Assembly: GCA_963743355.1 (NCBI GenBank)
Contig: CAVUPM010000002.1
Location: forward strand, 2,546,825 to 2,610,824
Source of the DNA: an uncultured Candidatus Rokubacteria bacterium
GTDB taxonomy: Bacteria; Methylomirabilota; Methylomirabilia; Rokubacteriales; CSP1-6
Direction: 5' to 3'
Length of the DNA stretch: 64,000 bases
Shown here piece by piece: positions 1 through 64,000 of this stretch. The translations under genes and the position numbers were made by a program. How positions within the stretch are numbered: position 1 is the stretch's first letter; every line of letters begins with the position of its first letter. Under the pieces are notes generated by a model. That model saw only the letters and a list, made by a program, of their open reading frames with translations, had not been told where the DNA came from and searched no databases.

Positions 1-245
1 AAGACACCGACGACGCCCGTGAGCTGCTGGCCTTCGTGCTCGAGCAGTGCGCGCCGGTGGTGACCGCGGCCGCGAACGCGACCGACGGACTCGCGGCGTT
101 CCTCCGCGACCGCCCTCGGATCGTCGTCACCGATCTCGCCATGCCCGGGCACGACGGCTACTGGCTGCTGCGCCAGGTGCGGGCGCGCGCGGCCGCCGCC
201 GACGTGCGCGCCACGGCTCCGCCGGGGCGTCCCGAGCCACCCTAG
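1..245 (+). CDS. Response regulator receiver domain protein, 5' end outside the window; ORF terminates abnormally after helix alpha3 inside a copy of the dispersed repeat element
   Basis: Translation DTDDARELLAFVLEQ...IVVTDLAMPGHDGYWLLRQVRA matches the CheY-like receiver fold (D-x-x-MPG-DG); the C-terminal ...ADVRATAPPGRPEPP* and the stop at 243-245 are encoded by the repeat element (209-278). Confidence 0.55.
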   Translation, partial: DTDDARELLAFVLEQCAPVVTAAANATDGLAAFLRDRPRIVVTDLAMPGHDGYWLLRQVRARAAAADVRATAPPGRPEPP

Positions 246-278
246 GGGCTTGGGGAGCCCGTTCGAGGCCCCCCATCC
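209..278. repeat. Copy D of the dispersed GC-rich double-hairpin repeat element
   Basis: cgccacggctccgccggggcgtcccgagccaccctaggggcttggggagcccgttcgaggcccccc aligns nearly base-for-base with the copies at 12615-12712 and 44141-44225. Confidence 0.6.
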
Positions 279-281
279 TAA

Positions 282-1082
282 CTAATCCAGCAGCCGCCGC
301 CGAAGGCCGTCGACGGCACTGCGAAAGTCGTCGCCCGCCGAATCGACACCTCGCTGGATCTCGCGCCAGTCTTCGCGGAGCTTGTTCGGCAGATCGAAGC
401 CCCGCCGGGGCGCCGGGCGTGACGCGGCCGGGGCGGGCGCAGCGTCGGTCGGTGCCGCGCGTGGAGTCACCGCCGCCACCGGCGGCGAGGGCGCGATGAT
501 GGGCGCGGGCGGCGGGGCTGGGGGATCCATGGTCCGTGACGTCGACGGTGACGCGGCCGGGGCGGGCGGCTCGGACCTGGCCATCTCTTCGATCGGCCTC
601 GCGAGAGTCGGCGGCACGGGTCTGACGGCAGGCGAAGCGCCCGGCCGGGTCCCCGCCGGCGGCGGGGTCGGCGCAGGCCGCTCGACCACCGGCCGCGGTG
701 GGGCGGCCTCGCGCCGGCGCAGCGCGTCCTGCAGCTCTCGAATCCGAGCCTCGGTCTCCATCAGCCGCGACTCCTGCCCTGCGACCTTCTCGCCAAGCGC
801 CGGGACCTGGGCGTCGGACGCCGGCACCGCAACGGCCGCTGGCGACGGTGTGGGCGAGGGCTGAACGAGCACGATGGCAATCAGGATGGCCGTCGCGGCG
901 AAGCACGCGGCGGCCACCGTGTGGCCGAGGCGGGTCAGGATGAGACGGCGGTTGGCTCGGTCAGGCGCGTCCTCGTCGCCCGGAGTGAAGCCGTAAAGCA
1001 CCACGAGGATGCAGATGACGACGGCACCGAGGGCGCTGAGGGCCACTGCGGTGGCGAGCGCGGCCGGGGCGAACGCAGGCAT
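282..1082 (-). CDS. Hypothetical membrane-anchored protein with two TM helices, a coiled-coil segment and a long Pro/Ala-rich tail
   Basis: Reading from the internal Met (MPAFAPAALATAVALSALGAVVICILVVLYGF...): hydrophobic helices, then EARIRELQDALRRRE, then P/A/S/T-rich low-complexity region; no recognisable family. Confidence 0.4.
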   Translation of the reverse strand: MPAFAPAALATAVALSALGAVVICILVVLYGFTPGDEDAPDRANRRLILTRLGHTVAAACFAATAILIAIVLVQPSPTPSPAAVAVPASDAQVPALGEKVAGQESRLMETEARIRELQDALRRREAAPPRPVVERPAPTPPPAGTRPGASPAVRPVPPTLARPIEEMARSEPPAPAASPSTSRTMDPPAPPPAPIIAPSPPVAAVTPRAAPTDAAPAPAASRPAPRRGFDLPNKLREDWREIQRGVDSAGDDFRSAVDGLRRRLLD

Positions 1083-1133
1083 GGTACTCCTCCTGCCCCC
1101 AAGTCTGCACACACTATACCAGGCCCGCCGAGC

Positions 1134-2951
1134 TCAGAGCCCGAGCGCGGACAGGCGCGCGCGCGTGGGCACCCCGTCGTCGTCCCAGCCGCGCAGCGCG
1201 TAGTAGGCGTCGAGCATGGCGGCCAGCTCGGCGGGCGGACAGTACATGCCCGCCGATGGTCCCTCGGCAATCGGCTCGTGCATGACCTTCCACGGCAGCA
1301 CGTCCTGGCCGCGGCGCACGCCCTCGCGGACGTTGAACAGGCGCTCGAGGTTGACGATGCGCTCGCCGATCCGCTCCAGCTCCTCGACGCTCACGTCCCA
1401 GCCGGTGATCGCGCTCACCATCCGCGCGTAGGGCTCGCCCACGAACAGGCCGAAGCCGCGCTCGGAGGTGAAGCGGCACAGCACGAGCGAGTCGCCGACC
1501 GCGGTGAAGTGCTGGCTGCGCGCGGCAAAGGCGGGCTTGTCCTCGGTGGATCGGCGATCGAAGGTCGGCGCGTACTGCGGCGTGGGGCGCGTGTCGTGGT
1601 GGCTGCCGCCCCGGGTCGCGGTCGCGTAACCGATCGACAGCCCCTTGAGCGCGCGCGCGGAGTGCGCGGGCAGCTCGAGGCGCTTGACCGCGTACACCAG
1701 CCGCGTCGCCTCGGGGTGGATCGACTCGGCCAGGCGCCAGGCCCCGTCGGCCAGGCGATCGCCGAAGCCCTCGCGGCGCGCGGTCATCTCGACCAGGCGC
1801 AGCATCCCGCGCCAGTCGCCCCAGCCGAACGGCACCCCGACCTCGGCCGGCGACAGCCACCCGCGCTCCAGCGCCTCGCACACGAGCGCGAGCGTGACGC
1901 CCATGGAGATCGTGTCGAGCCCCTGCAGGTCGCACAGGTCGTTGGCAAGGATCAACGCCTCCGGCTCGGCGATCCCCAGCATCGGCCCCAGCGCGAAGAT
2001 CGACTCGTACTCCGGCATCTTCGCCCGCGTGCCGGCGAATTCCCCGTCCCGGATCGCGTACTGCTTGCCGCACGCCACCGGGCACTTCAGGCACGTGGTG
2101 TCGCGCTCGTGGTAGTGCTCCTTCATCGACTCGCCGCCGATCACGCGCGCCTCGGCGAAGACCTCGCTCCGGAGGTTGTAGCTGCCGAGCGCGCCGAGCG
2201 CGTTGATCGGGCCGACCAGGAACGGCGTGCCGAACGTGGTCAGCGCCTGCGTGCCCTTCTTCAGTGGCTCGCGCGTCTCCTCGAGCAATGCCTTGAGGGC
2301 GGCGGGATCGGCGACCTCGGTCCGGCAAGCGCCCCGGACCACGACCGCCTTGACGTTTTTGCTGCCCAGCACGGCGCCGAGCCCGCCGCGCCCGGCGACG
2401 GCCTCGCGGTTTTTCCAGTAGTGCGCCATCGCCGCGAAGCGCACGCCGCGCTCGCCGGCGGGGCCGATGGCGATCGCGTCGGCGTCGGCGCCCTCGGCGG
2501 CCACCAGCGCGGTGACGGCCTCCCGCGTCGACTGCCCCCACACCGCGGCCGCGGATTTCAGGACGGCGCCGTGCTCGTCGACGGCGACGTAGCTGGGCGC
2601 CGGCGCCCGCCCGGTCAGCACGACGGCGTCGAAGCCGGTGCGCTTGAGCGTCACCGGAAAGCGGCCGCCGAACGTGGAGTCGAAGAAGAGCCCCGTGAGC
2701 GGCGACTTGGCCACCGCGCACGCGCGACTGTTGCCGGCCACCGTGGTGTCGGTCACCGGCCCGACGGCGAAGATGATCGCGTTGGCCGGATCGAACGCGT
2801 CGACGCCCGCCGGCACCAGGTCGTAGAGCAGCCGCGCGGCAAGGCCGTTGCCGCCCAGGAGGGCGCGGGCCGTGGCCTCGGCCAGCGGCTCGATGCGGGA
2901 GGAGCCCGTCGTACAGTCGACGAACAGGATGCGGCCGCCATAACCCTTCAT
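1134..2951 (-). CDS. Tungsten-containing aldehyde:ferredoxin oxidoreductase (AOR family)
   Basis: Start at MKGYGGRILFVDCTTGS (ATG at 2951); AOR N-terminal domain, GRGGLGAVLGSKNVKAVVV, and the Fe-S Cys motif EHYHERDTTCLKCPVACGK. Confidence 0.85.
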   Translation of the reverse strand: MKGYGGRILFVDCTTGSSRIEPLAEATARALLGGNGLAARLLYDLVPAGVDAFDPANAIIFAVGPVTDTTVAGNSRACAVAKSPLTGLFFDSTFGGRFPVTLKRTGFDAVVLTGRAPAPSYVAVDEHGAVLKSAAAVWGQSTREAVTALVAAEGADADAIAIGPAGERGVRFAAMAHYWKNREAVAGRGGLGAVLGSKNVKAVVVRGACRTEVADPAALKALLEETREPLKKGTQALTTFGTPFLVGPINALGALGSYNLRSEVFAEARVIGGESMKEHYHERDTTCLKCPVACGKQYAIRDGEFAGTRAKMPEYESIFALGPMLGIAEPEALILANDLCDLQGLDTISMGVTLALVCEALERGWLSPAEVGVPFGWGDWRGMLRLVEMTARREGFGDRLADGAWRLAESIHPEATRLVYAVKRLELPAHSARALKGLSIGYATATRGGSHHDTRPTPQYAPTFDRRSTEDKPAFAARSQHFTAVGDSLVLCRFTSERGFGLFVGEPYARMVSAITGWDVSVEELERIGERIVNLERLFNVREGVRRGQDVLPWKVMHEPIAEGPSAGMYCPPAELAAMLDAYYALRGWDDDGVPTRARLSALGL

Positions 2952-2970
2952 GGCGTCGTATCTTACCTGC

Positions 2971-5937
2971 TCAGCGCGGGAGCGTGGAGAGACCCTGGCG
3001 GGCGGCGTCGGCGAGGTCGGTCGGCAGGTCGCCCTGGGCGAGCAGCTTGCGATAGGCGAGCTCCGCGGCCTCGTGCTGCTTGAGCGAGGCGAACGCGCGG
3101 CCGGCGGCGAGCAGACTGCGGCGGCCCTGGGGCGACGCCGGCGCCACGTAGGCGGCGGTGAGGTAGTACTCGGCCGCGGCGAGCGCATCGCCCTCCCCGC
3201 TGTAGGTGTCGCCGATGGCCTGCGCAGCCTCGGAGGCCACCGTGATCTCGTCGCTCTTCAGGAGCCGCTCGAGGACGCCGCGGGCCTGGTCCCAGCGCTT
3301 CTCCTGGGTCAGCAGCCGCGCGTGGCCGAACAGCGCGGGCGTGCTCCACTCCGGCCCCGACCCGTCGCGGGCCGCCCGGGAGTACGCCTCGAGCGCACCC
3401 GGACGATCGCCGGCCGCCTCCCGCACGCGCGCGAGGATCATCGTGGCCCGCTGGTCGTTCGGCGTATCGACGACGGCCTTCTCGATCTCCTGGCGGGCGT
3501 CGTTCACGCGGCCGGTCTCGAACAACGCCTCCGCCACGCGCACGCGCGCCGCGGCGGTGAACGGGCTCTGCGGATAGCGTTGCCGCAGCAGCGTGTCGGC
3601 CTCGTAGGCGATCGGCCACGCCTTTGCCCCGGCGGCGGCGGCGGCCACGCGCTCGAGCGCGTCGTCGGCCGTCTCGTGAGCCGCCTGGTCGGTCGCGAGT
3701 CGGCGCGCGGTGCCGAGCGCGCCCGACCAGTCACGGCCGTCGAGCGCGACCCCCGTGAGGGCGTACAGCAGCTCGCCGGCGCGATCCGCGCTGGCCGGGC
3801 CCGGCGGCAACGCCGCCAGCGCCGCCTGGGCCGGCCTGGCGAACTCGCGGACGGCCCCCGTCTGGAAGCTCGCCACCGCCATCCCGTAGTCGGCCGCGGC
3901 GACGACGTCAGGCGTGCCGGCGTCGCGCGCCTCGGAGAAGGCCTTCTTCGCGTCGTCCCAGCGCCGCTGGCGCAGCGCGATCGCGCCCGTCCCCAGGCTC
4001 GAGAACGCCGTGAGCCCCTCGCGGCGGGCCAGCGCCAGGGCACGCTGGGCGCCGGGGAGGTCGCCGGTCGCCAGCGCGGCGGCGGCGAGCGCGGCGTGGG
4101 CACGCCCGAACAGCGCCGGGAAGGGCGCGCGGCCGAGCCAGTCGTTCAGCGCGGTCCTGGCGGCGGCGGCGTCGCCCGTGCGCACCAGCACGATGCCGCG
4201 ATTCAGCCGTGCGAAGTCTGTGCGGGGATGGGTCGGGTACGTCTGCACGATCCGGTCGAGCAGGGCCCGTCCCCCCTCCAGATCGCCGGCGCTCACCGTG
4301 AGCTCGGCGGCGAGCACGAGGGCGTCGATGGCGTTCGGGTGATTGGGCGCGCTCTGCGCGAAGTCGAGGAACTCGCGCCGCGCGACGTCGGCCCGGCCCT
4401 GCCGCAGCGACGTCCAGGCGACGGCCAGGCGGAGCATCGGACTCTCGGAGGCGCCGGGGAACTCGAGCAGGGCGCGCCGGAAGGCGGCGGCCGCGACCGC
4501 GTGATCACCGACCTGGTACGCCGCCTCGGCCTGCTGGATCAGCACGGCGACGCGCAGGTCGGGCGGCAGCGGGGCATTGGCCAGGGGTGCCAGTTCGACG
4601 AGCACCTGCCGGAACTCGCGCAGCTCGAAGTTCGTACGGGCCAGGCGGAACGCCGCCTGCCACGCCGTCGGCGTGTTGCCCGCCACCTGGCGGGCCAGCT
4701 CGAACTGCGTCCGCGCCTCGTCGCGATTGCCCTGGGCGCGATCGATCTCACCCTTGACGAGGAGCACCCAGCCGCGCACCGGCGGCGTGAGATTGGCGGC
4801 CAGCAGGTCCTGCACGATCGGATCGATCTGGGCGGTCCCTGCCGAGTCGAGCGCCGTGCGCACCAGCCGCAGCTGCAGCGGCAGCGCCAGCGGCGAGCGC
4901 CGGGCGTTGAGGGCGGCGGCCGCGTCGCGGGCGCCGTTCCACTCGCCCGTGGCCAGCAGCGCCAGCGCGAGGCCGGCCTCGCCCCACTCGCGCTCCTTGC
5001 CGGTGAACGACGGGAGATGGGTGAGATAGGCGCGGAACGCCGTCACCGCCTCGGGCGCGTGCCGGGCGGCCAGCGCCCACCAGGCCAGCCGCAGCTGCGC
5101 GGTCGGCATGAGCGGGTGCGCGCCGCCGGCGATGAAGCGCTTGAGGTTGGCCTCGGCCCGGCCCGGCTCGCCGATGCGCCCGAGCGCCTCGCCGTGCCAG
5201 AACAGGATGTCGCGCCCCAGCATGACCGGCGTGCCCCGCTGCAGCGCCAGCGCCCACGCCTGCTCGGCCTCCTGATGGCGACTGAGCGCGTAGCTGGCGA
5301 GCCCCAGGCCGTGGCGCGCCCACGCCTCGATCGGCGCCGGCGCCGCCCCCGCGAGGACCGCGGTGAATGCGTCGCGCGCGCGGGTCGCGTCGCCAACCCG
5401 CAGCGCCGTCCACCCGCTCGAGTGCTGCGCCCACACGCCCCACTCCTGGCGCGGGCTGTCCTGGCCGACCTGGCGGAACAGCCAGTCGGCCTCCTCGATG
5501 CGGTTGAGACGGTAGTAGGTCTCGCCGAGCCAGTACCGGGCCTCGCGAAGGAGGTCGCGATCGGCGCCGGGACGCGCCGCGCTCTCCAGTGCCTTGGCGG
5601 CCTCTTCGAACTCGCCGCGCTGGAAGCGCGCGCGGCCACACTCCAGGGACTCCGACGGCACGCCGGTCCACGCCCCGATGCAGGGCAGCGAGCGAGGCGG
5701 CTGGGCGAACGCAACCGGCTTGTCGCCGGCCGGCACGCTGAGCGCCGCCAGCGGCAGCGGCGGCAATTCCAGCGGCGCCGGTGGCAGCGGTGCGTCGGCA
5801 AGCACGGGCGGCTTGTCGAGGGGCGCGGCGACGAACGGAACGAGCGGCGTGATCTCGGGCGGCGGCGGCAGGAACGGACGCGGCGTCGCCGCCACCAGGC
5901 CGACCCAGACCACCGCGAGCACGAGCGCGCGCCTCAC
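2971..5937 (-). CDS. Large secreted tetratricopeptide (TPR) repeat protein, 988 aa
   Basis: Signal peptide MRRALVLAVVWVGLVAA followed by many TPR-like helical repeats (Ala/Leu/Arg-rich, W..A...Y patterns). Confidence 0.7.
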   Translation of the reverse strand: MRRALVLAVVWVGLVAATPRPFLPPPPEITPLVPFVAAPLDKPPVLADAPLPPAPLELPPLPLAALSVPAGDKPVAFAQPPRSLPCIGAWTGVPSESLECGRARFQRGEFEEAAKALESAARPGADRDLLREARYWLGETYYRLNRIEEADWLFRQVGQDSPRQEWGVWAQHSSGWTALRVGDATRARDAFTAVLAGAAPAPIEAWARHGLGLASYALSRHQEAEQAWALALQRGTPVMLGRDILFWHGEALGRIGEPGRAEANLKRFIAGGAHPLMPTAQLRLAWWALAARHAPEAVTAFRAYLTHLPSFTGKEREWGEAGLALALLATGEWNGARDAAAALNARRSPLALPLQLRLVRTALDSAGTAQIDPIVQDLLAANLTPPVRGWVLLVKGEIDRAQGNRDEARTQFELARQVAGNTPTAWQAAFRLARTNFELREFRQVLVELAPLANAPLPPDLRVAVLIQQAEAAYQVGDHAVAAAAFRRALLEFPGASESPMLRLAVAWTSLRQGRADVARREFLDFAQSAPNHPNAIDALVLAAELTVSAGDLEGGRALLDRIVQTYPTHPRTDFARLNRGIVLVRTGDAAAARTALNDWLGRAPFPALFGRAHAALAAAALATGDLPGAQRALALARREGLTAFSSLGTGAIALRQRRWDDAKKAFSEARDAGTPDVVAAADYGMAVASFQTGAVREFARPAQAALAALPPGPASADRAGELLYALTGVALDGRDWSGALGTARRLATDQAAHETADDALERVAAAAAGAKAWPIAYEADTLLRQRYPQSPFTAAARVRVAEALFETGRVNDARQEIEKAVVDTPNDQRATMILARVREAAGDRPGALEAYSRAARDGSGPEWSTPALFGHARLLTQEKRWDQARGVLERLLKSDEITVASEAAQAIGDTYSGEGDALAAAEYYLTAAYVAPASPQGRRSLLAAGRAFASLKQHEAAELAYRKLLAQGDLPTDLADAARQGLSTLPR

Positions 5938-7346
5938 GACTTCTTCCCCGCCGGCTTGGACGGCTCCGAGCGCTTCGGCGCCGCGGGCGCCGCGGGGCTC
6001 GCTTTCAGCTGGGTCTTCATCGCCGTCACGCGCTCACGCGCCCAGTCGCGCAGGCCGGAGTCGGGGCTGCGGCCGGCGACGGCCTCGTAGGCGGTCAGCG
6101 CCGCTTTCCACTCCTTCTGCTCCTCGCGCGCCAGGCCCAGCCCGGCCAGCGCGCGGTACCGCGCGCCGGCCTCGACGCCGCCGACCGCGCCGACCGCCTC
6201 GAACGCCTTGGCCGCCTGGGGAAAGCGCTTCAGCTTCAGCTCGGACTCGCCGATCAGCAGCCAGGCATCGGCGCGCACGGTGTCCTCGTCGCTCTGGGCC
6301 GCCGTCGCGCCGAGCGCGCTCGCGTCCTTCCAGTTCTTCTGCTTGAACGCCGTGTCGGCCAGACTGAGCGCCAGTCGCCGGGTGAGCGCGTGCTCGGGGA
6401 ACTGGCTCTTGAGCCGGCGCCAGGCGGCGTCGACGTCCTTGGGCCGCGAGAGCTGCCTGGCGATGTCCGCCGCCCGGGAGAGGTCCTCGGCGGTGGGCGG
6501 GCTCTGCTCCATCAAGGCTTTGTAGGCGTCGAGCATCTCGTCCTTGTTGCCGGACCGGCCGAGCGCCTGATTGATGAGCTTCTGCGCCACGGGCGCCTGC
6601 TCGTGCGACGGGTTGGCCGCGACGAACGCGCGCAGGTCGGCGAGACCGCCGCGCGGATCGCCGTTGTTGACCTTCACCCAGCCGAGCAGGTACTGGGCGT
6701 CGGGAATCAGCTTGGAGCTGGGATACTTCGTCGCAAACGTGGTGAGGAGCGGCAGCGCGTCGCTGGGGTGCTTGAGCTCGATCTGCGCCCGCGCGAGGTG
6801 CAGCGTGGCCGAGGGCGCCAGCGCGTGCTCGGGCCAGGTCGTCAGGAACTCGCGGAGCGCGGTGACGGCCGGCTCGGGGCGCTGCAGCTCGAGCTCGGTC
6901 CACGCCAAGCCGTACATCGCCTCGGGGGCGAGCGGCGAGGCGGCGTCGGTGCGCACGACTTCGTCGTACAGGGTCCGGGCCTCGCCGAATCGCTTGAGTC
7001 GGAACAGCGCCTCGGCCTGCCAGAACTTCGTCTCCAGCAGTTCGGCCGGCGCCGTGAGCGAGCCCTGCGTCCGGGCGAACGCCTCGAGGGCCGATTGCGG
7101 GTCGTTGAGGGCCAGGCGCGCCTTGCCGAGCATGACGAGGGCCCGGGCGCCGCGCGGGTCCTTGGGATACTGCGCGACGAACCGCTCGAGCGCGCGACGG
7201 GCGACCGGGTAGAACCGATCGGCCAGGGCCCGCTCGCCGACCATGAACAGACGATCGGCCTCGTCGAGCGCCGATACGGGGGCGACTGCGACCACCAGCA
7301 CCAGGAGCGCAGCGAGGGTCGAAACCATCGCCAGGCAGCGCTTCAT
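5934..7346 (-). CDS. Secreted TPR repeat protein, 470 aa, YbgF/CpoB-like architecture
   Basis: Signal peptide MKRCLAMVSTLAALLVLVVAVAPVSA; repeated TPR units; 4-bp ATGA overlap with the downstream TPR gene. Confidence 0.65.
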   Translation of the reverse strand: MKRCLAMVSTLAALLVLVVAVAPVSALDEADRLFMVGERALADRFYPVARRALERFVAQYPKDPRGARALVMLGKARLALNDPQSALEAFARTQGSLTAPAELLETKFWQAEALFRLKRFGEARTLYDEVVRTDAASPLAPEAMYGLAWTELELQRPEPAVTALREFLTTWPEHALAPSATLHLARAQIELKHPSDALPLLTTFATKYPSSKLIPDAQYLLGWVKVNNGDPRGGLADLRAFVAANPSHEQAPVAQKLINQALGRSGNKDEMLDAYKALMEQSPPTAEDLSRAADIARQLSRPKDVDAAWRRLKSQFPEHALTRRLALSLADTAFKQKNWKDASALGATAAQSDEDTVRADAWLLIGESELKLKRFPQAAKAFEAVGAVGGVEAGARYRALAGLGLAREEQKEWKAALTAYEAVAGRSPDSGLRDWARERVTAMKTQLKASPAAPAAPKRSEPSKPAGKKS

Positions 7347-7383
7347 GCCACCGAGCGTAGCACGGTCATAGTAAAGTCAGTGC

Positions 7384-8019
7384 GTGCGTTTGTGCGTGTT
7401 CGACCTGGATCACACTCTCGTCCACACCCCGCTGGACCTGGCGGCGATGGCGCTGGACATGCGCGCGACGCTGGAGCGCCGCTGGGGTCCCCTCCCGGCC
7501 CGCCCGGATCGCTACCGGGTCGGCGAGCTCATCGGCTGGTGCCAGGCGAATGCCCCCGACGCCGAGAAGCCACTCTGGGAGATCGCGCTCGATCACGAGC
7601 GCCGGGCCATGGCCATCGCCGCGCTCGAGGCCGGCGCGCGGGAGGCGATCGACGGCGCCCGCGCGGCCGGCTTCGCCACCGCGGTGTGGACGAACAACGC
7701 CCGTGAGGTCACGGCCGTCGCGCTCGAGCGATTCGAGCTTCTGCCCGTGCTCGACCTCGTGGTGACCCGCGACGAGATGCGGGCGCTCAAGCCCGACCCC
7801 GACGGCTGGCGCGTCATCCTCGAGCACTTCGGCCCCACGCGCGACGCCGTCGTCGTCGGCGACTCCTGGGTCGACGGCATCGCCGCCCAGGCGGCCGGCG
7901 TTCCCTTCGTCGCCTACCGCCCGAAGGAAGCCGACCTCGAGCGCTGGAAGATCACCCCGATCGCTCGAATCACCGATCTCGCCGCGCTGCCCGCCTGGCT
8001 TCGCCGGCGCGGGGCCTGA
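7384..8019 (+). CDS. HAD-superfamily hydrolase
   Basis: N-terminal HAD motif I in CVFDLDHTLVHT and C-terminal motif in VVGDSWVDGIAAQAAG. Confidence 0.75.
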   Translation: MRLCVFDLDHTLVHTPLDLAAMALDMRATLERRWGPLPARPDRYRVGELIGWCQANAPDAEKPLWEIALDHERRAMAIAALEAGAREAIDGARAAGFATAVWTNNAREVTAVALERFELLPVLDLVVTRDEMRALKPDPDGWRVILEHFGPTRDAVVVGDSWVDGIAAQAAGVPFVAYRPKEADLERWKITPIARITDLAALPAWLRRRGA

Positions 8020-8026
8020 CACCGCC

Positions 8027-9364
8027 ATGGAGCTGTTCGAGGAGCCCGCGAGCGCGGCCGGAGCGGCGCCGGCGGGGCCGCTGGCCGATCGCATGCGCCC
8101 GCACGTGCTCGACGAGATCGTCGGCCAGGAGCACCTGCTCGGGCCCGGCCGCGTGCTGCGGGCGGCGATCGAGAGCGGCGAGCTGCACTCGATGATCCTG
8201 TGGGGGCCGCCGGGCTCGGGCAAGACCACGCTGGCCTCGCTGATGGCCCAGGTGGCCGGCGCCCGCTTCGTCGCGTTCTCGGCCGTCCTGTCCGGCGTCA
8301 AGGAGATCCGCCAGGTGGTCGCCGAGGCGGAGACCGAGCGCGCGCGGCGCCGCCGGCGGACCATCCTCTTCGTCGACGAGATCCACCGCTTCAATCGCGG
8401 GCAGCAGGACGCCTTCCTGCCCCACGTCGAGAAGGGGACGATCGTGCTCGTCGGCGCCACGACCGAGAACCCGTCGTTCGAGGTGAACTCCGCCCTGCTG
8501 TCGCGCTGCCGCGTGTACGTGCTGCGCGCGCTCACCGACGAGGATCTGACATCGATCATGCGGCGCGCGCTGGCCGACGGCGAGCGCGGCCTGGCCAGGC
8601 TTCAGGCCGAGGTCCCCGACGATGCGCTGCGGCACATCGCGCGCCTGGCCAACGGCGACGCGCGGTCGGCGCTGAACATCCTGGAGCTGGCGGTGCAGCT
8701 CGCCCCGGTGACGAATGGCCGGCGGCGGGTGACCGAGCCCGCGATCCGCGACGCCGCCCAGCGCAAGACGCTGCTCTACGACAAGAGCGGAGAGGAGCAC
8801 TACAACCTCATCTCGGCCCTCCACAAGTCGCTGCGTGACTCCGACGCCGACGCCGCCCTCTACTGGATGACCCGCATGCTCGACTCCGGCGAGGACGCGC
8901 TCTACGTCGCCCGCCGGCTCGTGCGCTTCGCCTCGGAAGACATCGGCAACGCCGATCCGCGGGCGCTCACGCTCACGCTTGCCGCCAAGGACGCCTACGA
9001 CTTCCTCGGCTCCCCGGAGGGCGAGCTGGCGCTGGCCCAGGCCACCCTCTACCTGGCGCTGGCGCCGAAGTCCAACGCCGCCTACGTGGCGTTCAACGAG
9101 GCCAAGGCCGACGTGCAGGAGCGGCCCGCCGAGCCGGTCCCGCTGCACATCCGCAACGCCCCCACCGGCCTCATGCGCGACCTGGGCTACGGCGCCGGCT
9201 ACCAGTACGCGCACGACGCCCCCCAGGCCCGGGTGGAGCAGGAGCACCTGCCCGAGGCGCTGCGCGATCGCCAGTACTACCGCCCCGTCGAGCGCGGCCT
9301 CGAGGCCGAGCTGGGCCGGCGCCTGGCCGAGTGGCGCCGCTGGCGGGCCGAGCGGCAGAAGTGA
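8027..9364 (+). CDS. rarA: Replication-associated recombination protein A (AAA+ ATPase RarA/MgsA)
   Basis: Walker A GPPGSGKTT, Walker B LFVDEIHRFN, sensor motifs and the MgsA C-terminal domain (YQYAHD). Confidence 0.9.
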   Translation: MELFEEPASAAGAAPAGPLADRMRPHVLDEIVGQEHLLGPGRVLRAAIESGELHSMILWGPPGSGKTTLASLMAQVAGARFVAFSAVLSGVKEIRQVVAEAETERARRRRRTILFVDEIHRFNRGQQDAFLPHVEKGTIVLVGATTENPSFEVNSALLSRCRVYVLRALTDEDLTSIMRRALADGERGLARLQAEVPDDALRHIARLANGDARSALNILELAVQLAPVTNGRRRVTEPAIRDAAQRKTLLYDKSGEEHYNLISALHKSLRDSDADAALYWMTRMLDSGEDALYVARRLVRFASEDIGNADPRALTLTLAAKDAYDFLGSPEGELALAQATLYLALAPKSNAAYVAFNEAKADVQERPAEPVPLHIRNAPTGLMRDLGYGAGYQYAHDAPQARVEQEHLPEALRDRQYYRPVERGLEAELGRRLAEWRRWRAERQK

Positions 9365-9379
9365 ACTTCCCGACCTGAC

Positions 9380-9394
9380 TGGCACCCGCCTTGC
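9380..9394 (+). promoter_or_regulatory. Sigma54 (RpoN) -24/-12 promoter, TGGCAC-N5-TTGC
   Basis: ctTGGCACccgccTTGCc sits 27 nt upstream of the ATG at 9421, followed by RBS GAGGAGG. Confidence 0.5.
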
Positions 9395-9420
9395 CTGAAC
9401 GACAGGCGAGGAGGTCCGTC

Positions 9421-10050
9421 ATGAAGCGCTCCCTCATCACCCTCGCTATCCTCGCGCTCACTGCCGGCACGGCGCTCGCCGCGCCCGGTGACCCGCGCAT
9501 CATCCAGGGGACCGTCGAATGGCCCCCCACCCTGTCCACCGAGCCCTTCGTCGTGATACGCGGCGACGACGGCCGTCTCTACTACGCCGACATCAGCGCC
9601 GCTCAGCGCCGCGCGCCCGGCGCGGTGACGGCCGGCTCGCCGGTCGCTGCGCTCGGGATCGAGGGCAGCCGGCCGTACGAGCTGGCGGGCCTCGCCTTCG
9701 GGCCGGGCACCGCGGCCTCGCTCGGGCTGACAACGCTCACGCCGTCCCCGGCGCCCTCGGCCTCGATGCCGTCCACGGCGCCCCAGGCGAGCTCGGCCCC
9801 GGAGCCCATGTGGCGGCTCGACGGGACTGTGCAATCCGTTTCCGGCACGATGGTGGCGTTGCAGACTGCTGACGGGCGAACCCACACCGTCGACGCCTCC
9901 CAGCTCAGCAACGGGACGATCCGCGCCCTCCGACCCGGCGATCCCGTGACGCTGTTCGGGGTGCCACGCGCCGACAACAAGCTCATCGCCAACGGCTATG
10001 TCCAGAGCGAGCCGGCCTCGCCCGCCGCCTCGCCACCTTCCACCCGCTAG
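9421..10050 (+). CDS. Secreted hypothetical protein with two similar beta-rich modules and a Ser/Pro/Ala-rich linker
   Basis: Signal peptide MKRSLITLAILALTAGTALA; internal duplication (GTVEWPP...RGDDGRLYYADIS and GTVQSVSGTMVALQTADGRTHTVDAS); strong RBS. Confidence 0.5.
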   Translation: MKRSLITLAILALTAGTALAAPGDPRIIQGTVEWPPTLSTEPFVVIRGDDGRLYYADISAAQRRAPGAVTAGSPVAALGIEGSRPYELAGLAFGPGTAASLGLTTLTPSPAPSASMPSTAPQASSAPEPMWRLDGTVQSVSGTMVALQTADGRTHTVDASQLSNGTIRALRPGDPVTLFGVPRADNKLIANGYVQSEPASPAASPPSTR

Positions 10051-10359
10051 TTTCTGCGATTGATGAATCTCGTGCTACGTGGTGACGCCGGGCCCCGGAC
10101 CCGAGGGCCGCGGGCGCGCCATCACGGCGGCCGTCGTCGCCGTTCGAGCGCAGGGGGCGGCGAGCGAGCCGCCGAGGATTCGGCTGGTCCGCGCCCGAGC
10201 CCCCGCGGGGGGATGGGGGCCCCGAGCGAGCCGGGCAGGCGCGCCCGCGGCCCTCGGGCCTGGCGCCCGGCGTCACCAGACTCCACGAGGATCGTTCGCC
10301 CCGCGGCGTCGGACTTCCGCATTCACGTGTGGCTGAGCGGGACTGCTACAATCCGGGGC

Positions 10360-11472
10360 ATGCGGCGCGTCGGCGTGATTTTCGGGGGGCGCTCCGGCGA
10401 GCACGAGGTGTCCCTGGCCTCCGCCGCCTCGGTGATCGCCGCGCTTGAGCGCCGCGGGCACCACGTGGTCCCCATCGGCATCGCGCGCGATGGGGGCTGG
10501 GTGGTGGGCGGCGATCCGATGCGCGCGCTCGCCGAGCAGGCCCGGGTCGCACTCCCCAACGGTGACGAGACCGGCGCCGTCAAGAAGGCCCTGGCCGATC
10601 GCGCCGAGGGCGTCCTGAGCGACACTGCCGTCTCCCTCGTGCGCTCGGAGCCGGCCGGTAGCGTGCCCAGCGAGCTGCGCCAGGGTCTCGACGTCGTCTT
10701 CATCGCGCTGCACGGGCCGTACGGCGAGGACGGCACCATCCAGGGCCTGCTGGAGGTCGCCGACATCCCCTACGTCGGCGCCGGGGTGCTGGCCTCCGCC
10801 GTCGGCATGGACAAGGCAACCATGAAGACGGTGTTCCGGGCGCACGGGCTGCCGATCGTCGAGCACGTGGTCGTCATGCGTCGCGACTGGCGCGAGCGGC
10901 CCGCCGCCGTCGCCCGCGAGATCGCCGAGACCATCGGCTTCCCCTGCTTCGTCAAGCCCTCCAACCTCGGCTCCAGCGTCGGCATCAGCAAGGTGAAGTA
11001 CGCCGGCGACCTCGCCGCCGCCATCGACGAGGCCGCCCGCCACGACCGCAAGCTGGTCGTCGAGCGGGCGGTCCGCGCGCGCGAGATCGAGGTCAGCGTT
11101 CTCGGCAACGACGCGCCGGACGCCTCGCTGCCGGGCGAGATCGTCTACGAGGGTGAGTGGTACGACTACGCCACCAAGTACGGCGAGGGCCAGGCCCGCC
11201 TCGTCTGCCCGGCGCCGGTGACCCCGGAGCTCACGGCCCAGTTCCGCGAGCTCGCGGTGGCGACGTTCCGCGCGATCGACTGCGCCGGGATGGCCCGCGT
11301 CGACTTCTTTCTCGAGGGCAATCGCATCCTCGTGAACGAGATCAACACGATCCCCGGCTTCACGTCGACCAGCGGCTACGCGCGGATGTGGGAAGCAACC
11401 GGGCTGTCGTATCCCGACCTCGTCCAGCGCCTCGTCGACCTCGCCCTGGAGCGGCACCGCGAAAAGTCGTAG
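10360..11472 (+). CDS. ddl: D-alanine--D-alanine ligase
   Basis: [19 protein letters not shown]..., ATP-grasp motifs [16 protein letters not shown] and [10 protein letters not shown]. Confidence 0.9.
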
Positions 11473-11473
11473 C

Positions 11474-12580
11474 GTGACGATCGTCATCGCGGGCGGCGGG
11501 ACCGGGGGCCACACCAGCCCCGGACTCGCCGTGGCCACGCTGTTGCGCGAGCGCGGCGTGGGCCACGCCTGGATCGGCAGTCGGGACGGCGTCGAAGCGC
11601 GGCGCGCGCCCGAAGAAGGCATCCCCTACCACGCCATCGCGACCGGCAAGCTGCGCCGCTACTGGGCGTGGCGCAACGTCACCGACCTCGCGATCAACGT
11701 GCCGGCCGGCATCGTCGGCGCCCACGTCCTGCTGCGCCGGCTGCGCCCGCGCGTCGTGCTGGCCACCGGCGGCTTCGTCGCCCTGCCCGTTGTGCTGGGC
11801 GCCGCGCTGGCCGGCATCCCGGTCGTCGTCCACGAGCAGACGGCGGTGCCGGGCCTGGCCAACCGGATCGCCGCCCGGGGCGCGCGCCGCATCGCGGTGA
11901 CGTTCGCGGAGAGCGCGCGACACTTCCCGGCCGACCGGGTGGTCGTCACCGGCAACCCGCTGCGTCCGGACCTGCGCGCCGGCTCGCGGGCGGATGCGGT
12001 GGGGCGCTTCGGCCTGGATGCCGCGTTGCCCCTCGTCTACGTCACGGGCGGCGCGCTGGGCGCGCACGCCATCAACCGGGTCGTCGGCGAGATCGCGGGC
12101 GACCTGCTCGCGCACGCCCAGGTGATCCACCAGTGCGGCGACAACGCCGTCACCGGCGACCGCGCCTGGCTCGAGGCCAGGCGCAACGCGCTGCCGGCAG
12201 CACTCGCGCGCCGGTACACGGTGCAGCCGTGGGTCGGCCCGGAGCTGGCCGGCATTTACGCGACCGCGGCGCTCGTGGTCGCCCGCTCCGGCGCCGGCAC
12301 CGTGAACGAATGCTGCCAGCTCGGGCTGCCGGCCCTCTACGTCCCGATGCCCGGCGCCAGCGGCGACGAGCAGACGGCCAACGCCCGGCTGGTCGGCCGT
12401 GTCGGCGGCTGCTCGATCGCGCCCCAGGCCTCGCTCACACCCGAGCTGCTCCTCGAGCGCATCCGCGGCCTCCTGGCCGAGCCCGCCCGACTCAAAGACA
12501 TGGGCGAGCGCGCCCGCACCCTGGCGATTCCCGACGCCGCCGAGCGCCTCGTCAACCTCCTGCTGGAGATCGTCGGGTGA
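11474..12580 (+). CDS. murG: MurG-family glycosyltransferase (UDP-GlcNAc:lipid I GlcNAc transferase)
   Basis: GTG start; GGTGGH motif near the N-terminus (IAGGGTGGHTSPGLAV) and GT28 C-terminal domain. Confidence 0.8.
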   Translation: MTIVIAGGGTGGHTSPGLAVATLLRERGVGHAWIGSRDGVEARRAPEEGIPYHAIATGKLRRYWAWRNVTDLAINVPAGIVGAHVLLRRLRPRVVLATGGFVALPVVLGAALAGIPVVVHEQTAVPGLANRIAARGARRIAVTFAESARHFPADRVVVTGNPLRPDLRAGSRADAVGRFGLDAALPLVYVTGGALGAHAINRVVGEIAGDLLAHAQVIHQCGDNAVTGDRAWLEARRNALPAALARRYTVQPWVGPELAGIYATAALVVARSGAGTVNECCQLGLPALYVPMPGASGDEQTANARLVGRVGGCSIAPQASLTPELLLERIRGLLAEPARLKDMGERARTLAIPDAAERLVNLLLEIVG

Positions 12581-12585
12581 TCAGG

Positions 12586-13377
12586 CTACCGGCGTTTCGT
12601 GGTGTGGCGGCTCGACGGATATCGAGGAGCGCCCCGGCTCCGCCGGGGCGCTCCGAGCGTCGGGGGGGTCTGGGGGGCCATCTCGGGGCCCCCCATCAGG
12701 TCGAAGCGGGCCGGGCAGGAATCGCAGCGCGGGATCGTGCGGCAGTGTGCCTTGGCAACCGCGACCAGCAAGGCGTGGAACTCGTTGAAGAGCGCGGGGT
12801 CCGAGGGCAGGTGCGCCTCGAGGAACGCGCGCGTCTCCTCGTAGCCGGCGTGGAGCCGCAGCAGGCGGTGACGCACGAGCACGCGGCGCGTGTAGGCGTC
12901 GGCGACGAAGACCGGACGGCCGGCGGCGTAGAGCAGGATCGCGTCGGCCGTCTCCGGCCCCAGGCCGGGGACCCCGAGCAGCTCACGCCGCACGGGCCCC
13001 AGCGGCGCCCGGCGCATGGCGCGGAAGTCGCCGCCGAAGCGCTCGAGCAGCCAGCCGGTGAAGTCGAGCAGGCGGCGCGCCTTCAGGCGATAGGTGCCGG
13101 CCGGTCGCACCAGCGCGCCGAGGGCGACGACATCGCAGCCGGCCAGGCGTCTCGGGGTCAGCAGTCGATGGGCCCGGAGCGCGGCCACGGCCCGAGCGGC
13201 GCCCGGCCAGGCCGTGTGCTGGGTCAGGATCGCTCCGACGGCCACCTCGAAGGCCGTGCGGGCCGGCCACCAGCCCTGCGGGCCGTAGCGCGCCTGCAGC
13301 GCGCGGTAGAGCCGCAGCAGGCGCGCCTTGCTGGGATCGCGCGGCGGGCCGGGGATCCGGCGCCAGCCCGGCAGCAT
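12586..13377 (-). CDS. Endonuclease III-like HhH-GPD DNA glycosylase family protein with an atypical, repeat-derived C-terminus
   Basis: HhH-GPD motif LLGVPGLGPETADAILLYAAGRPVFVADAYTRRV; Fe-S motif HCRTIPRCDSC keeps 3 Cys but the fourth is replaced by a tail (MGGPEMAPQTPPTLGAPRRSRG...) encoded by the repeat element. Confidence 0.6.
   Translation of the reverse strand: MLPGWRRIPGPPRDPSKARLLRLYRALQARYGPQGWWPARTAFEVAVGAILTQHTAWPGAARAVAALRAHRLLTPRRLAGCDVVALGALVRPAGTYRLKARRLLDFTGWLLERFGGDFRAMRRAPLGPVRRELLGVPGLGPETADAILLYAAGRPVFVADAYTRRVLVRHRLLRLHAGYEETRAFLEAHLPSDPALFNEFHALLVAVAKAHCRTIPRCDSCPARFDLMGGPEMAPQTPPTLGAPRRSRGAPRYPSSRHTTKRR
12615..12712. repeat. Copy A of the dispersed GC-rich double-hairpin repeat element, overlapping the 3' end of the endonuclease III-like gene
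   Basis: Hairpin 1 GGAGCGCCCCGG-ctccg-CCGGGGCGCTCC (12-bp stem) and hairpin 2 GGGGGGCC-atctcgg-GGCCCCCC; about 90% identical to the copy at 44141-44225. Confidence 0.65.
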
Positions 13378-13393
13378 GGGACGGCCTGAGGCA

Positions 13394-14359
13394 ATGCTGG
13401 GCGTCATCATCCTGGTCCAGACTCTCGTGCTGGCGATTGCGGGCCCGGCGACCTCACCGGAGTATCTCCCGCTCCGCGTCGCCGAGGCCGAGGGGTTCTT
13501 CGCGCGCGAGGGTCTGAACGTCGTCCTGCGCACCACGCGGGCCGAGCCCGGCGCCGCCGAGGCGCTGGTGCAGGCCCAGGCCGACCTGGTCGCGACCTCG
13601 CTCGACGCGATCCTGCGCTTCGGTCCGCGCTCCGTCACGCAGGGCCCGCGGCTGGTGTTCGGGCTGACCGCGGCGCCGCCGGTCGCCCTGCTGGTACCGA
13701 CCTCCCAGGTCACGATCGTCAGGTCGCTGAACGACCTGCCGGGCACGCGCGTGGGACTGTCCAGCCCCGGCGCGCCCGAGCAGATGTGGTTCGGGTGGTT
13801 GCTGGCCCGGACGGGGCTCAGCGTGGCGCAGATGTGGGTCGTGAGCTACGGCAGCCGGGGCCTCGTCGCCGCGGTGGAGAGTGGCGACGTCCACTCCGGG
13901 CTCGTGCACGAGCCGGCGGCGTCGCGACTGATCGCGGACGGCCAGGCGCGGGTGCTCGTGGATCTGCGGAGCCCGGCCGCGGTCGCGCAGGCGATCGGCA
14001 CGTCGACGGTGAACGCCGCGGTCTTCGCGCGGGCCGACCGGCGGCCGCGCGACCGTGACCTCGGCGCCTTCGCGCGGGCCGTGCTCGCCGCCGAGCAGCG
14101 CATCGCGGCCGCCAAGGCGGACGACCTGGCCACGCGCCTGCCCAAGCGCATCGGCGCCGATGACTTCGCGACCCGGCTGGAGGCGACGCGAGCGATCTAT
14201 CTGCCCGACGGCCTCGTCACCGCCGACCAGCTCCGCGAGACGCTGGCGCTGATCCGCGCCCATCAGCCGCTGCCCGTCACCAGCCGGGTGCCTTCGCCGG
14301 AGGAGCTGCTCCACATCGAGCCTCTGCGCCGCGTCCTCAGCGCTCCGGCGGAACGCTGA
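13394..14359 (+). CDS. ABC transporter substrate-binding protein (NMT1/SsuA/TauA-like periplasmic binding fold)
   Basis: N-terminal signal/anchor MLGVIILVQTLVLAIAG and periplasmic binding-protein type 2 pattern; specific substrate not assignable. Confidence 0.55.
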   Translation: MLGVIILVQTLVLAIAGPATSPEYLPLRVAEAEGFFAREGLNVVLRTTRAEPGAAEALVQAQADLVATSLDAILRFGPRSVTQGPRLVFGLTAAPPVALLVPTSQVTIVRSLNDLPGTRVGLSSPGAPEQMWFGWLLARTGLSVAQMWVVSYGSRGLVAAVESGDVHSGLVHEPAASRLIADGQARVLVDLRSPAAVAQAIGTSTVNAAVFARADRRPRDRDLGAFARAVLAAEQRIAAAKADDLATRLPKRIGADDFATRLEATRAIYLPDGLVTADQLRETLALIRAHQPLPVTSRVPSPEELLHIEPLRRVLSAPAER

Positions 14360-14900
14360 CCGGCACCCCGAAGGCCGCCAGCAGCCCGGCCGTCTCCTCG
14401 AGCGGCAGCCCGACCACGTTGCTGAAGGAGCCCTCGAGCCCGGCCACCAGCGCGCCGCCGCGCCCCTGGATCGCGTAGGCGCCGGCCTTGTCGAGCGGCT
14501 CGCCGGTCGCCACGTAGGCCTCGATGTCGCCCTCGCCGTACTCGGCCATCCGTACCCGGCTCACCACCACCGTCGCCTGGGACCGTCCGGTGCGCGCGTC
14601 CACGACCGCCACGCCGGTAATCACCTCGTGCTCGCGCCCGCGCAACCGTCGGAGCATGACGCGCGCGTCGCCGGCGTCGGCCGGCTTGCCGAGCGCTTCC
14701 CCGTCGATCACCACGATGGTGTCGGCGCCGAGCACCACCCCCTCGCCCACGCGCGTCGCCACCGCTCGCGCCTTGTCGAGCGCCAACCGGGCGACGGCGT
14801 CGGCGAGCGGGCCGGGGGCGAGCGCTTCCTCGACGTCACTGGGCACGACGCGGAAGTCGGCGCCGAGCGAGCCGAGGAGCTCCCGCCGTCTCGGCGAGGC
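14337..14900 (-). CDS. maf: Maf-like nucleoside triphosphate pyrophosphatase (septum formation protein Maf); start codon unresolved
   Basis: SLILASASPRRRELLGSLGADFRVVPSDVEE... and AYAIQGRGGALV; no ATG/GTG/TTG in the roughly 25 in-frame codons upstream of the conserved N-terminus. Confidence 0.65.
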   Translation of the reverse strand, partial: ASPRRRELLGSLGADFRVVPSDVEEALAPGPLADAVARLALDKARAVATRVGEGVVLGADTIVVIDGEALGKPADAGDARVMLRRLRGREHEVITGVAVVDARTGRSQATVVVSRVRMAEYGEGDIEAYVATGEPLDKAGAYAIQGRGGALVAGLEGSFSNVVGLPLEETAGLLAAFGVPVSVPPER

Positions 14901-14935
14901 CGACGCGAGGATGAGAGACGGCGCCGCGGCGGGTC

Positions 14936-15856
14936 CTACGTGACGATCAGGGGGTGGGCGTCGGTGACCACGCGCGTCTGCGCGGCGATGGCCGCCCGGA
15001 TGTGCCGGGGCAGGTGGAACGCGTGCTGGTGGGTCTGGCCGTCCCAGTACGTCATCGGCCCCTTGATCCGCTCGCTGATGAGCCGGTCCACCGTCGCGGC
15101 GTCCTGCCGGAGGGGATCGACCTTCTTGGTGGCCGTGATGAAGCCCCACGGCGTGCCGAAGCAGGAGATGAACGTCTGGTAGCCGGCGACGACGGGGAAG
15201 ACCTCGCGCAGCGTGCGGTGGATCGACGTGAAGAAGTCGAGCTCGCCGAGCTTGGTCATGCCGGCTTGCAGGGTGAGCGCGCCGCCGGGAGTCAGGCGGT
15301 CGCGCACCAGGGTATAGAACTCCTTCGTGAACAGCAGACAGGCCGGGCCTTCTTCGAGCGGCTCGACCAGGTCGATCGTGATGAAGTCGAAGCGCTCGCT
15401 GGTCTTCTCGAGGTAGGCCCGGGCGTCCTCGTGCCGCAGCTCGGAGCGCCGGTCCTCGAACGCCCCCTGGTGCATCTCCGGCAGGTGTTTCTTGCAGAGC
15501 TCGACCACCTCGTCGTCGATGTCGACCATGACGGCGCGCCTGATCGAGGGGTAGCGCAGGATCTCGCGCAGGGTGGCGCCCTCACCCCCGCCGATGACCA
15601 GGCCCGACTCGGGGGCGCGCTCGGAGGCCAGCATGCCCGGGTGGACGAGGGCCTCGTGATAGACGAAGTCTTCGGCCTGGCTCGACTGGATCCGCCCGTC
15701 GAGAACCAGGACCTTGCCGTAGGCGTGGGTTTCCATGATCTCGACGTGCTGAAACTTCGTCTGAGCCTCGACGATCGTCCGCCGGATGGCGTGCATGTGG
15801 CCTTCGACGGCCGTGGTGGGCTCGAAGAACCACTTATAGGACTGCGGGGTGATCAA
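14936..15856 (-). CDS. speE: Spermidine synthase (putrescine aminopropyltransferase)
   Basis: WFFEP...HVEIMETHAYGKVLVLDG...VYHEALVHPGM...VIGGGEGATLREILR; probable TTG start overlapping the speD stop (TTGA). Confidence 0.85.
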   Translation of the reverse strand: MITPQSYKWFFEPTTAVEGHMHAIRRTIVEAQTKFQHVEIMETHAYGKVLVLDGRIQSSQAEDFVYHEALVHPGMLASERAPESGLVIGGGEGATLREILRYPSIRRAVMVDIDDEVVELCKKHLPEMHQGAFEDRRSELRHEDARAYLEKTSERFDFITIDLVEPLEEGPACLLFTKEFYTLVRDRLTPGGALTLQAGMTKLGELDFFTSIHRTLREVFPVVAGYQTFISCFGTPWGFITATKKVDPLRQDAATVDRLISERIKGPMTYWDGQTHQHAFHLPRHIRAAIAAQTRVVTDAHPLIVT

Positions 15857-16248
15857 CTGATGGCGACCGGGCTCTTGTTGACGACCGCCGACGGGGAGTT
15901 GATGAACATGCCCCGCTGCATCTCCACGACCGAGGCGCGCTCGGCCCCGAACTGCTCGACCAGGTAGTTGGCCGCCACCTCCGGCTGAAGGACGTCGCCG
16001 CACGAGAAGATGTCGACCGCGGCGTAACGGTACTCCGGCCAGGTGTGGATGGACAGGTGGGACTCGGCGATCACGACGACTCCGCTGATGCCGAACGGGT
16101 TGAACTCGTGGAACACCACGTCGACGATGGTGGCCTGGGCCCGCTTTGCCGCTTCGACGAGGGCGCCCTTGACACTTTCAAGATTGTTGATGGCGTCCGT
16201 GTCGCAGTCGAACAACTCGAGAAGCAGGTGCCGCCCCAGCGCGTTCAA
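15853..16248 (-). CDS. speD: S-adenosylmethionine decarboxylase proenzyme (class 1A, self-processing)
   Basis: MNALGRHLLLELFDCD...VVIAESHLSIHTWPE, with the ES/H processing site that generates the pyruvoyl group. Confidence 0.85.
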   Translation of the reverse strand: MNALGRHLLLELFDCDTDAINNLESVKGALVEAAKRAQATIVDVVFHEFNPFGISGVVVIAESHLSIHTWPEYRYAAVDIFSCGDVLQPEVAANYLVEQFGAERASVVEMQRGMFINSPSAVVNKSPVAIS

Positions 16249-16323
16249 TCCACTGACCCTCCTTTGTCCGGTCCGCCCATCTACCGCACCTCACTTGCGA
16301 CGTTGCGGTCGCGTCGCTGTTAC

Positions 16324-16342
16324 GGCGAAAAAGTTTTTCGCC
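16324..16342. promoter_or_regulatory. Perfect 19-bp palindrome GGCGAAAAAGTTTTTCGCC about 75 bp upstream of speD; candidate operator
   Basis: Exact inverted repeat with an AT-rich centre in an otherwise GC-rich intergenic region, followed by a GTGACAAAA motif. Confidence 0.35.
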
Positions 16343-16675
16343 GGTGACAAAATCTGTTTCACTGTATGGTCCGCAAACCCCCATTGCAAGAAAAAAACGC
16401 GTCTCGCCGCCGTTTCCGTCCCGTCTCTCTCCCGATTCACCTCACCGACAGCGCGCCGCGCGCCCGCGTGCGCACCTCGCAAGGCGCTTCACAGTCTCGC
16501 CGCGCGGTGGCGCGCTCCACGTGCTCGTCGCCCTCGCCTCGTGCAGCCTCGGCGGCGGGTTCTTCGTCTCACCGACGAGCCGCTCGCGCCCGCCGGCGCG
16601 CCGCGCGCACGCCGGTGTCGCCGGCGCGCGTACCGGCGGCCTGCTCGCGCGCCCGGCGGCCGCCGGAGCGGCGCG

Positions 16676-16745
16676 GTGACGTCACTTTTCTCTTGCGTTG
16701 AGTCGACGGGCCGGTAAAGTGACAAAAGATTTCTCTCCGCCCTGG
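16676..16745. promoter_or_regulatory. Cluster of GTGAC-containing inverted and direct repeats upstream of pdaD
   Basis: Palindrome GTGACGTCAC (16676-16685), inverted repeat GTCACTTTT...AAAGTGAC (16681-16733) and GTGACAAAAGATTTCTC (16729-16745); a related GTGACAAAATCTGTTTCAC lies at 16344-16362. Confidence 0.35.
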
Positions 16746-16796
16746 TGGCGGCACGGTGATTGGAGGCGAGATCCCAGCGTGAGGAGGAGCGAGCGA

Positions 16797-17276
16797 ATGA
16801 CGAAGACGGTGACGATGGCGGCAGCGACTGCGGGTCACGCAGAAGGCGGCACCACCCTCAATGCCTTCGACAACGCGCTTCTGGCCGCGGGCATCGGCAA
16901 CATCAACCTCATCAAGGTGTCGAGCATCCTGCCCCCCGAAGTGCCGGTGATCGACCTCCCCAAGATCAAGCCCGGCGCCCTGATTCCGACGGCCTACGCG
17001 GCCATCACCAGCGAGACGCCCGGCGAGACCCTGGCAGCGGCGGTCGGCTACGCCGTGCCCGACGACCCGGCCAAGAACGGCGTCATCATGGAGTTCCACG
17101 GGGTGGCGACGAAGGCCGAGGCCGAGCGGCAGATCCATCTGATGCTGGAAGAGGCGTTCCGGACCCGCGGCGAGGTCATCCGCGAGCGCGCGGTCTTCGC
17201 CGTCGAGCACACGGTGGAGCGGGTCGGCTGCGCGCTGGCCGCCATCACCCTGCTCGCGGACGAGGACCTCGTCTAG
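16797..17276 (+). CDS. pdaD: Pyruvoyl-dependent arginine decarboxylase
   Basis: ATG at 16797 with RBS GAGGAGGA; hallmark GNINLIKVSSILPP with the Ser-Ser self-cleavage site. Confidence 0.85.
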   Translation: MTKTVTMAAATAGHAEGGTTLNAFDNALLAAGIGNINLIKVSSILPPEVPVIDLPKIKPGALIPTAYAAITSETPGETLAAAVGYAVPDDPAKNGVIMEFHGVATKAEAERQIHLMLEEAFRTRGEVIRERAVFAVEHTVERVGCALAAITLLADEDLV

Positions 17277-17304
17277 GCCGGACGCGGCGGCAGTACCCGA
17301 CGGG

Positions 17305-18171
17305 ATGCGACCGGTCTCACCGCGCTTCATCGCCTGCGACCGGTCGCTCACCGACGGGCGGATCATCGTCTACGGCATCCCGTTCGAGGGCCAGGTCAAC
17401 CTCCGCAAGGGCGCCGACAGCGGTCCGCTCGACCTGCGGCTGGCCTCCGACTCCATCGAGACGTACTCGCCGTGGGTCGAACGCGACCTCGAAGATCTGG
17501 CGCTCGCCGACATCGGCGACTGTGAGCTGCCGAAGGACGTCTCGCCCCGCGAGCAGCTCGACGCGGCGCGCAAGCAGATCGCGGCCTGGTGGCGGCCCGG
17601 GCTGATCCCCTTCATGCTGGGCGGCGACCATACCTCGACCGTGCCGGTGATCGAGGTGCTCGCGCCCTCCTTTCCGGACCTGCGCATCCTGCAGCTCGAC
17701 GCCCACCCCGACACCCGCGAGGAGTTCCTCGGTGAGCGCTACAACTACGCCTCGGCGATGGCGCGGGTGATGGAGGTGGTCGAGCCGGCGCGCGTGTTCC
17801 AGGTGGGCATGCGGACGGGCTCGCGCGAGGAGTACGTGAACCGTCGGCCCAACTTCTACCCGGTGCTGGCCGGCCATCCGGTCGACGTCGTCCGCCGGCT
17901 CCTGCCCCAGCTTCGGCGCCACCCACTCTACGTGACGATCGACGTGGACGTGCTCGACCCGGCCGAGGCGCCGGGAACGGGCTCGCCGGAGCCCGGCGGC
18001 CTGCGCGTCCCCGAGCTGCTCGAGATCGTCCGCATGCTGGCCGACTGCCAGATCATCGGCGGCGACCTGGTCGAGGTCACCCACGCGTGGGATCCGAGCG
18101 GACGCACTGGCATCGCCGCCGCCTGGGTCATCCGCGAGGCCATGCTGACCTGGTGGGGCGACACCCGGTGA
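17305..18171 (+). CDS. speB: Agmatinase (ureohydrolase family)
   Basis: Arginase-fold metal-binding motifs GGDHTST, LDAHPDT, DVDVLDPAEAPGTGSPEPGG. Confidence 0.85.
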   Translation: MRPVSPRFIACDRSLTDGRIIVYGIPFEGQVNLRKGADSGPLDLRLASDSIETYSPWVERDLEDLALADIGDCELPKDVSPREQLDAARKQIAAWWRPGLIPFMLGGDHTSTVPVIEVLAPSFPDLRILQLDAHPDTREEFLGERYNYASAMARVMEVVEPARVFQVGMRTGSREEYVNRRPNFYPVLAGHPVDVVRRLLPQLRRHPLYVTIDVDVLDPAEAPGTGSPEPGGLRVPELLEIVRMLADCQIIGGDLVEVTHAWDPSGRTGIAAAWVIREAMLTWWGDTR

Positions 18172-18959
18172 CGTCGCGGCAGGGCGCCCGGCGCGAGCGT
18201 GAGTACACCGCGCCCCGGCTCTACGAGATCGCCTTCGACATGAACCGCAAGGGCGAGGTCGATTTCCTCGTCCACTGCTTCAAGCGCTACGCCCGCCGGC
18301 CGGTCAAGCGCGTGCTCGACATCGCGTGTGGCACCGGGCCCCACCTGGTCCGGCTCGCCGAGCGGGGGTACCGCATGGCCGGGCTCGACCTGTCCCGCCG
18401 CAACGTCGAGTTCCTCGGCGAGCGGCTGGCCGACAAGGGACTGGCGGGCGAGCTCGTCGTCGGCGACATGACCGACTTCCGCCTCGCGAAGCCGGTCGAC
18501 GCCGCCATCTGCATGCAGGACTCGCAAGGGCACCTGCTCACCAACGCGCAGCTGCTCGCCCACCTGCGAAGCGTGGCGGGCAATCTCCGAAGGGGCGGGC
18601 TCTACATCTTCGACCGCTACATGGCGTCGTCGTGGACGAACCCGGCGCGCTCGTGGTCGTGGTCGCGCCGCCGCGGCGGCCTGATCGTCCGCGCCTCGTT
18701 CTCGGCGCTGAACGACGTCGATCCGGTTTCCCAGGTCTTCAAGGAGCACATGACGCTGGAGGCCGTCGAGAACGGCACCCGTCGCGTGTACCGCCAGACG
18801 CATCTCTCGCGGATGGTCTTCCCCCAGGAGCTGCGCGGTCTCGTGGAGCTGGCGGGCGGGTTTGAGTTCGAGCAGTGGTTTTTCGGCTTCAAGCCGCACC
18901 AGCTCCTGGAGAAATCGAAGCACCCGCTGCTGATGGTGGTCGTTCTCAGGCGCACCTGA
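18168..18959 (+). CDS. Class I SAM-dependent methyltransferase, translationally coupled to speB (GTGA overlap)
   Basis: SAM-binding motif I VLDIACGTGPHLVRLAERG and motif II/post-I acidic residues; GTG start overlaps the speB stop codon. Confidence 0.65.
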   Translation: MTSRQGARREREYTAPRLYEIAFDMNRKGEVDFLVHCFKRYARRPVKRVLDIACGTGPHLVRLAERGYRMAGLDLSRRNVEFLGERLADKGLAGELVVGDMTDFRLAKPVDAAICMQDSQGHLLTNAQLLAHLRSVAGNLRRGGLYIFDRYMASSWTNPARSWSWSRRRGGLIVRASFSALNDVDPVSQVFKEHMTLEAVENGTRRVYRQTHLSRMVFPQELRGLVELAGGFEFEQWFFGFKPHQLLEKSKHPLLMVVVLRRT

Positions 18960-19065
18960 TCGACGGGCCGCCGAACAGCGGCCATCCGCGGCGTTGGCTC
19001 CTCGCTCTTCCCTGAGGCGCCTGCGGCATACGCCTCAGAGCTCGTGCACGAATCGCGTGGTCGAG

Positions 19066-19093
19066 GCGCGCCCCGGGTGTCCCGGGGCGCGCC
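19066..19093 (+). terminator. Candidate intrinsic terminator hairpin after the polyamine/methyltransferase operon
   Basis: Perfect palindrome GGCGCGCCCCGGG-tgt-CCCGGGGCGCGCC (13-bp stem), preceded by a second hairpin CTGAGGCG-11nt-CGCCTCAG at 19012-19038; no U-tract, as is common in high-GC genomes. Confidence 0.4.
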
Positions 19094-19141
19094 GAGCGCA
19101 TGGGGGGCGTGGGGCCCTGACCGCGAGGTAGGCTTCAGACC

Positions 19142-20320
19142 ATGCCCAGACTGACGGCGGTTGTGAGGCTCAAGCGCGGACGTGAGCAGAAGGCTCGGGT
19201 GCATCCGTGGATCTTCAAGGGCGATGTCGCCGATGCCAGCGATGTTGCGCCCGGCAGCATCGTGACGGTGGTGGATGCCGGGGGACGGTTCGTGGGGCGG
19301 GGGTTCTTCAATCCGCGGCCGGCGCTGTGCTGTCGGATCGTGACGTGGGAAGACGAGGCGGTCGACGCCCGGCTCCTGTCGCGCCGGCTCGTGGCGGCGG
19401 TCGACGCGCGGGGGCGCGGGGGAGCGGTGCCCGACGTCGGGCGGCTGGTGTGGAGCGAGGCGGACGGGTTGCCGGGGCTGGTGGTCGATCGGTACGGGCC
19501 GGGGCTGGTGGTGCAGTGTCTGACGCTGGGCATGGCGCGGGTACGGGATGACATCGTTGCCGGGCTCCGCGCCCGGGTCGGCGATCTCGCCGTGTTCAGC
19601 ATGGACGACGCCGTGGTGGCTCAACTGGAGGGCTTCGAACCGGCGGCCGGCTGGGTGGATCGGCCCGGGCCCGAGGAGATCGTGATCGACGAGGGCGGTG
19701 TGCGCTTCGCGGTGCGGCCCGGCGTCGGCCACAAGACCGGCGTCTACCTCGACCAGGCCGGTAACCGGGTAGCCGTCGGGGCCGCGGCCGGTCCCGGCGT
19801 CGCCCTGGACGTCTTCGCCTACACCGGCGGCTTCGCCTGCCACGCGCTCCAACGGGGCGCGCGGCGGGTGGTGTGCATCGAGTCCTCCCCCGAGGCCATC
19901 GCGGGCGCCCGCCGCAACCTCGAGCTGAACGGCTTCACCGAGCGCGCGGAAATCCGCGCCGTCAACGCCTTCGACGAGCTCCGCCGCCTGGACCGCGACC
20001 GCACCCGCTTCGACCTCATCGTCCTCGACCCCCCACCCTTCGCCCGCAGCCGATCAGCCCTGGACGCCGCCCTCCGCGGCTACAAGGAGATCAACCTGCG
20101 CGCGCTGCGCCTGCTGGCTCCCGGCGGCCGCCTGGCCACGTTCTCGTGCTCCCACCACGTGGACGAGACCACCTTCGAAGCCACCATCCGCGACGCCGCC
20201 ACCGACGCCGCCGTCCGTCTCCGCCTCCTCACCCGCCTGGACCAAGCCCCCGACCACCCGATCCTCCTGACCATCCCCGAGACCCGCTATCTGAAAGGAT
20301 TTCTCCTCCAAGCGCTGTGA
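19142..20320 (+). CDS. rlmI: 23S rRNA (cytosine1962-C5)-methyltransferase RlmI (PUA plus class I methyltransferase)
   Basis: N-terminal PUA-like region (RVHPWIFKGDV), SAM motif LDVFAYTGGFACHA, DPPPFARS motif IV. Confidence 0.8.
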   Translation: MPRLTAVVRLKRGREQKARVHPWIFKGDVADASDVAPGSIVTVVDAGGRFVGRGFFNPRPALCCRIVTWEDEAVDARLLSRRLVAAVDARGRGGAVPDVGRLVWSEADGLPGLVVDRYGPGLVVQCLTLGMARVRDDIVAGLRARVGDLAVFSMDDAVVAQLEGFEPAAGWVDRPGPEEIVIDEGGVRFAVRPGVGHKTGVYLDQAGNRVAVGAAAGPGVALDVFAYTGGFACHALQRGARRVVCIESSPEAIAGARRNLELNGFTERAEIRAVNAFDELRRLDRDRTRFDLIVLDPPPFARSRSALDAALRGYKEINLRALRLLAPGGRLATFSCSHHVDETTFEATIRDAATDAAVRLRLLTRLDQAPDHPILLTIPETRYLKGFLLQAL

Positions 20321-20488
20321 CCGCGCGGGGCCCGGCGCTGGCGCCGGGTGGCGGGCGAGGCACTCCCGCCGGACGAGCCGTGGCACCACCCGCAACGCAA
20401 GGCTGGCCGGGCGAGCCGGCGGGCGGGTGCCGAGCCGGACAGGGCCCGGCGCCAGCGCCGGGCCCCGCGCGGTCACAGCGCTTGGAGG
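20305..20488. repeat. Perfect 44-bp inverted repeat flanking a 96-bp spacer between convergent genes; MITE-like element or very long bidirectional terminator
   Basis: Left arm CCTCCAAGCGCTGTGACCGCGCGGGGCCCGGCGCTGGCGCCGGG (20305-20348) is the exact reverse complement of the right arm (20445-20488); the last 5 codons and stop of rlmI lie inside the left arm and the stop of the minus-strand gene abuts the right arm. Confidence 0.6.
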
Positions 20489-20489
20489 A

Positions 20490-21540
20490 CTACCAGGCGC
20501 GCGTCTCGCCGTGCGTGAGGATCCAGACGCGATCGGGGTCGAGGCCGAGCCGGCGCGCCTCGACCTGAAGCCGCGCCGGCGGCTCGGTCAGCGGCTCGTC
20601 CGCGAGGTCGAACGTCCCCCAGTGCATGGCGACGAAGCGGCGCCCGCGCACGTCGCCGAAGATCCGCAACGACTCCTCGGGCGTCGTGTGCGTGTGGCGC
20701 ATGATGGCCGCCGGCATGTAGGCGCCGATCGAGATCGCCGCCAGGTCGAAGGGGCCGAGGCGGGCGCCGATCTCCTTGAAGTACGGCTCCCAGTATCCCG
20801 TGTCCCCCGTGAAGAGCAGGCGTCGGTCGCGGCCGACCACGGTCCAGCCGCTCCAGAGCCGGCCGTTCTGCTCGAAGAACGCGCGGGCCGTCCAGTGCTG
20901 CACGGGCACGCACGTCAGCGTGAGCCCGCGCTCCGTCCGGCTGTCCCACCAGTCGAGCTCGACGACGTCGGTGATGCCGCGGCCGGCGAACCACGCCTTG
21001 AGCCCGAGCGGCACGTAGAACCGCGGCCGGTGAGCGGCGGCCAGCCGGGTGACCGTCGCCTCGTCGAGGTGATCGAAGTGGTCGTGCGAGATCAGCACGA
21101 CGTGGATCGGCGGCAGGTCCTCGAAGCGCAGCCCGGGCGGCGTCACCCGCCGGGGGCCGGCGAAGCTCAGCGGACTGGCGCGCTCCGACCACTGCGGGTC
21201 GGTGAGCACGTTCACGCCGTCGAGCTGGATCAGCAGCGTGGCGTGTCCGACCCACGTGATGGTGGCCTCGGTCTGGTTGGCCCGCAGGGCGGCCCCGTCG
21301 TTGGGCACGCGGGGCAGCGTCACCGTGCGCGGCGAGAAGGTGCTGGCCCACACCCGCTTCGCGAAGAACCTGGTGCGGGTCCAGAACGCCGGCCGGGCGA
21401 AGTCGGGATTGGCGTTGGCGAAGCCGCGCTCACGGTGGTGGGCGGGCGCGCCGGGGATGGGTCCTCCGACCCCGGTACAGGCGGCGGCCAGGAGGAGACA
21501 CGGCACGAGCAGGGCGAGCCGGCGACACGGGCGGAGCGAC
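20490..21540 (-). CDS. MBL-fold metallo-hydrolase lipoprotein (NAPE-PLD/Lactamase_B_2-like); start codon unresolved
   Basis: Lipoprotein signal ...RLALLVPCLLLAAACTG; metal motif HVVLISHDHFDHLD, GDTGY, MHWGTFD; only CTG/GTG candidates for the start, overlapping the histidine kinase stop. Confidence 0.6.
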
Positions 21541-21547
21541 GACAGCC

Positions 21548-22804
21548 TCAGGCGGTCTCTCCGGCCGGCAACGCCACGGTGAAGATCGCGCCACGGCGGT
21601 CGAGGCGGTTCTCGCCGCGCAGCGTACCCTTGTGCTCGGCCACGATGCCGTAGGACACCGACAGGCCGAGACCGCTGCCCTCGCCCGGCGGCTTGGTGGT
21701 GAAGAAGGGATCGAACAACCGCGGCAGCGCCTCCGGCGGAATGCCGTGGCCCGTGTCGAGAATCTCCACCAGGAGCGTCGCCGCCAGCGGCCGCACCCGG
21801 ACGGTCAAGACCCTCTCGTCCCCCTGCTGGAGCATCGCCTGGTGGGCATTCTGCACCAGGTTGAGAATGACCTGCTGGATCTGGTTCTCGTCGGCGGAGG
21901 CCGAGGCGCACGGCTCGAAGTCCGTCAGCACCTCCACCCGATCCCGCTCGAGCTGGTAGGCCTTGAGCTCGATCACCCGACGCACCTGCTCGGCCAGCGA
22001 GCAGGGCCGCCGCTCGGGCGGGTAGTGACGCGAGAACAACAAGAGGTTCTGCACGATGCGGCCGGCACGCGAGGCCTCGTCGGCGATGATCGCCAGCCGG
22101 CTGCGGACGTGGGACGTGACCTCGCGGTGATCCAGCAGCAGGTGCGCCTGGCCCAGGATCGTGGTGAGCGGGTTGTTGATCTCGTGGGCGACGCCGGAGG
22201 CCAGCTCGCCGACCGCCGACAGCTTCTCGACGTGGACCAGATGGGCCTGCGTCCGCTGCTGCTCCTCGAGCTGGCGCCGCGCCTCCGAGTAGAGCCGCGC
22301 GTTGTCGAGCGCCGCCCCGATCTGATCGGCCGTCGCCTCGACGAGCGTCACCTCCCGTTCGTCGAACGGGTCGCTGTTCTGGCGGCCGAGCGACAGGGTG
22401 CCGAGCCGCCGCCCCCGGCTGTTGATCGGCACGCACAGGAAGCCACGCATGCGGTCCTGCTGCACGACCGCCTTGGCCGCCGGCAGCAGGTGCGGCGATT
22501 TGACGACGTTGCGTAGATTGAGCGTCTGCCCGGTGGCGGCCACCGTGCCGATCAGCCCGTGGCCGACCGTGAGGACGCGATTGATCTCGCGCAGCCCCGC
22601 GGACAGGCCGCGGTCGCCGCGCAGCTGGAGGGTTGCGCCGTCCTCGGACAGCAGGTGCAGGCTGGAGATCTCGTGGCCGGTCACGTGCGTGAGCGCGTCG
22701 AGCGCCGTGCGCAGGACTTCGTCGACGTCGAGCGATCGGCTCACCGTCCCCGCGACGGTGTGCAGGATCTCCAGATGCCGCGCGGAGCCCAGGCGGTCAC
22801 TCAT
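21548..22804 (-). CDS. GAF-domain sensor histidine kinase (GAF, HisKA, HATPase_c)
   Basis: GAF-like N-terminus; H-box SGVAHEINNPLTTI; N, G1 and G2 boxes (QNAHQAM, DTGHGIP, GSGLGLS). Confidence 0.8.
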   Translation of the reverse strand: MSDRLGSARHLEILHTVAGTVSRSLDVDEVLRTALDALTHVTGHEISSLHLLSEDGATLQLRGDRGLSAGLREINRVLTVGHGLIGTVAATGQTLNLRNVVKSPHLLPAAKAVVQQDRMRGFLCVPINSRGRRLGTLSLGRQNSDPFDEREVTLVEATADQIGAALDNARLYSEARRQLEEQQRTQAHLVHVEKLSAVGELASGVAHEINNPLTTILGQAHLLLDHREVTSHVRSRLAIIADEASRAGRIVQNLLLFSRHYPPERRPCSLAEQVRRVIELKAYQLERDRVEVLTDFEPCASASADENQIQQVILNLVQNAHQAMLQQGDERVLTVRVRPLAATLLVEILDTGHGIPPEALPRLFDPFFTTKPPGEGSGLGLSVSYGIVAEHKGTLRGENRLDRRGAIFTVALPAGETA

Positions 22805-22997
22805 GTGGCGTGACCCATCCCGTCGGGCATTCTAGCATCACCGTTGTCGGCCGCTCTCGGCGCTCGAGCTGATCGAGCAGCGTCTTGACCCGCCGCAGCG
22901 CGCCCACGCGCGCACGCAGCTCGAGGAAGTCGAACGGCTTGCCGAAGACGTCGTGGTAGCGCCGCCGTTGCCGTGCAGGGACTGGAGCATCACTCAC
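22797..22997 (-). pseudogene. Remnant of a response-regulator receiver domain (C-terminal beta5-alpha5 only), 66 codons wedged between the alaS stop and the kinase start
   Basis: YHDVFGKPFDFLELRARVGALRRVKTLL matches the conserved ...DDYLTKPFD..EL.ARI.ALLRR end of CheY-like receivers; upstream in frame is the alaS stop codon, so the N-terminal 80-90% of the domain is absent. Confidence 0.35.
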
Positions 22998-23033
22998 CTG
23001 GAGGCCCCCCGGGCGGGCCGGCGGGTGTCCGGC

Positions 23034-25724
23034 TTACGCGCCGGTGCGGGCCACGGCGTCGTACACGCCGTCGAGAGCAGCGTCGAGCTTGGCGGGTTCC
23101 TTGCCGCCGGCCTGGGCGAGATCCGGACGGCCGCCCCCGCCCCCGCCGACGGCGCGGGCCACCTCCTGCACCAGCTTGCCGGCCTGGAAGCGCTTGGTCA
23201 GGTCCTTGGTGACCGCCGCCACGAGATTGACCTTGCCGTCCACGACGCTGCCGACGAGCACGATGCCCGAGCCGAGCCGCTCGCGCAGGCGATCGGCCAC
23301 CGCGCGCAGGCCGTCGGCGTCGAGCCCGTCGATGCGGCCGGTCACGACGGCGACCCCGTTCACCTGGCGGGCGCCCGCCACCAGATCGTCGGCCTTCGAG
23401 CGGGCGGCCTTGCCCTGGAGCTCCTGGAGCTGGCGCTCGAGCGCGCGCTGCTCGTCCAGCAACTTGCGCAACCGCTGCGGCGCCTCGGCCGGCGCGATCC
23501 TGAGGATGTCGCCGATCTCGCGCAGCACCCGTTGCTGGCGAGCCACCGCCTCGATCGCGGCGGTGCCGGCCACCGCCTCGATGCGGCGCACGCCGGCCGC
23601 CACGGCCCCTTCGGTGTCGACCTTGAAGAAGCCGATCTGGCCGGTGGAATCCAGGTGCGTACCGCCGCACAGCTCGGTCGAGAAGTCGCCGATGCGCACC
23701 ACGCGCACGCGGTCGCCGTACTTCTCGCCGAACAGCGCCATGGCGCCGGAGGCCAGCGCCTCCTTGATGCCCATCACGTCGTGGGTGACGGGCGTGTTGG
23801 CCTGGACCTGCTCGTTGACCAGCTCCTCGATCTGCTCGACCTCGCGGTCCTTCACCGAGCCGCCGTGCGAGAAGTCGAAGCGCAGGTGGTCGGGCGCGAC
23901 GAGCGAGCCAGCCTGGGCCACGTGCGTGCCGAGCACGCGGCGGAGCGCGGCGTGTAGCAGGTGGGTGCCGGTGTGGTGCTGGCGCAGCCCCTGGCGCCGA
24001 GGCGTCTGCACCGCCACCGCCACGTCCTCGTTGTCGCGGAAGCCGCCCGACCGCACGGCCACGCGGTGCACGATGAGCTTGGAGCCTCGGTAGTACGTGT
24101 CGAGAATCTCGCCGCGGCCCTGGCGACCGGCCAGCGTGCCGGTGTCGCCGATCTGGCCGCCCGACTCGGCGTAGGCGGGCGTGCGATCGAGAATGACCTC
24201 GACCTCGTCGCCGGCCGCCGCCTCCCGCACGCGCTGCGTGCCGCGCACCATCGCGAGGATCCGCGCCGGCGTCGTCAGCGTCTCGTAGCCGACGAACTGG
24301 ACCGCGGGGATCTCCGCGCTCAGTCGCTGGTAGACGGCGGCGCTCTCGCTCTCGTCGCCCGCGGTGAACGTCGCGCCCGCCCGCGCCCGGTCGCGCTGGG
24401 CGGTCATCTCGGCCTCGTACGCCACTTGCGTCTCGTCGGTCACGCGCCAGCCCTTCTCCTGGAAAATCTCCTCGGCGAGGTCTTTGGGGAATCCGTGGGT
24501 GTCGTACAGCTTGAAGAGGAACTTCCCATCGAGCTCGAGCGGAGTCGTGAGGTCCGACGGTCCCTGACGGCCCTGGACCCCGGCGTACTCATCTATCAGG
24601 CGCATACCGCTGTCGAGGGTCTCGGCGAACCGCTCCTCCTCGCTCCGCACCACGTCCTCGATGCGCACCCGCTCCTTGAGGATCTCCGGGTACGCCGCAC
24701 CCATCACGTCACCGACCCAGGCTACGGTCTTCCAGAGGAACGGCTCGGTGAGGCCGAGCATGCGGCCGTGGCGCATGGCCCGGCGCATGATCCGTCGCAG
24801 CACGTAGCCGCGCCACTCGTTGGACGGCGTCACGCCGTCGGCGATGAGGAAACTCGCCGTGCGGCCGTGGTCGGCGATGACGCGCATGGAGACGTCGTCG
24901 TCCCCGGAGGCGCCGGGGCGCTTGCCGGCCAGCTCACTGATGCGCGCGATGAGCGGCGCGAACAGGTCGGTCTCCCAGCTCGAGAGCTTACCCTGCATCA
25001 CCGCGGCGACGCGCTCGAGCCCCATGCCGGTGTCGATCGACGGCCGCGGCAGCGGTGTCATGCGCCCGCTGGCGTCGCGGTTGAACTGCATGAACACGAG
25101 GTTCCAGATCTCCAGCCAGCGATCGCACTCGCAGGCCGGCCCCTGGCACACGCGCCCGGCCGCCTCTTCGGCGCACGGCAGGTGATCGCCCTGGTGGAAG
25201 TGGACCTCCGAGCACGGCCCGCAGGGCCCGGTGTCCCCCATCGCCCAGAAGTTGTCCTTCTCGCCCAGGCGCAAGACGCGGTCGTCCTTCAGCCCCGCGA
25301 TCTGCTTCCACAGGGCGAAGGCGTCGTCGTCGTCGGTGTAGACGGTGGCGATGAGCCGGCTCGCGTCGATCCCGAGCTCCTTGGTGAGGAACTCCCAGCC
25401 GAAGGTGATGGCCTCGGCCTTGAAGTAGTCGCCGAACGAGAAGTTGCCGAGCATCTCGAAGAACGTGTGGTGGCGCGCGGTCCGGCCGACGTTCTCGAGG
25501 TCGTTGTGCTTACCGCCGGCCCGCACGCACTTCTGGCAGGTGGTGGCCCGCACGTAGTCGCGCCGCTCCTCACCGAGGAACACGCTCTTGAACTGCACCA
25601 TCCCGGCGTTGGTGAACAGCAGGGTGGGGTCGTTGCCGGGGACGAGCGGGGAGGACTGCACCCGGGTATGGCCGTGGCGCTCGAAGTAGCGGAGGAAGGC
25701 TTCGCGAATGTCGCTACCGGTCAT
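23034..25724 (-). CDS. alaS: Alanine--tRNA ligase
   Basis: MTGSDIREAFLRYFERHGH..., class II aaRS motifs, editing-domain HxxxH/CxxxH region, C-terminal DHHA1 domain. Confidence 0.95.
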   Translation of the reverse strand: MTGSDIREAFLRYFERHGHTRVQSSPLVPGNDPTLLFTNAGMVQFKSVFLGEERRDYVRATTCQKCVRAGGKHNDLENVGRTARHHTFFEMLGNFSFGDYFKAEAITFGWEFLTKELGIDASRLIATVYTDDDDAFALWKQIAGLKDDRVLRLGEKDNFWAMGDTGPCGPCSEVHFHQGDHLPCAEEAAGRVCQGPACECDRWLEIWNLVFMQFNRDASGRMTPLPRPSIDTGMGLERVAAVMQGKLSSWETDLFAPLIARISELAGKRPGASGDDDVSMRVIADHGRTASFLIADGVTPSNEWRGYVLRRIMRRAMRHGRMLGLTEPFLWKTVAWVGDVMGAAYPEILKERVRIEDVVRSEEERFAETLDSGMRLIDEYAGVQGRQGPSDLTTPLELDGKFLFKLYDTHGFPKDLAEEIFQEKGWRVTDETQVAYEAEMTAQRDRARAGATFTAGDESESAAVYQRLSAEIPAVQFVGYETLTTPARILAMVRGTQRVREAAAGDEVEVILDRTPAYAESGGQIGDTGTLAGRQGRGEILDTYYRGSKLIVHRVAVRSGGFRDNEDVAVAVQTPRRQGLRQHHTGTHLLHAALRRVLGTHVAQAGSLVAPDHLRFDFSHGGSVKDREVEQIEELVNEQVQANTPVTHDVMGIKEALASGAMALFGEKYGDRVRVVRIGDFSTELCGGTHLDSTGQIGFFKVDTEGAVAAGVRRIEAVAGTAAIEAVARQQRVLREIGDILRIAPAEAPQRLRKLLDEQRALERQLQELQGKAARSKADDLVAGARQVNGVAVVTGRIDGLDADGLRAVADRLRERLGSGIVLVGSVVDGKVNLVAAVTKDLTKRFQAGKLVQEVARAVGGGGGGRPDLAQAGGKEPAKLDAALDGVYDAVARTGA

Positions 25725-25740
25725 GAGAAAGATAGTTTAC

Positions 25741-25800
25741 CACCCCGGGCGGTGGGGCCCCGGCGCCTGGCACCCCCCGACAGGGGGGGCCGGGGTTACT
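25741..25800. repeat. Degenerate G/C-hairpin sequence possibly related to the dispersed repeat family
   Basis: caccccgggcggtggggccccggcgcctggcaccccccgacagggggggccggggttactcccc between alaS and recX; similarity to the main family is weak. Confidence 0.25.
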
Positions 25801-26260
25801 CCCCGTCTGGCTGTATGCGCAGCGACTCGCGCACCACCCGGGCCACCACCCCGCCCGGAAACCCGCGCCGTAGCAGGTGATCGCGCAGGCGCGCGGCGGC
25901 CTTGCGAGGCTCCGCGCGGGCCAGTGCTGGAAGCCGGCGGCGGGCCAGGCGCCGCGCTTCTTCGAGCTGATCGCCGCGGTCCACGACGGTCAGCGCCGTG
26001 TCGATGAGCGGGGCGGGAACCCCGCGGGCCCGAAGCTCGGCCCGCAGCCGGGCGGTGCCATAGCCGCGGGGGGCGCGGGTCGTGACCCAGTGCCGGGCGA
26101 ACGCCGCATCGTCCACGTGGCCGCGCGCAACGAGGTCGTCGGTGACGCTGGCGGCGACGTCCAGCGGGGCGCCGCGGCGCCGGAGCCTGGTCATGAGGTC
26201 GGCCCGGGTCCAGGCGCGGCGGGCCAGCAGGTCACCCGCGGCCAGGCGGGCGGCCTTGAG
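25796..26260 (-). CDS. recX: RecA regulator RecX; N-terminal extent uncertain (no canonical start codon in frame)
   Basis: RecX helical repeats ...DLLARRAWTRADLMTRLRRRG...LRAELRARGVP...AARLRDHLLRRGF; the frame stays open up to the recA stop with RecX-like sequence but no ATG/GTG/TTG. Confidence 0.65.
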   Translation of the reverse strand, partial: LKAARLAAGDLLARRAWTRADLMTRLRRRGAPLDVAASVTDDLVARGHVDDAAFARHWVTTRAPRGYGTARLRAELRARGVPAPLIDTALTVVDRGDQLEEARRLARRRLPALARAEPRKAAARLRDHLLRRGFPGGVVARVVRESLRIQPDGE

Positions 26261-26293
26261 ATCCAGCTCCCGCCGTGGCGCGCGGATGGTCGG

Positions 26294-28396
26294 CTACTTC
26301 AGCGAGGCGGCCGCCCGCAGGCCGAGCGCCTCGCGGACCTTGGCCTCGAGGTCGGCCAGCGCCACCGGGTTCTCCTGCAGCCACTTCTTGGCGTTCTCCC
26401 GGCCCTGCCCGATGCGCTCGTTCTTGAAGCTGTACCAGGTGCCGGACTTCTCGACGAGGCTCTGCTCGACCGCCGCGTCGAGCACGGTCCCCGACTTGGA
26501 CACACCCTCGCCGTAGATGACGTCGAACTCGGCCTCGCGGAACGGCGGCGCCAGCTTGTTCTTCACGACCTTCACCTTGGTGCGCACGCCGATCGACTCC
26601 GTCCCCTGCTTGATCGCATCCTGCCGCCGGATGTCCAGCCGCACGGAGGCGTAGAACTTGAGCGCGCGCCCGCCGGTCGTGGTTTCTGGCGAGTTGTGCA
26701 CGACGACGCCGTCGGCCAGGTAGGTATGGTTGCCCTCGATCTCGAGGTCGAAGCGGTGCGTCGACCGCGTCGGTGGCTTGATGTAGCACTTCGTGATCTC
26801 GACAGGGACAACGCGCAGTCGGCGTCGGCCCGCGAGGCGCTCAGTCTCACTCAGATGAGCATCTCCATCGTCGACGTGCCAGATGAACCGGCCCCTCTGA
26901 GAGGGATGCAGCTTGTAGTCCATCGAGGGATGAAGGTATGGCGAGATCAGCTCGTGAAACCGGGCCGTGTCCTCGGAGTTGAACCAGAAACCGCGATCAT
27001 CGTCACGAACATCGGGGAACCCAAGGCGGGCCAAGGCCCCGAGGACTACGGCGCGTCCGGCAGCCTTCAATGACGTATTGTAGATGACTGCCTTGCCCTT
27101 GCCCCAGCGATTGTAAGACCCCATGAAGGAGCCGTCGTCGCCATACCAGACAGCGAGCCCTCGGGCATCGAGGCGGCCGAGACCGGGGTTCGTTGCGATG
27201 CGGCGTCCGGTCGTGTCGTAGAGCTCACCGTGCAGTTCAGCAAGGGCAGGCATCGTGAGAATGCTGAACCCGACGCCGTTGCCGACCCGGCCAATCGGCC
27301 GCGCGAAGGGTTCGAGCATCGAATGCTTCCATTCCAGGTAAGCCTTTTGCGCCGGCGCGTGGGCCACCCGGAAATGCGCGGCGTGACGCCCCACCATACG
27401 GATCGAACCGTCGCCTAGGGTCCCCCCGAGCAGAAGCTGGTACTGGTCACCGGACAACGCATAGTCCGGCATGGCGAACAGCACCTTGTCACCGACCTTC
27501 AGCTTACCCGCAGGAACTTCACCAGTGGGGGTAAAGACCATGTGGTTCGGAGTCGCGGCAAAGCAGCGTCGGCGCGCTGGTCCTCCACGAACTTCAAACT
27601 GAATAAAGTGCTCGGTCACGCCGTTGTCGAACCAGTTGACGACGCGGCGAGGCTCTACCCGTCCGCTCTCGGGATCGTACGAGAGCACCTCCACCGCTCG
27701 ACGTTCCCGGACGATCCGACCGATCGGTACGCGGGTTCCATCGGCTAGAAGCACGAGAGTGTCGTGATGCAGACACCCAAACATTACTCCGATCTTCTCG
27801 CGGATCTGGTTGATGAAGACGACGACGACGCCGGAGCGGGAGATGGCGGCGGTGAGCTTGCGCAGGGCCTGCGACATGAGGCGCGCCTGCAGGCCGGGCA
27901 GCGAGTCGCCCATGTCGCCGTCGAGCTCGGCGCGCGGCACCAGCGCGGCGACCGAGTCGATCACGATGACGTCGACCGCGTTGGAACGCACGAGCGTCTC
28001 GGTGATCTCCAGCGCCTGCTCGCCGGTGTCGGGCTGCGAGATCAGCAGCTCGTCGATGTTGACGCCGAGCTTGCGCGCGTAGATGGGATCGAGGGCGTGC
28101 TCGGCGTCGATGAAGGCCGCGATGCCGCCCAGGTTCTGGGCCTCGGCGATGACGTGCAGGGCCAGCGTCGTCTTGCCCGACGACTCCGGCCCGTAGATCT
28201 CGACGACCCGACCGCGCGGCAGGCCCCCGATGCCGAGCGCGGCGTCGAGCGAGAGGGCGCCGGTGGGGATGACGGCGATCTCCTCGAGCGGGCCGTTCGC
28301 GCCCAGCCGCATGACCGAGCCCTTGCCGAACTGTCGCTCGATCTGCGAGATCGCCAGCTCGAGGGCCTGCCGCCGATCGTTCTTGCTCTCAGCCAT
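26294..28396 (-). CDS. recA: Recombinase RecA interrupted by an in-frame intein (700-codon ORF: 207-aa N-extein, 361-aa intein, 132-aa C-extein)
   Basis: RBS AAGGAG then [26 protein letters not shown]...; Walker [10 protein letters not shown]; the extein junction ...KIGVMFG/[[10 protein letters not shown]...GVVVHN]/[23 protein letters not shown]. Confidence 0.9.
26693..27775 (-). mobile_element. RecA intein of 361 aa with Hint splicing blocks and a double-motif LAGLIDADG homing endonuclease, at the RecA-a insertion site
   Basis: Block [22 protein letters not shown] at N-end; block G ...[17 protein letters not shown] followed by +1 Ser; LAGLIDADG-like [12 protein letters not shown] and VWYGDDGSF; markedly lower GC (about 58-60%) than the flanking recA exteins. 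Confidence 0.8.
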
Positions 28397-28445
28397 GCGT
28401 AGGCTCCTTGTCTCGTGTAAGGGTCGAACGCGGCTCACGAGGGTG

Positions 28446-28487
28446 ATGCACGCGTGCATTCTAGGTGCGTGCGCACGACACCGTCAA
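28446..28487 (-). promoter_or_regulatory. Near-consensus sigma70 promoter for recA (TTGACG-18-TAGAAT) overlapped by a perfect 14-bp palindrome ATGCACGCGTGCAT (candidate SOS/repressor operator)
   Basis: On the recA strand: ttgacggtgtcgtgcgcacgcacctagaatgcacgcgtgcatcac; -35 at 28482-28487, -10 at 28458-28463, palindrome 28446-28459, a second palindrome GTGCGCAC in the spacer. Confidence 0.45.
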
Positions 28488-28525
28488 TGTCCCGGATCGC
28501 GGACAGCGATCTTTTTCGCCGGGGC

Positions 28526-28765
28526 TCACCCATCACGCCGGCTCGTGTAGCCCTTGCGCTCCATGCACTCGTTGATCGCCTCCTGGTCCAGGCGCCCCGC
28601 GCGCGTCACCGCGAACCACTGCGGGCGAACCGACTGCCGCCGGCAGGCTTCCAGGTCATGATCGAGACCGGCCGGCGTCAAGCCGGGCTTGGCGTAGGTC
28701 CACGGCTCGGTCGCGCATCCCGCCAGCAGGCCGAGCCCGAGCACCGCCCAGGCGCGGCCCCTCAC
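28526..28765 (-). CDS. Small Cys-containing lipoprotein (79 aa), GTG start overlapping the patatin stop (GTGA)
   Basis: MRGRAWAVLGLGLLAGC lipobox, then ATEPWTYAKPGLTP...EACRRQ...LDQEAINECMERKGYTS; paralog of the lipoprotein at 55588-55914. Confidence 0.45.
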   Translation of the reverse strand: MRGRAWAVLGLGLLAGCATEPWTYAKPGLTPAGLDHDLEACRRQSVRPQWFAVTRAGRLDQEAINECMERKGYTSRRDG

Positions 28766-29727
28766 GGGCGGTCCGCCTGCCAGCGCTCGAGGCACCGCAC
28801 CGCGTCGGCCCGGCCGCGCGCGAGCGCCGCGATCATGCCAGCCGGATCGAACTCGAGCGGCCGCAGTTGCAGCGGCCCCCCCGGCGTGAGGAGCTGAACG
28901 TCCACGGCCGGGTACTTGAAGCGCGCCAGCTCGGCGTCGCGCCGGATCTGATGAATCATCGCCGTCTCGAATGCCTCCTCCAGCGTGCGGCGCAAGCGAG
29001 TGGGTGCCTGGCCGGGCTCGTCGGCGGCGTAGCTCAACAGCACGAGCGCGCGGCCGATCGGGACCTCGGTCGCCAGCGCCTCCAGCACCGGCGCGCGGCC
29101 GGTGAGCCCGCCGTCGACGAGCAGCGTGCCGTCCACGCTCACCGGCGGGAAGGCGCCGGGCACCGCCGCCGCCGCCATCAGCGCGTCCACGCTGACCGTG
29201 GCGTTGTCGAAGATGCGGGGCGCGCGCCGGGCCAGGTCGGTGGTGACGACGAGCAAGCGGCGGGGCGAGACGCGGATGCGCTCGACGTCCAGCGCGCCGG
29301 CGATCAGCTCGCGCAGCGGGGTCGGGTCGAAGAGCGAGCCAGCCGCGTCGAGCGCGAGAAGCGTCAGCCAGCCCGGCAACAGGCCGGCGAAGATCACGCT
29401 GGGACGGAAGGCGTACACCTGCTCGCGTGACAGCGAGCGCCAGAGCGCCTGCAGCCGGTCGAGACGTCCGTCGGCGAGCATGGCCGCGTTGAGGGCGCCG
29501 GCCGAGGAGCCGGCGACCAGGTTCACCGGCAGGCCGCGCTCGATGAGGGCCGCGGCGGCGCCGGCCTCCCACGCGCCCTTGGCCCCCCCGCCGGACAGGA
29601 CGAGCGCGACGGGCGTGTCGAGGGCCGTGCGGGCCGGCTCGCAGGCGTGCGCGGGGGTCACCGAGACGAGAAGGACGGCGGCGAGCAGCGTGCGGAGCGC
29701 CCGTGGGGCTGACGGCACGCCCCACAT
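28762..29727 (-). CDS. Secreted patatin-like phospholipase
   Basis: Signal peptide MWGVPSAPRALRTLLAAVLLVSVTPAHA; oxyanion GGGAKG, nucleophile elbow GSSAG, catalytic DGG (LVDGGL). Confidence 0.8.
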   Translation of the reverse strand: MWGVPSAPRALRTLLAAVLLVSVTPAHACEPARTALDTPVALVLSGGGAKGAWEAGAAAALIERGLPVNLVAGSSAGALNAAMLADGRLDRLQALWRSLSREQVYAFRPSVIFAGLLPGWLTLLALDAAGSLFDPTPLRELIAGALDVERIRVSPRRLLVVTTDLARRAPRIFDNATVSVDALMAAAAVPGAFPPVSVDGTLLVDGGLTGRAPVLEALATEVPIGRALVLLSYAADEPGQAPTRLRRTLEEAFETAMIHQIRRDAELARFKYPAVDVQLLTPGGPLQLRPLEFDPAGMIAALARGRADAVRCLERWQADRP

Positions 29728-29728
29728 T

Positions 29729-30290
29729 CTACCCGGGCGATCCAGCCACCAGCGGCACGGCGGCGAGCTCGGTGTAGCGGGCTCCACGCGGAGACAGCTC
29801 GCTGCGCATCAGCGCCAGACGATCCACGCGCTGCCGGCCGAAGGCCGCGCCGCCGGCCAGCGCCTCGACCAAGCGCGGGTTGGAGCGCGGCGCGCGCACG
29901 CGACCGAGGGTCACGTGGGCGGAGAACGCGCGCGACTCGGCCGGAAAGCCGAGCGCGACGAGCGCGTCGTCGACCCGGCGGGCCAGCGTCGCCGCCAGTG
30001 CAGCGCCCTCGTCGGCCCCGGCCCAGAGCACGCGCGGGCGCGCCGGAGTGGGAAAGGCGCCCAGGCCGCGCACGGTGAGGTCGAAGGGGCGACAGCCCGC
30101 CACCGCGCCGGCCAGCGCGCCAGCGACGGCGTCGAGCCGAGCCGCCTCGACGCCGCCAAGAAACTTGAGCGTCAGGTGGACGTTGTCGGGGGCGACCCAG
30201 GCCACGTCCCGGGCCACGAGCCGCAGGCGCTCGACCTCCGTCGCCAGCCGCTCCCGGATGTCCTCGGTCAGCAGGATGGCGACGAAGGAC
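29729..30290 (-). CDS. thpR: RNA 2',3'-cyclic phosphodiesterase / 2'-5' RNA ligase (2H phosphoesterase, ThpR/LigT); start codon unresolved
   Basis: Two H-x-T-x motifs (HLTLKFLG and HVTLGRV); no canonical start in the short window between the upstream stop and the conserved N-terminus VRSFVAILL. Confidence 0.65.
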
Positions 30291-30300
30291 CGAACGGTCG

Positions 30301-31143
30301 CTATGGTGCGCTTTCCAGCATCCGCAGGAGATTCTCGAGCGAGACCCGCCGCGCCGGGTCCTTCTCCATGTCGAGCGCGGCTCGGAGATCCTGCAGCGCG
30401 CCGGCGCGGTCGCCATCGAGCTGACGGCTGATCGCCCGCGTGGCCAGCGCTCGCGCGTCGATCGACTCGGGCGTGGGCGGCGAGGCCGCCGGCGCCGTCG
30501 GCGGCGTGGCCGCCAGCGTCGCGGGTGGCGGGAGCGGTACGGCATCGGTCGCCATGCCGGGCGGCGGCGCCGGCGCCACCGTGGCCGCGGTCGTCGGCAC
30601 CCCGGCCGTGGCCAGCGCCGGGCTCCGCTCGAGGCCGGCGCTGCGGCGCATGGCCGCACGCGCCCATGGATCGCCCTCCACGTCGATGGCGTGCAGCCAG
30701 TCCTTCATGGCCGCCTCGGGTTGGCCGGCCAGCGCGCGCGCGCTGCCGCGGTTGAACCACGCCTTGGCGTACACCGGCGACAGCTCGACGGCCCGAGTGA
30801 AGTCCTCGATCGCCGGCCCGTACTGGCCGGCGGCGACCAGGGCGTTGCCGCGGTTGAAATAGATTGCGGGGTCGTCGTTGTCGAGTTGGATGGCCCGGTT
30901 GTAGTCCTCGATCGCCAAATTGAGCTGGCCCAGCCTCACTCGCGCGATGCCGCGATTGACGTAGGCGTCGACCGAGCGCGGATCCTGCCGGACCGCCTCG
31001 TTGAACTCGCCGGCGGCGAAGACGTAGTTGCCGTCCTGATAGTGCGCGATCCCCCGCTCGAGCGGGCGGGCCGAGGTCGCGCATCCGGCCGCGACGACGG
31101 CGAGGCCCCCGAGCGTCACAGTGGTCAACGTCTTGCGCATCAT
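30301..31143 (-). CDS. TPR-repeat lipoprotein
   Basis: MMRKTLTTVTLGGLAVVAAGC lipobox, three TPR units (AYVNRGIARVRLGQLNLAIEDYNRAIQLD...), Pro/Ala-rich linker, C-terminal helical region. Confidence 0.7.
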   Translation of the reverse strand: MMRKTLTTVTLGGLAVVAAGCATSARPLERGIAHYQDGNYVFAAGEFNEAVRQDPRSVDAYVNRGIARVRLGQLNLAIEDYNRAIQLDNDDPAIYFNRGNALVAAGQYGPAIEDFTRAVELSPVYAKAWFNRGSARALAGQPEAAMKDWLHAIDVEGDPWARAAMRRSAGLERSPALATAGVPTTAATVAPAPPPGMATDAVPLPPPATLAATPPTAPAASPPTPESIDARALATRAISRQLDGDRAGALQDLRAALDMEKDPARRVSLENLLRMLESAP

Positions 31144-32378
31144 GGTCGCGAGCCTCCCAGCGACCTGCGCAGCATATCTAGTGCCATCTGGGACGACTGC
31201 CACTTGACGGCCGCACGGCCGCCGGCGAACCGGAAGTGCCGCGCCTCCACCGCCCCCGCGACCGCCAGGCCGATGAAGACGGTGCCCACCGGCTTGCTCG
31301 GCGTCCCGCCGTCGGGCCCGGCGATGCCCGTGATCGAGAGACCGCACGCCGTACCCGACCGCTCGCAGATCCCCCGCACCATCGCCTCCGCGCACGGGCC
31401 GCTGACGGCGCCGTGCGTGCGGAGGATCTCGGACGGCACCCCGAGCAGCTCCTCCTTGGCGCGGTTGGAATAGACGACGACGCCACGCTCGAAGAACGCG
31501 GACGAGCCCGACACGCTCGTGAGTCGATGGCCCACCAGTCCGCCCGTGCACGACTCGGCCACCGCCAGCGTCATCCCGCGCGCCCCGAGCCGGCGTCCCA
31601 CCGCTTGCTCCAGTGACTCGCCGTCGCGGCCGTAGCAGTCGTCGCCCAGCACCTCGGCGATGCGCCGGTCGAGGGCGTTCAGCGCCTCGGCCGCCGCCTC
31701 GGGCGTGCCCGCTCGCGCGCGCAGCCGCACCCACACCTCACCCTCGCCGGAGGCGGTCAGCGCGACGTCGCCGCCACCGTCGCCGGGGACCAGCCACGGC
31801 GCCAGCCGCTCCTCGAGATCTGCCAGCGACACGCCGGCAGTGCGCAGCGTGCGGACGCCCAGGGCCGGGCCGCGACCGAGCCGCGCGCGGGCGAAGTCGA
31901 TCACGAGCGCGGCGAGGTCCGCGCTCAGGCCGCCGCGGGGCAAGACCACCCAGGCGACGCCGTCGCCCTCCAGCGCCCACGCCGGCTCCCCCTCCGGCAG
32001 CGCCCACACCGTGGCCCCCTGCGGCAGCAGCGCCAGCCGCTCGTCGCGGCGCGGCAGCGGGCGATCGCGGCGACGGTGGATCTCCCCCAGCGCCACCAGC
32101 ATGCGCTCGTTGAGGACGAGCCGGGCGCCGGTCACGCGCGCCAGCACACGGCGCGTGACGTCGCCCGTCGAGCCGCCGGGACCCGCCACGAGCACGGTCA
32201 GCGGCGCGGCGGGGGTGAGCGCGCGCTCGAGCGCGGCCTCGTCCTCCTCGACGACCGTGCGGCTCTCGAGCCCGACGCCGGCGCCGGCCAGCGCCGCCGC
32301 CACCACCGCCCCGTCGTCGTCGAGGGCGACGAGCGGCGAGCCGATCGCGACCAGGCGGACGCCGGGGCTCACAGCCAT
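31140..32378 (-). CDS. cinA: Competence/damage-inducible protein CinA (MoCF-biosynthesis-like N-domain plus CinA C-domain)
   Basis: Start MAVSPGVRLVAIG; C-terminal CinA domain LAVAESCTGGLVGHRLTSVSGSSAFF...GLSITGIAGPDGG; ATGA overlap with the downstream gene. Confidence 0.8.
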   Translation of the reverse strand: MAVSPGVRLVAIGSPLVALDDDGAVVAAALAGAGVGLESRTVVEEDEAALERALTPAAPLTVLVAGPGGSTGDVTRRVLARVTGARLVLNERMLVALGEIHRRRDRPLPRRDERLALLPQGATVWALPEGEPAWALEGDGVAWVVLPRGGLSADLAALVIDFARARLGRGPALGVRTLRTAGVSLADLEERLAPWLVPGDGGGDVALTASGEGEVWVRLRARAGTPEAAAEALNALDRRIAEVLGDDCYGRDGESLEQAVGRRLGARGMTLAVAESCTGGLVGHRLTSVSGSSAFFERGVVVYSNRAKEELLGVPSEILRTHGAVSGPCAEAMVRGICERSGTACGLSITGIAGPDGGTPSKPVGTVFIGLAVAGAVEARHFRFAGGRAAVKWQSSQMALDMLRRSLGGSRP

Positions 32379-32812
32379 CCGAGCGACCTCGCCAGCACCA
32401 CGAGCGCGAGCGCGTAGAGGCCGGCGATCAGATCGTCGACCATCACGCCCAGGCCGCCGCGCAGCCGCTGGGAGACGTTGGCCGGGAACGGCTTGACGAC
32501 GTCGAACGCGCGGAACAGGAGGAAGGCGACGATCAGCGCCGGCAGCGTCGGCGGAGCCGTGAGGAGTGCCAGGGTCATGCCGGCGACCTCGTCCACGACG
32601 ATGGCGCCGGGGTCCTTGCCGCCGCCGAGCGTGCGCTCGGCTTCGTGGGCGGCCCAGGTACCGAGCACGGTGACGACGATCAGCAGCCCGAGGAGTACCA
32701 GCGGCGAGAGATTCAGCAGCCACAGGACGACGGCGGTGAGGGCACTGGCGACGGTCCCCGGCGCCAGCGGCGCCCGGCCGACGCCGCCGAGCGTGGCGAC
32801 GGCGATCGCCAG
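32369..32812 (-). CDS. pgpA: Phosphatidylglycerophosphatase A; probable non-ATG start just after the rimO stop
   Basis: Conserved N-terminal LATLGGVGRAPLAPGTVASAL and C-terminal FDVVKPFP...GVMVDDLIAG; the first in-frame ATG/GTG/TTG (a GTG at 32668) lies inside the conserved region, so the start must be non-canonical (a CTG at 32812 is a candidate) or there is an upstream frameshift. Confidence 0.65.
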   Translation of the reverse strand: MAIAVATLGGVGRAPLAPGTVASALTAVVLWLLNLSPLVLLGLLIVVTVLGTWAAHEAERTLGGGKDPGAIVVDEVAGMTLALLTAPPTLPALIVAFLLFRAFDVVKPFPANVSQRLRGGLGVMVDDLIAGLYALALVVLARSLGWL

Positions 32813-32831
32813 GCGGGTGCGGAGGGCGAGG

Positions 32832-34151
32832 CTAGGCGCGCTCGCCGACGAGCTCGTAGCCGTCGACCTCGACGACGCGCACGCGGGCGAAGTGTCCGGC
32901 GCGGAAATCGCGCCGGCCGCGCAGGTACACGACGCCGTCGATCTCCGGGGCCTGGCCGGCGGTCCGGCCCTCCCAGGCGAAGGCGCCGTCCTCGCTGGTC
33001 CCGTCCACCAGCACGTCGGTCTCGGTCCCCACGAGCTTGGCCGCCCGCTCCCAGGCGATCGCGTCCTGCGCCTCCTGCACCCGCGCCGCGCGCTCGGCCG
33101 CCGTCTCGGGATCGACCTGGCCGGGGAACTCCGGCGACGGGGTGCCCTCCTCCGCGGAGTACGTGAAGACGCCCAGCCGGTCGAAGCGCACCTCGTCGAC
33201 GAACGCCAGCAGCCGCTCGAAGGCGGCGTCGGTCTCGCCGGGGAAGCCGACCAGCACGGTGGTGCGCACGGTCACCCCGGGAATCGCCGCGCGGAACTGC
33301 GCGACGATGTCGCGCATGCGCCGGACGGTGACCGCGCGGCGCATCGACTTCAAGATTGCGTCGTCGGCGTGCTGGATCGGCATGTCGAGGTACGGAACGA
33401 CCCGCGCGCTGGCCCACGCCTCCACGAGCCGGTCGTTGACGTGGGCCGGGTGCAGGTACATCGGGCGGATCCACGGCATGCGCGTGTCGCCGAGCGCCAG
33501 CAGCAGCGCGCCGATGTCGCCGTTGCCCGGCAGGTCACGGCCGTAGGCGAGCGTGTCCTGGGAGACGAGGATCGCCTCCTGCACGCCGCGCGCGGCCAGG
33601 CCCTCGACCTCCCGGACGATGTCCGCCAGCGGGCGGCTGCGGTGGCGGCCGCGGAACTGGGGGATCGCACAGAAGGTACAGCCCATGTCGCAACCCTCGG
33701 CGATCTTCACGTACGTGTAGGGCACCTTCGCGGTCAGCAGCCGCGGCGTGCTGGCGTCGTACAGGTAGCCGGGCGGGGCCGCCGTCGCCCAGTCGTGGCG
33801 ATTGGCGGCCTGGCGAACCAGGTCCACGATGGCGGGCAGGTTGGAGGTGCCGAGGATGCCGTCGATCTCCGGCATCTCCTTCATCACCTCGGCGCCGTAG
33901 CGCTGGGTGAGGCAGCCGGTGACGATCAGCGCCCGGCAGCGGCCGCGCTCCTTGAGGCGGGCCAGCTCCAGGATCGTCTGCACCGACTCCTCGCGCGCCC
34001 GGTCGATGAACGCGCAGGTGTTGACGATCAGGCACTCGGCGTCCTCGGCGCGCTCGGCCAGCACGAAGCCGGCCTCGCCGAGGAGCCCGAGCATGATTTC
34101 GGAATCCACCTGATTCTTCGGACAGCCCAGCGTCGTGAGATGGACCTTCAT
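32832..34151 (-). CDS. rimO: Ribosomal protein S12 methylthiotransferase RimO (radical-SAM MTTase with TRAM domain)
   Basis: MKVHLTTLGCPKNQVDSEIM..., radical SAM CDMGCTFCAIP, C-terminal TRAM domain; RimO-type length and architecture. Confidence 0.8.
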   Translation of the reverse strand: MKVHLTTLGCPKNQVDSEIMLGLLGEAGFVLAERAEDAECLIVNTCAFIDRAREESVQTILELARLKERGRCRALIVTGCLTQRYGAEVMKEMPEIDGILGTSNLPAIVDLVRQAANRHDWATAAPPGYLYDASTPRLLTAKVPYTYVKIAEGCDMGCTFCAIPQFRGRHRSRPLADIVREVEGLAARGVQEAILVSQDTLAYGRDLPGNGDIGALLLALGDTRMPWIRPMYLHPAHVNDRLVEAWASARVVPYLDMPIQHADDAILKSMRRAVTVRRMRDIVAQFRAAIPGVTVRTTVLVGFPGETDAAFERLLAFVDEVRFDRLGVFTYSAEEGTPSPEFPGQVDPETAAERAARVQEAQDAIAWERAAKLVGTETDVLVDGTSEDGAFAWEGRTAGQAPEIDGVVYLRGRRDFRAGHFARVRVVEVDGYELVGERA

Positions 34152-34181
34152 GGACGAGGAGAAAGTATACCCTGCCGGTGA

Positions 34182-34877
34182 CTAGCGGTCGCGCTTGCGG
34201 AAGCGACGGGCCTCCAGGCGGAGCAGCCGCCGGTCGACCCTCGTGAACTGAGCGCGAACCTCGCTCTGGAAGCGGTCGAGCCGCTCGTTGGTCCCTCGCA
34301 CGCCTTCGGCGACCAGCTCGATCTTCATGATGAGGCCCTCGGCGACGACCCCGGCGTGCCGACGCGTCTCCGCGCCCTGCTCGTCGACGTAGTGGCGGGT
34401 CTCCACGCCCTGCTCGTCGACGTAGCGGCGCGTCTCCACGCCCTGCTCATCGATGTAGCGGCGCGTCTCCACGCCCTGCTCATCGATGTAGCGGCGCGTC
34501 TCCACGCCCTGCTCATCGATGTAGTGACGCGTCTCCACGCCCTGCTCATCGATGTAGCGGCGCGTCTCCACGCCCTGCTCATCGATGTAGTGACGCGTCT
34601 CCACGCCCTGCTCATCGATGTAGCGGCGCGTCTCCACGCCCTGCTCATCGATGTAGTGACGCGTCTCCACGCCCTGCTCATCGATGTAGCGGCGCGTCTC
34701 CACGCCCTGCTCATCGATGTAGCGGCGGGTCTCGGCGTGACTCGCGTCGACGTCGCGACGGGTCTCGGCCGCACTCTCGTCGACACGGTGCAGGATCCGC
34801 TGTTCGAGAGCGGCCAGAGTAGCGAGCAGCTCCTGACGGAAGGGATCGGGAGACGGCTCAGGTGCGGGCGTGTCCAC
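34182..34877 (-). CDS. Hypothetical protein built around about 12 tandem copies of an 11-residue repeat ETRR(Y/H)(I/V)DEQGV, flanked by short coiled-coil-like N- and C-terminal regions
   Basis: MDTPAPEPSPDPFRQELLATLAALEQRIL...[ETRRYIDEQGV]x12...LIMKIELVAEGVRGTNERLDRFQSEVRAQFTRVDRRLLRLEARRFRKRDR; GC3-rich codons on this strand, whereas the opposite-strand ORF runs antisense into yajQ. Confidence 0.55.
   Translation of the reverse strand: MDTPAPEPSPDPFRQELLATLAALEQRILHRVDESAAETRRDVDASHAETRRYIDEQGVETRRYIDEQGVETRHYIDEQGVETRRYIDEQGVETRHYIDEQGVETRRYIDEQGVETRHYIDEQGVETRRYIDEQGVETRRYIDEQGVETRRYVDEQGVETRHYVDEQGAETRRHAGVVAEGLIMKIELVAEGVRGTNERLDRFQSEVRAQFTRVDRRLLRLEARRFRKRDR
34356..34784. repeat. Tandem array of about 13 units of a 33-bp repeat (GTAGCGGCGCGTCTCCACGCCCTGCTCATCGAT), near-identical, with alternating CGGCGC/GTGACG variants
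   Basis: Eight central units are identical apart from the 66-bp alternation (CGGCGC vs GTGACG variants); outer units progressively diverge. Confidence 0.9.
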
Positions 34878-34933
34878 GACCCGCAGTGTGGTCCGGCGGC
34901 GCCGGCAGTGTCAATGTCTCCGCCCGGAGACGG

Positions 34934-35431
34934 TCAGGCGTTGCGGCGGTTCGTGAACTGCAGCGCGATCCCGAAGTCGCGCTCGCGCAACAAGGCCATG
35001 ATCCGCTGCAAGTCGTCGAGGCTCTTGCCGGATACGCGGACCTGGTCCTCCTGGATGGAGGCCTGCACCTTGATCTTCGTGTCCTTGATGAGCCGCACGA
35101 TCTCCTTGGCTTTGTCGATGGGGATCCCCTGCTGCAGCCCGATCTTCTGCCGGAGCACGCCGGCAGCACCCGTCTCCACCGTGCCATAGGTCAGGGCCTT
35201 GAGCGGCACGCCGCGCTTGTGCAGCTTGGACTGGAGAATGTCGGTCACGGCCTTGAGCTTCATGTCGTCGGCCGAGGTCAGCTTGATGTCGGTCTTCTCC
35301 AGCACGATCTCGTTCTTGGAGCCCTTGAGGTCGTAGCGGGTCTCGATCTCCCGCCGGGCCTGGTCGAGCGCGTTGGTGACCTCCTGCATGTCGATCTTGC
35401 AAACGACGTCGAAGGAGTTGTCGGCGGCCAT
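34934..35431 (-). CDS. yajQ: YajQ-family nucleotide (cyclic-di-GMP)-binding protein (UPF0234)
   Basis: MAADNSFDVVCKIDMQEVTNALDQARREIETRYDLKGS..., the characteristic 160-aa tandem ferredoxin-like YajQ sequence. Confidence 0.85.
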   Translation of the reverse strand: MAADNSFDVVCKIDMQEVTNALDQARREIETRYDLKGSKNEIVLEKTDIKLTSADDMKLKAVTDILQSKLHKRGVPLKALTYGTVETGAAGVLRQKIGLQQGIPIDKAKEIVRLIKDTKIKVQASIQEDQVRVSGKSLDDLQRIMALLRERDFGIALQFTNRRNA

Positions 35432-35441
35432 GCCCGGCAGT

Positions 35442-36134
35442 CTACCGCAACGGGACCGTGGCCACGCCTTTGGGTGCCACGAAGGTGAAGAGCGAGTCGG
35501 CCAGCCCGGTGTTCACGGCCGGCTTGCGGAACAGCATGGTCACCGTGTTCTCGAACTGGTCGTAGACCACCCCCCGCCGCACCTCCCAGGAACGCGGGTC
35601 GAAGGACAGGACCAGCCGGTTCATGGTCGGCAGCGGCTGCTTGGGCACCAGGTCGAGCACGATGTTGCCGTCGCGGTCGCGCGGCTCGGCCGGATTGAGG
35701 AAGCGCGCGTTGAAGTGCTCGCGCACACGGCCCAGCCCGGTCAGGAACGAACCGGCCGGCCCCGCCAGCGCCTCGGGCGCGGGGCCGACGTTCACCTGGT
35801 TGAGCGCCGGGGTGTAGATCCAGACGGTCTTGCCGTCAGAGACGATCTGCTGGGGCGTGGGATCGGCGTACTCCCAGCGCAGCTTGCCGCCCTTCTTGAG
35901 GTAGACCGTCCCCTGGGCGGGGATGCTCTGGTTGAGGCTCTTGTTGAAGGCGGTCTGGGTGAACTCGGCCTTGAGGTCGATGATTCGACCGTACGCGCTC
36001 TCCACGGACTTGATGACCTCCTCGAGCGAGGGCACCTTCCCGGGCGCCGGGGCGGGTGCCGGGGCCTGGGCCCAGGCGGCGGCGGCACCGAGGACGAGCA
36101 CGCTGAGGACGAGGGCGACGAGCCTCCGGGCCAT
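35442..36134 (-). CDS. lolA: Outer-membrane lipoprotein carrier protein LolA
   Basis: Signal peptide MARRLVALVLSVLVLGAAAAWA; LolA fold pattern ...FTQTAF...QGTVYLKKGGKLRWEY...VSDGKTVWIYTP. Confidence 0.75.
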   Translation of the reverse strand: MARRLVALVLSVLVLGAAAAWAQAPAPAPAPGKVPSLEEVIKSVESAYGRIIDLKAEFTQTAFNKSLNQSIPAQGTVYLKKGGKLRWEYADPTPQQIVSDGKTVWIYTPALNQVNVGPAPEALAGPAGSFLTGLGRVREHFNARFLNPAEPRDRDGNIVLDLVPKQPLPTMNRLVLSFDPRSWEVRRGVVYDQFENTVTMLFRKPAVNTGLADSLFTFVAPKGVATVPLR

Positions 36135-36191
36135 GAGCTTACTGTACATGAGCACCTCCCGAGGGATAGACGAACGGAAGCGCCACTGCCT

Positions 36192-36881
36192 TCAGCCGGC
36201 AAACGCCACCGGCCGCCGAACGGCCGCGGCCAGCCGCATGAGGTACTCGTCGCGGGGGATCGCCCGGGCGCCCAGCGTGGTCAGGTGCTCCGAGAGCACC
36301 TGCACGTCGAGCAGCGCGGTGCCCACGCGCCGGGCGTGCTGAACCAGCGCGACGACCGCCACCTTGGAGGCGTCGGTCACGCGGTGGAACATCGACTCGG
36401 CCGCGAAGAGGCCACCGATCGCCACGCCGTAGAGCCCACCGGCCAGCGCGCCGTCCGTTCCCCACACCTCCACGCTGTGCGCCCAGCCCAGGCCGTGCAG
36501 CCGCACGTAGGCCGCGCGCATGGCCGGCGTGATCCACGTCTCCTGCCGCGCCGCGCAGCCGTCGATCACCGCCGCAAACGCCGCGTTGAGGGTGACGCGA
36601 AAGCGGCCGCGCCGCACGGTGCGCGCCAGACTGCGCGAGACGTGCAGCGCGTCCAGCGGCAGGACCGCCCGCGGATCCGGCGACCACCAGAGCAGCGCCG
36701 TCTCGTCGTACGGCCAGGGAAACACGCCCTGGCGGTAGGCGGCGACGAGCGTGCCGGGCTCCAGGTCGCCGCCCTGGGCGAGGAGCCCTTCGGCGTCGGC
36801 CCGCGCGGGGTCGGGAAAGCGGAAGCGGCAGGCCGGCAACCGCGCCGGCGCCGGAGCCGGGGCGATCGCGATGTCGAGCAC
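36192..36881 (-). CDS. aat: Leucyl/phenylalanyl-tRNA--protein transferase
   Basis: AAYRQGVFPWP...DPRAVLPLDALHVSRSL...HSVEVW, typical Aat sequence. Confidence 0.85.
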   Translation of the reverse strand: MLDIAIAPAPAPARLPACRFRFPDPARADAEGLLAQGGDLEPGTLVAAYRQGVFPWPYDETALLWWSPDPRAVLPLDALHVSRSLARTVRRGRFRVTLNAAFAAVIDGCAARQETWITPAMRAAYVRLHGLGWAHSVEVWGTDGALAGGLYGVAIGGLFAAESMFHRVTDASKVAVVALVQHARRVGTALLDVQVLSEHLTTLGARAIPRDEYLMRLAAAVRRPVAFAG

Positions 36882-36910
36882 GCCCCGAGCCTCCGCGCCG
36901 GCGATAGGCG

Positions 36911-37258
36911 TCAGCGCGCCAGCGTCAGCTCGGCCGCCAGCACCAGCGCGGTGAAGGCCAGCTCCAGCGTGGCCGGCAGGCGCTCGAGCACGAGCCCGAA
37001 CGCCGGCTGCTGGTGACGGAAGGACTCCCCGAGGTCGCCGCGGACGGCGCCGCCGAGGAACGCCACGTACTGCACGGGCACCGACCGGTCGAGACCGAGC
37101 TCACGGCGCAGATGGGCCAGCTCGTCGACCGTGGCGTCGCCGGGGAGCATCGAGGCTGCCGGGTCACCGCTGAGCCGCAGGGCGATGAACACCAGGGTAG
37201 CGACGCCGACGGTCACGAGGGCGGTGTGCAGGAGACGGCGGGCGACGAACTCGAGCAC
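36911..37258 (-). pseudogene. N-terminal 115-codon fragment of a DppB/OppB-family ABC transporter permease; remainder of the gene absent
   Basis: MLEFVARRLLHTALVTVGVATLVFIALRLSGDPAASMLPGD...LAHLRRELGLDRSVPVQY matches the conserved permease N-terminus; stop after about 115 aa, followed 30 bp later by the aat start. Confidence 0.4.
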
Positions 37259-37300
37259 GGCCAGACTCTAGCACCGCACCGCTGTGGTAGGGTAACCACG

Positions 37301-37588
37301 ATGCTGCGCCGCGCCGCTCTCCTCGCGCTCGTCCTGGCGCTCGCCGCGTGCGACGGGCCCAAGCCCCCCAAGACCCAGGCCGCGGAGCGCCTCGCCAAGG
37401 CCCAGACCGCAATGGAGGAGTGCAAGAAGCGCGTCGGGCTCGGCGACATCGCGACGCCGACGGCCGCCATCCTCGACGATCCGGCCACACGCGGTCAGGC
37501 GCTGACGCAGGAGCTGGCGGGGCAGTTGCGGCTCAAGGTCCAGTGCCGGCTGGAGCTCGACGAATTGCTGGCGGCCGGCGGGCGGTAG
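37301..37588 (+). CDS. Small lipoprotein (95 aa), hypothetical
   Basis: MLRRAALLALVLALAACDG lipobox, then a helical Lys/Glu-rich sequence with two Cys. Confidence 0.5.
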   Translation: MLRRAALLALVLALAACDGPKPPKTQAAERLAKAQTAMEECKKRVGLGDIATPTAAILDDPATRGQALTQELAGQLRLKVQCRLELDELLAAGGR

Positions 37589-37590
37589 GT

Positions 37591-38349
37591 CTACGAACGG
37601 CGGTCGTCGGCGCTGTCGACCGGCGCCCAGCCCAGGACGGCGCGCGCGTGCTCGAGGTCGCGGTAGCTCCAGCGATTGTTGGAGACGACGAAGAACGTGT
37701 CGAAGCGCAGCGTGGCGGGCGCCTCGATACACGCGACGAGCATGCGGACCACGTCGCGCTGGCTGCACCAGACAGAGAGATCGCGCGGTCCGGTCGGCCG
37801 GTCCTCCTCCTTCACGCGGCCGATCCGCAGACAGATGACCGACATCCCGTAGGCGTCGGAGTAGTGGCGCGCGAGGGCTTCGCCCCACACCTTGCTGGCG
37901 CCGTAGAGCCCGCCCGGACGCAGCGGGGACTCGTGCGTCAGCTTCGCCCAGGCGCCGAGCTTGTCGTAGTCGCCGGCGACGACGTGCGCGAGCGGCGGCT
38001 CACGCTCCCAGCCGGCGACGGTCGCGCCGCTGCTGGCGAAGATGACGCGGGCGACGCCGGCCAGCCGCGCCGCCTCGAAGACGTGGTAGGCGCCCATCAC
38101 GTTGGATCTCAGGATATCGGCGGGCGCGTTGTTGTCGCCGGCGGCGGCGGCCAGATGCACGACGGTGTCAATGCCGGCGAACGCGGGCCGGATCGCGGCG
38201 AGATCGCCGAGGTCGGCCAGGTGACAATCTACGCCGGGGACCGCGCGCCGGTTCAGCGCGCGCAGCGTGTACGTCCCCTCGACGTGCTTGCGCAGCGCGC
38301 CGCCGATGAGACCGCTCAGCCCGGTGATCAGCAGGCGACGGGTCGCCAC
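37591..38349 (-). CDS. NAD-dependent epimerase/dehydratase family (SDR) protein
   Basis: Rossmann LITGLSGLIGGAL and catalytic YGASK motif. Confidence 0.75.
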   Translation of the reverse strand: MATRRLLITGLSGLIGGALRKHVEGTYTLRALNRRAVPGVDCHLADLGDLAAIRPAFAGIDTVVHLAAAAGDNNAPADILRSNVMGAYHVFEAARLAGVARVIFASSGATVAGWEREPPLAHVVAGDYDKLGAWAKLTHESPLRPGGLYGASKVWGEALARHYSDAYGMSVICLRIGRVKEEDRPTGPRDLSVWCSQRDVVRMLVACIEAPATLRFDTFFVVSNNRWSYRDLEHARAVLGWAPVDSADDRRS

Positions 38350-38356
38350 GGCCGGA

Positions 38357-39271
38357 CTAGCCGTCCACCTCGTGGTTGAGCCCGAAGTCGTCCGGCACCG
38401 GCGGCCCCCACCGGTAGAGCGCGTCGGCCTCCGGGAAATCGCGCGGCTCCCACGCGCACTGCTCGGGAATGTAGTCGAGGTCGTGGAAGTACTCGGCGAA
38501 GGAGCCCCACGGGTCGCGGATGTAGTAGAAGAAGTTCGAGCCGATGACGTGACGGCCCAGCCCCCAGCCCGGCTGCCAGCCGGCCTCCTGCATCCGCAGC
38601 GCCCCCATGGCGATCTCGTCCACGCTGCCGACCTCGAACGAGGCGTGGTGGAAGCCCGGGCCCCGGGAGGTCAGGAACGCCACGTTGTGATGGTCGGTCG
38701 TGCAGCGCAGGAACGCGATGATGCTCTGCGACCGGTCGGAGAGCTTCAGCCCGAGCACGCGCGTGTAGAAGTCGAGCTGGCGCTGGACCTCGGGGGTGAA
38801 GAGCAGCACGTGGCCGAGCCGGCGGGGGCTCGCGGTCAGCCCCGCGTCGGGGGCGCCGCGGTCGACCTGGCGCGCGATGTGGCCGGGGCTGTTGAGCCGC
38901 AGGGGCGGGTCGGCCGGCGGCGGCGCCGGCGCCTCGTCGCGCACCGTGAGGAGGTTGCCGTCGGGATCGCGCACCCACACGCCGCCGTCGGGGACGCCGC
39001 GCGGCGGGTCCACCTCCGGCACACCGGCGCGGCGGATCGACGCGACCGTCGCCTCGTAGTCGCCGCCGGGCGCGCCGAAGGCCAGATGGTGCAGGCGCTT
39101 CCTGGGGCCGGGGTAGAGACGGACGGACTCGCGCGTCAGCGGCGCCGGCCGCAGGTGCACGGCGCCGTCGCGCCCCGCCTCGTCGACCAGGCCGAAGCTC
39201 CGGTAGAATTTTTCGCCGACCGTCTGGTCGGGCACCTCGAGCGCGTAGTGGAGCAGCGAGCGGACCGCCAT
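38357..39271 (-). CDS. VOC-superfamily extradiol dioxygenase-like protein (two glyoxalase/bleomycin-resistance/dioxygenase modules)
   Basis: ATG at 39271 with RBS GGAGGTG; HHLAF, HVLLFTPE, HHASFEV metal-binding patterns typical of type I extradiol dioxygenases. Confidence 0.65.
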   Translation of the reverse strand: MAVRSLLHYALEVPDQTVGEKFYRSFGLVDEAGRDGAVHLRPAPLTRESVRLYPGPRKRLHHLAFGAPGGDYEATVASIRRAGVPEVDPPRGVPDGGVWVRDPDGNLLTVRDEAPAPPPADPPLRLNSPGHIARQVDRGAPDAGLTASPRRLGHVLLFTPEVQRQLDFYTRVLGLKLSDRSQSIIAFLRCTTDHHNVAFLTSRGPGFHHASFEVGSVDEIAMGALRMQEAGWQPGWGLGRHVIGSNFFYYIRDPWGSFAEYFHDLDYIPEQCAWEPRDFPEADALYRWGPPVPDDFGLNHEVDG

Positions 39272-39371
39272 GTCGGCACCTCCGGGTGACGCTGCGCGAG
39301 TGTACACCGGCCGGAGCGCCGGCGATCGCTGCGACCGTTCCGAGCGCTCGGAGCCGATGGGAGGATCCGAA

Positions 39372-39400
39372 TTGACACCCGTGAGACCGGCGCCTAGAAT
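39372..39400 (+). promoter_or_regulatory. Near-consensus sigma70 promoter TTGACA-17-TAGAAT for the liv-type transporter operon
   Basis: gaTTGACAcccgtgagaccggcgccTAGAATtcc about 60 nt upstream of the ATG at 39459 (RBS CAGGAGGA). Confidence 0.5.
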
Positions 39401-39458
39401 TCCGCCACTTGCGCGCGGAGGACATTCCTACGGAGGGACTCCTCAGGAGGACATTTCC

Positions 39459-40667
39459 ATGGATCGTCGCACATTTCTGCACTCGACCACGGCCGCTGTC
39501 GCCATCCTCGGCTTCCCCTCGATCCTGCGAGCCCAGAGCGGCCCCCTGAAGATCGGCTTCCCGCTGCCCCTCACCGGGCCCTTCGCCTCCATCGCCGCCG
39601 ACCAGAAGCGCGGGGCCGAGCTGGCCGTGGACGAGCTGAACGCCAAGGGCGGGGTGCTCGGCCGCAAGGTCGAGGTGCTCTTCCGTGACGACGAGCTCAA
39701 GCCGGCCGTGGGCGCGCAGCGCACGAAGGAGCTGATCGAGAACCAGAACGTCGACTTCGTGGTCGGCGGGCTGGCCGCCCACGTGCAGATGGCGATCAAC
39801 GAGCAGACGAAGAGAGCCGGCAAGCTCTTCATCTCGATCAGCCAGTCCGACGAGATCTCGGCCAAGCCCGACACCAGCCCGATCACCTTCCACGAGGCCC
39901 TGAACCCGACCATCACCGGCCGGGCGGTCGGGGGCTGGGGCGTGCAGAACCTCGGCAAGAAGTGGTGGATCGTCTACGCCGACTACGCGTGGGGCAAGCA
40001 GAACAACGCGGTCTTCACCGACGTCGTCCAGAAGGGCGGCGGCACGGTGCTCGGCAGCACGCCCTACCCGCTCGGCAAGCCCGAGTTCTCCGCCCACATT
40101 CCCAAGATCCAGTCGGCCAAGCCCGAGGTGCTGCTGGCCGTGACGCCCGGCGCCGACGGCGTGGCGTTCATGAAACAGGCCATCAGCTTCGGGATGAAGA
40201 AGGAGATGAAGATCCTCGTCCCGCTCCACTTCCTCTTCCTGGCCAAGGAGGGCGGGGCCGAGCTGTTCGCCGACGTCTACGGCGGCACCAACTTCTACTG
40301 GGAGCTGGCCGAGACGCTGCCCCAGGCCAAGAAGTTCGTCGACGCCTCGCTCAAGAAGTTCGGCGTGCCGCCCGACGGCTACGCCGGTTACGGCTACAAC
40401 GGCATCATGGAGGTCGCCCGCGGCGCCACGCTGGCCAAATCCACCGACGCCAACGCGGTGGCCGACGCCCTCCGCAAGAACGCCACCTACGACCACTACA
40501 AGGGCAAGCAGTTCTGGCGGGCCTGCGACAACAAGTCCTTCCAGGACCTCTACCTCGTCAAGGGGCGGGCCCAGGCCAAGGGCGAGTGGGGCTACTTCGA
40601 GGTCACCGGCAAGGTGCCGGCCGACGAGAAGCTCGAGCGCACCTGCGCCGAGAAGGGCCACGTGTAA
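39459..40667 (+). CDS. Branched-chain amino-acid-type ABC transporter substrate-binding protein (LivK/periplasmic binding protein type 1) with a twin-arginine signal
   Basis: MDRRTFLHSTTAAVAILGFPSILRA (RR Tat motif), then the Leu/Ile/Val-binding-protein fold. Confidence 0.8.
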   Translation: MDRRTFLHSTTAAVAILGFPSILRAQSGPLKIGFPLPLTGPFASIAADQKRGAELAVDELNAKGGVLGRKVEVLFRDDELKPAVGAQRTKELIENQNVDFVVGGLAAHVQMAINEQTKRAGKLFISISQSDEISAKPDTSPITFHEALNPTITGRAVGGWGVQNLGKKWWIVYADYAWGKQNNAVFTDVVQKGGGTVLGSTPYPLGKPEFSAHIPKIQSAKPEVLLAVTPGADGVAFMKQAISFGMKKEMKILVPLHFLFLAKEGGAELFADVYGGTNFYWELAETLPQAKKFVDASLKKFGVPPDGYAGYGYNGIMEVARGATLAKSTDANAVADALRKNATYDHYKGKQFWRACDNKSFQDLYLVKGRAQAKGEWGYFEVTGKVPADEKLERTCAEKGHV

Positions 40668-40670
40668 GGC

Positions 40671-41555
40671 GTGCCCGACGTCACGCTGTCCGCCCTGGCG
40701 GCCCAGCTCTTCACGGGGCTCGTCCTCGGCGGCATCCTGGTGTTGCTCGCCATCGGGCTCAGCCTGATCTTCGGGCTGATGACCGTCGTGAACTTCGCCC
40801 ACGGGTCCTTCTTCATGCTGGGCGCCTACGCGGGCTTCTTCGTGCTGGCCTACACGAAGAGCTTCTGGGTTGCGCTCGTGGTGGCCCCGCTCGTGGTCGG
40901 GGCCTTCGGCCTCGTCGTCGAGCGGTTCCTCATCCGCCCCCTCTACGGGCGCGGCCCCGACGACCCGCTGCTCCTCACCTTCGGGCTGTCGCTGGTGCTG
41001 ATCGAGGCGGTCAAGCTCCTCGTCGGCAAGATCGGCCTCACGCTCGATCCCCCGGCCGCGCTGGCCGGCGCCGCCGACCTCGGCTTCATGATGTTCCCGG
41101 CCTATCGGATCTTCGTGCTCGTGGTGACCGCGGTGGTGCTGCTCGCGCTCTGGCTCTTCCTCGAGAAGACCAACGTCGGCCTCGTGGTCCGCGCGGGCTC
41201 CCGGGACGCCCTCATGGTCCGCGCGCTCGGCATCGATCTGGGGCGGGTGTGGTTTCTCGTCTTCGGCCTCGGCATCGCCATGGCCGGGCTCGCCGGCATC
41301 CTGGCCGGACCGCTGCGCGGTGTCTACGCCGAGATGGGGATCGAGATCATCATCGAGGCCTTCGTGGTGGTCGTGGTCGGTGGCATGGGCAGCCTGCCGG
41401 GGGCGATCGTCGCCGGCCTGATGATCGGCCAGGTCATCAGCCTCACGACCTTCTTCGCGCCCAAGCTCGCCGAGATCGTCGTCTTCGTCGTGATGGCGGT
41501 CGTCCTCCTGACCCGACCCAGCGGGTTGCTCGGCGAAGCGGGTCTCGCGGAATGA
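40671..41555 (+). CDS. livH: Branched-chain amino-acid ABC transporter permease LivH
   Basis: Multi-TM LivH-family sequence, GTG start. Confidence 0.85.
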   Translation: MPDVTLSALAAQLFTGLVLGGILVLLAIGLSLIFGLMTVVNFAHGSFFMLGAYAGFFVLAYTKSFWVALVVAPLVVGAFGLVVERFLIRPLYGRGPDDPLLLTFGLSLVLIEAVKLLVGKIGLTLDPPAALAGAADLGFMMFPAYRIFVLVVTAVVLLALWLFLEKTNVGLVVRAGSRDALMVRALGIDLGRVWFLVFGLGIAMAGLAGILAGPLRGVYAEMGIEIIIEAFVVVVVGGMGSLPGAIVAGLMIGQVISLTTFFAPKLAEIVVFVVMAVVLLTRPSGLLGEAGLAE

Positions 41556-42520
41556 CGCGCGGTCCGCTCGCGCCGGTCGCTGCGTGGATCGCCGCCCACC
41601 CGGTCGTCTCCATCGTGGCCTTCTTCGCCGTGCTGCCGTTCGTGGTGCCGTACACGTCGCTGGCCACCCAGATCCTCGTCTACGGTCTCTTCGCGCTCGG
41701 ATTCAACCTGCTCTACGGCTACACCGGCCTGCTGTCGTTCGGTCACGCCGCCTACTGGGGTCTCGGCGCCTACGGTGCCGGGATCATGCTGGCCAAGCTC
41801 GGGTGGACCTCGCTGTGGGGCGCGCTCGCCGTCGGCGTGCTCACCGCCGGCCTGGGGGGCGCCTTCGTCGGGTTCTTCGCGCTGCGGCGGCGCGGCATCT
41901 ACTTCGCGATGCTGACACTGGCCTTCGCCCAGCTCTTCTACTTCGTCGCGTTCCACCTCGCCGATCTCACCGGCGGCGACGACGGCCTGCGTGGCATCCC
42001 CCAGCTGCCGCTGGGGTTCTTCTGGTGGTCGATCCCCCTCAAGACCCCGCTGGCCTTCCACTACTTCGCGCTGGCCTGGGCGGCGCTGGCGGTGGCCGGA
42101 CTGCAGCGCGTGCTGAAGTCCCCGTTCGGGGCGGTGCTCGCCGCCATCCGGGAAAACGGGGACCGAGCCTCCGCGTGCGGCTACGACGTCAACCGGGCGA
42201 GGCTGCTGTCGTTCGTGTTCTCGGCGTCCATCACCGGGCTGGCCGGGTCGCTCGACGCGCTCCGGCTCAACGTCGTGCCGGTCGAAGCGCTGTTCTGGTC
42301 GACGTCGGGCCAGGTGGTGATCATGACCCTGCTCGGCGGGGCCGGGACGTTCTTCGGGCCGTTCGTGGGCGCGGCAACCTTCCTCGTACTCGCCGACCGG
42401 CTGAGCCTGGTGATGGCCGACTCGTGGCCCATCGTGATCGGAAGCGTGTTCATGGCGTTCGTGCTCTTCCTTCCCAAGGGCATCTGGGGCACGTTGATCG
42501 GAGGGTTCCATGGCCGTTAA
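41552..42520 (+). CDS. livM: Branched-chain amino-acid ABC transporter permease LivM
   Basis: ATGA overlap with livH; LivM-family multi-TM sequence. Confidence 0.85.
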   Translation: MTRGPLAPVAAWIAAHPVVSIVAFFAVLPFVVPYTSLATQILVYGLFALGFNLLYGYTGLLSFGHAAYWGLGAYGAGIMLAKLGWTSLWGALAVGVLTAGLGGAFVGFFALRRRGIYFAMLTLAFAQLFYFVAFHLADLTGGDDGLRGIPQLPLGFFWWSIPLKTPLAFHYFALAWAALAVAGLQRVLKSPFGAVLAAIRENGDRASACGYDVNRARLLSFVFSASITGLAGSLDALRLNVVPVEALFWSTSGQVVIMTLLGGAGTFFGPFVGAATFLVLADRLSLVMADSWPIVIGSVFMAFVLFLPKGIWGTLIGGFHGR

Positions 42521-42968
42521 AGTGCTCGAGCTGCATCATCACGGCATCCGCGTCGGCCCCTCGCCGGAGGAGGTCGCGAAGGCCCGCCAGTTCTACGGCG
42601 ACGTGCTCGGCCTCGGGCACGACCCCGGTCGTCCGACCATTCCGACCATCGACGGGTACTGGATGGACGTGGGCGGCACCGCGCAGATCCACCTCATGGG
42701 TGTGAACGGGCAGTCGAAGTTCGCCAAGGGGCCCGGCCGGGACCCGTCGACGCCGCACGTGGCCCTCGCCGTCGCCGACATCCAGGAGACGCGCCAGGAG
42801 CTGGAACGGCTCGGCGTGGACTACTGGGTAGCCGAGAGCGTCGTGGGTCCCCAGTCGCAGCAGATCTTCATGAAGGACCCGTTCGACAACATGATCGAGC
42901 TGCACCAGATCGACACCTGCCGGTGCGTGACGTCGCGGCGCTCGGCCGCGGGCGGCCGGATGGCGTGA
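42510..42968 (+). CDS. VOC-family protein (glyoxalase/bleomycin resistance/dioxygenase)
   Basis: LHHHGIRVGP...HVALAVADIQETRQELERLGVDYW single VOC module. Confidence 0.6.
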   Translation: MAVKVLELHHHGIRVGPSPEEVAKARQFYGDVLGLGHDPGRPTIPTIDGYWMDVGGTAQIHLMGVNGQSKFAKGPGRDPSTPHVALAVADIQETRQELERLGVDYWVAESVVGPQSQQIFMKDPFDNMIELHQIDTCRCVTSRRSAAGGRMA

Positions 42969-44141
42969 GTGAGCCCCGCCTCGACCGGGATCGTCGCGAC
43001 GGCGGCCCGGCTCGCCCGCGAATGCCTGGCGCCGCGGGCGGCCCGCTACGACCGCGACGCCGCCAACCCGGTCGACAGCTGGCGTGATCTACACGCCGAG
43101 CACCTGATCGCGGCCGCCGTCCCCACCGCCCACGGGGGCCTCGGCCTCGACATGCCCACCTACGTGGAGGTCATCCGCGCGCTGGCCCAGGGCTGCGCCA
43201 GCACCGCGATGACCCTGCACATGCACTCCACCGTCATGCGCTTCATCGCGGCGCTCGGCACCTGCGACCAGCAGCGGCGCTACTTCGGCGAGGTCGTCGA
43301 CCGCGGCCGGATGTTCGGCTCGTGGGGCAGCGAGCCGGCCGTGAGCCTGTCACGCACGTTCCTGATGGAGACGACGCTGCGCGCCGACGGCGACGGGTTC
43401 GTCGTGGACGGTGTGAAGTACTTCTGCACGATGGCGCTCGGCGCGTCCTTCTACATGGTGTGGTGCGCGCTCGACGGCGAGGCCGACATGGGCAAGGCGC
43501 TGTGCCTGGCCCTGGTGCCGGCCGACACCGCCGGCCTGGCCACCGACGGCAAGTGGGACACGCTCGGCATGCGGGGGACGTACAGCCCGTCGGTGACGCT
43601 CACCGGCGTATGGATCCCGGGCGACGCGGTGCTGGGCCGGCCGGGCGCGGCGACCCAGGTCGGCGTCGTCGAGAGCTTCGGCCTGGGCTACGCGGCGGTC
43701 TACGTCGGAATCGCCGAGGCCGCGCTGGATTTCACGCTCGACTACGCCAAGAAGCGCGTGGTGAAGCCGGAGAACGTCGCGGTCGCCCAGGACCCCACCG
43801 TGCAGCGCCACCTCGGCGGGCTCGTCGTGCACCTGGATGCCGCCCGTCTGGTGCTGCGCGCCGCCGCCGCCGGCTGGGAGGTGGCCGACGTGGCCGAGCG
43901 CGGCAACCTCGCCAACCGCGCCAAGTTCCTCGGCACCGAGGTCGGGCTGGACGTGACGTCGAAGTGCATCCAGGTCGTGGGCGGCCGCGGCGCCTACCGC
44001 GATTACCCAGTGGAGCGCGCCTTCCGCGACGCCCGTACCGCCACGCTCATGCCGCCGACGATGGACCGCATGGCGGAGCTGATTGGCAAGAGCGCGCTCG
44101 GGCTCACCGAGGGGATGTTCCGGATCAGCGGCGAGAGCTGA
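42969..44141 (+). CDS. Acyl-CoA dehydrogenase family protein
   Basis: ACAD fold; C-terminal QVVGGRGAYRDYPVERAFRDARTATL FAD/CoA-binding motif. Confidence 0.8.
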   Translation: MSPASTGIVATAARLARECLAPRAARYDRDAANPVDSWRDLHAEHLIAAAVPTAHGGLGLDMPTYVEVIRALAQGCASTAMTLHMHSTVMRFIAALGTCDQQRRYFGEVVDRGRMFGSWGSEPAVSLSRTFLMETTLRADGDGFVVDGVKYFCTMALGASFYMVWCALDGEADMGKALCLALVPADTAGLATDGKWDTLGMRGTYSPSVTLTGVWIPGDAVLGRPGAATQVGVVESFGLGYAAVYVGIAEAALDFTLDYAKKRVVKPENVAVAQDPTVQRHLGGLVVHLDAARLVLRAAAAGWEVADVAERGNLANRAKFLGTEVGLDVTSKCIQVVGGRGAYRDYPVERAFRDARTATLMPPTMDRMAELIGKSALGLTEGMFRISGES

Positions 44142-44225
44142 CGGGACATCGAGGGGCGCCACGGCTCCGCCGGGGTGCCCCGAGCGACTGGGGGGTCTAG
44201 GGGGGCCATGTCGGGGCCCCCCTAC
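44141..44225. repeat. Copy B of the dispersed GC-rich double-hairpin repeat element (intergenic, between convergent genes)
   Basis: gccacggctccgccggggtgccccgagcgactggggggtctaGGGGGGCCatgtcggGGCCCCCC. Confidence 0.65.
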
Positions 44226-44929
44226 ACTTCGAGGAAGCGCTGCTGGATCGTGGGGTCGCGGCGCAGCTCGGCCGGCGTTCCCTCGAACTGGATCCGTCCC
44301 TGGTCCATCACGTAGAGGCGGTGGGAGAGGCTCATCGCCACCTCCAGCGTCTGCTCCACCAGCAGCAGCGTCGTGCCGCGCTGGTTGATGCGGGCCAGGA
44401 TCGCGGTCAGGTTCTGCACGATCAGCGGCGCCAGCCCCTCGGTGGGCTCGTCGACCAGCATCACCGACGGCCGGGCCACCAGCCCCCGCGCGATGGCGAG
44501 CATCTGCTGCTCGCCCCCCGACAGGAAGACCCCGCGCTGATCCACGCGCTCGCGCAGCCGCGGGAAGTACTCGAAGACCTCGTCGAGAGCGCCAGGGGCC
44601 GCCCCGCCCGCGCGGCCGAGCATGCCGAGCCGCAGGTTCTCGAGCACGGTGAGGTTCGGCAGGATCCGGCGCTCCTCGGGGATCCACGCGATGCCGTGGC
44701 GGGCGATCTCGTGGGTCTCGAGGCGGCCGATGTCGACGCCGCGCAGGGTGACCCGGCCACGGCTCGGCCGCGCGATGCCCATGATCGAGCGCAGCGTGGT
44801 GGTCTTGCCGGCGCCGTTGCGCCCGATCAGCGTGACGACCTCGCCTTCGTCCAGGCGCAGCGACACGCCCTGGAGGATATGCGCCTCGCCGTAGTAGGTG
44901 TGGATGTCCTCGACGCTGAGGAACGCCAT
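44222..44929 (-). CDS. livF: Branched-chain amino-acid ABC transporter ATP-binding protein LivF
   Basis: Walker A GRNGAGKTT, signature LSGGEQQM, Walker B VMLVDEP. Confidence 0.85.
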   Translation of the reverse strand: MAFLSVEDIHTYYGEAHILQGVSLRLDEGEVVTLIGRNGAGKTTTLRSIMGIARPSRGRVTLRGVDIGRLETHEIARHGIAWIPEERRILPNLTVLENLRLGMLGRAGGAAPGALDEVFEYFPRLRERVDQRGVFLSGGEQQMLAIARGLVARPSVMLVDEPTEGLAPLIVQNLTAILARINQRGTTLLLVEQTLEVAMSLSHRLYVMDQGRIQFEGTPAELRRDPTIQQRFLEV

Positions 44930-44933
44930 CGAA

Positions 44934-45683
44934 TTAGCGGACGACGCCGAGGTAGGTCTGCTGGACGCGGTCGTTGTTGCGGATCTCCTCGGGCGTGCCC
45001 TCGGCGAGCACCTGGCCCTGGTGGAGCACGGTGATCCGGTCGGAGATCTTCATCACGACCTTCATCTTGTGCTCGACCAGGATCACGGTGCGGCCGACGG
45101 CCAGCTCGCGGATGAGGCGCATCGTCTCGTCGGTCTCCTCGGGGCTCATCCCGGCGGTCGGCTCGTCGAGCAGGAGCAGTGCCGGGTTGGACGCGAGCGC
45201 GATGCCGAGCTCCAGGTGCCGCTTCTCCCCGTGGGAGAGATGCGCGGCCAGCTGGTCGCCCTTGGCCGTGAGCCCGACCGTCTTCAGCAGGGCGGCCGCC
45301 CGGTCGCGCACGTCGTCGAGATGGTCGGCCCGCGACCAGAAGTCGAAGGCGCGCGCGGGCCCCTGGACGGCGACGCGGACGTTCTCGTGCACGGAGAGGT
45401 GCGGAAAGACATTCGTGATCTGGTACGACTTCGCGATGCCGAGCCGCACCACCGCGTGCTGGGGCAGGCCGGTGATGTCGCGGTCGTCGAAGACGATGCG
45501 CCCCGAGCTCGGCGTCGTCTCGCCCGAGATGAGCCGGAAGAAGGTCGTCTTGCCGGCGCCGTTGGGGCCGATGATCGAGCGCAGCTCGCCGCGGTGGACG
45601 ACAACGTCCACGCGATCGACGGCGATGAGGCTGCCGAACGCCCGGGTCAGGCGCTCGGTGCGCAGCAGGACGGGCTCGGGCAT
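44934..45683 (-). CDS. livG: Branched-chain amino-acid ABC transporter ATP-binding protein LivG
   Basis: Start MPEPVLLRTERLTRAFG; Walker A GPNGAGKTT, signature LSHGEKRHLEL, Walker B LLLLDEPTAG. Confidence 0.85.
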   Translation of the reverse strand: MPEPVLLRTERLTRAFGSLIAVDRVDVVVHRGELRSIIGPNGAGKTTFFRLISGETTPSSGRIVFDDRDITGLPQHAVVRLGIAKSYQITNVFPHLSVHENVRVAVQGPARAFDFWSRADHLDDVRDRAAALLKTVGLTAKGDQLAAHLSHGEKRHLELGIALASNPALLLLDEPTAGMSPEETDETMRLIRELAVGRTVILVEHKMKVVMKISDRITVLHQGQVLAEGTPEEIRNNDRVQQTYLGVVR

Positions 45684-45843
45684 ACGCGCAAATAGCACGC
45701 CCGCTTTCGACGTGTCAAGCCGAGCGGCGGTGTAGTATCGACTCGCGATGACGACGCCGCCCGCCGACGGCATGCCGACCACGCGCGGGCCGAACGTCTA
45801 TCTCGCCGAGCCCGCCGGAGGCTGCTGAGATCCCGCCGCCGCG

Positions 45844-45871
45844 GGAACTTCCCGGACCGCGCCCGGTCTAA
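45844..45871 (+). promoter_or_regulatory. ECF-sigma-type promoter GGAACTT-N15-GTCTAA upstream of the ECF sigma factor gene (autoregulation)
   Basis: gcGGGAACTTcccggaccgcgcccgGTCTAAcc, ending 2 nt before the annotated GTG start, so the transcript may be leaderless or the true start lies downstream. Confidence 0.5.
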
Positions 45872-45873
45872 CC

Positions 45874-46431
45874 GTGCGTGAGGGGCTCACAGACGACGCC
45901 CCGCTGCTCGCGCGGCTGCGCGCCGGCGACACGCGGGCGTTCGAGGAGCTGGTGACGATGTACCAGCACCGGGTCTTCGGGGTCGCGCTCCGCATGCTGG
46001 GCAATCGCGCCGAGGCCGAGGAGATCGCCCAGGAGACCTTCCTGCGCGCCCACCGCGCGCTCGACGCGTTCCGCGGCGAGGCCCGGCTCGCCACCTGGCT
46101 CTACGGGATCGCTTCCCGGCTGTGTCTGAATCGGCTGGCCTCCGGCCCCCGCCGTCACGAGCGGAGCGACGTCATCGCGTTGTCGCTGGCGCCGGCCGAG
46201 GGCGCCGACGCCGTCGGGGCGCTGGAGCGCGGCGAGCTGGAGGCCGCGCTCCACGAGGCCGTCGCCGCGCTGCCGGAGGAGCGGCGGATCGTCGTCGTGC
46301 TCCGCGATCTCGAGGGGCTGAGCTACGAGGAGATCGCCGAGGTCCTCGGGGTACCGCTCAACACGGTCCGCACGCGCCTGCACCGGGCGCGGCTGGACCT
46401 CAAGGCCAAGCTGGAGCGATGGCTGCCGTGA
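45874..46431 (+). CDS. ECF-subfamily RNA polymerase sigma-70 factor
   Basis: Region 2 (DTRAFEELVTMYQHRVFGVALRMLGNRAEAEEIAQETFLRAHR) and region 4 (LEGLSYEEIAEVLGVPLNTVRTRLHRAR). Confidence 0.85.
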   Translation: MREGLTDDAPLLARLRAGDTRAFEELVTMYQHRVFGVALRMLGNRAEAEEIAQETFLRAHRALDAFRGEARLATWLYGIASRLCLNRLASGPRRHERSDVIALSLAPAEGADAVGALERGELEAALHEAVAALPEERRIVVVLRDLEGLSYEEIAEVLGVPLNTVRTRLHRARLDLKAKLERWLP

Positions 46432-47424
46432 CGTGCCCGGAGATCCGCGAGCTGTTCTCGTCGCGCGTGGACGACGCGCTCACCGCCGCCGAGCGCGGCC
46501 GTCTCGACGCGCACCTGGCCACGTGCGCCGAGTGCACGGCCGAGTGGCAGCGCTTCGAGCGCACCGTCGGCCTGCTGCGGGCGGTCGCGCCGGCCCGGGC
46601 GCCTGCCGGCTTCGTCGACCGGATGCTGGCCGCCCGGCCCCGGCCGTGGTACCGGCGGCTCGCGCGTGGCCTGTTCGTGCCGTGGCCGGTGAAGCTGCCG
46701 CTCGAGGCCGCTGCCCTCGTGCTCGTCGCCGGCCTGGCGGTCATGATCTTCCAGCGGTCACCCGAGCTGCGGCAGGCGGCGCGCGCGCCGGAGACGCCGT
46801 CCGGCGTGACGGCGCCGGCGCCCACGGTTCCAGCACCCGGCACCCTCGAGCCGGACTCCGTCCAGACTCTAACCAACCCCGAGGCCAAGCGCTCGCTCCA
46901 GGACGATGCCACGTCGCGGGCTGCCGAGCCTCCCTCCGCCGACACGCGGACGGACCTGAAAGCGGCCCGCGACGCCCCCCCGGCGGCACCACCAGCCGCG
47001 TCGTCGCCGCGCCTCTCCGAAGAATCGCGGACGAAGCGCGCGGACGCGCCGGAGGCGGGCGCGCGGCAGGAGGCCGTCTCAGGAGCGGACAGGCGCCGCG
47101 GCCCGCCAGGCGGCTCCGGCGCCGGCCCTGGGCAAGTCCGGCGAGATCCAGGCGCTGGCGGCTCCGACGTCGTTGCAGGGGCGTCTGACCGTCGGGGACC
47201 ACGCCGCGGCCGAGCGCACGGTGAGCGATCTCGTGACCCGGGCCGGAGGTCGCATCGTCACTCGCGTCGAGGAGCCGGGTGCGCTCGTCCTGGGTCTCGC
47301 CGTTCCCGGCGACCGCTGGGACGAGGTGAGGCGCGGCCTGGAGTCGCTGGGCACGCTCCGGCTCGAGGGTGAGCGCGGGCCCGCGACCGGTCCGCTGCGC
47401 GTCACCCTTCGCCTCGAGCGCTGA
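46419..47424 (+). CDS. Anti-sigma factor (zinc-finger N-domain, one TM helix, Pro/Ala-rich linker, C-terminal folded domain) with an apparent +1/-1 frameshift near 47090-47130
   Basis: Frame 0: MAAVTCPEIRELFSS...HLATCAECTAEW (HxxxCxxC) and TM LEAAALVLVAGLAVMIF; after about 47100 frame 0 becomes Arg/Gly junk, while the adjacent frame reads a clean domain ...GRLTVGDHAAAERTVSDLVTRAGGRIVTRVEEPGALVLGLAVPGDRWDEV... ending at 47424. Confidence 0.55.
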
Positions 47425-47432
47425 GCGCTCCG

Positions 47433-47460
47433 GGAACTTCCTCGCCACCGCCCTGTCTAA
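47433..47460 (+). promoter_or_regulatory. Second ECF-type promoter GGAACTT-N15-GTCTAA, upstream of the secreted DUF4139-like gene
   Basis: ccGGGAACTTcctcgccaccgccctGTCTAAcc about 37 nt upstream of the ATG at 47497 (RBS GGAGGGG). Confidence 0.5.
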
Positions 47461-47496
47461 CCGGGCAGGAGTCGATTCGATCGCCCGGAGGGGCCC

Positions 47497-48906
47497 ATGA
47501 AGACCCGGCTGCTCGCGCTCGCGTTGCTCATCGTGTTCGTGACGGCGCCGCCCGCCTCCGCCGCCACGCTCGCCGTCACCCGCGAGGTCCAGAAGGACGT
47601 GATGGTGACCATCTACAACGGCAACCTCGGCCTCGTGAAGGACGTGCGCGAGGTGCGGTTTCCGATCGGGCTCACCGAGGCGCAGTTCATGGACGTGGCC
47701 GCCCAGATCGACCCCACGACCGTCCACCTCAAATCGCTCACCGCTCCGGCCGGCCTCAAGATCCTGGAGCAGAACTACGAGTACGACCTGCTCTCCAGCG
47801 ACAAGCTGCTCGAGAAGTACGTCGGCAAGATCGTACGCCTCTACCAGTCCGACGGCACCTTCCACGAGGCCCGGCTCCTGTCGACGGCCGGGCCGGTGTT
47901 CGAGATCAACGGCCAGATCCATCTCGGCTACTCCGGCCGGATGGTGCTGCCCTCGCTGCCGGAGAACCTCGTGGCCAGGCCCACGCTGGTCTGGCTGCTC
48001 CGCAACCAGACGGCGGCGCCCCAGAAGGTGGAGGCGTCCTACCTCACCGGCGGGATCACCTGGAAGGCCGACTACGTGATGGTCGTCAACGACACCGATG
48101 CGAAGAGCGACCTCACCGGCTGGGTCACGATCGACAACAAGAGCGGCGCGACCTACGCCAACGCCGCGCTCAAGCTCGTGGCCGGCGACGTCAACCGCGC
48201 CCGCGAGGGCCGGCGTGACGGACGCCTGATGGAGCTGGCCGCCAAGGCCGCCTCCCCGCGCGAGGCCAGCCGCGACTTCGCCGAGGAGGGCTTCTTCGAG
48301 TACCACCTCTACACCCTCGACGGCCGCACGACGATCAAGAACCAGCAGACCAAGCAGCTCGCGCTCCTGAACGCCGCCGAGGTGCCGGTGACCAAGCACC
48401 TGATGTACTACGGCGCCCAGGACTACTACCGGACGTCCTACGGCATGCCGATGTCCAACCAGAAGGTGTCGGTGCTGCTCGAGCTGAAGAACAGCAAGGA
48501 GCACCGCCTGGGGCTGCCGCTACCCAAGGGCAAGGTGCGCGTCTACAAGGCCGATGCCTCCGGCAGCCAGCAGTTCATCGGCGAGGACTGGATCGACCAC
48601 ACGCCCCAGGGCGAGCGCGTGAAGATCAAGCTGGGCGAGGCGTTCGACGTGGTCGGCGAGCGCACGCAGAAGGAGTATCGCAAGCTGGCCCCCGGCCTCT
48701 GGGAGGTCGAGTGGGAGATCTCGCTGCGCAACCACAAGAAGCAGGATCAGACGGTGACCGTCATCGAGCCGGTGCCCGGCGACTGGCAGGTGCTGCACGC
48801 GACGCACCCCTACGAGAAGCCCCAGGCCCACACGCTGCGTTTCTCGATCCCCGTCCCGAAAGAGAGCGCCGCGAAGCTCGTCTACCGCGTCCGCATCCGC
48901 GGCTAG
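47497..48906 (+). CDS. Secreted hypothetical protein, possibly DUF4139 (mucoidy-inhibitor-A-like) family; likely target of the ECF sigma
   Basis: Signal peptide MKTRLLALALLIVFVTAPPASA; 469-aa beta-rich sequence; family name is a tentative recollection, not verified. Confidence 0.5.
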   Translation: MKTRLLALALLIVFVTAPPASAATLAVTREVQKDVMVTIYNGNLGLVKDVREVRFPIGLTEAQFMDVAAQIDPTTVHLKSLTAPAGLKILEQNYEYDLLSSDKLLEKYVGKIVRLYQSDGTFHEARLLSTAGPVFEINGQIHLGYSGRMVLPSLPENLVARPTLVWLLRNQTAAPQKVEASYLTGGITWKADYVMVVNDTDAKSDLTGWVTIDNKSGATYANAALKLVAGDVNRAREGRRDGRLMELAAKAASPREASRDFAEEGFFEYHLYTLDGRTTIKNQQTKQLALLNAAEVPVTKHLMYYGAQDYYRTSYGMPMSNQKVSVLLELKNSKEHRLGLPLPKGKVRVYKADASGSQQFIGEDWIDHTPQGERVKIKLGEAFDVVGERTQKEYRKLAPGLWEVEWEISLRNHKKQDQTVTVIEPVPGDWQVLHATHPYEKPQAHTLRFSIPVPKESAAKLVYRVRIRG

Positions 48907-49133
48907 CGTCCCCGGTCTGATATCGCGCACCGTGACAGCGGTGTCGCCGACGCGGGCGGAGGACGTACGAGATGGGGTCCGTGGACCCGTTCCCGCCACC
49001 CATCACCGTGTGCCCCCCAGCCGGATGGAGCCCAGCCACGGCCGGGCGAGGCGGCCTCCGGCCGCGTGGTGCCACGGACCCCACCTCGTACGTCCTCCGC
49101 CCGCGTCGGCGACACCGACCGGCGGCGCGGAGG

Positions 49134-49526
49134 CTAGCCGGCGGGACCGAGAACGGTCGCGACGATGTGGTTGAGGTACTGGAACTTCACGGGCTTGGGC
49201 AGGTAGGAGTAGGCGCCGTCCCTGATCACCTCACCGGCAACGCGCGTGCTCGCGTTGCCGGTGACCATGATGACCGGGATCCTGGCGTCGATGGCGCGCA
49301 TGCCCCGCAGCGCCTCGACGCCGTCCATGCCGGGCATGTCGATGTCGAGCAGGACCAGCGCGGGCCGCCGGCGGCGCACCGCCGCCAGCGCCTCGGCGCC
49401 GTCACCGGCCGTCTCGACGCTGTAGCCACGCGGCCCGTAGTGATGCTCGAAGTAGCCGACCAGCACCTCGCGCACCGACGGCTCGTCATCCACGATCAGG
49501 ATCGTCTTGCTGACCGGCGCGCTCAT
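49134..49526 (-). CDS. Single-domain response regulator (CheY-like receiver)
   Basis: MSAPVSKTILIVDDEPSVREVL...LLDIDMPGMDGVEALRG...PVIMVTG...SYLPKP. Confidence 0.8.
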   Translation of the reverse strand: MSAPVSKTILIVDDEPSVREVLVGYFEHHYGPRGYSVETAGDGAEALAAVRRRRPALVLLDIDMPGMDGVEALRGMRAIDARIPVIMVTGNASTRVAGEVIRDGAYSYLPKPVKFQYLNHIVATVLGPAG

Positions 49527-49656
49527 GCCGGCCACCCTACACCGGCGCCGCGCGGCTGGCGCGTCCCTATCCATCTACTGTGGACAAAATCTGACCGCCC
49601 CATGGAGACGCTCGCCGGATCGCCATGCTGGCAGGAGGTTACGGGTCACCCGGGGT

Positions 49657-51120
49657 ATGGTGCCGCCCTTGCAGCCCATGCTCGGTTCGATGACCGACAT
49701 CGCGGCATCGCGATCGACGACGGCCGGGCGGAGGCCGGGGACGAGCGGCGGCCCGCTGGCGCCCGCAGCGCACCCTGCGGCGGCGAGCGAAGCCGACGCG
49801 GTCTTCGTGCGTCCACCGACCGACGCCGAGCGCCGGCGCACGCGGCTGCGCCAGGAGATCGCCGCCCGCGTCATCGTCTCCGTCGCGGCGCTGGTCTTCA
49901 ACGAGCTCGTCGCGTTCGACCACGAGGCCGCCGCGGTCATCCGCGTCACCGCGCTGATCGCGCTCGGCGTCAACCTGCCCTACCTCCTCGCGGTCCGCAC
50001 CGGCCGTGCGCTGCGTACGCAGGCCCATCTCAGGATCCTGATCGACGTCGCACTCACCACCGCCGGCCTCTACGGCGCCGGCGGACTCAGCGCCGCGCCC
50101 TACATCGGCATCTACGCCATCGTGCCCGTGTACAGCGCCATCGTGTTCTCGAGCCTCGCCTGCGTGCTGGCCGTGCTGTTCGCGACGGCCACCTATCTCG
50201 TGCTCGCCGCGCTCCAGTCGGCCGGCGTCCTGCCGTTCCTGGCGCCACCGCCGCCGGGCGCCTGGACGACGGCCGCCTTCAATCTGCTGATCCTCAACAT
50301 CGTCGGCTGGCTGGCGGCCCTGCTCGCCCACGCCTACCGCGTCAGCCGCGAGCGCCTGGCCGCGCTCTACGCCGAGCTGGAGCGGGCCCACGACCACTCG
50401 GTGCAGATGAACACGCAGCTGCAGCTCGCGACGCGGCGCTACGTGCTGGGCGAGGTGGTGACCGGCGTCACCCACGAGGTGCGCGACGCGCTGCAGGGCG
50501 TGTTCGGCCACCTGTGGCTGGCGCGGCGCGGGGGCCCGGCGCTGCCGGCCGCCGCTCTCGACCACCTGGCCCGGGCCGAGCAGGCGTGCGAGAACGCCAT
50601 GCGCATCATGGCGACCACGCTCGACATGGCGCGCCGCCCCGAGCCCACGCGCGAGACCGTTGCCGTCGCGGAGGTCGTGCGCCGCGTGGCCGAGCTCAAG
50701 GCCGTCGAGTTCCGCCGCGAGCGCATCGTGCTGCGCGTGGAGCTCGCCGAGCCGCTGCCGCCCATCCTCGGCGGCTCGCTCCAGCTCCAGCAGGCGTTGC
50801 TGAACCTGGTCGTCAACGCGCAGGAGGAGCTGCGCGGCGCGGGCGGCCGGCGCGAGATCTCGATCGTGGCGCGGGAGGACGGCGACCGGGTGCTCCTGGA
50901 CGTGCGCGACACCGGCCGGGGCATCCCGCCCAGCATCCTGCCCCACCTCTTCGAGCCGTTCCACACGACCAAGACGGCCGGCACCGGGATCGGGCTGGCG
51001 ATGTCGGCGGGCATCGCGGAGAGTCTGGCGGGCACGCTGACCGGCGAGAACCGCCCCGAGGGCGGCGCCGCCTTCCGCCTCACGCTGCCCGCCGCTACTC
51101 GCCGGGCTGCAGCTTCCTGA
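49657..51120 (+). CDS. Membrane sensor histidine kinase; start position approximate
   Basis: Several TM helices, then H-box VTGVTHEVRDAL and HATPase_c boxes (NLVVNAQEE, DTGRGIP, GTGIGLAMS). Confidence 0.7.
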   Translation: MVPPLQPMLGSMTDIAASRSTTAGRRPGTSGGPLAPAAHPAAASEADAVFVRPPTDAERRRTRLRQEIAARVIVSVAALVFNELVAFDHEAAAVIRVTALIALGVNLPYLLAVRTGRALRTQAHLRILIDVALTTAGLYGAGGLSAAPYIGIYAIVPVYSAIVFSSLACVLAVLFATATYLVLAALQSAGVLPFLAPPPPGAWTTAAFNLLILNIVGWLAALLAHAYRVSRERLAALYAELERAHDHSVQMNTQLQLATRRYVLGEVVTGVTHEVRDALQGVFGHLWLARRGGPALPAAALDHLARAEQACENAMRIMATTLDMARRPEPTRETVAVAEVVRRVAELKAVEFRRERIVLRVELAEPLPPILGGSLQLQQALLNLVVNAQEELRGAGGRREISIVAREDGDRVLLDVRDTGRGIPPSILPHLFEPFHTTKTAGTGIGLAMSAGIAESLAGTLTGENRPEGGAAFRLTLPAATRRAAAS

Positions 51121-51607
51121 GCAGGCGACGCGTGATGGGGCGTTCGTCCTCGCCCTGATCGGTCAGGAGCACGTCGCCGGGTAGCACCGGCACCTTGCTC
51201 CCCGGATCGCGTACCGCCCGCATCACCACCCGGCACTCGCCCTTCTCGACCCGCGTGGCGCCGGCGTTCTGCCGCATCAGCCGGCCGCCGGCATCCAGCG
51301 CCCAGGTCGTCGCGGCCGGCGCCAGCAGCATCGCGCGGTGCTCGTCCGGCGTCGGAGGCGCCGGGGAGGCCGCGTAGGCCATCGTGGCGTTGGAGTTGAA
51401 GACGTAGCGCTGGTGCATCTGGTAGGCCGGCGCGCTGCGGTCGACGTCAGCCCCGGTCGCGAACCCGAAGCGGACCACGCGCCAGAAGCCCAGGAGGTCG
51501 GCGCGCCGGCACGGACGCAGGACGTCCACCTCCTGCGCGAGCGCCGGCACCGCCATCAGCCCGAGCAGCACCAGCACCAGGACCGGCGACAGTCGCCGGG
51601 GCGGCAC
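51095..51607 (-). CDS. Secreted hypothetical protein (about 170 aa), GTG start just after the ftsK stop
   Basis: Signal peptide (M)PPRRLSPVLVLVLLGLMAVPALA-QE; no recognisable domain. Confidence 0.45.
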   Translation of the reverse strand: MPPRRLSPVLVLVLLGLMAVPALAQEVDVLRPCRRADLLGFWRVVRFGFATGADVDRSAPAYQMHQRYVFNSNATMAYAASPAPPTPDEHRAMLLAPAATTWALDAGGRLMRQNAGATRVEKGECRVVMRAVRDPGSKVPVLPGDVLLTDQGEDERPITRRLLRKLQPGE

Positions 51608-51612
51608 GGCCC

Positions 51613-53839
51613 TTACCGTCCGGCCTTGGCCAGGAACTCCGGACCGACGAGGATCTCGCGCGGCTTGGCGCCCTGGCCGGGACCGATGATCCGGTCCTGC
51701 TCCATCATGTCGATGAAGCGCGCGGCCTTCGGGTAGCCCAGGCTCATGCGACGCTGCAGGAACGAGATCGACCCCTGCCGCTGGCCGATGACGAGCCGCA
51801 CGCAGTCCCAGTACAGGTCGTCGCGCTCGGCACCGTCGCCACCTTCGCCGCCGTCGGCGTCGGCGGGCAGCACGACCTCCTCGTAGACGGCCGTCCCCTG
51901 CTTCCTCAAGAATTCGCAGACGCCCTTGACCTCGTCGTCGGCCACCCAGGCGCCGTGCACGCGCATCTGCTTGTTCGCGCCCGGCGGCACGTAGATCATG
52001 TCGCCCCGGCCCAGCAGCTGCTCGGCGCCGTTGCCGTCGAGCACGGTGCGCGAGTCGACCTTGGAGGCCACCTGGAACGCGATGCGGGTGGGGAAGTTGG
52101 CCTTGATCAGCCCGGTGACGACGTCGACGGACGGCCGCTGCGTCGCGATGATCAGGTGGATGCCGACCGCCCGGGCGATCTGGGCCAGCCGCACCAGCGA
52201 CGTCTGGACCTCGCCGGCCGAGACCATCATGAGGTCGGCCAGCTCGTCGACGACGACCACCCAGTAGGGCAGCCGCTCCTCGGGGCCGACGGCGCGGTTG
52301 TAGCCCTCGATGTTGCGCACCTGCTTGTGCTGCAGCGTCTTGTAGCGCTCGTCCATCTTGCCGACGATCCAGCGCAGCCGGGCCGCCGCCTCCTTGGCGT
52401 CGGTGACGACCGGCGCCAGCAGGTGCGGAATGCCCTCGTAGCAGGACAGCTCCAGCCGCTTGGGGTCGATCATCAGGAAGCGCACGTCGGCCGGCGTGGC
52501 CTTGTACAGGATCGAGCAGATCATGCCGTTGAGGCCGACCGACTTGCCGCTGCCGGTGGCGCCGGCGATGAGCAGGTGCGGCATCGCGGTGAGATCGGCC
52601 ACGACCGGCTGGCCCTGGACGTCCTTGCCGAGGGCCAGCGGCAGCTTGCCCTTGGACTCGGCGAACTCCGGCGAGACGAAGATCTCGCGCAGGTAGACGA
52701 TCGCGTGGTCGTCGTTGGGGACCTCGATCGCCACCGTGCCGCGCCCCGGGATCGGTCCCACGATGCGCACGGAGGCGGCCTTGAGCGCCAGCGCCAGGTC
52801 GTCGGAGAGGTTCACGACCTGGCTCACCTTGATGCCCGGCGCCGGCTCGAACTCGTAGGACGTGATGATCGGGCCCGGGCTCACCTGCACGATGCGGCCG
52901 TCGACCTCGAAGTCCTGCAGCTTGCGCCGCAGGACCTCGGCGTTGTCCTGCAGCTCCAGGCGCGTGCGCTTCAGCTCGGACGCCGGCGGCGGCTTGAGCA
53001 GGCCGACCGGCGGAAGCTGGAAGGACTGGGCGCCGCCCTTGCCGAAGTCGAAGGTCTCCTGCCACGCCAGCCCCTGCTCCATGAGGCGGCCGCGCGGCTT
53101 GGCCGGCTCGACCACGACCGGCAGCGGCGGCTCGACGGCGTCCGCGGGCAACGCGATGGCCGGCGAGGTCCGCTCGAGCTCGAGCCGGGGTACGGCCGGC
53201 TTGGCCGCGCGACGCGTGCGCCGCAGCTTCGCCACGCCGGACCGCCGTGAGCCGGGCGACGGCGGCGTAGGAGGCCTGGGTGACGAGCAGCACGCCGACC
53301 GGCACGGCGGCGAGCAACAGCAGCCAGGCTCCGACCCGGCCGAGCGTGGCGTGCAGCGACGCCGTGAGCGTCCAGCCCAGCCAGCCGCCGGTGGCCAGGA
53401 TGCCGCCGCGGGTCACGCGCGTGGCGACGAACGTATCGGCCGCCTGCTGCAGCAGTCCGGCGGAGGCGAGCAGCAGGACGCCGAGGCCGGCCAGCGGCAG
53501 CCAGCCCTTCGCCACGTGCGGCCGCACGAACGCCGCCGCGCCCCAGGCGCCGAGCAACAGCGGGAGCAGGAACCCCGCGTACCCCAGCACGCGGAACAGC
53601 CCCCAGCCCAGGTACCAGCCACCGGGGCCGACGGGCGAGCCCTGGTCGGCCGGCGGCAGCGCCGGGTCGAAGACGGCCAGCGAGATCAGCGCGAAGCCGG
53701 CGATGGCGAGGGCCACGATGCCGCGCGCCTCGCGCGTCCACCGGCGTGGATCGCTCTTGCGGCGCTTCCGGGGCCGGGCGGCCACCGGCCTGGGGATGGT
53801 GAGGGGCTTGTCGCGCTCGACGGAGACGGTCGCGGGCAT
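51613..53839 (-). CDS. ftsK: DNA translocase FtsK (N-terminal 4-TM domain, Pro/Ala-rich linker, RecA-like motor, gamma domain) with an apparent single-nucleotide frameshift near 53215-53250
   Basis: N-terminal membrane domain MPATVSVERDKPL...IVALAIAGFALISL... in one frame from ATG 53839 (RBS GGAGGT); motor Walker A GATGSGKS, VVVDELADLMM and winged-helix gamma domain in the adjacent frame from 53235. Confidence 0.75.
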
Positions 53840-55521
53840 CAGACCTCCAGGATCATGGGCAGCACCACGGGCTTGCGCTGGAAGCGGTGGTTCACGAACT
53901 GACGCACCGTGGTGCGCACGCGGGCGCCGATGGCCTCGCGGTCCCACGGCTCGTCCGGCACGCGCTCGCCGAGCGCGGCGATCACCGCCGCGCGCATCGC
54001 CTCCAGCAGCGCCTCGTTCTCCTTGACGTAGATGACGCCGCGGGTGGCAATCTCGGGGCCCGCCACCAGCGCGCCCTTGGCGTCGACGGCGAGCGAGACG
54101 GCGATGACGCCGTCCTCGTTCAGGATCTGCCGGTCGCGCAGGACGACCGCGCCGACGTCGCCGATCCCCTTGCCGTCGACCAGCACGCGGCCGGCCGGGA
54201 ACCCCTCCACCACGCGCGCGGACGTCGGCGTGGCCTCCAGGCCGGCGCCGTCCTCGATGAGGAAGATCCGCTCGGAGGGCAGCCCCGTCGACGCGGCCAG
54301 GCGGGCGTGGCCCAGCAGGTGCCGATACTCGCCGTGAACGGGCACGAAGTAGCGCGGGCGCGTGAGCGCGAGCATCCGCTTGAGGTCTTCCTGACTCGCG
54401 TGCCCGGAGACGTGCACGAAGGCGTTGTCGTCGTACAGCACCTCGGCGCCCAGCCGGTAGAGCGCGTTGATCACCCGCCCCACGGTGCGCTCGTTGCCGG
54501 GGATGACGCGCGCGGAGATGACGACGAGGTCGCCGCGCGCGACCTGCACGTACTTGTGCTCGCCGGCGGCCATGAGGGCCAGCGCGGAGTGCGGCTCGCC
54601 CTGGCTGCCGGTGGAGAGGATCACCTGGCGCTCGGGCGGCAGCGCCACCAGCTCCTCCAGCGGCAGCAGCAGGCCCTCCGGCACGCGCAGGTACCCGAGC
54701 TCGGCGGCGATCGCCACGTTGCGCTCCATCGAGCGCCCCAGCAGCGCGACCTGCCGGCCGAACCGTGCGGCCTGAGTGAGGACCTGCTGGATGCGATGGA
54801 TGTGCGAGGCGAAGGTGGCGAGGATGATGCGGCCGGAGGCGTGCGCGAACCGCTCGGCGAACGCGGCCCCCACCTCGAGCTCCGAGGGCGTGTGGCCGGG
54901 CCGGTCGACGTTGGTGGAGTCCGAGCACAGCACGAGGACGCCGCGCTCGCCCAGCTCGGCGAACCGGCGATCGTCGGACGGCTCGCCGTCGAGCGGGCTC
55001 GGATCGAGCTTGAAGTCGCCGGTGAGGACGACGGTGCCGGCGGGCGTGTCGACCGCCAGGCCGATGCCGTCCACGATCGAGTGGGTCACCCGGATCGGCT
55101 CCACCCGGAACGGCCCCACCTCGAACGCCTCCCGCGGCCGCATGACCCGCAGGTCCGCGCTCTCGAGCAGACCGTGCTCGCGCAGCTTCTCGGTGACCAG
55201 CGCCAGCGTCAGCGGCGTGCCGTACACCGGCACGGTGGCCGCGCGCAGCAGGTACGGGATCGCGCCGATGTGGTCTTCGTGACCGTGCGTCAGCACCACC
55301 GCCCGAAACCCGTCGCCCTTGGCCAGCGCGTGGGAGAAATCCGGGATGACGTAGTCGATGCCCGGCAGCTCGTCGTCCGGGAACATCAGGCCGCAGTCCA
55401 CGGCGATGACGTCGTCCCCGAACTCGACGAGCATCATGTTCAAACCGATTTCGCCGAGCCCACCGAGGGGAATGAGACGAACCGCTGGCTCCACCAGAAC
55501 TCCTTTCGAGACGCCAGTCAT
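53839..55521 (-). CDS. rnj: Ribonuclease J (MBL, beta-CASP, C-terminal domain)
   Basis: MTGVSKGVLVEPAVRLIPLGGLGEIGLNMM..., HGHEDHIGA motif II, beta-CASP motifs; TGA stop overlaps the ftsK ATG; start coordinate uncertain by 1 nt. Confidence 0.85.
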   Translation of the reverse strand: MTGVSKGVLVEPAVRLIPLGGLGEIGLNMMLVEFGDDVIAVDCGLMFPDDELPGIDYVIPDFSHALAKGDGFRAVVLTHGHEDHIGAIPYLLRAATVPVYGTPLTLALVTEKLREHGLLESADLRVMRPREAFEVGPFRVEPIRVTHSIVDGIGLAVDTPAGTVVLTGDFKLDPSPLDGEPSDDRRFAELGERGVLVLCSDSTNVDRPGHTPSELEVGAAFAERFAHASGRIILATFASHIHRIQQVLTQAARFGRQVALLGRSMERNVAIAAELGYLRVPEGLLLPLEELVALPPERQVILSTGSQGEPHSALALMAAGEHKYVQVARGDLVVISARVIPGNERTVGRVINALYRLGAEVLYDDNAFVHVSGHASQEDLKRMLALTRPRYFVPVHGEYRHLLGHARLAASTGLPSERIFLIEDGAGLEATPTSARVVEGFPAGRVLVDGKGIGDVGAVVLRDRQILNEDGVIAVSLAVDAKGALVAGPEIATRGVIYVKENEALLEAMRAAVIAALGERVPDEPWDREAIGARVRTTVRQFVNHRFQRKPVVLPMILEV

Positions 55522-55587
55522 CGTAGCACCCGGCCCGCGCCGCCCCGAAGTTCTGCTACGGGCACGATTCTTGGATACCCAAAGGGT

Positions 55588-55914
55588 ATGAAAGTTTTCA
55601 TCCTGGCCGTTTTGGTAGGTCTTCTCGCTGGTTGCACGAACTCGTACTGGGCGCGGCCGGGGGCCACGCTGCCCGATCTGGTAAGCGAATCCGAGAATTG
55701 TTACCGGGCCGCGTTCGACTTCGACGCGCCTTCCGCACTCCCCGGCCCCAGCGGCGCGCCACAGCTGCTGCCCCGGACGACCCCGCCGCCCAGGCTGTGG
55801 GAGCGGGCGCCGTCGGCGGCCGCCTTCGAACGCTTCGATGAGCAGTTGAAATACGAGCGCTGCATGCACACGCGCGGCTGGGACTCGGCCCGGGCCTCCG
55901 CCCCGAAACTCTGA
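55588..55914 (+). CDS. Small Cys-containing lipoprotein (108 aa), paralog of the one at 28526-28765; 5' end notably AT-rich
   Basis: MKVFILAVLVGLLAGC lipobox, then TNSYWARPGATLPDL...ENCYR...FDEQLKYERCMHTRGWDS, sharing the WxYAxPG, ExC and ECMxxxGY/W-xS motifs with the other copy. Confidence 0.5.
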   Translation: MKVFILAVLVGLLAGCTNSYWARPGATLPDLVSESENCYRAAFDFDAPSALPGPSGAPQLLPRTTPPPRLWERAPSAAAFERFDEQLKYERCMHTRGWDSARASAPKL

Positions 55915-55934
55915 CGCTCGGCCCGCAAGGCGGC

Positions 55935-55995
55935 GCCGCCGGGCCGGCACCCCCGAGCCACCCGGGGGGTCTGGGGGCCATGTCGGGGCCCCCCA
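55935..55995. repeat. Copy C (partial) of the dispersed GC-rich hairpin repeat element
   Basis: ggcacccccgagccacccggggggtctGGGGGCCatgtcggGGCCCCCC. Confidence 0.55.
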
Positions 55996-56026
55996 GGCAG
56001 GCTATCCCCCCGGTAAACTATCCCGC

Positions 56027-56725
56027 GTGCCGCTGCGCCGCCTGCGCTACGCGACCCTGGATGCCCTGCTCCGCCGCGAGCTGGTCCGCGAGGAGCATCC
56101 GGCCACCGCGGCGCTGATCCGCGACCTCGCCGGCGTGCGCGCGCGCGGCGCCTTCACGCGCGGGGAGTTCACGCGGATGTGCCGGTGGAAGAGCCCGCGG
56201 GCGCGCCTGCTGTGGGGGGCCAACTCCCCGGCGCGCGTCCGCGCGGTCTCTCGCGCAGTCCTGGCGACCCGCAGCGAGCGGCGCCGGATGGAACTGCTGA
56301 CGAGCCTGCGCGGCGTCGGCGTGCCCATCGCCTCCGCCATCCTCACCCTCATCGACCCGCGCCGCTACGGCGTCCTCGACATCCGCGCCTGGCAACTCCT
56401 CGTCGCCATCCGCTCCGTCCGCACGAACGCCCGCGGCCAAGCCTTCACCATCGCGCAGTGGGAGCAATACCTCTCGGCCCTACGCCACCACGCCCGTTGC
56501 CTCGGCGTCACCGCCCGTACGATCGAATACACGCTGTTCGAGTGCCACCGGAAATTTCAACAGGGGACTCTCTACGTCCGCTCCGAGCGCCGGCTCCGCC
56601 GGCGCAATCCTGTCCTCGGGGGAGGCAGCGAGGAGCGCGCCGCCAGGCGCGCGACGACCGTCGGCCGGGGAGTCCGAGGGGGCGTAGCCCCCTCGCTCAC
56701 ACGGGGGACGAAGTCCCCCGTGTGA
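56027..56725 (+). CDS. Small HhH-GPD-like (DNA-glycosylase-fold) hypothetical protein
   Basis: LTSLRGVGVPIASAILTLIDPRRYGVLDIRAWQLL resembles the helix-hairpin-helix plus Gly/Pro loop plus Asp of the EndoIII superfamily (compare LPGVGRKTANVVL...AVDTHIFRV); GTG start; the last 9 codons are the hairpin at 56698-56728. Confidence 0.45.
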   Translation: MPLRRLRYATLDALLRRELVREEHPATAALIRDLAGVRARGAFTRGEFTRMCRWKSPRARLLWGANSPARVRAVSRAVLATRSERRRMELLTSLRGVGVPIASAILTLIDPRRYGVLDIRAWQLLVAIRSVRTNARGQAFTIAQWEQYLSALRHHARCLGVTARTIEYTLFECHRKFQQGTLYVRSERRLRRRNPVLGGGSEERAARRATTVGRGVRGGVAPSLTRGTKSPV

Positions 56726-56728
56726 GTC
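56698..56728. terminator. Perfect 14-bp-stem hairpin between convergent genes (candidate bidirectional terminator)
   Basis: CTCACACGGGGGAC-gaa-GTCCCCCGTGTGAG. Confidence 0.45.
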
Positions 56729-57968
56729 CTAAAACGGCGAGGAGTCCTCGAGCCGGCGGACGAGGGCGCGCGCTTCCTTGAGGTAGCGGCGGTGCTCGGC
56801 GCCATCCAGCGGCTGGCCGGGGACGAACTTCTCGTTCAGCGGGTTCACGAAGCGCCCGTTCTTCTTGACGCGATAGTCCAGATGGGGGCCGGTGCTCAAT
56901 CCGGTGGACCCGACGTAGCCGATCACGTCGCGCTGGCTCACGCGCGTGCCCGTCCGGACGCCAGGCCCGAGCCGCGCGAGATGGTTGTACAGCGTCTCGT
57001 AGCCCGCGTGGTGCCGCAGGTGCACCTGGATGCCGTTGCCGCCGTTCCAGCCGGCCAGGACCACGGTGCCGTCGGCGACGGCGCGAACGGGCGTGCCCAC
57101 CGGCGCCCCGTAGTCCACCGCCAGGTGCGGCCGCACGCCGCCCAGGATCGGGTGCGGGCGCGCGTAGGTGAAGCCCGAGGTGACGCGCGTGAACTCCAGC
57201 GGCGACTTCAGGAAGGTCTTCTTCAGCGAGCGGCCGTCGAGATCGTAGTACGCGTTCCGCCCGCCGGCCGGCTCGAAGCCCACCCCGGTCAGGATGCGGC
57301 CGTCACTCAGATACTGCGCGACGAGGATCTGGCCGTAGTCCACGAACTGCTCGCCGGCGTAGCGCTTCTCGACGAGCAGGCGGAAGCGGTCGCCGCCGCG
57401 GCTGTCGGCGGTGAAGTCGAAGTCCGAGGAGAAGATCTCGACCAGCTCGAGCACGAGCTGCGGCGACTCGCCCAGCGCCTCGACCGCCTCGAACAGCGAG
57501 CGCTTCAGCTCGCCGCCCACCGCCTCCACGCGCACGTCGGGACGGGTCTCGGCGCGCCGCACCTCCCAGCCCGGTGTCGGTCGCCACCACCGCGAAGCCC
57601 AGCCACGGGCTCGGCTCCCAGCGCACCGCGACCGGCTCGCCCTCGAGCGTCCACGTGATCTCCAGCTCGTCGCTCGGGCGCATGCGCCGCAGGTCGGCGC
57701 CGCCGGCGCGCAGCGCGGCGGCGATGCCGGTGGAGGCGCGGCGGTCGAGGCCGAGCCGGCCGAGCGCGCTGACGAGCGTGTCGCCCCGGCGCAGCGAGAC
57801 CGACTCCGTGCGGACCTGGGGCGGCGGGGGCTCGGCGGCGACGGGCTCGGGCGCCGGCGCCGGGGCGATCGCAACCGGGGGCGGGGCCGACGGCTTGAAG
57901 ACGACGAGGCCGGTGGCGGCAACTGGCAACACGGCGAGGAGCGAGAGCACGATCGTGCGCCGCGACAT
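56729..57968 (-). CDS. M23-family metallopeptidase with N-terminal membrane anchor; apparent 1-nt frameshift near 57570-57600
   Basis: N-terminal MSRRTIVLSLLAVLPVAATGLVVF...VRWEPSPWLGFAVVATDTGLG in one frame; LytM/M23 core HxxxD...GSTGLSTGPHLDYRV...H in the adjacent frame. Confidence 0.7.
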
Positions 57969-57973
57969 CCCCG

Positions 57974-58762
57974 TTATGATAGCCGAGCCGTCAGCGCGAC
58001 GAACTCCTCAATCGTCAGGGTCTCAGCCCGGCGCCCGGGGTCGACCCCAGATCTGGTGGCCGCCTCGCGTGCGACCCCCAGCGAAAGGCCGAGCCCGCCC
58101 GTGAGCGCGTTGGCGAGGGTCTTGCGCCGACTCGCGAACGCCGCGCGCACGACGTCGCGAAAGCGCGCCTCGAGCCCGGGGGGCACCCGCGTCTGCGCGC
58201 GCGGCGTGAGCCGCACCACGGCGGAGTCCACCTTGGGGGGCGGACGGAACGCGCCGGGCGGCACCCGCAACGCCAGCTCCACGTCGCACACGGCCTGGGT
58301 CAGCACCGACATCGCGCCGTACACCTTGCCGCCGGGCGGCGCGGCCAGACGCTCGGCCACCTCGCGCTGGAGCATGAGCGCCATCGCGTCGATCACGCCC
58401 CGCGCCTCGAGCAGGGCCGCCACGATCGGCTTGCCGACGCTGTAGGGCAGGTTGCCGACGACGAGCACGCGGCCGCCGGCCGGCCGCTCGAGCGTGCCGT
58501 AGTCCCACGTCCGCGCATCCGCCTCCAGCACCTCCACCGCCGGCCACCGGCGGCGCAGCGCCTCGAGGAGCCCGCGGTCCACCTCCAGCGCGATGAGTCG
58601 GCCCGCCCGGCGGGCCAGCTCGTGCGTGAGCGCGCCCTCCCCCGGCCCGATCTCGACGACGAGGTCGGCGGAGGTCGGCGCGACGAGATCGACGATGGAT
58701 CGGGCGATGCCGGCGTCGCGGAGAAAGTGCTGCCCGAGCGCCCGGCGCTTACCGCCCGGCAC
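57974..58762 (-). CDS. rsmA: 16S rRNA (adenine1518-N6/adenine1519-N6)-dimethyltransferase
   Basis: GTG start (M)[15 protein letters not shown]..., SAM motif VVEIGPGEGALT, NLPYSV. Confidence 0.85.
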   Translation of the reverse strand: MPGGKRRALGQHFLRDAGIARSIVDLVAPTSADLVVEIGPGEGALTHELARRAGRLIALEVDRGLLEALRRRWPAVEVLEADARTWDYGTLERPAGGRVLVVGNLPYSVGKPIVAALLEARGVIDAMALMLQREVAERLAAPPGGKVYGAMSVLTQAVCDVELALRVPPGAFRPPPKVDSAVVRLTPRAQTRVPPGLEARFRDVVRAAFASRRKTLANALTGGLGLSLGVAREAATRSGVDPGRRAETLTIEEFVALTARLS

Positions 58763-59379
58763 GGGTGCGCAGGTCTTCGAGGAGGGCGGCGTGGACCTCG
58801 CGGGTGCGGGCCTCGGTGGCGGCGCGGTCGCCGGAGTTGTCGATGACGTGGTCGGCGAGCCTGGCCTTGTCGGCCAGCGACATCTGGCTGGCGATCTTGC
58901 GCTCGGCGTCGGCCCGGTCGCCGTCGCGGGCCAGCGCGCGGGCGCGCTGGGTCGCATCGTCGGTGATCACGACGATCAGCCGGTCCATGTCACGGTAGCC
59001 ACCCGACTCGATCATCACGGGCGCGTCCCAGACGACGATCCCCTCGAAGCCCCGCGCCTCCAGCTCGGTCAGGCGGGCGCGGTAACGGTCGCGGATCGCG
59101 GGGTGCGTGATCGCCTCCAGGCGTTGGCGCCGAGCCGGGTCGGCGAAGACGACGGCGCCGAGTCGCCTGCGGTCGAGCGTGCCGTCCGCCTGCAGGACGT
59201 CGCGGCCGAACTCCTCGGCGATGGCGACCAGGGCGGGCTCGCCCGGGGTCGACGACCTCGCGGGCCAGCACGTCGGCATCGAGCACGACGCAGCCGAGCC
59301 CCCGCAAGGTCTCCGACACGGTGCTCTTGCCGGTCGCGAGGCCGCCGGTGAGCCCGACCAGCAGGAAGCGGCGGCTCAC
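58749..59379 (-). CDS. coaE: Dephospho-CoA kinase with an apparent 1-nt insertion in a CCCCGGG run near 59243-59249
   Basis: [25 protein letters not shown]...[15 protein letters not shown] in one frame, continuing [27 protein letters not shown]...ITHPAIR in the adjacent frame; GTGA overlap with the polA stop. Confidence 0.7.
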
Positions 59380-61979
59380 ACGTCCGACCAGTCGGCGCCT
59401 GTCTTGACGTCCACGACGATCGGCACCGCCAGCGGCAACGCCGCCTCCATGATCTCCTGCGCCAGCGCCGCCATCGCGTCGACCTCCTCGGGCGGCGACT
59501 CGAAGAGCAGCTCGTCGTGCACCTGCAGCAGCATGCGGCTGGCCAGCCCGCGCTCGCGCAGCGCCGCCTGCATGCGCACCATCGCGATCTTGATCATGTC
59601 GCTGGCGGTCCCCTGCACCGGCGCGTTCATGGCCATGCGCTCGGCCGCGTTGCGGGCCACCGGGTTGTTGGAGCGCAGGTCGGGCAGGTAGCGCCGGCGG
59701 CCCAGCAGCGTGGTGACGTAGCCGCGCTCGCGGCCGTCGGCCAGCGTGCGGTCGATGAACGCCCGCACCCGCGGATGGGCGGCGAAGTACGCCTCGATGT
59801 ACCGCTGCGCCTCCTTCTGGTCGATCTTGGTCGCCTGCGACAGCCCGAACGCCGAGACGCCGTAGAGGATCGCGTAGTTGGCGCTCTTGGCGATCGTGCG
59901 CTGCAGCGACGTCACGCTCGCCGGCGCGATCTTGAAGACCTCGCAGGCCGTGCGGGTGTGGATGTCCTCGCCCCGCTGGAACGACTCGATGATCGCCGTC
60001 TCGCCGGAGAGGTGCGCGAGGATGCGCAGCTCGATCTGCGAGTAGTCGGCGGCCACGAAGCGCCAGCCCTCCTCCGGCACGAACGCCTGCCGGATCCGCC
60101 GCCCCAGCTCGGTCCGGATCGGAATGTTCATGAGGTTCGGGTCCTGGCTCGACAGCCGTCCCGTCGCCGCCACCAGCTGGTTGAACGTGGTGTGGATCCG
60201 GCCCGTCCCCGGATTCACCAGCACCGGCAGCGCGTCGGCGTAGGTGCCCTTGAGCTTCGACAGCGTGCGGTGCTCGAGGATCTTGGCCGGGAGCGGATGG
60301 CCCACGGCCAGCTCGGTGAGCACGTCGGCGTCGGTGGAGTAGCCGGTCTTGGTGCGCCGGATGGCCGGCAGCTTGAGCTTCTCGAACAGGATCTGGGCGA
60401 GCTGCTTGGGCGAGGCGATGGTGAACGACTCGCCGGCCAGCTCGTAGATCTCACGGGTGAGATTGTCGAGGCCGCGCTCCAGCTCCTTGGCGAACGCCTC
60501 CAGCCGGGCCGGCTCCACCCGGATGCCGTGCCGCTCCATCTCGGCCAGCACGGGCACCAGCGGGCGCTCGATGTCGTCGTAGATCCGGCGCAGCGCGCGC
60601 TCGTCGAGCTCGGCCGCCGCGTGCGTCCAGTAGCGCACCAGCCAGCGGGCGCGCTCGCCGAGGATCGCGCCGAGCGCGTCGTCGACCACGCGGCCGTCCG
60701 GAGCGGGCGCGGGCGGCGTGGGTGGACACTCGCCGAACGCCTCCATGCACACCTCGTCCAGCCGGTACGTCGCCCGCGCCGGGTTCAGCAGATAGGCGGC
60801 CAGCGCGGTGTCCTCCGCCGAGGGCAACGCGACGCCCGCGGCCAGGCCGGCCTCCAGGAGCGGCTTGGCGTCGTGCACGATCACCGGCCGCCCGGCGAGC
60901 GCCGCGCCCGGCGCCAGGCGCGTCCACGCCGCGCCGGCCGCCGGATGGAACAGCCCGAGCGCGTCGATGCGCGGCACCGGCGGGCGCGCCTCGCCGACCC
61001 AGTCGACGGCCAGCGGCGCGCCGGCCGGTACCCGACCCAGATAGTCGGCGAGAGCCGCCGCGTCGTCGAGCCGCGCCACCGGCTCCGCACTCACCGACAC
61101 CACGGTGGCCGGCAGCTCCTTGACGAGGCGCGTGAACTCCATCTCCATCCAGAGCCCGCGCAGCCGCACCCAGTCCGGCTCGCCGAGACGGAACGCCTCG
61201 AGGTCCAGCGTCGCCGGCGCCGAGCGCGACAGCGAGGCCAGCTCGCGCGAGAGCAGCGCCTGCTTGCGGCTGGCCGCCAGGGTCTCGCGCAGCTTGCCGC
61301 CCACCAGCGTGAGGTTCTCGTACAGGCGCTCGACCGAGCCGAACTGCGTGATCAGCTTCACCGCGGTCTTCTCGCCCACGCCCTTGACGCCGGGGATGTT
61401 GTCGATGGCGTCGCCCATGAGCGCCAGTACGTCGGCGATCTGGGCCGGCTCCACGCCCCACCGCTCGCGCACCTTGGCCTCGTCGTACATCACGCGCTCG
61501 CCGGTGCGGCCGAGCACCGAGAGCACGCGCACGCGGGGCCCGACCAGCTGCAGCAGGTCCTTGTCGCCGCTGACGACCACGACGTCGAGGTCCTCCTGAC
61601 GAAGCGCCTGCTCGACCAGGGTGGCGAGCACGTCGTCGGCCTCGTAGCCGGGCACCTCGACGACCGGCGTCCGCAGGGCCTCGAACAGCCGTCGCACATA
61701 CGGAAGCTGGCGCACGAGGTCGTCGGGCATGGCGGTCCGCGTGGCCTTGTACTCGGCGAACATCGCGTCGCGGAAGGTGGGGCCGGGCGGATCCAGCGCG
61801 ATGCCGAGATAGTCGGGCCGCTCCTCGCGGATCAGCTTCCACAGCATCGTGCTGAGGATCAGCACCGCGTGGCTCGGCACGCCCTTGGAGGTCGAGAGGT
61901 AGCCGACCGCATGGTAGGCCCGGAAGATGTGCGAGTGCCCATCGACGATGTAGAGCGTGGGTGTGGTAGCGGGTGTCAT
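59376..61979 (-). CDS. polA: DNA polymerase I
   Basis: 5'-3' exonuclease N-terminus [24 protein letters not shown]; polymerase motifs A (DYSQIELR), B ([14 protein letters not shown]) and C ([10 protein letters not shown]). Confidence 0.9.
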
Positions 61980-64000
61980 GAGCCCGGCTCGGGACGTGGG
62001 TGGCCCGCACTCGAGGGTTGCCGGCTCCGTGCGTTGTCGGGAGAGAAGACTTCGTCGTACGCAGCTCGCACCCTCGACGTGCGCTCGCGGTAGGCGGCCA
62101 GGAATGCGTCGCGGGAGGCGAGGCCGAGTGCGCTGGCCACGCGGGCGGGCATCGGGCCGGCCAGCTCCAGCGTGTCGCTGGGGCGAGCGCCGAGAAGACG
62201 CAGGGCCGTCGAGACGCGGCGCAGGAACCGATAGTCGTCGCTCAGCCGGGCGGCGGCCGCCGCCGGCAGCGCCCCCACGCGGACCAGCCCGGCCAGGGCC
62301 GCGGTCGTGGACGTCCGTCGCACGTCGGGATGCGTGGCGCCGTGCACGAGCTGGAGCGCCTGGGTCAGGAACTCGACGTCCACGAGGCCGCCGCGGCCGA
62401 ACTTCACGTGCCACCGGCCCGGCGTCTCCTTGCCCAGCTCCAGCTCCATCCGCGTCCGCACCTCCCCGATCTCCTTCAGCGCGCTGTGGGGCAGGGGCGC
62501 CCCGTACACGAGCCCCCGCAGCGTCGCCCGCACCCGGCGGCCCAGCGCGCGATCGCCCAGCACGAGGCGCGCGCGGGTCAGGGTCTGGCGCTCCCACAGG
62601 TCCCCGTGCTCCTCATAGTACCGTCGTAGCGCATCGACGGAGGCCGCGAAGCCACTGCCCTTGCTGCCGGGTCGCAAGCGCAGGTCGACGGCGAACGCCA
62701 CCCCGGCCGGAGTGATGTCGCCGAGCGCGCCGGCCAGTCGCTCGACGGCGCCGCTGTAGAAGGTGTGGGCGTCCACCGGGGCGGCGCCGTCGGTCATCCC
62801 GTCGCGGGATCCCGGCGTGTCGAACACGACGAACAGGTCGAGGTCGGAGCCCGTCGTCAGCTCGCGCCCCCCCAGCTTGCCGACCCCGACGATCACGGCG
62901 GGGACGAAGCGACCACGGTCGTCGCGCGGCACGCCGTGGCGCTCGACCTGGGCGCCGAGCGCCATCAGCCAGCCGGCCTGCAGCGTGGCCTCGGCGAGCC
63001 CGGTCATCTCGCGGGCGTAGCGCTCGATCGTGGTCACCCCCAGCAGGTAGCGCCACACGATCGTCAGCTCCTCGGCTTGCTTGATCCGGCGCAGCCGGTC
63101 GCGCCGCTCGGCCGGCGCCGGGCCGGGCGCGAACACCGCCGCCAGCGCCGCGCCCAGGCTCGACCGCGTGCGCCGCCCCGCGAGCGATGCCGGATCGGCC
63201 AGCGACGCCAGCAGCTCGGGCTGCGTGATCAGGAGCTGCGTGAGCAGGTCGCCTCCGGCGCACAGGCGCACCAGGCCCTCGAGCAAGTGGGGGTCGTCAG
63301 CCAGCAGCTCGATGTAGCCGGCCCGGGGGCCGGCCGCCGACAGGAAGCGCTCGAACTGGTTCAGCGCCTCGTCGGGATCCGGGCTCTTCCAGAGCGCGTC
63401 GAGCAGCGCCGGGTAGAGCCGCTCGAGCGCCGCCCCGAGGGCGCCCGCGTAGGGCACCAGCGGGCGCCCCTCCAGGATCAGCCGGAGATTGTGGCGGGCG
63501 CGCTCGGGATCGGCGAAGCCGGTGGCCTGCAGCGCGACGAGCCCGGGCAGGCGCAGCCGTCGTCGCGACGGCGCCGGCCGCTCGCGGAAGAACTCGACGA
63601 ACGCCCGGTGCACGGCGGTCGTCACCGCCCGGTGGCGCGCGCGGAACGTGCGGGCCGCCGCCGCCGGCGACCCCTCGATGCCGAGCCGGCGGGCCAGACG
63701 CCCGAGCGACGGCGCGTCATCCGGCAGGGTGTGCGTCTGGAACTCGTGCAGCAGCTGTAGCCGGTGCTCGACGGTCCGCAGGTGCACGAGGGCGTGCGAC
63801 AGGGCGCGGCCGAGGGCGGGCGCCAGGAAGCCGCGCTCGGTGAGCCGGAAGAGCGCCTTGAGCGAGTTGCGCTCGCGCAGCCACGGGTCGTCGCCCCCGT
63901 ACAGGAGCTGCAGCGCCTGCACGATGAACTCGATCTCGCGGATGCCGCCGCGCCCGAGCTTGACGTTGGTCGCCAGCGACTCCCCGCGCCGGCCCAGCTC
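61976..64000 (-). CDS. glnE: Glutamine synthetase adenylyltransferase/adenylyl-removing enzyme GlnE, 5' end beyond the window
   Basis: Two nucleotidyltransferase repeats (GSDLDLFVVF...LRLRPGSKGSG and KFGRGGLVDVEFLTQALQL / KLGRGGIREIEFIVQALQL); TGA stop overlaps the polA ATG. Confidence 0.8.
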   Translation of the reverse strand, partial: ELGRRGESLATNVKLGRGGIREIEFIVQALQLLYGGDDPWLRERNSLKALFRLTERGFLAPALGRALSHALVHLRTVEHRLQLLHEFQTHTLPDDAPSLGRLARRLGIEGSPAAAARTFRARHRAVTTAVHRAFVEFFRERPAPSRRRLRLPGLVALQATGFADPERARHNLRLILEGRPLVPYAGALGAALERLYPALLDALWKSPDPDEALNQFERFLSAAGPRAGYIELLADDPHLLEGLVRLCAGGDLLTQLLITQPELLASLADPASLAGRRTRSSLGAALAAVFAPGPAPAERRDRLRRIKQAEELTIVWRYLLGVTTIERYAREMTGLAEATLQAGWLMALGAQVERHGVPRDDRGRFVPAVIVGVGKLGGRELTTGSDLDLFVVFDTPGSRDGMTDGAAPVDAHTFYSGAVERLAGALGDITPAGVAFAVDLRLRPGSKGSGFAASVDALRRYYEEHGDLWERQTLTRARLVLGDRALGRRVRATLRGLVYGAPLPHSALKEIGEVRTRMELELGKETPGRWHVKFGRGGLVDVEFLTQALQLVHGATHPDVRRTSTTAALAGLVRVGALPAAAAARLSDDYRFLRRVSTALRLLGARPSDTLELAGPMPARVASALGLASRDAFLAAYRERTSRVRAAYDEVFSPDNARSRQPSSAGHPRPEPGS

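Follow-up and report, generated by a model that had tools for sequence, protein, structure and literature searches.

The insert that divides recA in this 64,000-nucleotide stretch of DNA (the window) is a canonical class-1 ‘large’ intein. It is a selfish mobile element sitting in the part of the gene that encodes DNA-binding loop L2, and we put the chance that it is an intact member of the L2-site RecA intein family, predicted to be able to splice, at roughly 85%. By its insertion site it is of the M. leprae type, and it is an ordinary member of a family that is both widespread and already known. It probably resides in a soil bacterium related to Methylomirabilota/Rokubacteria, and the features on which the argument depends are collected in Table 1.

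Table 1. Features of recA, its intein and the neighbouring genes, in window positions
Feature	Position	Strand	Remarks
recA precursor CDS	26294..28396	-	700 codons + stop; N-extein, intein and C-extein in a single ORF
N-extein	27776..28396	-	RecA residues 1-207; first half of DNA-binding loop L2; ends ...KIGVMFG
Intein	26693..27775	-	361 aa, 1083 nt, in frame; Cys1...His360-Asn361, then Ser+1; CLHHDT...VVVHN
HINT N-terminal part	27461..27775	-	intein residues 1-105; block A Cys1, block B T75-P-N-H78 (27542-27553)
LAGLIDADG homing-endonuclease domain	26822..27460	-	residues 106-318; I-SceI-like; one chain, two motifs
LAGLIDADG motif 1	27401..27436	-	residues 114-125; predicted catalytic Asp122; aligns to I-WcaI ...ignilgdvyi
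LAGLIDADG motif 2	27125..27151	-	VWYGDDGSF, residues 209-217; predicted catalytic Asp214; aligns to laywfmddgg of I-SceI/I-WcaI
HINT C-terminal part	26693..26821	-	residues 319-361; blocks F and G; D343, H350, H360, N361
C-extein	26294..26692	-	RecA residues 208-339 + stop; begins with Ser+1 nucleophile, SPETTTGG; second half of loop L2
Possible co-conversion tract	26669..27796	-	intein + ~8 flanking extein codons (203-210), 5/13 A/T-ending extein codons
Sigma-70-like promoter match	28458..28487	-	TTGACG-18-TAGAAT; upstream of the recA start at 28396; within the longer (721-aa) ORF
recX	25796..26194	-	downstream of recA; from the ORF listing
alaS	23034-25724		after recX; from the ORF listing

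The host gene itself is easily recognised. The minus-strand ORF runs without interruption from 26294 to 28459 and is counted as 721 residues from its first ATG in the ORF listing, while a start at 28396, which gives the 700 codons, matches that of all close homologues (MAESKND..., RecAs of 339 residues). Pfam finds both RecA (E 4e-133) and RecA_C (E 1.5e-22) in the ORF, and TIGR02012 matches the precursor in two pieces, one on each side of the insert. Once the insert is removed, the same model matches the resulting 339-residue RecA colinearly over positions 1-321 in a single stretch (E 2e-167), and the joint between the exteins aligns with no gap to ...finqirmkigvmfg/npetttgg of E. coli RecA. 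The spliced protein is 93-98% identical to the 120 closest RecAs, which are nearly all intein-free and of 339-340 residues. The original prediction was therefore right that the joined exteins rebuild a full, colinear RecA, and its 700 codons, its 361-residue insert, its exteins of 207 and 132 residues (ending in ...KIGVMFG and beginning with SPETTTGG...) and the coordinates that it gave for the insert were all correct. Upstream, the sigma-70-like element agrees at 10/12 positions against 0.2 expected by chance and is a consensus match only. The gene order patatin - small ORF - recA - recX - alaS is common to the window and its intein-free relatives, and when the intein-free syntenic loci (L084 and L086-L090) are aligned on both sides of the insertion point, the unmatched gap is exactly the 1083 nucleotides of the intein.

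The insertion is thus precise and in frame, and within it every catalytic residue expected of a class-1 intein is kept: C1, T75-x-x-H78, D343, H350, H360-N361 and the Ser+1 that follows. As had been proposed, the insert starts at Cys1 and ends just before Ser+1, with the residues of blocks A, B, F and G all found. Among 73 homologues, each splicing residue is invariant or varies in no more than one sequence, and C1, T75, H78, D122, D213, D214, D343, H360 and N361 are invariant in 73/73 members from many phyla, although these were picked as full-length matches and so are biased toward intact copies. The expectation that HINT and LAGLIDADG models would match the insert held as well: TIGR01445 (intein_Nterm) covers residues 1-82 with 45.5 bits against a cut-off of 24.5 (E 1e-11), TIGR01443 (intein_Cterm) scores 26.4 bits against 15.6 (E 6e-6), and the endonuclease family PF03161 (LAGLIDADG_2) scores 50 bits against 25 (E 4e-13), which means that the family is not Pfam LAGLIDADG_3, as the original prediction had it. 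Pfam Intein_splicing gives 26.2 bits, under its gathering score of 35.8. The splicing domain of the M. tuberculosis RecA intein, PI-MtuI, matches residues 12-99 (E 6e-12), and the C-terminal HINT part aligns to PTRRARTFDLEVEELHTLVAEGVVVHN of PI-MtuI. An AF2 model of the intein has a pLDDT of 91.2, and its HINT part is matched by Foldseek, at a probability of 1.00, to the M. tuberculosis RecA, Ssp DnaB and Npu DnaE mini-inteins and to hedgehog HINT domains; with the M. tuberculosis RecA mini-inteins (3ifj/5i0a) the rmsd is 1.3-1.5 A at 33% identity.

With this anatomy, we infer that the 700-residue precursor translated from recA undergoes protein splicing. The HINT domain (intein residues 1-105 and 319-361) would fold around the inserted endonuclease domain, Cys1 would undertake an N-S acyl shift at the Gly207-Cys1 bond, and the thioester would be attacked by Ser+1 in a trans-esterification. 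Cyclisation of Asn361, helped by His360, would then release the intein, and an O-N shift would link ...KIGVMFG to SPETTTGG... to give a normal 339-residue RecA. Once free, the intein would be an I-SceI-like LAGLIDADG endonuclease, monomeric and with two motifs, for which Asp122 and Asp214 are the predicted catalytic residues. By prediction it cuts the ATGTTCGG/TCGCC... junction of intein-free recA alleles, after which double-strand-break repair would copy the intein into the cut allele (homing). The intein-free junction duplex reads ...AAGATCGGGGTCATGTTCGGGTCGCCGGAGACGACG..., and the intein-free junction of the closest relative, L086, reads ...ATCGGGGTCATGTTCGGGTCGCCGGAGACC....

The insertion point of the intein, after G207 in KIGVMFG/SPETT, falls in RecA loop L2, where the RecA intein of M. 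leprae is reported to lie (PMC3239194), and the M. tuberculosis and M. leprae RecA inteins are known to differ in size, sequence and location (PMC5874633). The original prediction had placed it at the M. tuberculosis site, which was wrong. We located that site with the NCBIfam precursor model NF007072 (790 positions), whose N-extein positions 5-251 align to spliced residues 6-253, so that the M. tuberculosis site comes after ...VKVVKNK253 and the window intein lies 46 residues upstream of it. The NF007072 score of 478 bits comes almost wholly from the exteins and falls short of the cut-off of 1024, and with insertion after residue 207 rather than 253 an M. tuberculosis-type allele is ruled out. 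In the names used by InBase, we take the M. tuberculosis site to be RecA-a and the M. leprae-type site to be RecA-b. The +1 residue of the window intein is Ser, and that of the M. tuberculosis RecA intein is presumably Cys. PI-MtuI does share the host protein and the class-1 chemistry with Cys1, and its HINT domain is homologous (33% identity over ~100 aligned positions, with an identical C-terminal VVVHN), but similarity between its endonuclease region and that of the window intein is not detectable, and it has 440 residues (PMC8861304) against 361 here. The M. leprae RecA intein (PI-MleI), in turn, occupies the same L2 insertion point in the same host protein, also carries a LAGLIDADG endonuclease and is of very similar length, at 365 residues (PMC8861304). 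Its likeness to the window intein was judged through Mycobacteriales MAGs and the literature: 364-residue inteins at the L2 site of Mycobacteriales and other Actinomycetes (L057 and L078 among them, at 44-46%) are homologous to the window intein over all of residues 1-361, with 40-46% identity and E ~1e-77, and this actinobacterial clade differs from it by having two 6-residue insertions in its endonuclease domain and fewer linker residues ahead of block F.

The family to which the window intein belongs is a large one. Homologous RecA inteins match it at E down to 1e-168. Inteins of this kind occupy the same site in at least 569 species genomes and are spread over many phyla (Methylomirabilota, Eisenbacteria, Gemmatimonadota, Armatimonadota, Acidobacteria, Actinomycetota, Gammaproteobacteria and Chloroflexota); every homologue with a readable junction has KIGVMFG/C...HN/SPETT. 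The same architecture is seen at 68 other loci that lie inside long contigs. Because this one allele occurs in at least 569 species genomes, the description of the element as ‘notable’ was too strong. By name, the closest RecAs and inteins are mostly from Methylomirabilota/Rokubacteria, and several MAG names conflict. Intein-bearing recA genes from public MAGs are very frequently incomplete, truncated where a contig ends. Relatives also exist in a phage and on predicted viral contigs. A UvsX-like protein of Yersinia phage fHe-Yen9-02 has the same architecture at the homologous site (...KPATMFG/CLHGST...GIVVHN/SPEYEP), with a second intein 10 residues downstream, and the IMG/VR contigs L091-L093 carry RecA-like genes with inteins at the same site (...IGVMFG/C...HN/SPETT). 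The window intein shares no more than 25-42% identity with these phage and viral inteins, whose exteins are divergent phage recombinases. A search of plasmids yielded nothing close, and the inteins that it did find are distant ones in genes for RNA ligases and recombinases.

Is the endonuclease still at work? The two LAGLIDADG-like motifs that had been proposed are indeed there, at residues 114-125 and 209-217, and the domain that holds them resembles known enzymes both in sequence (I-WcaI, E 3e-6; I-SceI, E 5e-3) and in predicted structure (Foldseek TM 0.69-0.70, target-normalised, and rmsd 3.0-3.2 A against I-SceI/I-WcaI). At 21-23% identity to these two, it shares their fold, both LAGLIDADG motifs and a C-terminal PYL.P.M.YKL motif. 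The differences are ones of setting, since I-SceI and I-WcaI are free-standing and reside in mitochondrial group I introns, whereas the window domain sits in HINT and is predicted to be freed by splicing, and the DNA that it recognises, presumably the stretch of recA coding for L2, bears no relation to the I-SceI site. Synonymous sites are saturated, because the nearest intein is only 73% identical in protein, and conservation of residues and domains was therefore our gauge of selection on the endonuclease. In the 73 family members, G121, D122 and G123 vary rarely if at all and D213, D214 and G215 never do, and conservation is equal in the endonuclease domain and the N-terminal part of HINT (63% vs 63% in the close set). 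Invariant key residues and equal conservation of the two domains together argue for purifying selection on the nuclease, which from its sequence is probably functional, and we lean, at somewhat better than even odds, towards an endonuclease that is still active in an intein that is currently mobile.

The strongest competitor to a mobile intein is one that still splices but no longer moves, its endonuclease inactive or drifted from its target, and that persists late in the homing cycle since any loss would have to be exact. Decay of this kind does occur in the family, where same-site inteins of 205, 234, 239 and 268 residues (P0113, P0061, P0064 and P0045) have partly or fully lost the endonuclease. 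Moreover, the closest intein known is just 71-73% identical, so that no recent donor was identified, and intein identity roughly tracks host phylogeny, as long vertical residence would have it. Set against this are the intact ORF with both LAGLIDADG aspartates in place, the signs of purifying selection on the nuclease just described, the lack of an intein in the closest RecA relatives and an intein GC3 that has not risen to the level of the host, and on balance we regard immobility as unlikely.

The composition of the intein bears on when it came. Its GC content is 62.4%, compared with 69.2% and 68.4% in the exteins and 72.1% in the window; the earlier figures of 58-60% against ~72% overstated the gap, but a contrast is real and is clearest in GC3, at 0.73 (73%) for the intein, 0.96-0.97 (about 96%) for the exteins and a median of 0.94 in the other genes of the window. 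Because of this GC3 difference (0.73 vs 0.96) and because the closest relatives are intein-free, we infer a relatively recent horizontal arrival. A GC3 lower than that of the exteins is general in this family, in almost all hosts, and may in part reflect codon selection weaker than that on the highly expressed recA rather than recent transfer. The exteins have 95% nucleotide identity to L086, while the flanking DNA of the nearest intein-free syntenic loci is only 87-90% identical, which makes these relatives other species; presence/absence polymorphism within a species is accordingly unproven. Around the junction the extein codons may record a co-conversion tract. A/T-ending codons cluster there (hypergeometric P ~8e-6, in a test window chosen after the fact), as do mismatches to L086 (P ~6e-5). 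We do not take co-conversion as established, because the intein-free loci L088-L090 also use GGA, CCA and GAA at junction codons and because the test window was chosen post hoc.

A second alternative gives the host a stake in the element. The intein might be a conditional, post-translational switch, with the L2-split precursor inactive in recombination until a trigger (redox, metal ions, ssDNA or DNA damage) sets off splicing, and with the intein kept for regulation. There is precedent for such an idea: loop L2 is functionally critical (PMC3239194), ssDNA and DNA damage stimulate an archaeal RadA intein to splice (PMC5238726), a reaction also controlled by contacts between extein and intein (PMC4513877), and a functional reason has been argued for the tendency of inteins to cluster in ATPase and recombination proteins (PMC4760082). 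In addition, M. leprae-type RecA inteins reportedly splice in mycobacterial hosts only and not in E. coli (PMC5874633), a host dependence from which it follows that the activity of the window intein may depend on conditions. A sporadic distribution with intein-free closest relatives is, however, the signature of a selfish element and not of a conserved regulator, a retained homing endonuclease and foreign codon usage point the same way, and insertion into an active-site loop is explained equally well by the need of the endonuclease for an invariant target, all of which leaves the regulatory switch quite improbable. As for an artefact, whether an assembly chimera with the intein-bearing recA of a lower-GC population or a pseudogenised recA, we find it scarcely credible, since the distinct composition of the intein, the want of an exact match in the public protein collection (and so of an independent copy) for the RecA precursor (with either start) or AlaS and the frequently partial state of such genes in public MAGs have to be weighed against a continuous 700-codon frame, junctions at the exact canonical residues, exteins that both have the extreme GC3 of the host and 95% identity to L086, the other 68 long-contig loci and the two crossovers, each within a few nucleotides of a junction, that a chimera would require.

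It is tempting to join the separate strands into one history, namely a fairly recent entry of a still-active homing intein into a Rokubacteria-like recA, drawn from a cross-phylum L2-site family of soil bacteria, with phage RecA/UvsX-like genes as vectors and the A/T-ending junction codons as the scar of co-conversion. As a whole this remains tentative, and we would bet against all of its parts being right together.

For annotation, the intein means that recA should be treated as one 700-codon, intein-containing gene that would give a 339-residue RecA and a free 361-residue endonuclease, and that it should be called neither a pseudogene nor a gene fragment. With it, a known selfish element gains a Rokubacteria-like host, and our knowledge of inteins is left unchanged. 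The reach of the element is another matter: a 2015 survey listed RecA inteins in three phyla, and a range of at least 569 species genomes, together with predicted viral contigs, is much wider than that. The endonuclease could supply a new rare-cutting specificity, and the L2-site family is a good system in which to study the dynamics of the homing cycle in uncultured soil bacteria.

The recA gene of the window is, as originally predicted, a single uninterrupted reading frame of 700 codons, and both the coordinates of the 361-residue insert and the lengths of the two exteins (207 and 132 residues) agree exactly with those first proposed. Close homologues all begin MAESKND... and have a length of 339 aa, and we therefore place the real start at 28396; an ATG at 28459 lengthens the frame by 21 codons 5' of this conserved start (28397-28459), and automatic gene callers may over-extend recA to 721 aa. 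When joined, the exteins are colinear with RecA, both against the equivalog model TIGR02012 (positions 1-321 in a single stretch, E 2e-167) and against the E. coli protein, which aligns without a gap at the junction (finqirmkigvmfg/npetttgg). In a collection of 5.8 billion sequences the closest 120 proteins are RecAs at 93-98% identity, nearly all of 339-340 aa and lacking the insert, and the syntenic loci of relatives, which share the order patatin - small ORF - recA - recX - alaS, align with the window on either side and break exactly at the junction, leaving 1083 nt unmatched. The observation is thus real, and its main interpretation, an intein with a homing endonuclease splitting recA, is right. 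Antisense to alaS, recX, recA and the patatin gene run long ORFs of up to 639 aa (for example 23961-25880, 25877-27073 and 29102-30424, all plus strand), which have the appearance of shadow ORFs, poor in stop codons and usual at 72% GC, and not of genes.

Features of the recA locus in the window, and inteins at the same site in phage and predicted viral sequences
Feature	Coordinates	Strand	Description
recA-containing ORF	26294-28459	minus	uninterrupted; from ORF listing
Intein, 361 aa	26693-27775	minus	CLHHDT...GVVVHN; ORF residues 208-568; 3' flank SPETTTGG...
Sigma-70-like promoter match	28487-28458	minus	just 5' of recA start, within the longer ORF; overlaps the 21-codon extension
A/T-ending codon cluster	26669-26692 and 27776-27796		GGA, GTA, TTT, CCA, GAA; extein codons 203-210; gene otherwise 96% GC3
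Same-site inteins, predicted viral contigs	L091 2900-3979; L092 4001-5083; L093 2049-3107		ORFs of 693-800 aa; ...IGVMFG/CFHY...HN/SPETT
UvsX-like recombinase, Yersinia phage fHe-Yen9-02	L085 625-4047 = OR620964.1 118205-121708		two inteins 10 residues apart

The insert has the domains expected of an intein, since the TIGRFAM models intein_Nterm (E 1e-11) and intein_Cterm (E 6e-6) each score above the cut-off curated for them; Pfam Intein_splicing scores under its gathering threshold on the insert. Its class-1 splicing residues are complete (Cys1, T75-x-x-H78, D343, H350, H360-N361 and Ser+1), and among solved structures its sequence comes closest to the mini-inteins of M. tuberculosis RecA, which match residues 12-99 and 335-361 and end in an identical VVVHN. 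An AlphaFold model built from an alignment of 12 sequences is confident (pLDDT 91.2, pTM 0.84), and Foldseek matches its two halves separately: mini-inteins (M. tuberculosis RecA, Ssp DnaB, Npu DnaE; rmsd 1.3-1.8 A) align with the HINT part and I-SceI and I-WcaI (TM 0.69-0.70) with the inserted domain, and the model as a whole matches TliVMA, PI-PfuI and PI-SceI, inteins that contain an endonuclease. Pfam assigns residues 113-220 to LAGLIDADG_2 (PF03161, E 4e-13) instead of the LAGLIDADG_3 family originally expected. The two predicted LAGLIDADG motifs are borne out by HMMER alignments to I-WcaI and I-SceI, where LGDGS (D122) and YGDDGS (D214) fall on them, and a C-terminal PYL.P.M.YKL motif is common to all three endonucleases.

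An alignment of 73 family members spanning many phyla shows C1, T75, H78, D122, D213, D214, D343, H360 and N361 to be invariant and contains no internal stops, and in the closest set conservation is 63% in the endonuclease domain versus 63% in the N-terminal HINT part; this is the pattern to be expected of a nuclease under purifying selection, in a sample preselected for full-length matches. The same-site RecA inteins of four homologous proteins (P0113, P0061, P0064 and P0045, of 205, 234, 239 and 268 aa) have the endonuclease domain mostly or partly deleted and are mini-intein stages, so endonuclease loss also occurs in this family. That the window's own intein splices and has lost its mobility strikes us as rather unlikely.

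The insertion point had been equated with the RecA-a site of M. tuberculosis, and this does not hold. In NF007072, the NCBIfam profile for M. tuberculosis-type precursors (790 positions), N-extein positions 5-251 align to spliced residues 6-253, and an M. tuberculosis-type intein therefore follows ...VKVVKNK, whereas the intein of the window lies 46 residues upstream, after G207; its splicing domain is more distantly related to PI-MtuI. G207 falls in the L2 DNA-binding loop, the loop into which the RecA intein of M. leprae is inserted (PMC3239194). The two mycobacterial inteins are unlike in location as well as in size and sequence (PMC5874633), with 440 aa for M. tuberculosis and 365 aa for M. 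leprae (PMC8861304). Because of this L2 position, and because the junction KIGVMFG/C...HN/SPETT recurs in every homologue with a readable junction (32 proteins with both junctions and 72 genomic loci), including 364-aa inteins of Mycobacteriales and other Actinomycetes genomes, we assign the intein to the M. leprae (L2-site) type, the link to M. leprae being drawn through relatives and the literature.

Relatives are encoded at no fewer than 569 loci in a scan of 185,579 species, one genome per species. The best 80 of these at least 569 include Rokubacteria/Methylomirabilota (59-71% identity), Eisenbacteria, Gemmatimonadota, Armatimonadota, Blastocatellia, a Heliomicrobium-labelled MAG, Solirubrobacterales/Thermoleophilia (46-51%), Chromatium and Competibacteraceae (48-50%), Chloroflexales and many Actinomycetes (40-43%). 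A 2015 survey listed RecA inteins for Actinobacteria, Cyanobacteria and Proteobacteria only (PMC4760082); the host range is broader than that, and the kind of element is unchanged. RecA proteins 94-98% identical bear clashing MAG labels (Methylomirabilota, Rokuibacteriota, Candidatus Acidoferrum, Solirubrobacteraceae, Binatia, Patescibacteria), a sign that contigs have been mis-binned in public MAGs, and many database entries for intein-containing recA are 'partial' and lie at contig ends. Three IMG/VR predicted viral contigs encode divergent RecA-like genes with an L2-site intein 36-42% identical to ours, and in phage fHe-Yen9-02 the first intein occupies the homologous site (...KPATMFG/CLHGST...GIVVHN/SPEYEP; 26% identical across all 361 aa), followed by a second (...ALKFY/CFAEDT...FVSHN/SDVRV). 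It is thus plausible that phage recombinase genes act as vectors.

The predicted drop in GC within the intein is real, the exteins having 69.2% and 68.4% and the intein 62.4%; the original figures, 58-60% against 72%, overstated it. GC3 is 0.73 in the intein, 0.96-0.97 in the exteins and 0.94 as the median of the window's other genes, and since almost all family members show a lowered intein GC3, this is only partial evidence of recent arrival. Codons 203-210, across the junction, hold five of the 13 extein codons that end in A or T (P about 8e-6, for a stretch picked post hoc), and mismatches to the closest intein-free allele are concentrated from -22 to +17 nt around it (P about 6e-5). Some intein-free relatives share the A-ending codons, so with the post hoc choice of stretch a co-conversion tract is suggestive only; synonymous changes making the site immune to the endonuclease may be an alternative. 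The nearest intein-free relatives, with flanking DNA 87-90% identical, are by that measure different species, and no close donor was found among the matches listed, the best being 71-73% identical.

The anatomy and conservation of the intein are observed, and we infer splicing, cleavage and the timing of acquisition, with ordinary class-1 splicing and homing the most likely mechanism. recA would be translated as a 700-aa precursor, in which a Cys1 thioester, attack by Ser+1, Asn361 cyclisation and an O-N shift would yield a 339-aa RecA with its L2 loop intact and free a monomeric I-SceI-like endonuclease that would target intein-free recA. A conditional-splicing switch on RecA is suggested by insertion in L2, by the dependence of M. 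leprae intein splicing on the host and by precedents in RadA (PMC5238726, PMC4513877), an idea that we hold to be improbable. An assembly chimera joining intein and recA is more far-fetched still, and we give it hardly any credence. The intein belongs to a well-known family, and what is new is this member, in what is probably a Rokubacteria-like host.

What the first reader, a model, noticed from the sequence alone, without database searches (positions are those of the whole stretch)
28446..28487. recA promoter with a near-consensus sigma70 box and an overlapping perfect palindrome ATGCACGCGTGCAT
On the recA strand the upstream region reads TTGACG-18 bp-TAGAAT, followed immediately by the 14-bp palindrome and then RBS AAGGAG. 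The spacer holds a second palindrome, GTGCGCAC. The 14-mer does not match the E. coli (CTGT-N8-ACAG) or Gram-positive (CGAAC-N4-GTTCG) LexA boxes. It could be a lineage-specific SOS operator or another repressor site.
Basis: seen in the sequence. Interest (0 to 1): 0.5.

Follow-up and report, generated by a model that had tools for sequence, protein, structure and literature searches.

The report
recA promoter with clade-specific palindrome
This is the real, conserved promoter of the DNA-repair gene recA in a soil Rokubacteria genome, but the eye-catching 14-base palindrome is perfect only in the closest relatives, so its role as a DNA-damage switch remains unproven.

Summary
On the minus strand, TTGACG-18 bp-TAGAAT (28487-28458) precedes the perfect palindrome ATGCACGCGTGCAT (28459-28446), then AAGGAG and the recA ATG (28396). 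The palindrome overlaps the last two bases of the -10 box rather than following it. The RBS lies 36 nt further on.

The genome is a Rokubacteria/Methylomirabilota member. Ten distinct orthologous recA promoters (RecA 94-98% identical) keep the -35 box, the -10 box and a 10-nt block just after the -10 (GCWCSCGTGC). That block is as conserved as the hexamers; the next 10 nt are not conserved.

The full 14-mer is perfect in only two variants. Its outer bases drift, position 5 changes A to T without a matching change at position 10, and there are no compensatory changes. More distant Methylomirabilota recA promoters lack the block entirely. Perfect palindromes of 14 bp or more are common in this 72% GC DNA (25 observed, about 17.5 expected). 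The spacer palindrome is not conserved.

No described LexA box is present, and the motif does not recur in the window. I could not retrieve lexA or other SOS promoters of this lineage, so the regulon test was not done.

Best reading (about 0.4): the conserved -6..+5 dyad core is a gene-specific operator for an unidentified repressor. The close rival is a promoter or initial-transcript constraint with a fortuitous palindrome.

The parts
28482..28487 (-). -35 hexamer TTGACG, inside the invariant context GACATTGACGG
   Evidence: The context is invariant in all 10 orthologous promoter variants: 10 of 12 columns invariant, mean pairwise identity 0.92.
28468..28477 (.).
   Evidence: It is present only in the window, L082 and L081. 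L281 has one mismatch, and the other variants have different spacer sequences and a 17- or 18-nt spacer. It is not conserved, and a palindrome of this size is expected by chance in GC-rich DNA.
28458..28463 (-). -10 hexamer TAGAAT (TAGGAT in two sister clades), preceded by an invariant CC
   Evidence: Seven of 8 columns of CCTAGRAT are invariant, with mean pairwise identity 0.96.
28446..28459 (.). The 14-bp perfect palindrome ATGCACGCGTGCAT, spanning about -8 to +6 of the predicted start site
   Evidence: It is unique in the window even with 2 mismatches allowed. Across the 10 variants the number of complementary pairs kept (out of 7) is 7, 7, 6, 6, 6, 6, 5, 4, 4 and 3.
28448..28457 (-). Conserved 10-nt block GCACGCGTGC (consensus GCWCSCGTGC) directly downstream of the -10. 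This is the inner dyad core of the palindrome.
   Evidence: Seven of 10 columns are invariant, with mean pairwise identity 0.91. The next 10 nt have 0 invariant columns and identity 0.45.
28451..28451 (-). Predicted transcription start (G, the 7th nt after the -10 hexamer)
   Evidence: Inferred from standard sigma70 promoter geometry. Not measured.
28404..28409 (-). Ribosome-binding site AAGGAG, 7 nt before the start codon
   Evidence: CAAGGAGCC or GAAGGAGCC is conserved in all variants.
26294..28396 (-). recA, interrupted by an intein at 26693-27775

Best explanation
The feature is the principal sigma70-type promoter of recA in a Rokubacteria (Methylomirabilota) genome. Immediately after the -10 box lies a GC-rich dyad core, GCAC-GC-GTGC, at about -6 to +5. 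The most likely function of this core is a gene-specific operator. A dimeric repressor bound there would block open-complex formation or promoter escape. It would be released under some condition, most plausibly DNA damage. LexA is one candidate for that repressor, but an unidentified one here.

The perfect 14-bp palindrome is a clade-specific extension of this core. It uses the AT of the -10 hexamer on one side and two non-conserved bases on the other.

Shown: the promoter, its conservation, and the sharp conservation boundary. Inferred: the start site, protein binding, repression and the inducing signal.
For: - The promoter is the only sigma70-like site in the region, at 10 of 12 matches. 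It is conserved in 10 distinct orthologous variants.
- The 10-nt block after the -10 has 7 of 10 invariant columns and 0.91 mean identity. That equals the -35 (0.92), the -10 (0.96) and the SD (0.89). The next 10 nt have 0 invariant columns (0.45), and the 20 nt upstream of the -35 score 0.57.
- The block is not a general promoter requirement. The other strong promoter in the window (39372, TTGACA-17-TAGAAT) lacks it. So do the recA promoters of more distant Methylomirabilota.
- The inner pairs are complementary in 8-9 of 9 variants: G3-C12, C4-G11, C6-G9 and G7-C8.
- A position of -8 to +6 is typical for repressor operators. recA is a core LexA target across phyla (PMC8565304).
- None of the described LexA boxes is present. 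If recA is damage-regulated here, the site must therefore be of a new type.
- An RNA-level role is not supported. The 5'UTR folds have z-scores between -1 and +1, and there is no Rfam match.
Against: - There are no compensatory changes in 7 pairs across 9 variants.
- Position 5 is T instead of A in 4 of 10 variants, in at least two separate groups by 5'UTR type. Its partner T10 never changes.
- The outer pair is kept in only 4 of 10 variants.
- The left arm cannot be separated from selection on the -10 box.
- Three variants (L287, L091, L102) keep the block but only 3-4 of 7 dyad pairs. This suggests the sequence is conserved, not the symmetry.
- The motif does not recur in 64 kb: the hits with 3 mismatches are at chance level, 3 found against 4.1 expected.
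- The block is absent from the recA promoters of other Methylomirabilota families. LexA motifs, by contrast, are usually stable across broad groups (PMC8565304).
- No repressor gene was found nearby.
- Palindromes of this length are common in this DNA.
Confidence: 0.4

Rival explanations
1. This is an ordinary strong recA promoter, and the palindrome is fortuitous. The conserved -6..+5 block reflects constraints on the promoter itself, not a transcription factor site. Such constraints include a GC-rich discriminator, start-site selection, and the effect of the initial transcribed sequence on escape or growth-rate control. The block GC.CGCG.GC happens to be self-complementary, as many GC-rich strings are. 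In one clade, drift at three positions completed a 14-mer with the AT of the -10.
For: - The window has 25 perfect palindromes of 14 bp or more against 17.5 expected.
- There are no compensatory changes, and the outer positions drift.
- Conservation stops at +5, inside the palindrome.
- The conserved part is asymmetric (ATGC.C.CGTG) and survives in variants where the dyad is broken (L287, L091, L102).
- The motif does not recur in the window.
- No regulator gene is adjacent.
Against: - Known RNA polymerase contacts downstream of the -10 (discriminator, core recognition element) reach only to about +2. The invariant bases here run to +4/+5 (established knowledge of sigma70 promoters).
- The only other strong promoter in the window lacks the block. 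So do the recA promoters of related families. It is therefore not a lineage-wide polymerase preference.
Confidence: 0.33
2. The palindrome, or its core, is specifically the LexA box of Rokubacteria. This would be a new LexA-binding motif (TGCAC-N2-GTGCA). It has the same 14-bp overall size as the GAAC-N4-GTTC class, and it would repress recA until RecA-stimulated self-cleavage. This is a subset of the best explanation.
For: - recA is a core LexA target (PMC8565304).
- LexA motifs differ widely between phyla, with 17 motifs reported (PMC8565304).
- The site is 14 bp, palindromic and overlaps the -10/+1 region.
- No known box is present. The classical GAAC-N4-GTTC box, by contrast, is readily seen upstream of recA in 34 occurrences among 77 loci of other phyla.
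Against: - The presence of lexA in this lineage was not established.
- The motif is not conserved in the recA promoters of other Methylomirabilota families.
- The dyad decays without compensation inside the family.
- recA escapes LexA control in several phyla, including Acidobacteria and Deltaproteobacteria (PMC4951493).
- The arm spacing differs from every described LexA motif.
Confidence: 0.17
3. The palindrome acts at the RNA level, as a 5'-terminal hairpin or leader structure that affects mRNA stability or translation.
For: The 14-mer can form a 5-bp hairpin, and the leader contains short inverted repeats such as CTCGTG...CACGAG.
Against: - With the predicted start at 28451, the left arm is not transcribed.
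- Leader folds are no better than shuffled sequences, with z-scores from -1.0 to +1.0 in 7 sequences.
- There is no Rfam match.
- The leader downstream of +5 is poorly conserved and has indels.
Confidence: 0.04

Closest known systems
LexA (SOS) operators overlapping recA promoters, e.g. GAAC-N4-GTTC (Firmicutes/Actinobacteria), TGTTC-N4-GAACA (Verrucomicrobia), CTGT-N8-ACAG (Gammaproteobacteria)
   Same: It is a palindromic site 14 bp long that overlaps the core promoter of recA. Lineage-specific sequence is the rule for LexA boxes (PMC4951493, PMC8565304).
   Different: The sequence and arm spacing match none of the described motifs. Recurrence at lexA or other SOS genes was not shown. The dyad is not maintained among close orthologues, and the site is absent in other families of the same phylum.
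LexA-independent recA promoters, with recA outside the LexA regulon in Acidobacteria, Deltaproteobacteria and Opitutae (PMC4951493)
   Same: No recognisable LexA box lies upstream of recA, and the promoter looks strong and constitutive.
   Different: Here a gene-specific conserved block sits at the start site. That block is not explained by a purely constitutive promoter.
GC-rich discriminator or initial-transcribed-region control of sigma70 promoters (stringent or growth-rate control of rRNA-type promoters; established E. coli knowledge)
   Same: There is a GC-rich sequence between the -10 and +1 of a near-consensus promoter, conserved together with the hexamers.
   Different: Conservation extends to +4/+5, and the block is not shared by the other strong promoter in the window. 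No data exist on ppGpp/DksA-type control in this phylum.

Membership tests
sigma70-type promoter | -35 and -10 hexamers close to TTGACA/TATAAT with a 16-18 nt spacer, placed upstream of a gene with an RBS | tested here: met
   TTGACG-18-TAGAAT matches 10 of 12 positions and is the only such site in 1.2 kb (0.1 expected). AAGGAG lies 7 nt before the ATG.
sigma70-type promoter | Conservation of the hexamers in orthologous promoters | tested here: met
   All ten variants carry TTGACG and TAGRAT with a 17-18 nt spacer.
LexA/SOS box | Matches a described LexA-binding motif | tested here: not met
   Eleven described motifs were scanned with up to 1 mismatch in 13 Methylomirabilota recA upstream regions. 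Only three sporadic, non-conserved hits were found.
LexA/SOS box | The same motif recurs upstream of lexA and other core SOS genes of the genome | not testable with these tools
   No lexA or other core SOS gene is in the window or the Rokubacteria loci. The LexA search returned other phyla. Within the window there is no second copy.
LexA/SOS box | The dyad is conserved in orthologous promoters across the clade | tested here: inconclusive
   The inner 10-bp core is kept with at most 1 mismatch in 8 of 10 variants. The full 14-mer is perfect in only 2 of 10. There are no compensatory changes. The site is absent in more distant families.
LexA/SOS box | A lexA gene is present in the genome | not testable with these tools
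   Only 64 kb of the genome is available, and phmmer with E. coli LexA found nothing in it.
Structured 5' leader RNA | A stable, conserved secondary structure or an Rfam match | tested here: not met
   Fold z-scores range from -1.0 to +1.0. There is no Rfam hit at E<=1.

The most novel reading that the evidence does not exclude
The conserved core TGCWCGCGTGCA at the recA start site is the operator of the DNA-damage repressor of Rokubacteria. That repressor would be LexA with a previously undescribed binding motif, or a non-LexA repressor. This would add a new motif and regulon for an uncultured soil phylum.
Probability: 0.17. Interest if true: 0.5.

Novelty: new member of a known kind. Interest (0 to 1): 0.25.

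Why it matters
If the conserved core is an operator, it would give the first handle on how an abundant, uncultured soil phylum (Rokubacteria/Methylomirabilota) controls its DNA-damage response. It would also add another case to the unusually variable LexA-motif story. If it is not an operator, the locus is simply a well-conserved strong recA promoter. It then serves as a caution that perfect 14-bp palindromes occur by the dozen per 64 kb in 72% GC DNA.

Tried and rejected
- **Metagenome scan for the exact 14-mer.** All 80 loci were unrelated chance contexts and none was a recA promoter. One hit lay at a cinA start codon (L236), but that CinA is only about 40% identical to the Methylomirabilota proteins. 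The scan is uninformative for the regulon test.
- **Viral-contig scan.** It gave 50 chance hits.
- **Search for lexA.** phmmer with E. coli LexA against all ORFs of the window and 299 loci found LexA only in unrelated phyla. A made-up high-GC LexA consensus returned only Bacillota, Coriobacteriia and Armatimonadota proteins. None sat on a known Rokubacteria contig.
- **Exact look-up of the window's RecA precursor.** It is not on record.
- **Genome-contig scan with RecA.** The only Methylomirabilota hit (L001) starts inside recA, so it has no upstream sequence.
- **N-terminal extension of recA.** The ATG inside the -10 (28459) is in frame with recA. It was rejected as a start because relatives L091 and L102 have in-frame stops there.
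- **MerR-type spacer operator.** Rejected: the spacer is 17-18 nt and the spacer palindrome is not conserved.
- **Upstream small ORF as a regulator.** Rejected: it is a lipoprotein (lipobox LLAGC) with no Pfam hit.
- **RNA structure.** Rejected.
- **Similar TGCAC-N2-GTGCA sites upstream of recA in other phyla.** None was found in 77 loci.

Full report
**Observation**

Reading the minus strand of 28200-28800 gives ...GGGACA TTGACG GTGTCGTGCGCACGCACC TAGAAT GCACGCGTGCAT CACCC...(36 nt)...AAGGAG CCTACGC ATG GCT GAG.
- The -35 hexamer is at 28487-28482 and the -10 hexamer at 28463-28458.
- The 14-bp perfect palindrome ATGCACGCGTGCAT is at 28459-28446.
- The RBS is at 28409-28404 and the recA start codon at 28396.
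- A consensus scan finds this as the only sigma70-like promoter in 27900-29100, at 10 of 12 matches against 0.1 expected.

The description is therefore correct, with three small corrections. The palindrome overlaps the last two bases of the -10 box. The RBS is 36 nt further downstream. The spacer palindrome is really the 10-mer CGTGCGCACG.

With standard promoter geometry the start site falls at about 28451. The palindrome then covers roughly -8 to +6. This placement is an inference, not a measurement.

**Is it more than chance?**

The window is about 72% G+C. It contains 25 perfect palindromes of 14 bp or more, against a mean of 17.5 in first-order Markov simulations. A 14-bp palindrome as such is therefore ordinary here, and 10-bp ones are trivial. 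The location is what is unusual: about 0.02 would be expected in a 60-bp promoter stretch. The 14-mer is unique in the window even with two mismatches. With three mismatches there are 3 hits against 4.1 expected. Shorter core patterns also do not recur.

**Context**

The downstream gene is recA (PF00154, E 4e-133). It is followed by recX and alaS. The recA ORF is 700 codons long because it carries a 361-residue intein.

The genes upstream on the same strand encode:
- a small lipoprotein;
- a patatin-like lipase;
- a LigT/ThpR phosphoesterase;
- CinA;
- PgpA;
- a MiaB/RimO-like enzyme.

No transcription factor lies next to recA. No lexA or other core SOS gene is present in the 64 kb.

The spliced RecA has hundreds of 94-98% identical, intein-less homologues in soil metagenomes. 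Several are named Rokubacteria/Methylomirabilota. The best species-representative genome hit is a Methylomirabilota MAG at 82% identity.

**Phylogenetic footprint**

I fetched contigs for eight RecA clusters of this family. Together with the window they gave ten distinct promoter variants. All ten have GACATTGACGG, a 17-18 nt spacer, CCTAGRAT and then GCWCSCGTGC.

| Segment | Invariant columns | Mean pairwise identity |
|---|---|---|
| 20 nt upstream of the -35 | 3 of 20 | 0.57 |
| -35 block | 10 of 12 | 0.92 |
| -10 block | 7 of 8 | 0.96 |
| 10 nt after the -10 | 7 of 10 | 0.91 |
| next 10 nt | 0 of 10 | 0.45 |
| Shine-Dalgarno block | 7 of 10 | 0.89 |

The conservation boundary therefore falls inside the palindrome. 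Its last two bases belong to the unconserved part.

The 14-mer reads as follows in the ten variants:
- ATGCACGCGTGCAT in the window and in L082;
- ...GCAA in L081;
- ...GCAG in L281 and L286;
- ...GCCT in L299;
- ATGCTCCCGTGCAT in L282;
- ATGCTCGCGTGCGC in L287;
- ATGCTCGCGTGCCC in L102;
- ATGCTCGCGTGAGC in L091.

Counting the seven dyad pairs over nine variants gives 79% of cells paired and no pair with a change on both sides. Four pairs depart only by breaking. Position 5 is T in four variants, while its partner T10 is invariant. The spacer palindrome is confined to the three closest variants.

**Wider phylum**

I also examined three further Methylomirabilota lineages, whose RecA proteins are 88-92% identical to that of the MAG locus L001, itself 82% identical to the window's RecA. 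One is named Methylomirabilis. They have a different architecture:
- two tandem promoters, a distal GGACATTGACA-17-CACACT and a proximal TTGACT-18-TAGAAT/TAGGAT/TATCAT;
- a leader of about 95 nt;
- no GCWCSCGTGC block.

None of eleven described LexA motifs is conserved in any of the 13 upstream regions. The same simple scan finds the classical GAAC-N4-GTTC box 34 times upstream of recA among 77 loci of other phyla. It finds no TGCAC-N2-GTGCA-like site there.

**Other readings tested**

Leader RNA folds are no more stable than shuffles, with z-scores from -1.0 to +1.0. There is no Rfam match. With the predicted start site, the left arm would not even be transcribed.

The ATG inside the -10 is in frame with recA, but it is followed by stop codons in two relatives. 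It is therefore not a start codon.

The only other strong promoter in the window (39372, TTGACA-17-TAGAAT) is not followed by the block. The block is therefore not a general polymerase preference.

**Regulon test**

The regulon test could not be done, for four reasons:
- LexA could not be retrieved for this lineage.
- The literature held here has nothing on LexA in Rokubacteria or Methylomirabilis.

**Interpretation**

The promoter is real and conserved. The striking 14-bp palindrome is a recent, clade-specific completion of a shorter conserved element, and it is not itself under detectable selection for symmetry.

The shorter element (about -6 to +5) is conserved as strongly as the hexamers. 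It is gene-specific and intrinsically dyad-symmetric in four of five pairs. Invariant bases beyond +2 are not explained by known polymerase contacts.

I therefore rank a repressor operator first, at about 0.4. LexA specifically accounts for about 0.17 of that. A promoter or initial-transcript constraint with a fortuitous palindrome is a close second, at about 0.33.

Two published points cut in opposite directions. LexA motifs are usually stable over broad groups (PMC8565304), which counts against the LexA reading. recA lies outside the LexA regulon in several phyla (PMC4951493), which makes a non-LexA or constitutive promoter plausible.

**Verdict**

This is an accurately observed promoter with an unproven, modestly supported candidate operator. 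It is ordinary in kind and of low to moderate interest until a genome-wide motif scan or a binding assay is done.

Noticed in passing
window 26693-27775 (- strand), inside recA 26294-28396: recA is interrupted by a 361-residue intein (residues 208-568) between GVMFG and SPETTTGG. The intein has a LAGLIDADG_2 endonuclease domain. Its splicing domain is related to the M. tuberculosis RecA intein PI-MtuI (E 6e-12). All 120 closest RecA homologues (94-98% identical) are intein-less at 339-364 aa. The exact 700-aa product is not in the protein collection.
   Followed up: partly
window 28488-28505: The dyad TGTCC-N8-GGACA abuts the -35 box. The outer CTGTC...GACA is kept at a fixed distance in 7 of 10 orthologous promoters. 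It could be a second regulatory site, or the remnant of a terminator for the upstream lipoprotein gene.
   Followed up: partly
L291, L294, L296 about 5740-6000 (upstream of recA at 6001): More distant Methylomirabilota have two tandem recA promoters: a distal GGACATTGACA-17-CACACT and a proximal TTGACT-18-TAGAAT-like one. They also have a leader of about 95 nt with conserved GAAC...ATCG...TTTGCG stretches. L298 carries a duplication of about 60 nt of the distal promoter.
   Followed up: no
L291 7065-8261, L294 7069-8244, L296 7058-8230: In those lineages a T2SSE-type (PF00437) ATPase gene sits between recA and recX. It is absent from the window's family.
   Followed up: no
window 39372-39406 (+ strand): This is the second strong sigma70-like promoter of the window (TTGACA-17-TAGAAT, 11 of 12 matches). 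It lies upstream of a periplasmic binding protein gene (Peripla_BP_6) of a branched-chain amino acid ABC transporter cluster.
   Followed up: no
window 28526-28801 (- strand): A small conserved ORF of about 79-85 aa lies directly upstream of the recA promoter and encodes a lipoprotein (lipobox LLAGC) with no Pfam family. It is present in all relatives of the family but absent in the more distant lineages, as is the GCWCSCGTGC block.
   Followed up: partly
window 28396-28459 (- strand): the ORF listing extends the recA ORF to an ATG inside the -10/palindrome (721 aa). This in-frame extension is an artefact, because relatives L091 and L102 have stop codons in it.
   Followed up: yes

What the first reader, a model, noticed from the sequence alone, without database searches (positions are those of the whole stretch)
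34182..34877. Gene built from about 12 near-identical 33-bp tandem repeats encoding an 11-residue repeat ETRRYIDEQGV
Between yajQ and rimO, a 231-aa ORF holds a 430-bp array of 33-bp units (GTAGCGGCGCGTCTCCACGCCCTGCTCATCGAT). Eight central units are identical apart from the 66-bp alternation (CGGCGC versus GTGACG variants) and the outer units degenerate. The near-identity indicates recent expansion or concerted evolution, and the array is a likely hotspot for length variation. Eleven-residue periodicity is typical of amphipathic 11/3 helices (apolipoprotein, LEA and perilipin classes), a right-handed coiled coil or a solenoid. The flanking regions (FRQELLATLAALEQRIL; LDRFQSEVRAQFTRVDRRLLRLEARR) look coiled-coil-like. 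I recognise no family.
Basis: seen in the sequence. Interest (0 to 1): 0.7.

Follow-up and report, generated by a model that had tools for sequence, protein, structure and literature searches.

The report
Repeat-expanded helical rod protein gene
A real gene in an uncultured soil bacterium (Rokubacteria-type) encodes one long alpha-helix whose length was recently more than doubled by 12 tandem copies of an 11-residue unit; it belongs to a large, unnamed family of small helical proteins that change length this way, and its cellular role is unknown.

Summary
ORF 34182..34877 (minus strand, 231 aa) lies between yajQ and rimO and holds 12 in-frame 33-bp units (ETRRYIDEQGV). Eight central units are identical apart from an RR/RH alternation with a 66-bp period.

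The gene belongs to an unnamed family with about 2,000 clusters at 50% identity, from Rokubacteria/Methylomirabilota and Acidobacteriota. No Pfam or NCBIfam model covers it. Members are typically about 110 aa. They have a conserved 60-aa C-terminal core (AETRRHF-VVAE-LVAEGV-RF-VDRRLLRLE) preceded by a helical extension.

That extension evolves by in-frame tandem duplication. Syntenic orthologues are 109 to 175 aa, each with its own amplified unit. Near-identical strains of other members differ by whole units. The window's array is the most extreme among 117 genes compared.

AlphaFold2 predicts one continuous helix. The amplified unit is the hendecad next to the core, so the helical phase is kept.

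Apolipoprotein, LEA, curli, phage and defence memberships all fail. Genomic context gives no functional clue. The best reading is an oligomerising coiled-coil or helical rod with a length-variable, acidic N-terminal arm. Its physiological role is unknown, and the copy number could not be checked against reads.

The parts
34182..34877 (-). Complete coding sequence of the repeat protein (231 aa, GTG start, TAG stop)
   Evidence: ORF list. GC3 of 0.86 matches neighbouring genes. Orthologues start with the same V/M-D-T/A-P N-terminus. 52 homologues were found by sequence and about 2,000 clusters by profile.
34767..34877 (-). N-terminal non-repeat region (aa 1-37: proline-rich tip, then helix FRQELLATLAALEQRILHRVDESAA)
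   Evidence: Conserved among syntenic orthologues P0003, P0056 and P0001. Helical from residue 12 in the AlphaFold2 model.
34371..34766 (-). Array of 12 in-frame 33-bp units (aa 38-169; ETRRDVDASHA, then 11 units of the ETRR/HY-I/V-DEQG-V/A type)
   Evidence: Tandem Repeats Finder, unit-by-unit parse, pattern search.
34437..34700 (-). Eight central units, identical except CGCCGC/CGTCAC (RR/RH). Units 2-8 alternate with a 66-bp period and are the most recently amplified block.
   Evidence: Adjacent-unit nucleotide identity is 0.94-1.00.
34185..34370 (-). Conserved C-terminal core of the family (aa 170-231: ETRRHAGVVAEGLIMKIELVAEGVRGTNERLDRFQSEVRAQFTRVDRRLLRLEARRFRKRDR). It has a hydrophobic seam with 3-4-4/3-4 spacing, net charge +7 and pI 11.6.
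   Evidence: Alignment A1. Profile search: 2,005 clusters at E<=1e-3. HMM hit in the window only here, at 97.6 bits. Charge and moment analysis.
34185..34208 (-). Arg/Lys-rich C-terminal tail (RRFRKRDR), shared by the syntenic orthologue group but not by the wider family
   Evidence: Sequences.
34878..34933 (-). yajQ-to-X intergenic spacer with a conserved TTGACA (34909..34914) followed by a GC-rich palindrome. There is no Shine-Dalgarno-like motif. This is a tentative own promoter.
   Evidence: Alignment of the spacer from the window, L001, L043 and L046. The consensus promoter scan found nothing, so this is inference only.

Best explanation
The gene encodes a small, soluble, cytoplasmic, all-alpha-helical protein of an undescribed family found in Rokubacteria/Methylomirabilota and Acidobacteriota. 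The family has two parts. The first is a conserved C-terminal core of about 60 residues (AETRRHF-VVAE-x7-LVAEGV-x8-RF-x2-EV-x6-VDRRLLRLE). Its continuous hydrophobic seam most likely drives self-association into a coiled coil or helical bundle (inferred). The second is an N-terminal helical arm that evolves by in-frame tandem duplication and deletion, presumably through replication slippage or unequal recombination (shown at family level; the molecular mechanism is inferred). In this genome the 11-residue unit that abuts the core has been amplified to 12 copies, the last rounds as 66-bp double units. This adds about 130 residues, or roughly 20 nm of helix, and gives a helix of about 220 residues against about 94 in the minimal orthologue. 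Eleven residues equal three helical turns, so each added unit keeps seam positions 2/6/10 (Thr-Ile-Gly, flanked by Tyr5 and Gln9) in phase with the core seam. The polar face carries an E1-R4-D7/E8 and R3-D7 salt-bridge ladder. The result is a strongly acidic polyampholyte rod (net -16) attached to a basic core and tail (net +7). The arm probably acts as a length-variable spacer or interaction arm, or is simply a tolerated extension. The physiological role is not known.
For: The array and frame are shown. The family is shown by 52 sequence homologues, 2,005 clusters at 50% identity with E<=1e-3 and 261 with E<=1e-10, and 540 clusters at 90% identity with E<=1e-5. The top 120 of these are 71-116 aa, have no source-given name other than 'hypothetical protein' or a scattered mis-annotation, and 119 of them have no Pfam domain. 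Taxonomy comes from 37 genome loci, all metagenome-assembled genomes of Rokubacteria, Methylomirabilota or Acidobacteriota. AlphaFold2 gives mean pLDDT 88 with helices 12-90 and 93-230 for the window protein. For the 109-aa orthologue P0056 it gives one helix, residues 9-102, at pLDDT 95. Hydrophobicity peaks at 98 degrees in both the array and the core. Six orthologues sit in the same aat-lolA-yajQ-X-rimO slot, with RimO 93-94% identical, yet are 109-231 aa long, and each carries a different recently duplicated unit. Of 117 non-redundant family genes, 80 carry tandem repeats, and 76 of those 80 have periods that are multiples of 3. The window array scores highest, 644 against 401 for the next. 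Near-identical strains differ by whole in-frame units: L089/L091 by 12 bp, L074/L110 by 36 bp, L010/L101 by 90 bp. No transmembrane segment or signal-like stretch was found. The properties of hendecads (periodicity 3.67 against 3.63 for an alpha-helix, small core residues, rods that grow by adding hendecads) are taken from PMC9858780.
Against: Oligomerisation was not tested; only monomer models were possible. The array seam (Thr/Ile/Gly) is weak, with hydrophobic moment 0.26 and mean hydrophobicity -0.42, and each unit contains a Gly. The arm alone may therefore be a single helix, or only marginally stable, rather than a coiled coil. Phase preservation is not a family rule: 33 of the 80 arrays have 12-, 24- or 36-bp periods, which encode 4-, 8- and 12-residue units. 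No expression data exist. No near-identical strain of this genome was found: the exact-unit scan of metagenomes gave 0 hits and the source is not in the lookup collection. The copy number of 12 therefore rests on one assembly. Genomic context gives no functional hint.
Confidence: 0.7

Rival explanations
1. The protein is a bacterial LEA-like or hydrophilin stress protectant. In this reading the polyampholyte 11-mer array is disordered when hydrated and becomes helical on drying or freezing, shielding membranes and proteins in a soil bacterium.
For: It has an 11-residue tandem unit with mixed charges (2 Arg, 3 acidic), as group 3 LEA motifs do (3 Lys, 3 acidic; PMC6975979). The window protein has GRAVY -1.15 and 6.5% Gly. 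This meets the hydrophilin criteria as I recall them (Gly above 6%, hydrophilicity index above 1; own knowledge). The family lives in soil and groundwater lineages.
Against: There is no hit to any LEA model in Pfam. None of 317 family members meets the hydrophilin criteria, so the property is a by-product of this one amplified unit. AlphaFold2 predicts a confident helix and the core has a normal hydrophobic seam. The apolar positions of the LEA motif (1, 2, 5, 9) do not match this unit. Orthologues amplify quite different units.
Confidence: 0.1
2. The protein is an apolipoprotein- or perilipin-like lipid-surface binder. In this reading the 11/22-residue amphipathic helices coat membranes or storage granules.
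For: 34 of 72 family members give weak PF01442 hits. The full-length family profile matches apolipoprotein A-IV (3s84, E=3e-12) and A-I (E about 3e-3) through the 11/22-mer region.
Against: Pfam scores are 26-45 bits against a cut-off of 90. The individual aligned stretches have E-values of 0.001-0.4, so the total is a sum over a periodic pattern. The window protein itself has no such hit. The array has a low hydrophobic moment (0.26) and is very hydrophilic. There are no proline punctuations, no signal peptide and no lipid-related neighbours.
Confidence: 0.07
3. The expansion is neutral or slightly harmful slippage in a dispensable arm, or its copy number is an assembly artefact. In this reading the 12 copies have no functional meaning.
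For: The near-identical units imply a very recent event. The window array is an outlier in the family. The identical block of 264 bp or more exceeds the usual short-read length (own knowledge), and reads could not be inspected. No second assembly carries this unit. Arms in the family tolerate almost any unit sequence or period.
Against: The array is in frame, with an intact ORF and normal codon bias. 76 of 80 family arrays are in frame. The ETRR motif is kept in the diverged units of orthologues. This rival is compatible with the structural part of the best explanation and disputes only adaptive value and exact copy number.
Confidence: 0.12
4. The array belongs to something other than this gene: an opposite-strand or other-frame ORF, a structured RNA, or a dispersed or mobile repeat.
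For: ORFs of 277 aa (plus strand, 34356..35189) and 153 aa (minus strand, other frame) also span the array.
Against: The plus-strand ORF runs antisense through yajQ. The other minus-strand frame has GC2 0.88 and GC3 0.75, which is non-coding-like. Only the 231-aa frame continues into a domain conserved in about 2,000 clusters. There is no Rfam match. The unit occurs nowhere else in the window. The family is absent from viral contigs.
Confidence: 0.01

Closest known systems
Hendecad-based coiled-coil rod proteins such as FilP and Scy of Actinobacteria
   Same: Both are long alpha-helical rods with 11-residue periodicity and small core residues. In both, the rod was lengthened during evolution by adding hendecads (PMC9858780).
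   Different: There is no sequence relationship and no DivIVA-like N-terminal motif. This protein is far smaller (109-231 aa against several hundred to more than 1,000). Its repeats are near-identical at the DNA level and polymorphic between strains. It has a different conserved core at the C-terminus. Filament formation was not tested.
Exchangeable apolipoproteins A-I/A-IV/E (Pfam PF01442)
   Same: Both have tandem 11/22-residue helical repeats that arose by intragenic duplication. The family profile gives a pattern-level match to apoA-IV, E=3e-12.
   Different: The family falls below the Pfam threshold. It has no Pro-punctuated 22-mers and no secretion signal. The window array has a low hydrophobic moment. 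These are bacterial cytoplasmic proteins.
Group 3 LEA proteins (11-mer polyampholyte repeats)
   Same: Both have 11-residue tandem units with mixed acidic and basic residues and a Gly, and both have helical propensity (PMC6975979).
   Different: There is no LEA Pfam match. The positions of apolar residues differ. This family uses Arg instead of Lys. It has a conserved hydrophobic-seam core that LEA proteins lack. Family members are not hydrophilins.
Charged single alpha-helix (ER/K) spacer domains
   Same: The repeat has i to i+3 and i to i+4 opposite-charge pairs (E1-R4, R3-D7, R4-E8; read from the sequence) and a weak hydrophobic seam. It would make a rigid spacer of tunable length.
   Different: Only about 45% of array residues are charged, against about 75% or more in classical ER/K helices (own knowledge). 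Each unit contains Tyr, Ile, Val and Gly. This was not tested.

Membership tests
Undescribed 'ETRRHF-LVAEGV' small helical protein family (defined here) | C-terminal core of about 60 aa with near-invariant E3, T4, R5, R6, E13, E24, G25, R35, D48, R50 (alignment A1 numbering) | tested here: met
   The window protein is the first row of alignment A1. The HMM built from homologues scores 97.6 bits on it. The profile retrieves 2,005 clusters.
Undescribed 'ETRRHF-LVAEGV' small helical protein family (defined here) | Small stand-alone protein, all-helical, with no transmembrane segment, no signal peptide and no additional domain | tested here: met
   Family median length is 114 aa and maximum 236 aa. 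Two of the 317 family proteins (P0026, P0083) have a 19-residue hydropathy window above 1.6; the window protein's maximum is 1.32. AlphaFold2 gives helices only. 119 of the top 120 hits have no Pfam domain.
Undescribed 'ETRRHF-LVAEGV' small helical protein family (defined here) | N-terminal arm built from in-frame tandem repeats that vary between orthologues and strains | tested here: met
   Strain-level variation is shown for other members, not for the window array itself.
Apolipoprotein A1/A4/E (PF01442) | Score at or above the Pfam gathering threshold of 90 bits | tested here: not met
   The window protein has no hit. Homologues score 26-45 bits.
Apolipoprotein A1/A4/E (PF01442) | Strongly amphipathic lipid-binding helices, as 22-mers punctuated by Pro | tested here: not met
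   The array has hydrophobic moment 0.26 and mean hydrophobicity -0.42. It contains no Pro.
Group 3 LEA (LEA_4) / hydrophilins | Match to an LEA profile | tested here: not met
   No LEA family appears among the Pfam hits for the window protein or among the 25 most frequently matched families listed for 72 members.
Group 3 LEA (LEA_4) / hydrophilins | High hydrophilicity and Gly above 6% (criteria from memory) | tested here: inconclusive
   The window protein meets them (GRAVY -1.15, Gly 6.5%), but 0 of 317 relatives do.
Group 3 LEA (LEA_4) / hydrophilins | Disordered in solution, helical on drying | not testable with these tools
   This needs circular dichroism or FTIR of the protein. The high AlphaFold2 confidence argues for a stable helix but is not a measurement.
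Hendecad coiled coil (structural class) | 11-residue sequence periodicity in a predicted alpha-helix | tested here: met
   (moment peak at 98 degrees).
Hendecad coiled coil (structural class) | Apolar residues at core positions and assembly into a bundle of two or more helices | tested here: inconclusive
   The core region has a clear seam: F8, V11, L15, I19, V22, V26, L29, L33, F36, V40, F44, V47, L51, L54 (alignment A1). The array seam is only Thr/Tyr/Ile/Gln-Gly. Oligomer state could not be modelled.
Curli subunit CsgB (NCBIfam NF007506) | Score at or above the curated cut-off of 165 bits | tested here: not met
   33 bits, produced by the periodic pattern. The model is helical, not beta.
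Phage or anti-phage defence protein families (PHROGs, PADLOC) | A specific family match, or presence on viral contigs | tested here: not met
   Only scattered weak coiled-coil-type hits, for example to ZorA, JetC and LmuB models. No relatives on viral contigs.

The most novel reading that the evidence does not exclude
The N-terminal arms of this family may act as contingency-like, rapidly mutating length regulators. In-frame gain and loss of helical units would tune the reach or charge of a self-assembling rod, for example a cytoplasmic spacer or ruler, a scaffold, or a polyampholyte protectant. Soil Rokubacteria and Acidobacteria would then hold standing, heritable, reversible variation in a structural protein. 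The window gene would be the most extreme allele seen so far. This would be a cytoplasmic, non-pathogen counterpart of the repeat-driven variation known from surface proteins of pathogens.
Probability: 0.15. Interest if true: 0.7.

Novelty: new variant of a known kind. Interest (0 to 1): 0.45.

Why it matters
Rokubacteria and many Acidobacteria are abundant in soil, but Rokubacteria have no cultured representative and most of these lineages are known only from metagenomes. This analysis defines a large family that no curated library covers and that is easy to recognise by its core motif. It also shows that the family is a natural system of in-frame helical repeat gain and loss, with differences even between near-identical strains. 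If rod length matters for function, these genes would be a simple model for how repeat instability tunes a structural protein in free-living bacteria. If it does not, they show how tolerant a long helix is to insertions and how quickly slippage reshapes proteins in genomes with 72% G+C. In practical terms, arrays of this kind are places where short-read metagenome assemblies are likely to break or to misjudge copy number.

Tried and rejected
- **Curated libraries.** Pfam, NCBIfam and PDB sequence searches of the protein gave only sub-threshold coiled-coil or periodic noise: CFAP58, SUN2, and CsgB at 33 bits against a cut-off of 165.
- **Core profile against the PDB.** Nothing better than E=0.15, a chance resemblance to influenza HA2 heptads.
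- **Structure search.** Foldseek of the model against the PDB gave no match. A lone helix is uninformative, so no further fold searches were run.
- **Phage and defence libraries.** PHROGs and PADLOC gave generic coiled-coil hits only. The viral contig scan found no relatives.
- **Neighbour analysis.** Clustering neighbours across the 41 loci held at that point and inspecting the flanking ORFs of 20 diverse loci showed no recurrent partner outside synteny among close relatives. Guilt by association therefore gives nothing.
- **Source of the window.** Neither the repeat protein nor YajQ is on record as an exact product.
- **Other assemblies.** A degenerate DNA pattern for the exact amplified unit found 0 metagenome contigs, so copy-number polymorphism of this particular array could not be tested.
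- **First genome scan.** The broad alignment A1 was too diverse to search with. It was repeated with the narrower A2.
- **Other frames and RNA.** Alternative ORFs on the plus strand and in another minus-strand frame were rejected on codon-position GC and lack of conservation. There is no Rfam family, tRNA or consensus promoter/terminator at the locus.
- **Paralogues.** No second family member exists in the window.
- **Beta-solenoid or beta-hairpin reading of the 11-mer.** Rejected, because both AlphaFold2 models are entirely helical at high confidence.
- **The hairpin in the window model.** The fold-back at residues 90-93 is treated as an artefact of monomer modelling. pLDDT is below 50 there, and the site is one of many equivalent Gln-Gly positions.
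Full report
**1. The observation**

ORF 34182..34877 on the minus strand has a GTG start and encodes 231 aa. It contains a 33-bp tandem array, which Tandem Repeats Finder places at 34363..34733 with 11.2 copies, 94% matches, no indels and score 644.

Read in frame, there are 12 units at 34371..34766. The first is ETRRDVDASHA. It is followed by eleven units of the type ETR(R/H)Y(I/V)DEQG(V/A). A 13th unit, ETRRHAGVVAE, runs on into the C-terminal region.

Units 2-9 are identical apart from CGCCGC (Arg-Arg) versus CGTCAC (Arg-His). These two forms alternate with a 66-bp period through units 2-8. The 33-mer occurs 10 times at up to 3 mismatches, all inside the array, with none expected by chance. 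No other large tandem repeat exists in the 64 kb window.

The flanking genes are YajQ/DUF520 upstream and a RimO-type radical-SAM methylthiotransferase downstream. LolA, Leu/Phe-tRNA-protein transferase and CinA lie further out, all on the same strand.

**2. Which strand and frame**

The 231-aa frame has GC1/GC2/GC3 of 0.77/0.40/0.86, like its neighbours, which have GC3 of 0.93-0.96. The other minus-strand frame shows a non-coding pattern of 0.38/0.88/0.75. The plus-strand ORF runs antisense into yajQ.

Only the 231-aa frame continues into a domain that is conserved in thousands of proteins. No Rfam family or tRNA maps here.

**3. The gene belongs to a large, undescribed family**

A sequence search found 52 homologues of 128-191 aa. 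All share a C-terminal core with the consensus AAETRRHFGVVAExLxSKIxLVAEGVxxLxExxxRFxxEVxxxFxRVDRRLLRLEAR. Upstream of the core lie variable short repeats.

A profile of the core retrieved 2,005 clusters at 50% identity with E<=1e-3, and 261 with E<=1e-10. All of the best 150 are 54-236 aa long. A second search of the 5.8-billion-protein set gave 540 hits at E<=1e-5. The top 120 are 71-116 aa. One carries a precomputed Pfam domain (PF01442). None has a source-given name other than 'hypothetical protein' or a scattered mis-annotation.

Across the 317 family proteins collected, the median length is 114 aa. At 231 aa the window protein is at the extreme.

Genome hits are all metagenome-assembled genomes of Rokubacteria/Methylomirabilota, or of Acidobacteriota (Thermoanaerobaculia, Vicinamibacterales). 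A metagenome scan found more than 365 relatives. The family is absent from viral contigs.

Curated libraries do not cover it:
- Pfam and NCBIfam give only sub-threshold hits.
- PHROGs and PADLOC give generic coiled-coil noise.
- The PDB holds no sequence relative of the core.

**4. Structure**

AlphaFold2 models the window protein as helix 12-90 and helix 93-230, with mean pLDDT 88. The single break is at Gln90-Gly91-Val92 inside the array and has low confidence. The 109-aa syntenic orthologue P0056 is modelled as one uninterrupted helix, residues 9-102, with pLDDT 95.

I take these models as evidence of helicity only. The fold-back in the long protein is what a monomer model does with a long helix, and it sits at one of many equivalent Gln-Gly sites. 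A Foldseek search was uninformative, as expected for a lone helix.

The core has a continuous hydrophobic seam at F8, V11, L15, I19, V22, V26, L29, L33, F36, V40, F44, V47, L51 and L54 of alignment A1. The spacing is 3-4-4/3-4/3-4/3-4-4/3-4, that is, heptads with hendecad stutters (read). This is the signature of a self-associating coiled coil.

Hydrophobicity in both the core and the array peaks at 98 degrees, the 11/3 periodicity. Hendecads have a periodicity of 3.67 against 3.63 for an undistorted alpha-helix. They therefore give almost straight bundles with small core residues (PMC9858780).

In the array the in-phase seam is Thr2-Ile6-Gly10, flanked by Tyr5 and Gln9. It is weak, with hydrophobic moment 0.26 and mean hydrophobicity -0.42. 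The opposite face carries E1-R4, R3-D7 and R4-E8 pairs at i+3 and i+4 spacing (read from the sequence).

The array is very hydrophilic and acidic (GRAVY -1.5, net charge -16, pI 4.7). The core plus tail is basic (net +7, pI 11.6). No transmembrane or signal-like segment is present.

**5. How the array arose, and whether its length varies**

Six orthologues occupy the same aat-lolA-yajQ-X-rimO(-pgpA-cinA) slot. Their RimO proteins are 93-94% identical to the window's:

| Orthologue | Length | Loci |
|---|---|---|
| P0056 | 109 aa | L043, L044, L046 |
| P0003 | 142 aa | no DNA retrieved |
| P0002 | 165 aa | L042 |
| P0004 | 170 aa | L045 |
| P0001 | 175 aa | L001 |
| window | 231 aa | this window |

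Each has amplified a different unit. P0001 has a 66-bp double unit with copies up to 97% identical. P0002 has a 33-bp unit at 91%. P0004 has a 45-bp unit at 91%. The window has 33/66-bp units at 94-100%. P0056 has only one unit, QTRRDVDEQNA, ahead of the core. The window's amplified unit ETRRYIDEQGV looks like a derivative of that unit. The array therefore grew out of the hendecad that abuts the core.

Across 117 non-redundant family genes, 80 carry DNA-level tandem repeats. In 76 of those 80 the period is a multiple of three: 12, 24, 45, 66, 33, 36, 42 and 21 bp, among others. The window array has by far the highest score, 644 against 401 for the next.

Contigs from different samples whose cores are 99-100% identical differ by whole in-frame units:

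| Pair | Difference |
|---|---|
| L089 vs L091 | one 12-bp unit |
| L074 vs L110 | 36 bp (three 4-aa units) |
| L010 vs L101 | 90 bp (two 15-aa units) |

Family arrays are therefore copy-number polymorphic on very short evolutionary time scales. For the window's own array this remains an inference, because no near-identical genome was found. The identical block of at least 264 bp is longer than typical short reads (own knowledge). The figure of 12 copies should be treated as unverified until reads are checked.

**6. Context**

More distant Rokubacteria, with RimO 66-85% identical, hold other sequences between yajQ and rimO. In 40 or so of the loci retrieved, however, they carry a family member (the VDQELVAYLDRRF... 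subfamily) transcribed divergently just upstream of lolA.

The gene is thus a long-standing resident of this housekeeping neighbourhood, but its position has shifted. Elsewhere, family members sit in unrelated contexts with no recurrent partner. There is no second copy in the window.

The yajQ-X spacer contains a TTGACA and a GC palindrome that are conserved among the orthologues. It has no Shine-Dalgarno motif. This suggests a separate promoter, but the evidence is weak.

**7. Most likely mechanism**

- **Shown:** a real minus-strand gene; membership of the undescribed family; a confident all-helical prediction with 11/3 periodicity; recent lineage-specific amplification of the unit next to the core; family-wide, in-frame, strain-level gain and loss of repeats.
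- **Inferred:** the conserved core drives assembly into a coiled coil or bundle; the arm is a length-variable helical extension; slippage or unequal recombination generates the variation; the 11-residue unit is tolerated because it preserves helical phase.
- **Unknown:** the cellular role.

The phase argument is not general. Many relatives carry 4-, 8- or 12-residue units. This is compatible with the arm being a tolerant and perhaps largely neutral appendage.

**8. Comparison with known kinds**

The closest functional analogies are hendecad rods that grew by adding hendecads, such as FilP and Scy, exchangeable apolipoproteins, and group 3 LEA proteins.

Apolipoprotein resemblance is real at the level of pattern. 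34 of 72 members give weak PF01442 hits, and the full-length family profile matches apoA-IV at E=3e-12. Membership nevertheless fails for these reasons:
- Scores are 26-45 bits against a cut-off of 90.
- The individual aligned stretches have E-values of 0.001-0.4.
- The window protein itself has no hit.
- The array is not strongly amphipathic.
- The array contains no Pro punctuation.

LEA membership fails on profiles. The hydrophilin-like composition is peculiar to this one allele, since 0 of 317 relatives share it. The CsgB hit, at 33 bits against a cut-off of 165, is an artefact of the periodic pattern.

**9. Verdict**

It is a striking recent hendecad expansion in a member of a large uncharacterised family of small helical proteins from uncultured soil bacteria, a family in which repeat gain and loss is pervasive. 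It is a new variant of a known kind of thing, a tandem-repeat helical rod, rather than a new kind. Its function is unknown. Interest is moderate.

Noticed in passing
window 34878..34933 (TTGACA at 34909..34914, minus strand): The yajQ-X spacer keeps a consensus -35-like TTGACA followed by a GC-rich palindrome (GCCGGCGCCGCCGG) in the window and in orthologous loci L001, L043 and L046. There is no Shine-Dalgarno motif before the GTG/ATG start about 30 nt downstream. It may be an own promoter with a very short or absent leader. The GTCTCCG...CGGAGAC hairpin just after the yajQ stop is present only in the window and L001.
   Followed up: partly
window 34164..34171 (minus strand), in the 30-bp X-rimO spacer: A GGTATACT motif (TATACT is -10-like) is conserved in the window, L001 and L043, about 12 nt upstream of the rimO ATG. 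It may be a promoter element for rimO lying at the end of the repeat gene.
   Followed up: partly
L005-L011, L020, L048-L120 (about 40 loci), e.g. L008 4225..4590: In most other Rokubacteria a family member (the VDQELVAYLDRRF... subfamily) sits divergently upstream of lolA-yajQ-rimO instead of between yajQ and rimO. In those genomes the yajQ-rimO gap holds other sequence: a HIT-like ORF in L011, about 2.6 kb of extra genes in L006, and about 1 kb in L020.
   Followed up: partly
L089 vs L091; L074 vs L110; L010 vs L101: Contigs from different samples have 99-100% identical core and flanks but differ by whole in-frame repeat units (12 bp, 36 bp and 90 bp). This is direct strain-level copy-number polymorphism in relatives of the window gene.
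   Followed up: yes
P0053, P0093, P0160, P0180, P0187 (family members): In some relatives the core motif itself (ETRRHFDVVAE...LVAEG) is tandemly duplicated two to four times, rather than a short arm unit.
   Followed up: no
L039 5746..6135 and 9391..9714: Two family genes lie 3.3 kb apart in one Vicinamibacterales contig. Both have DLKTxMDGRF 11-residue repeats, so the family can be multi-copy within a genome. The Candidatus Acidoferrum genome assembly DATHGT01 (L010, L017) also has two copies.
   Followed up: no
window 38328..40802 (minus strand): This 824-aa ORF gave no Pfam hit at E<=1e-5 and overlaps long plus-strand ORFs (39270..40667, 39962..42520). It is probably a spurious high-GC ORF rather than a gene.
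   Followed up: no
family core, alignment A1 positions 24-58: The core shows a weak resemblance (E=0.15) to the influenza haemagglutinin HA2 coiled-coil segment (EGV..L.ERLDRF..EV...F.RVDRRL against EAIDKITNKVNNIVDKMNREFEVVNHEF). This is almost certainly convergent heptad pattern.
   Followed up: no
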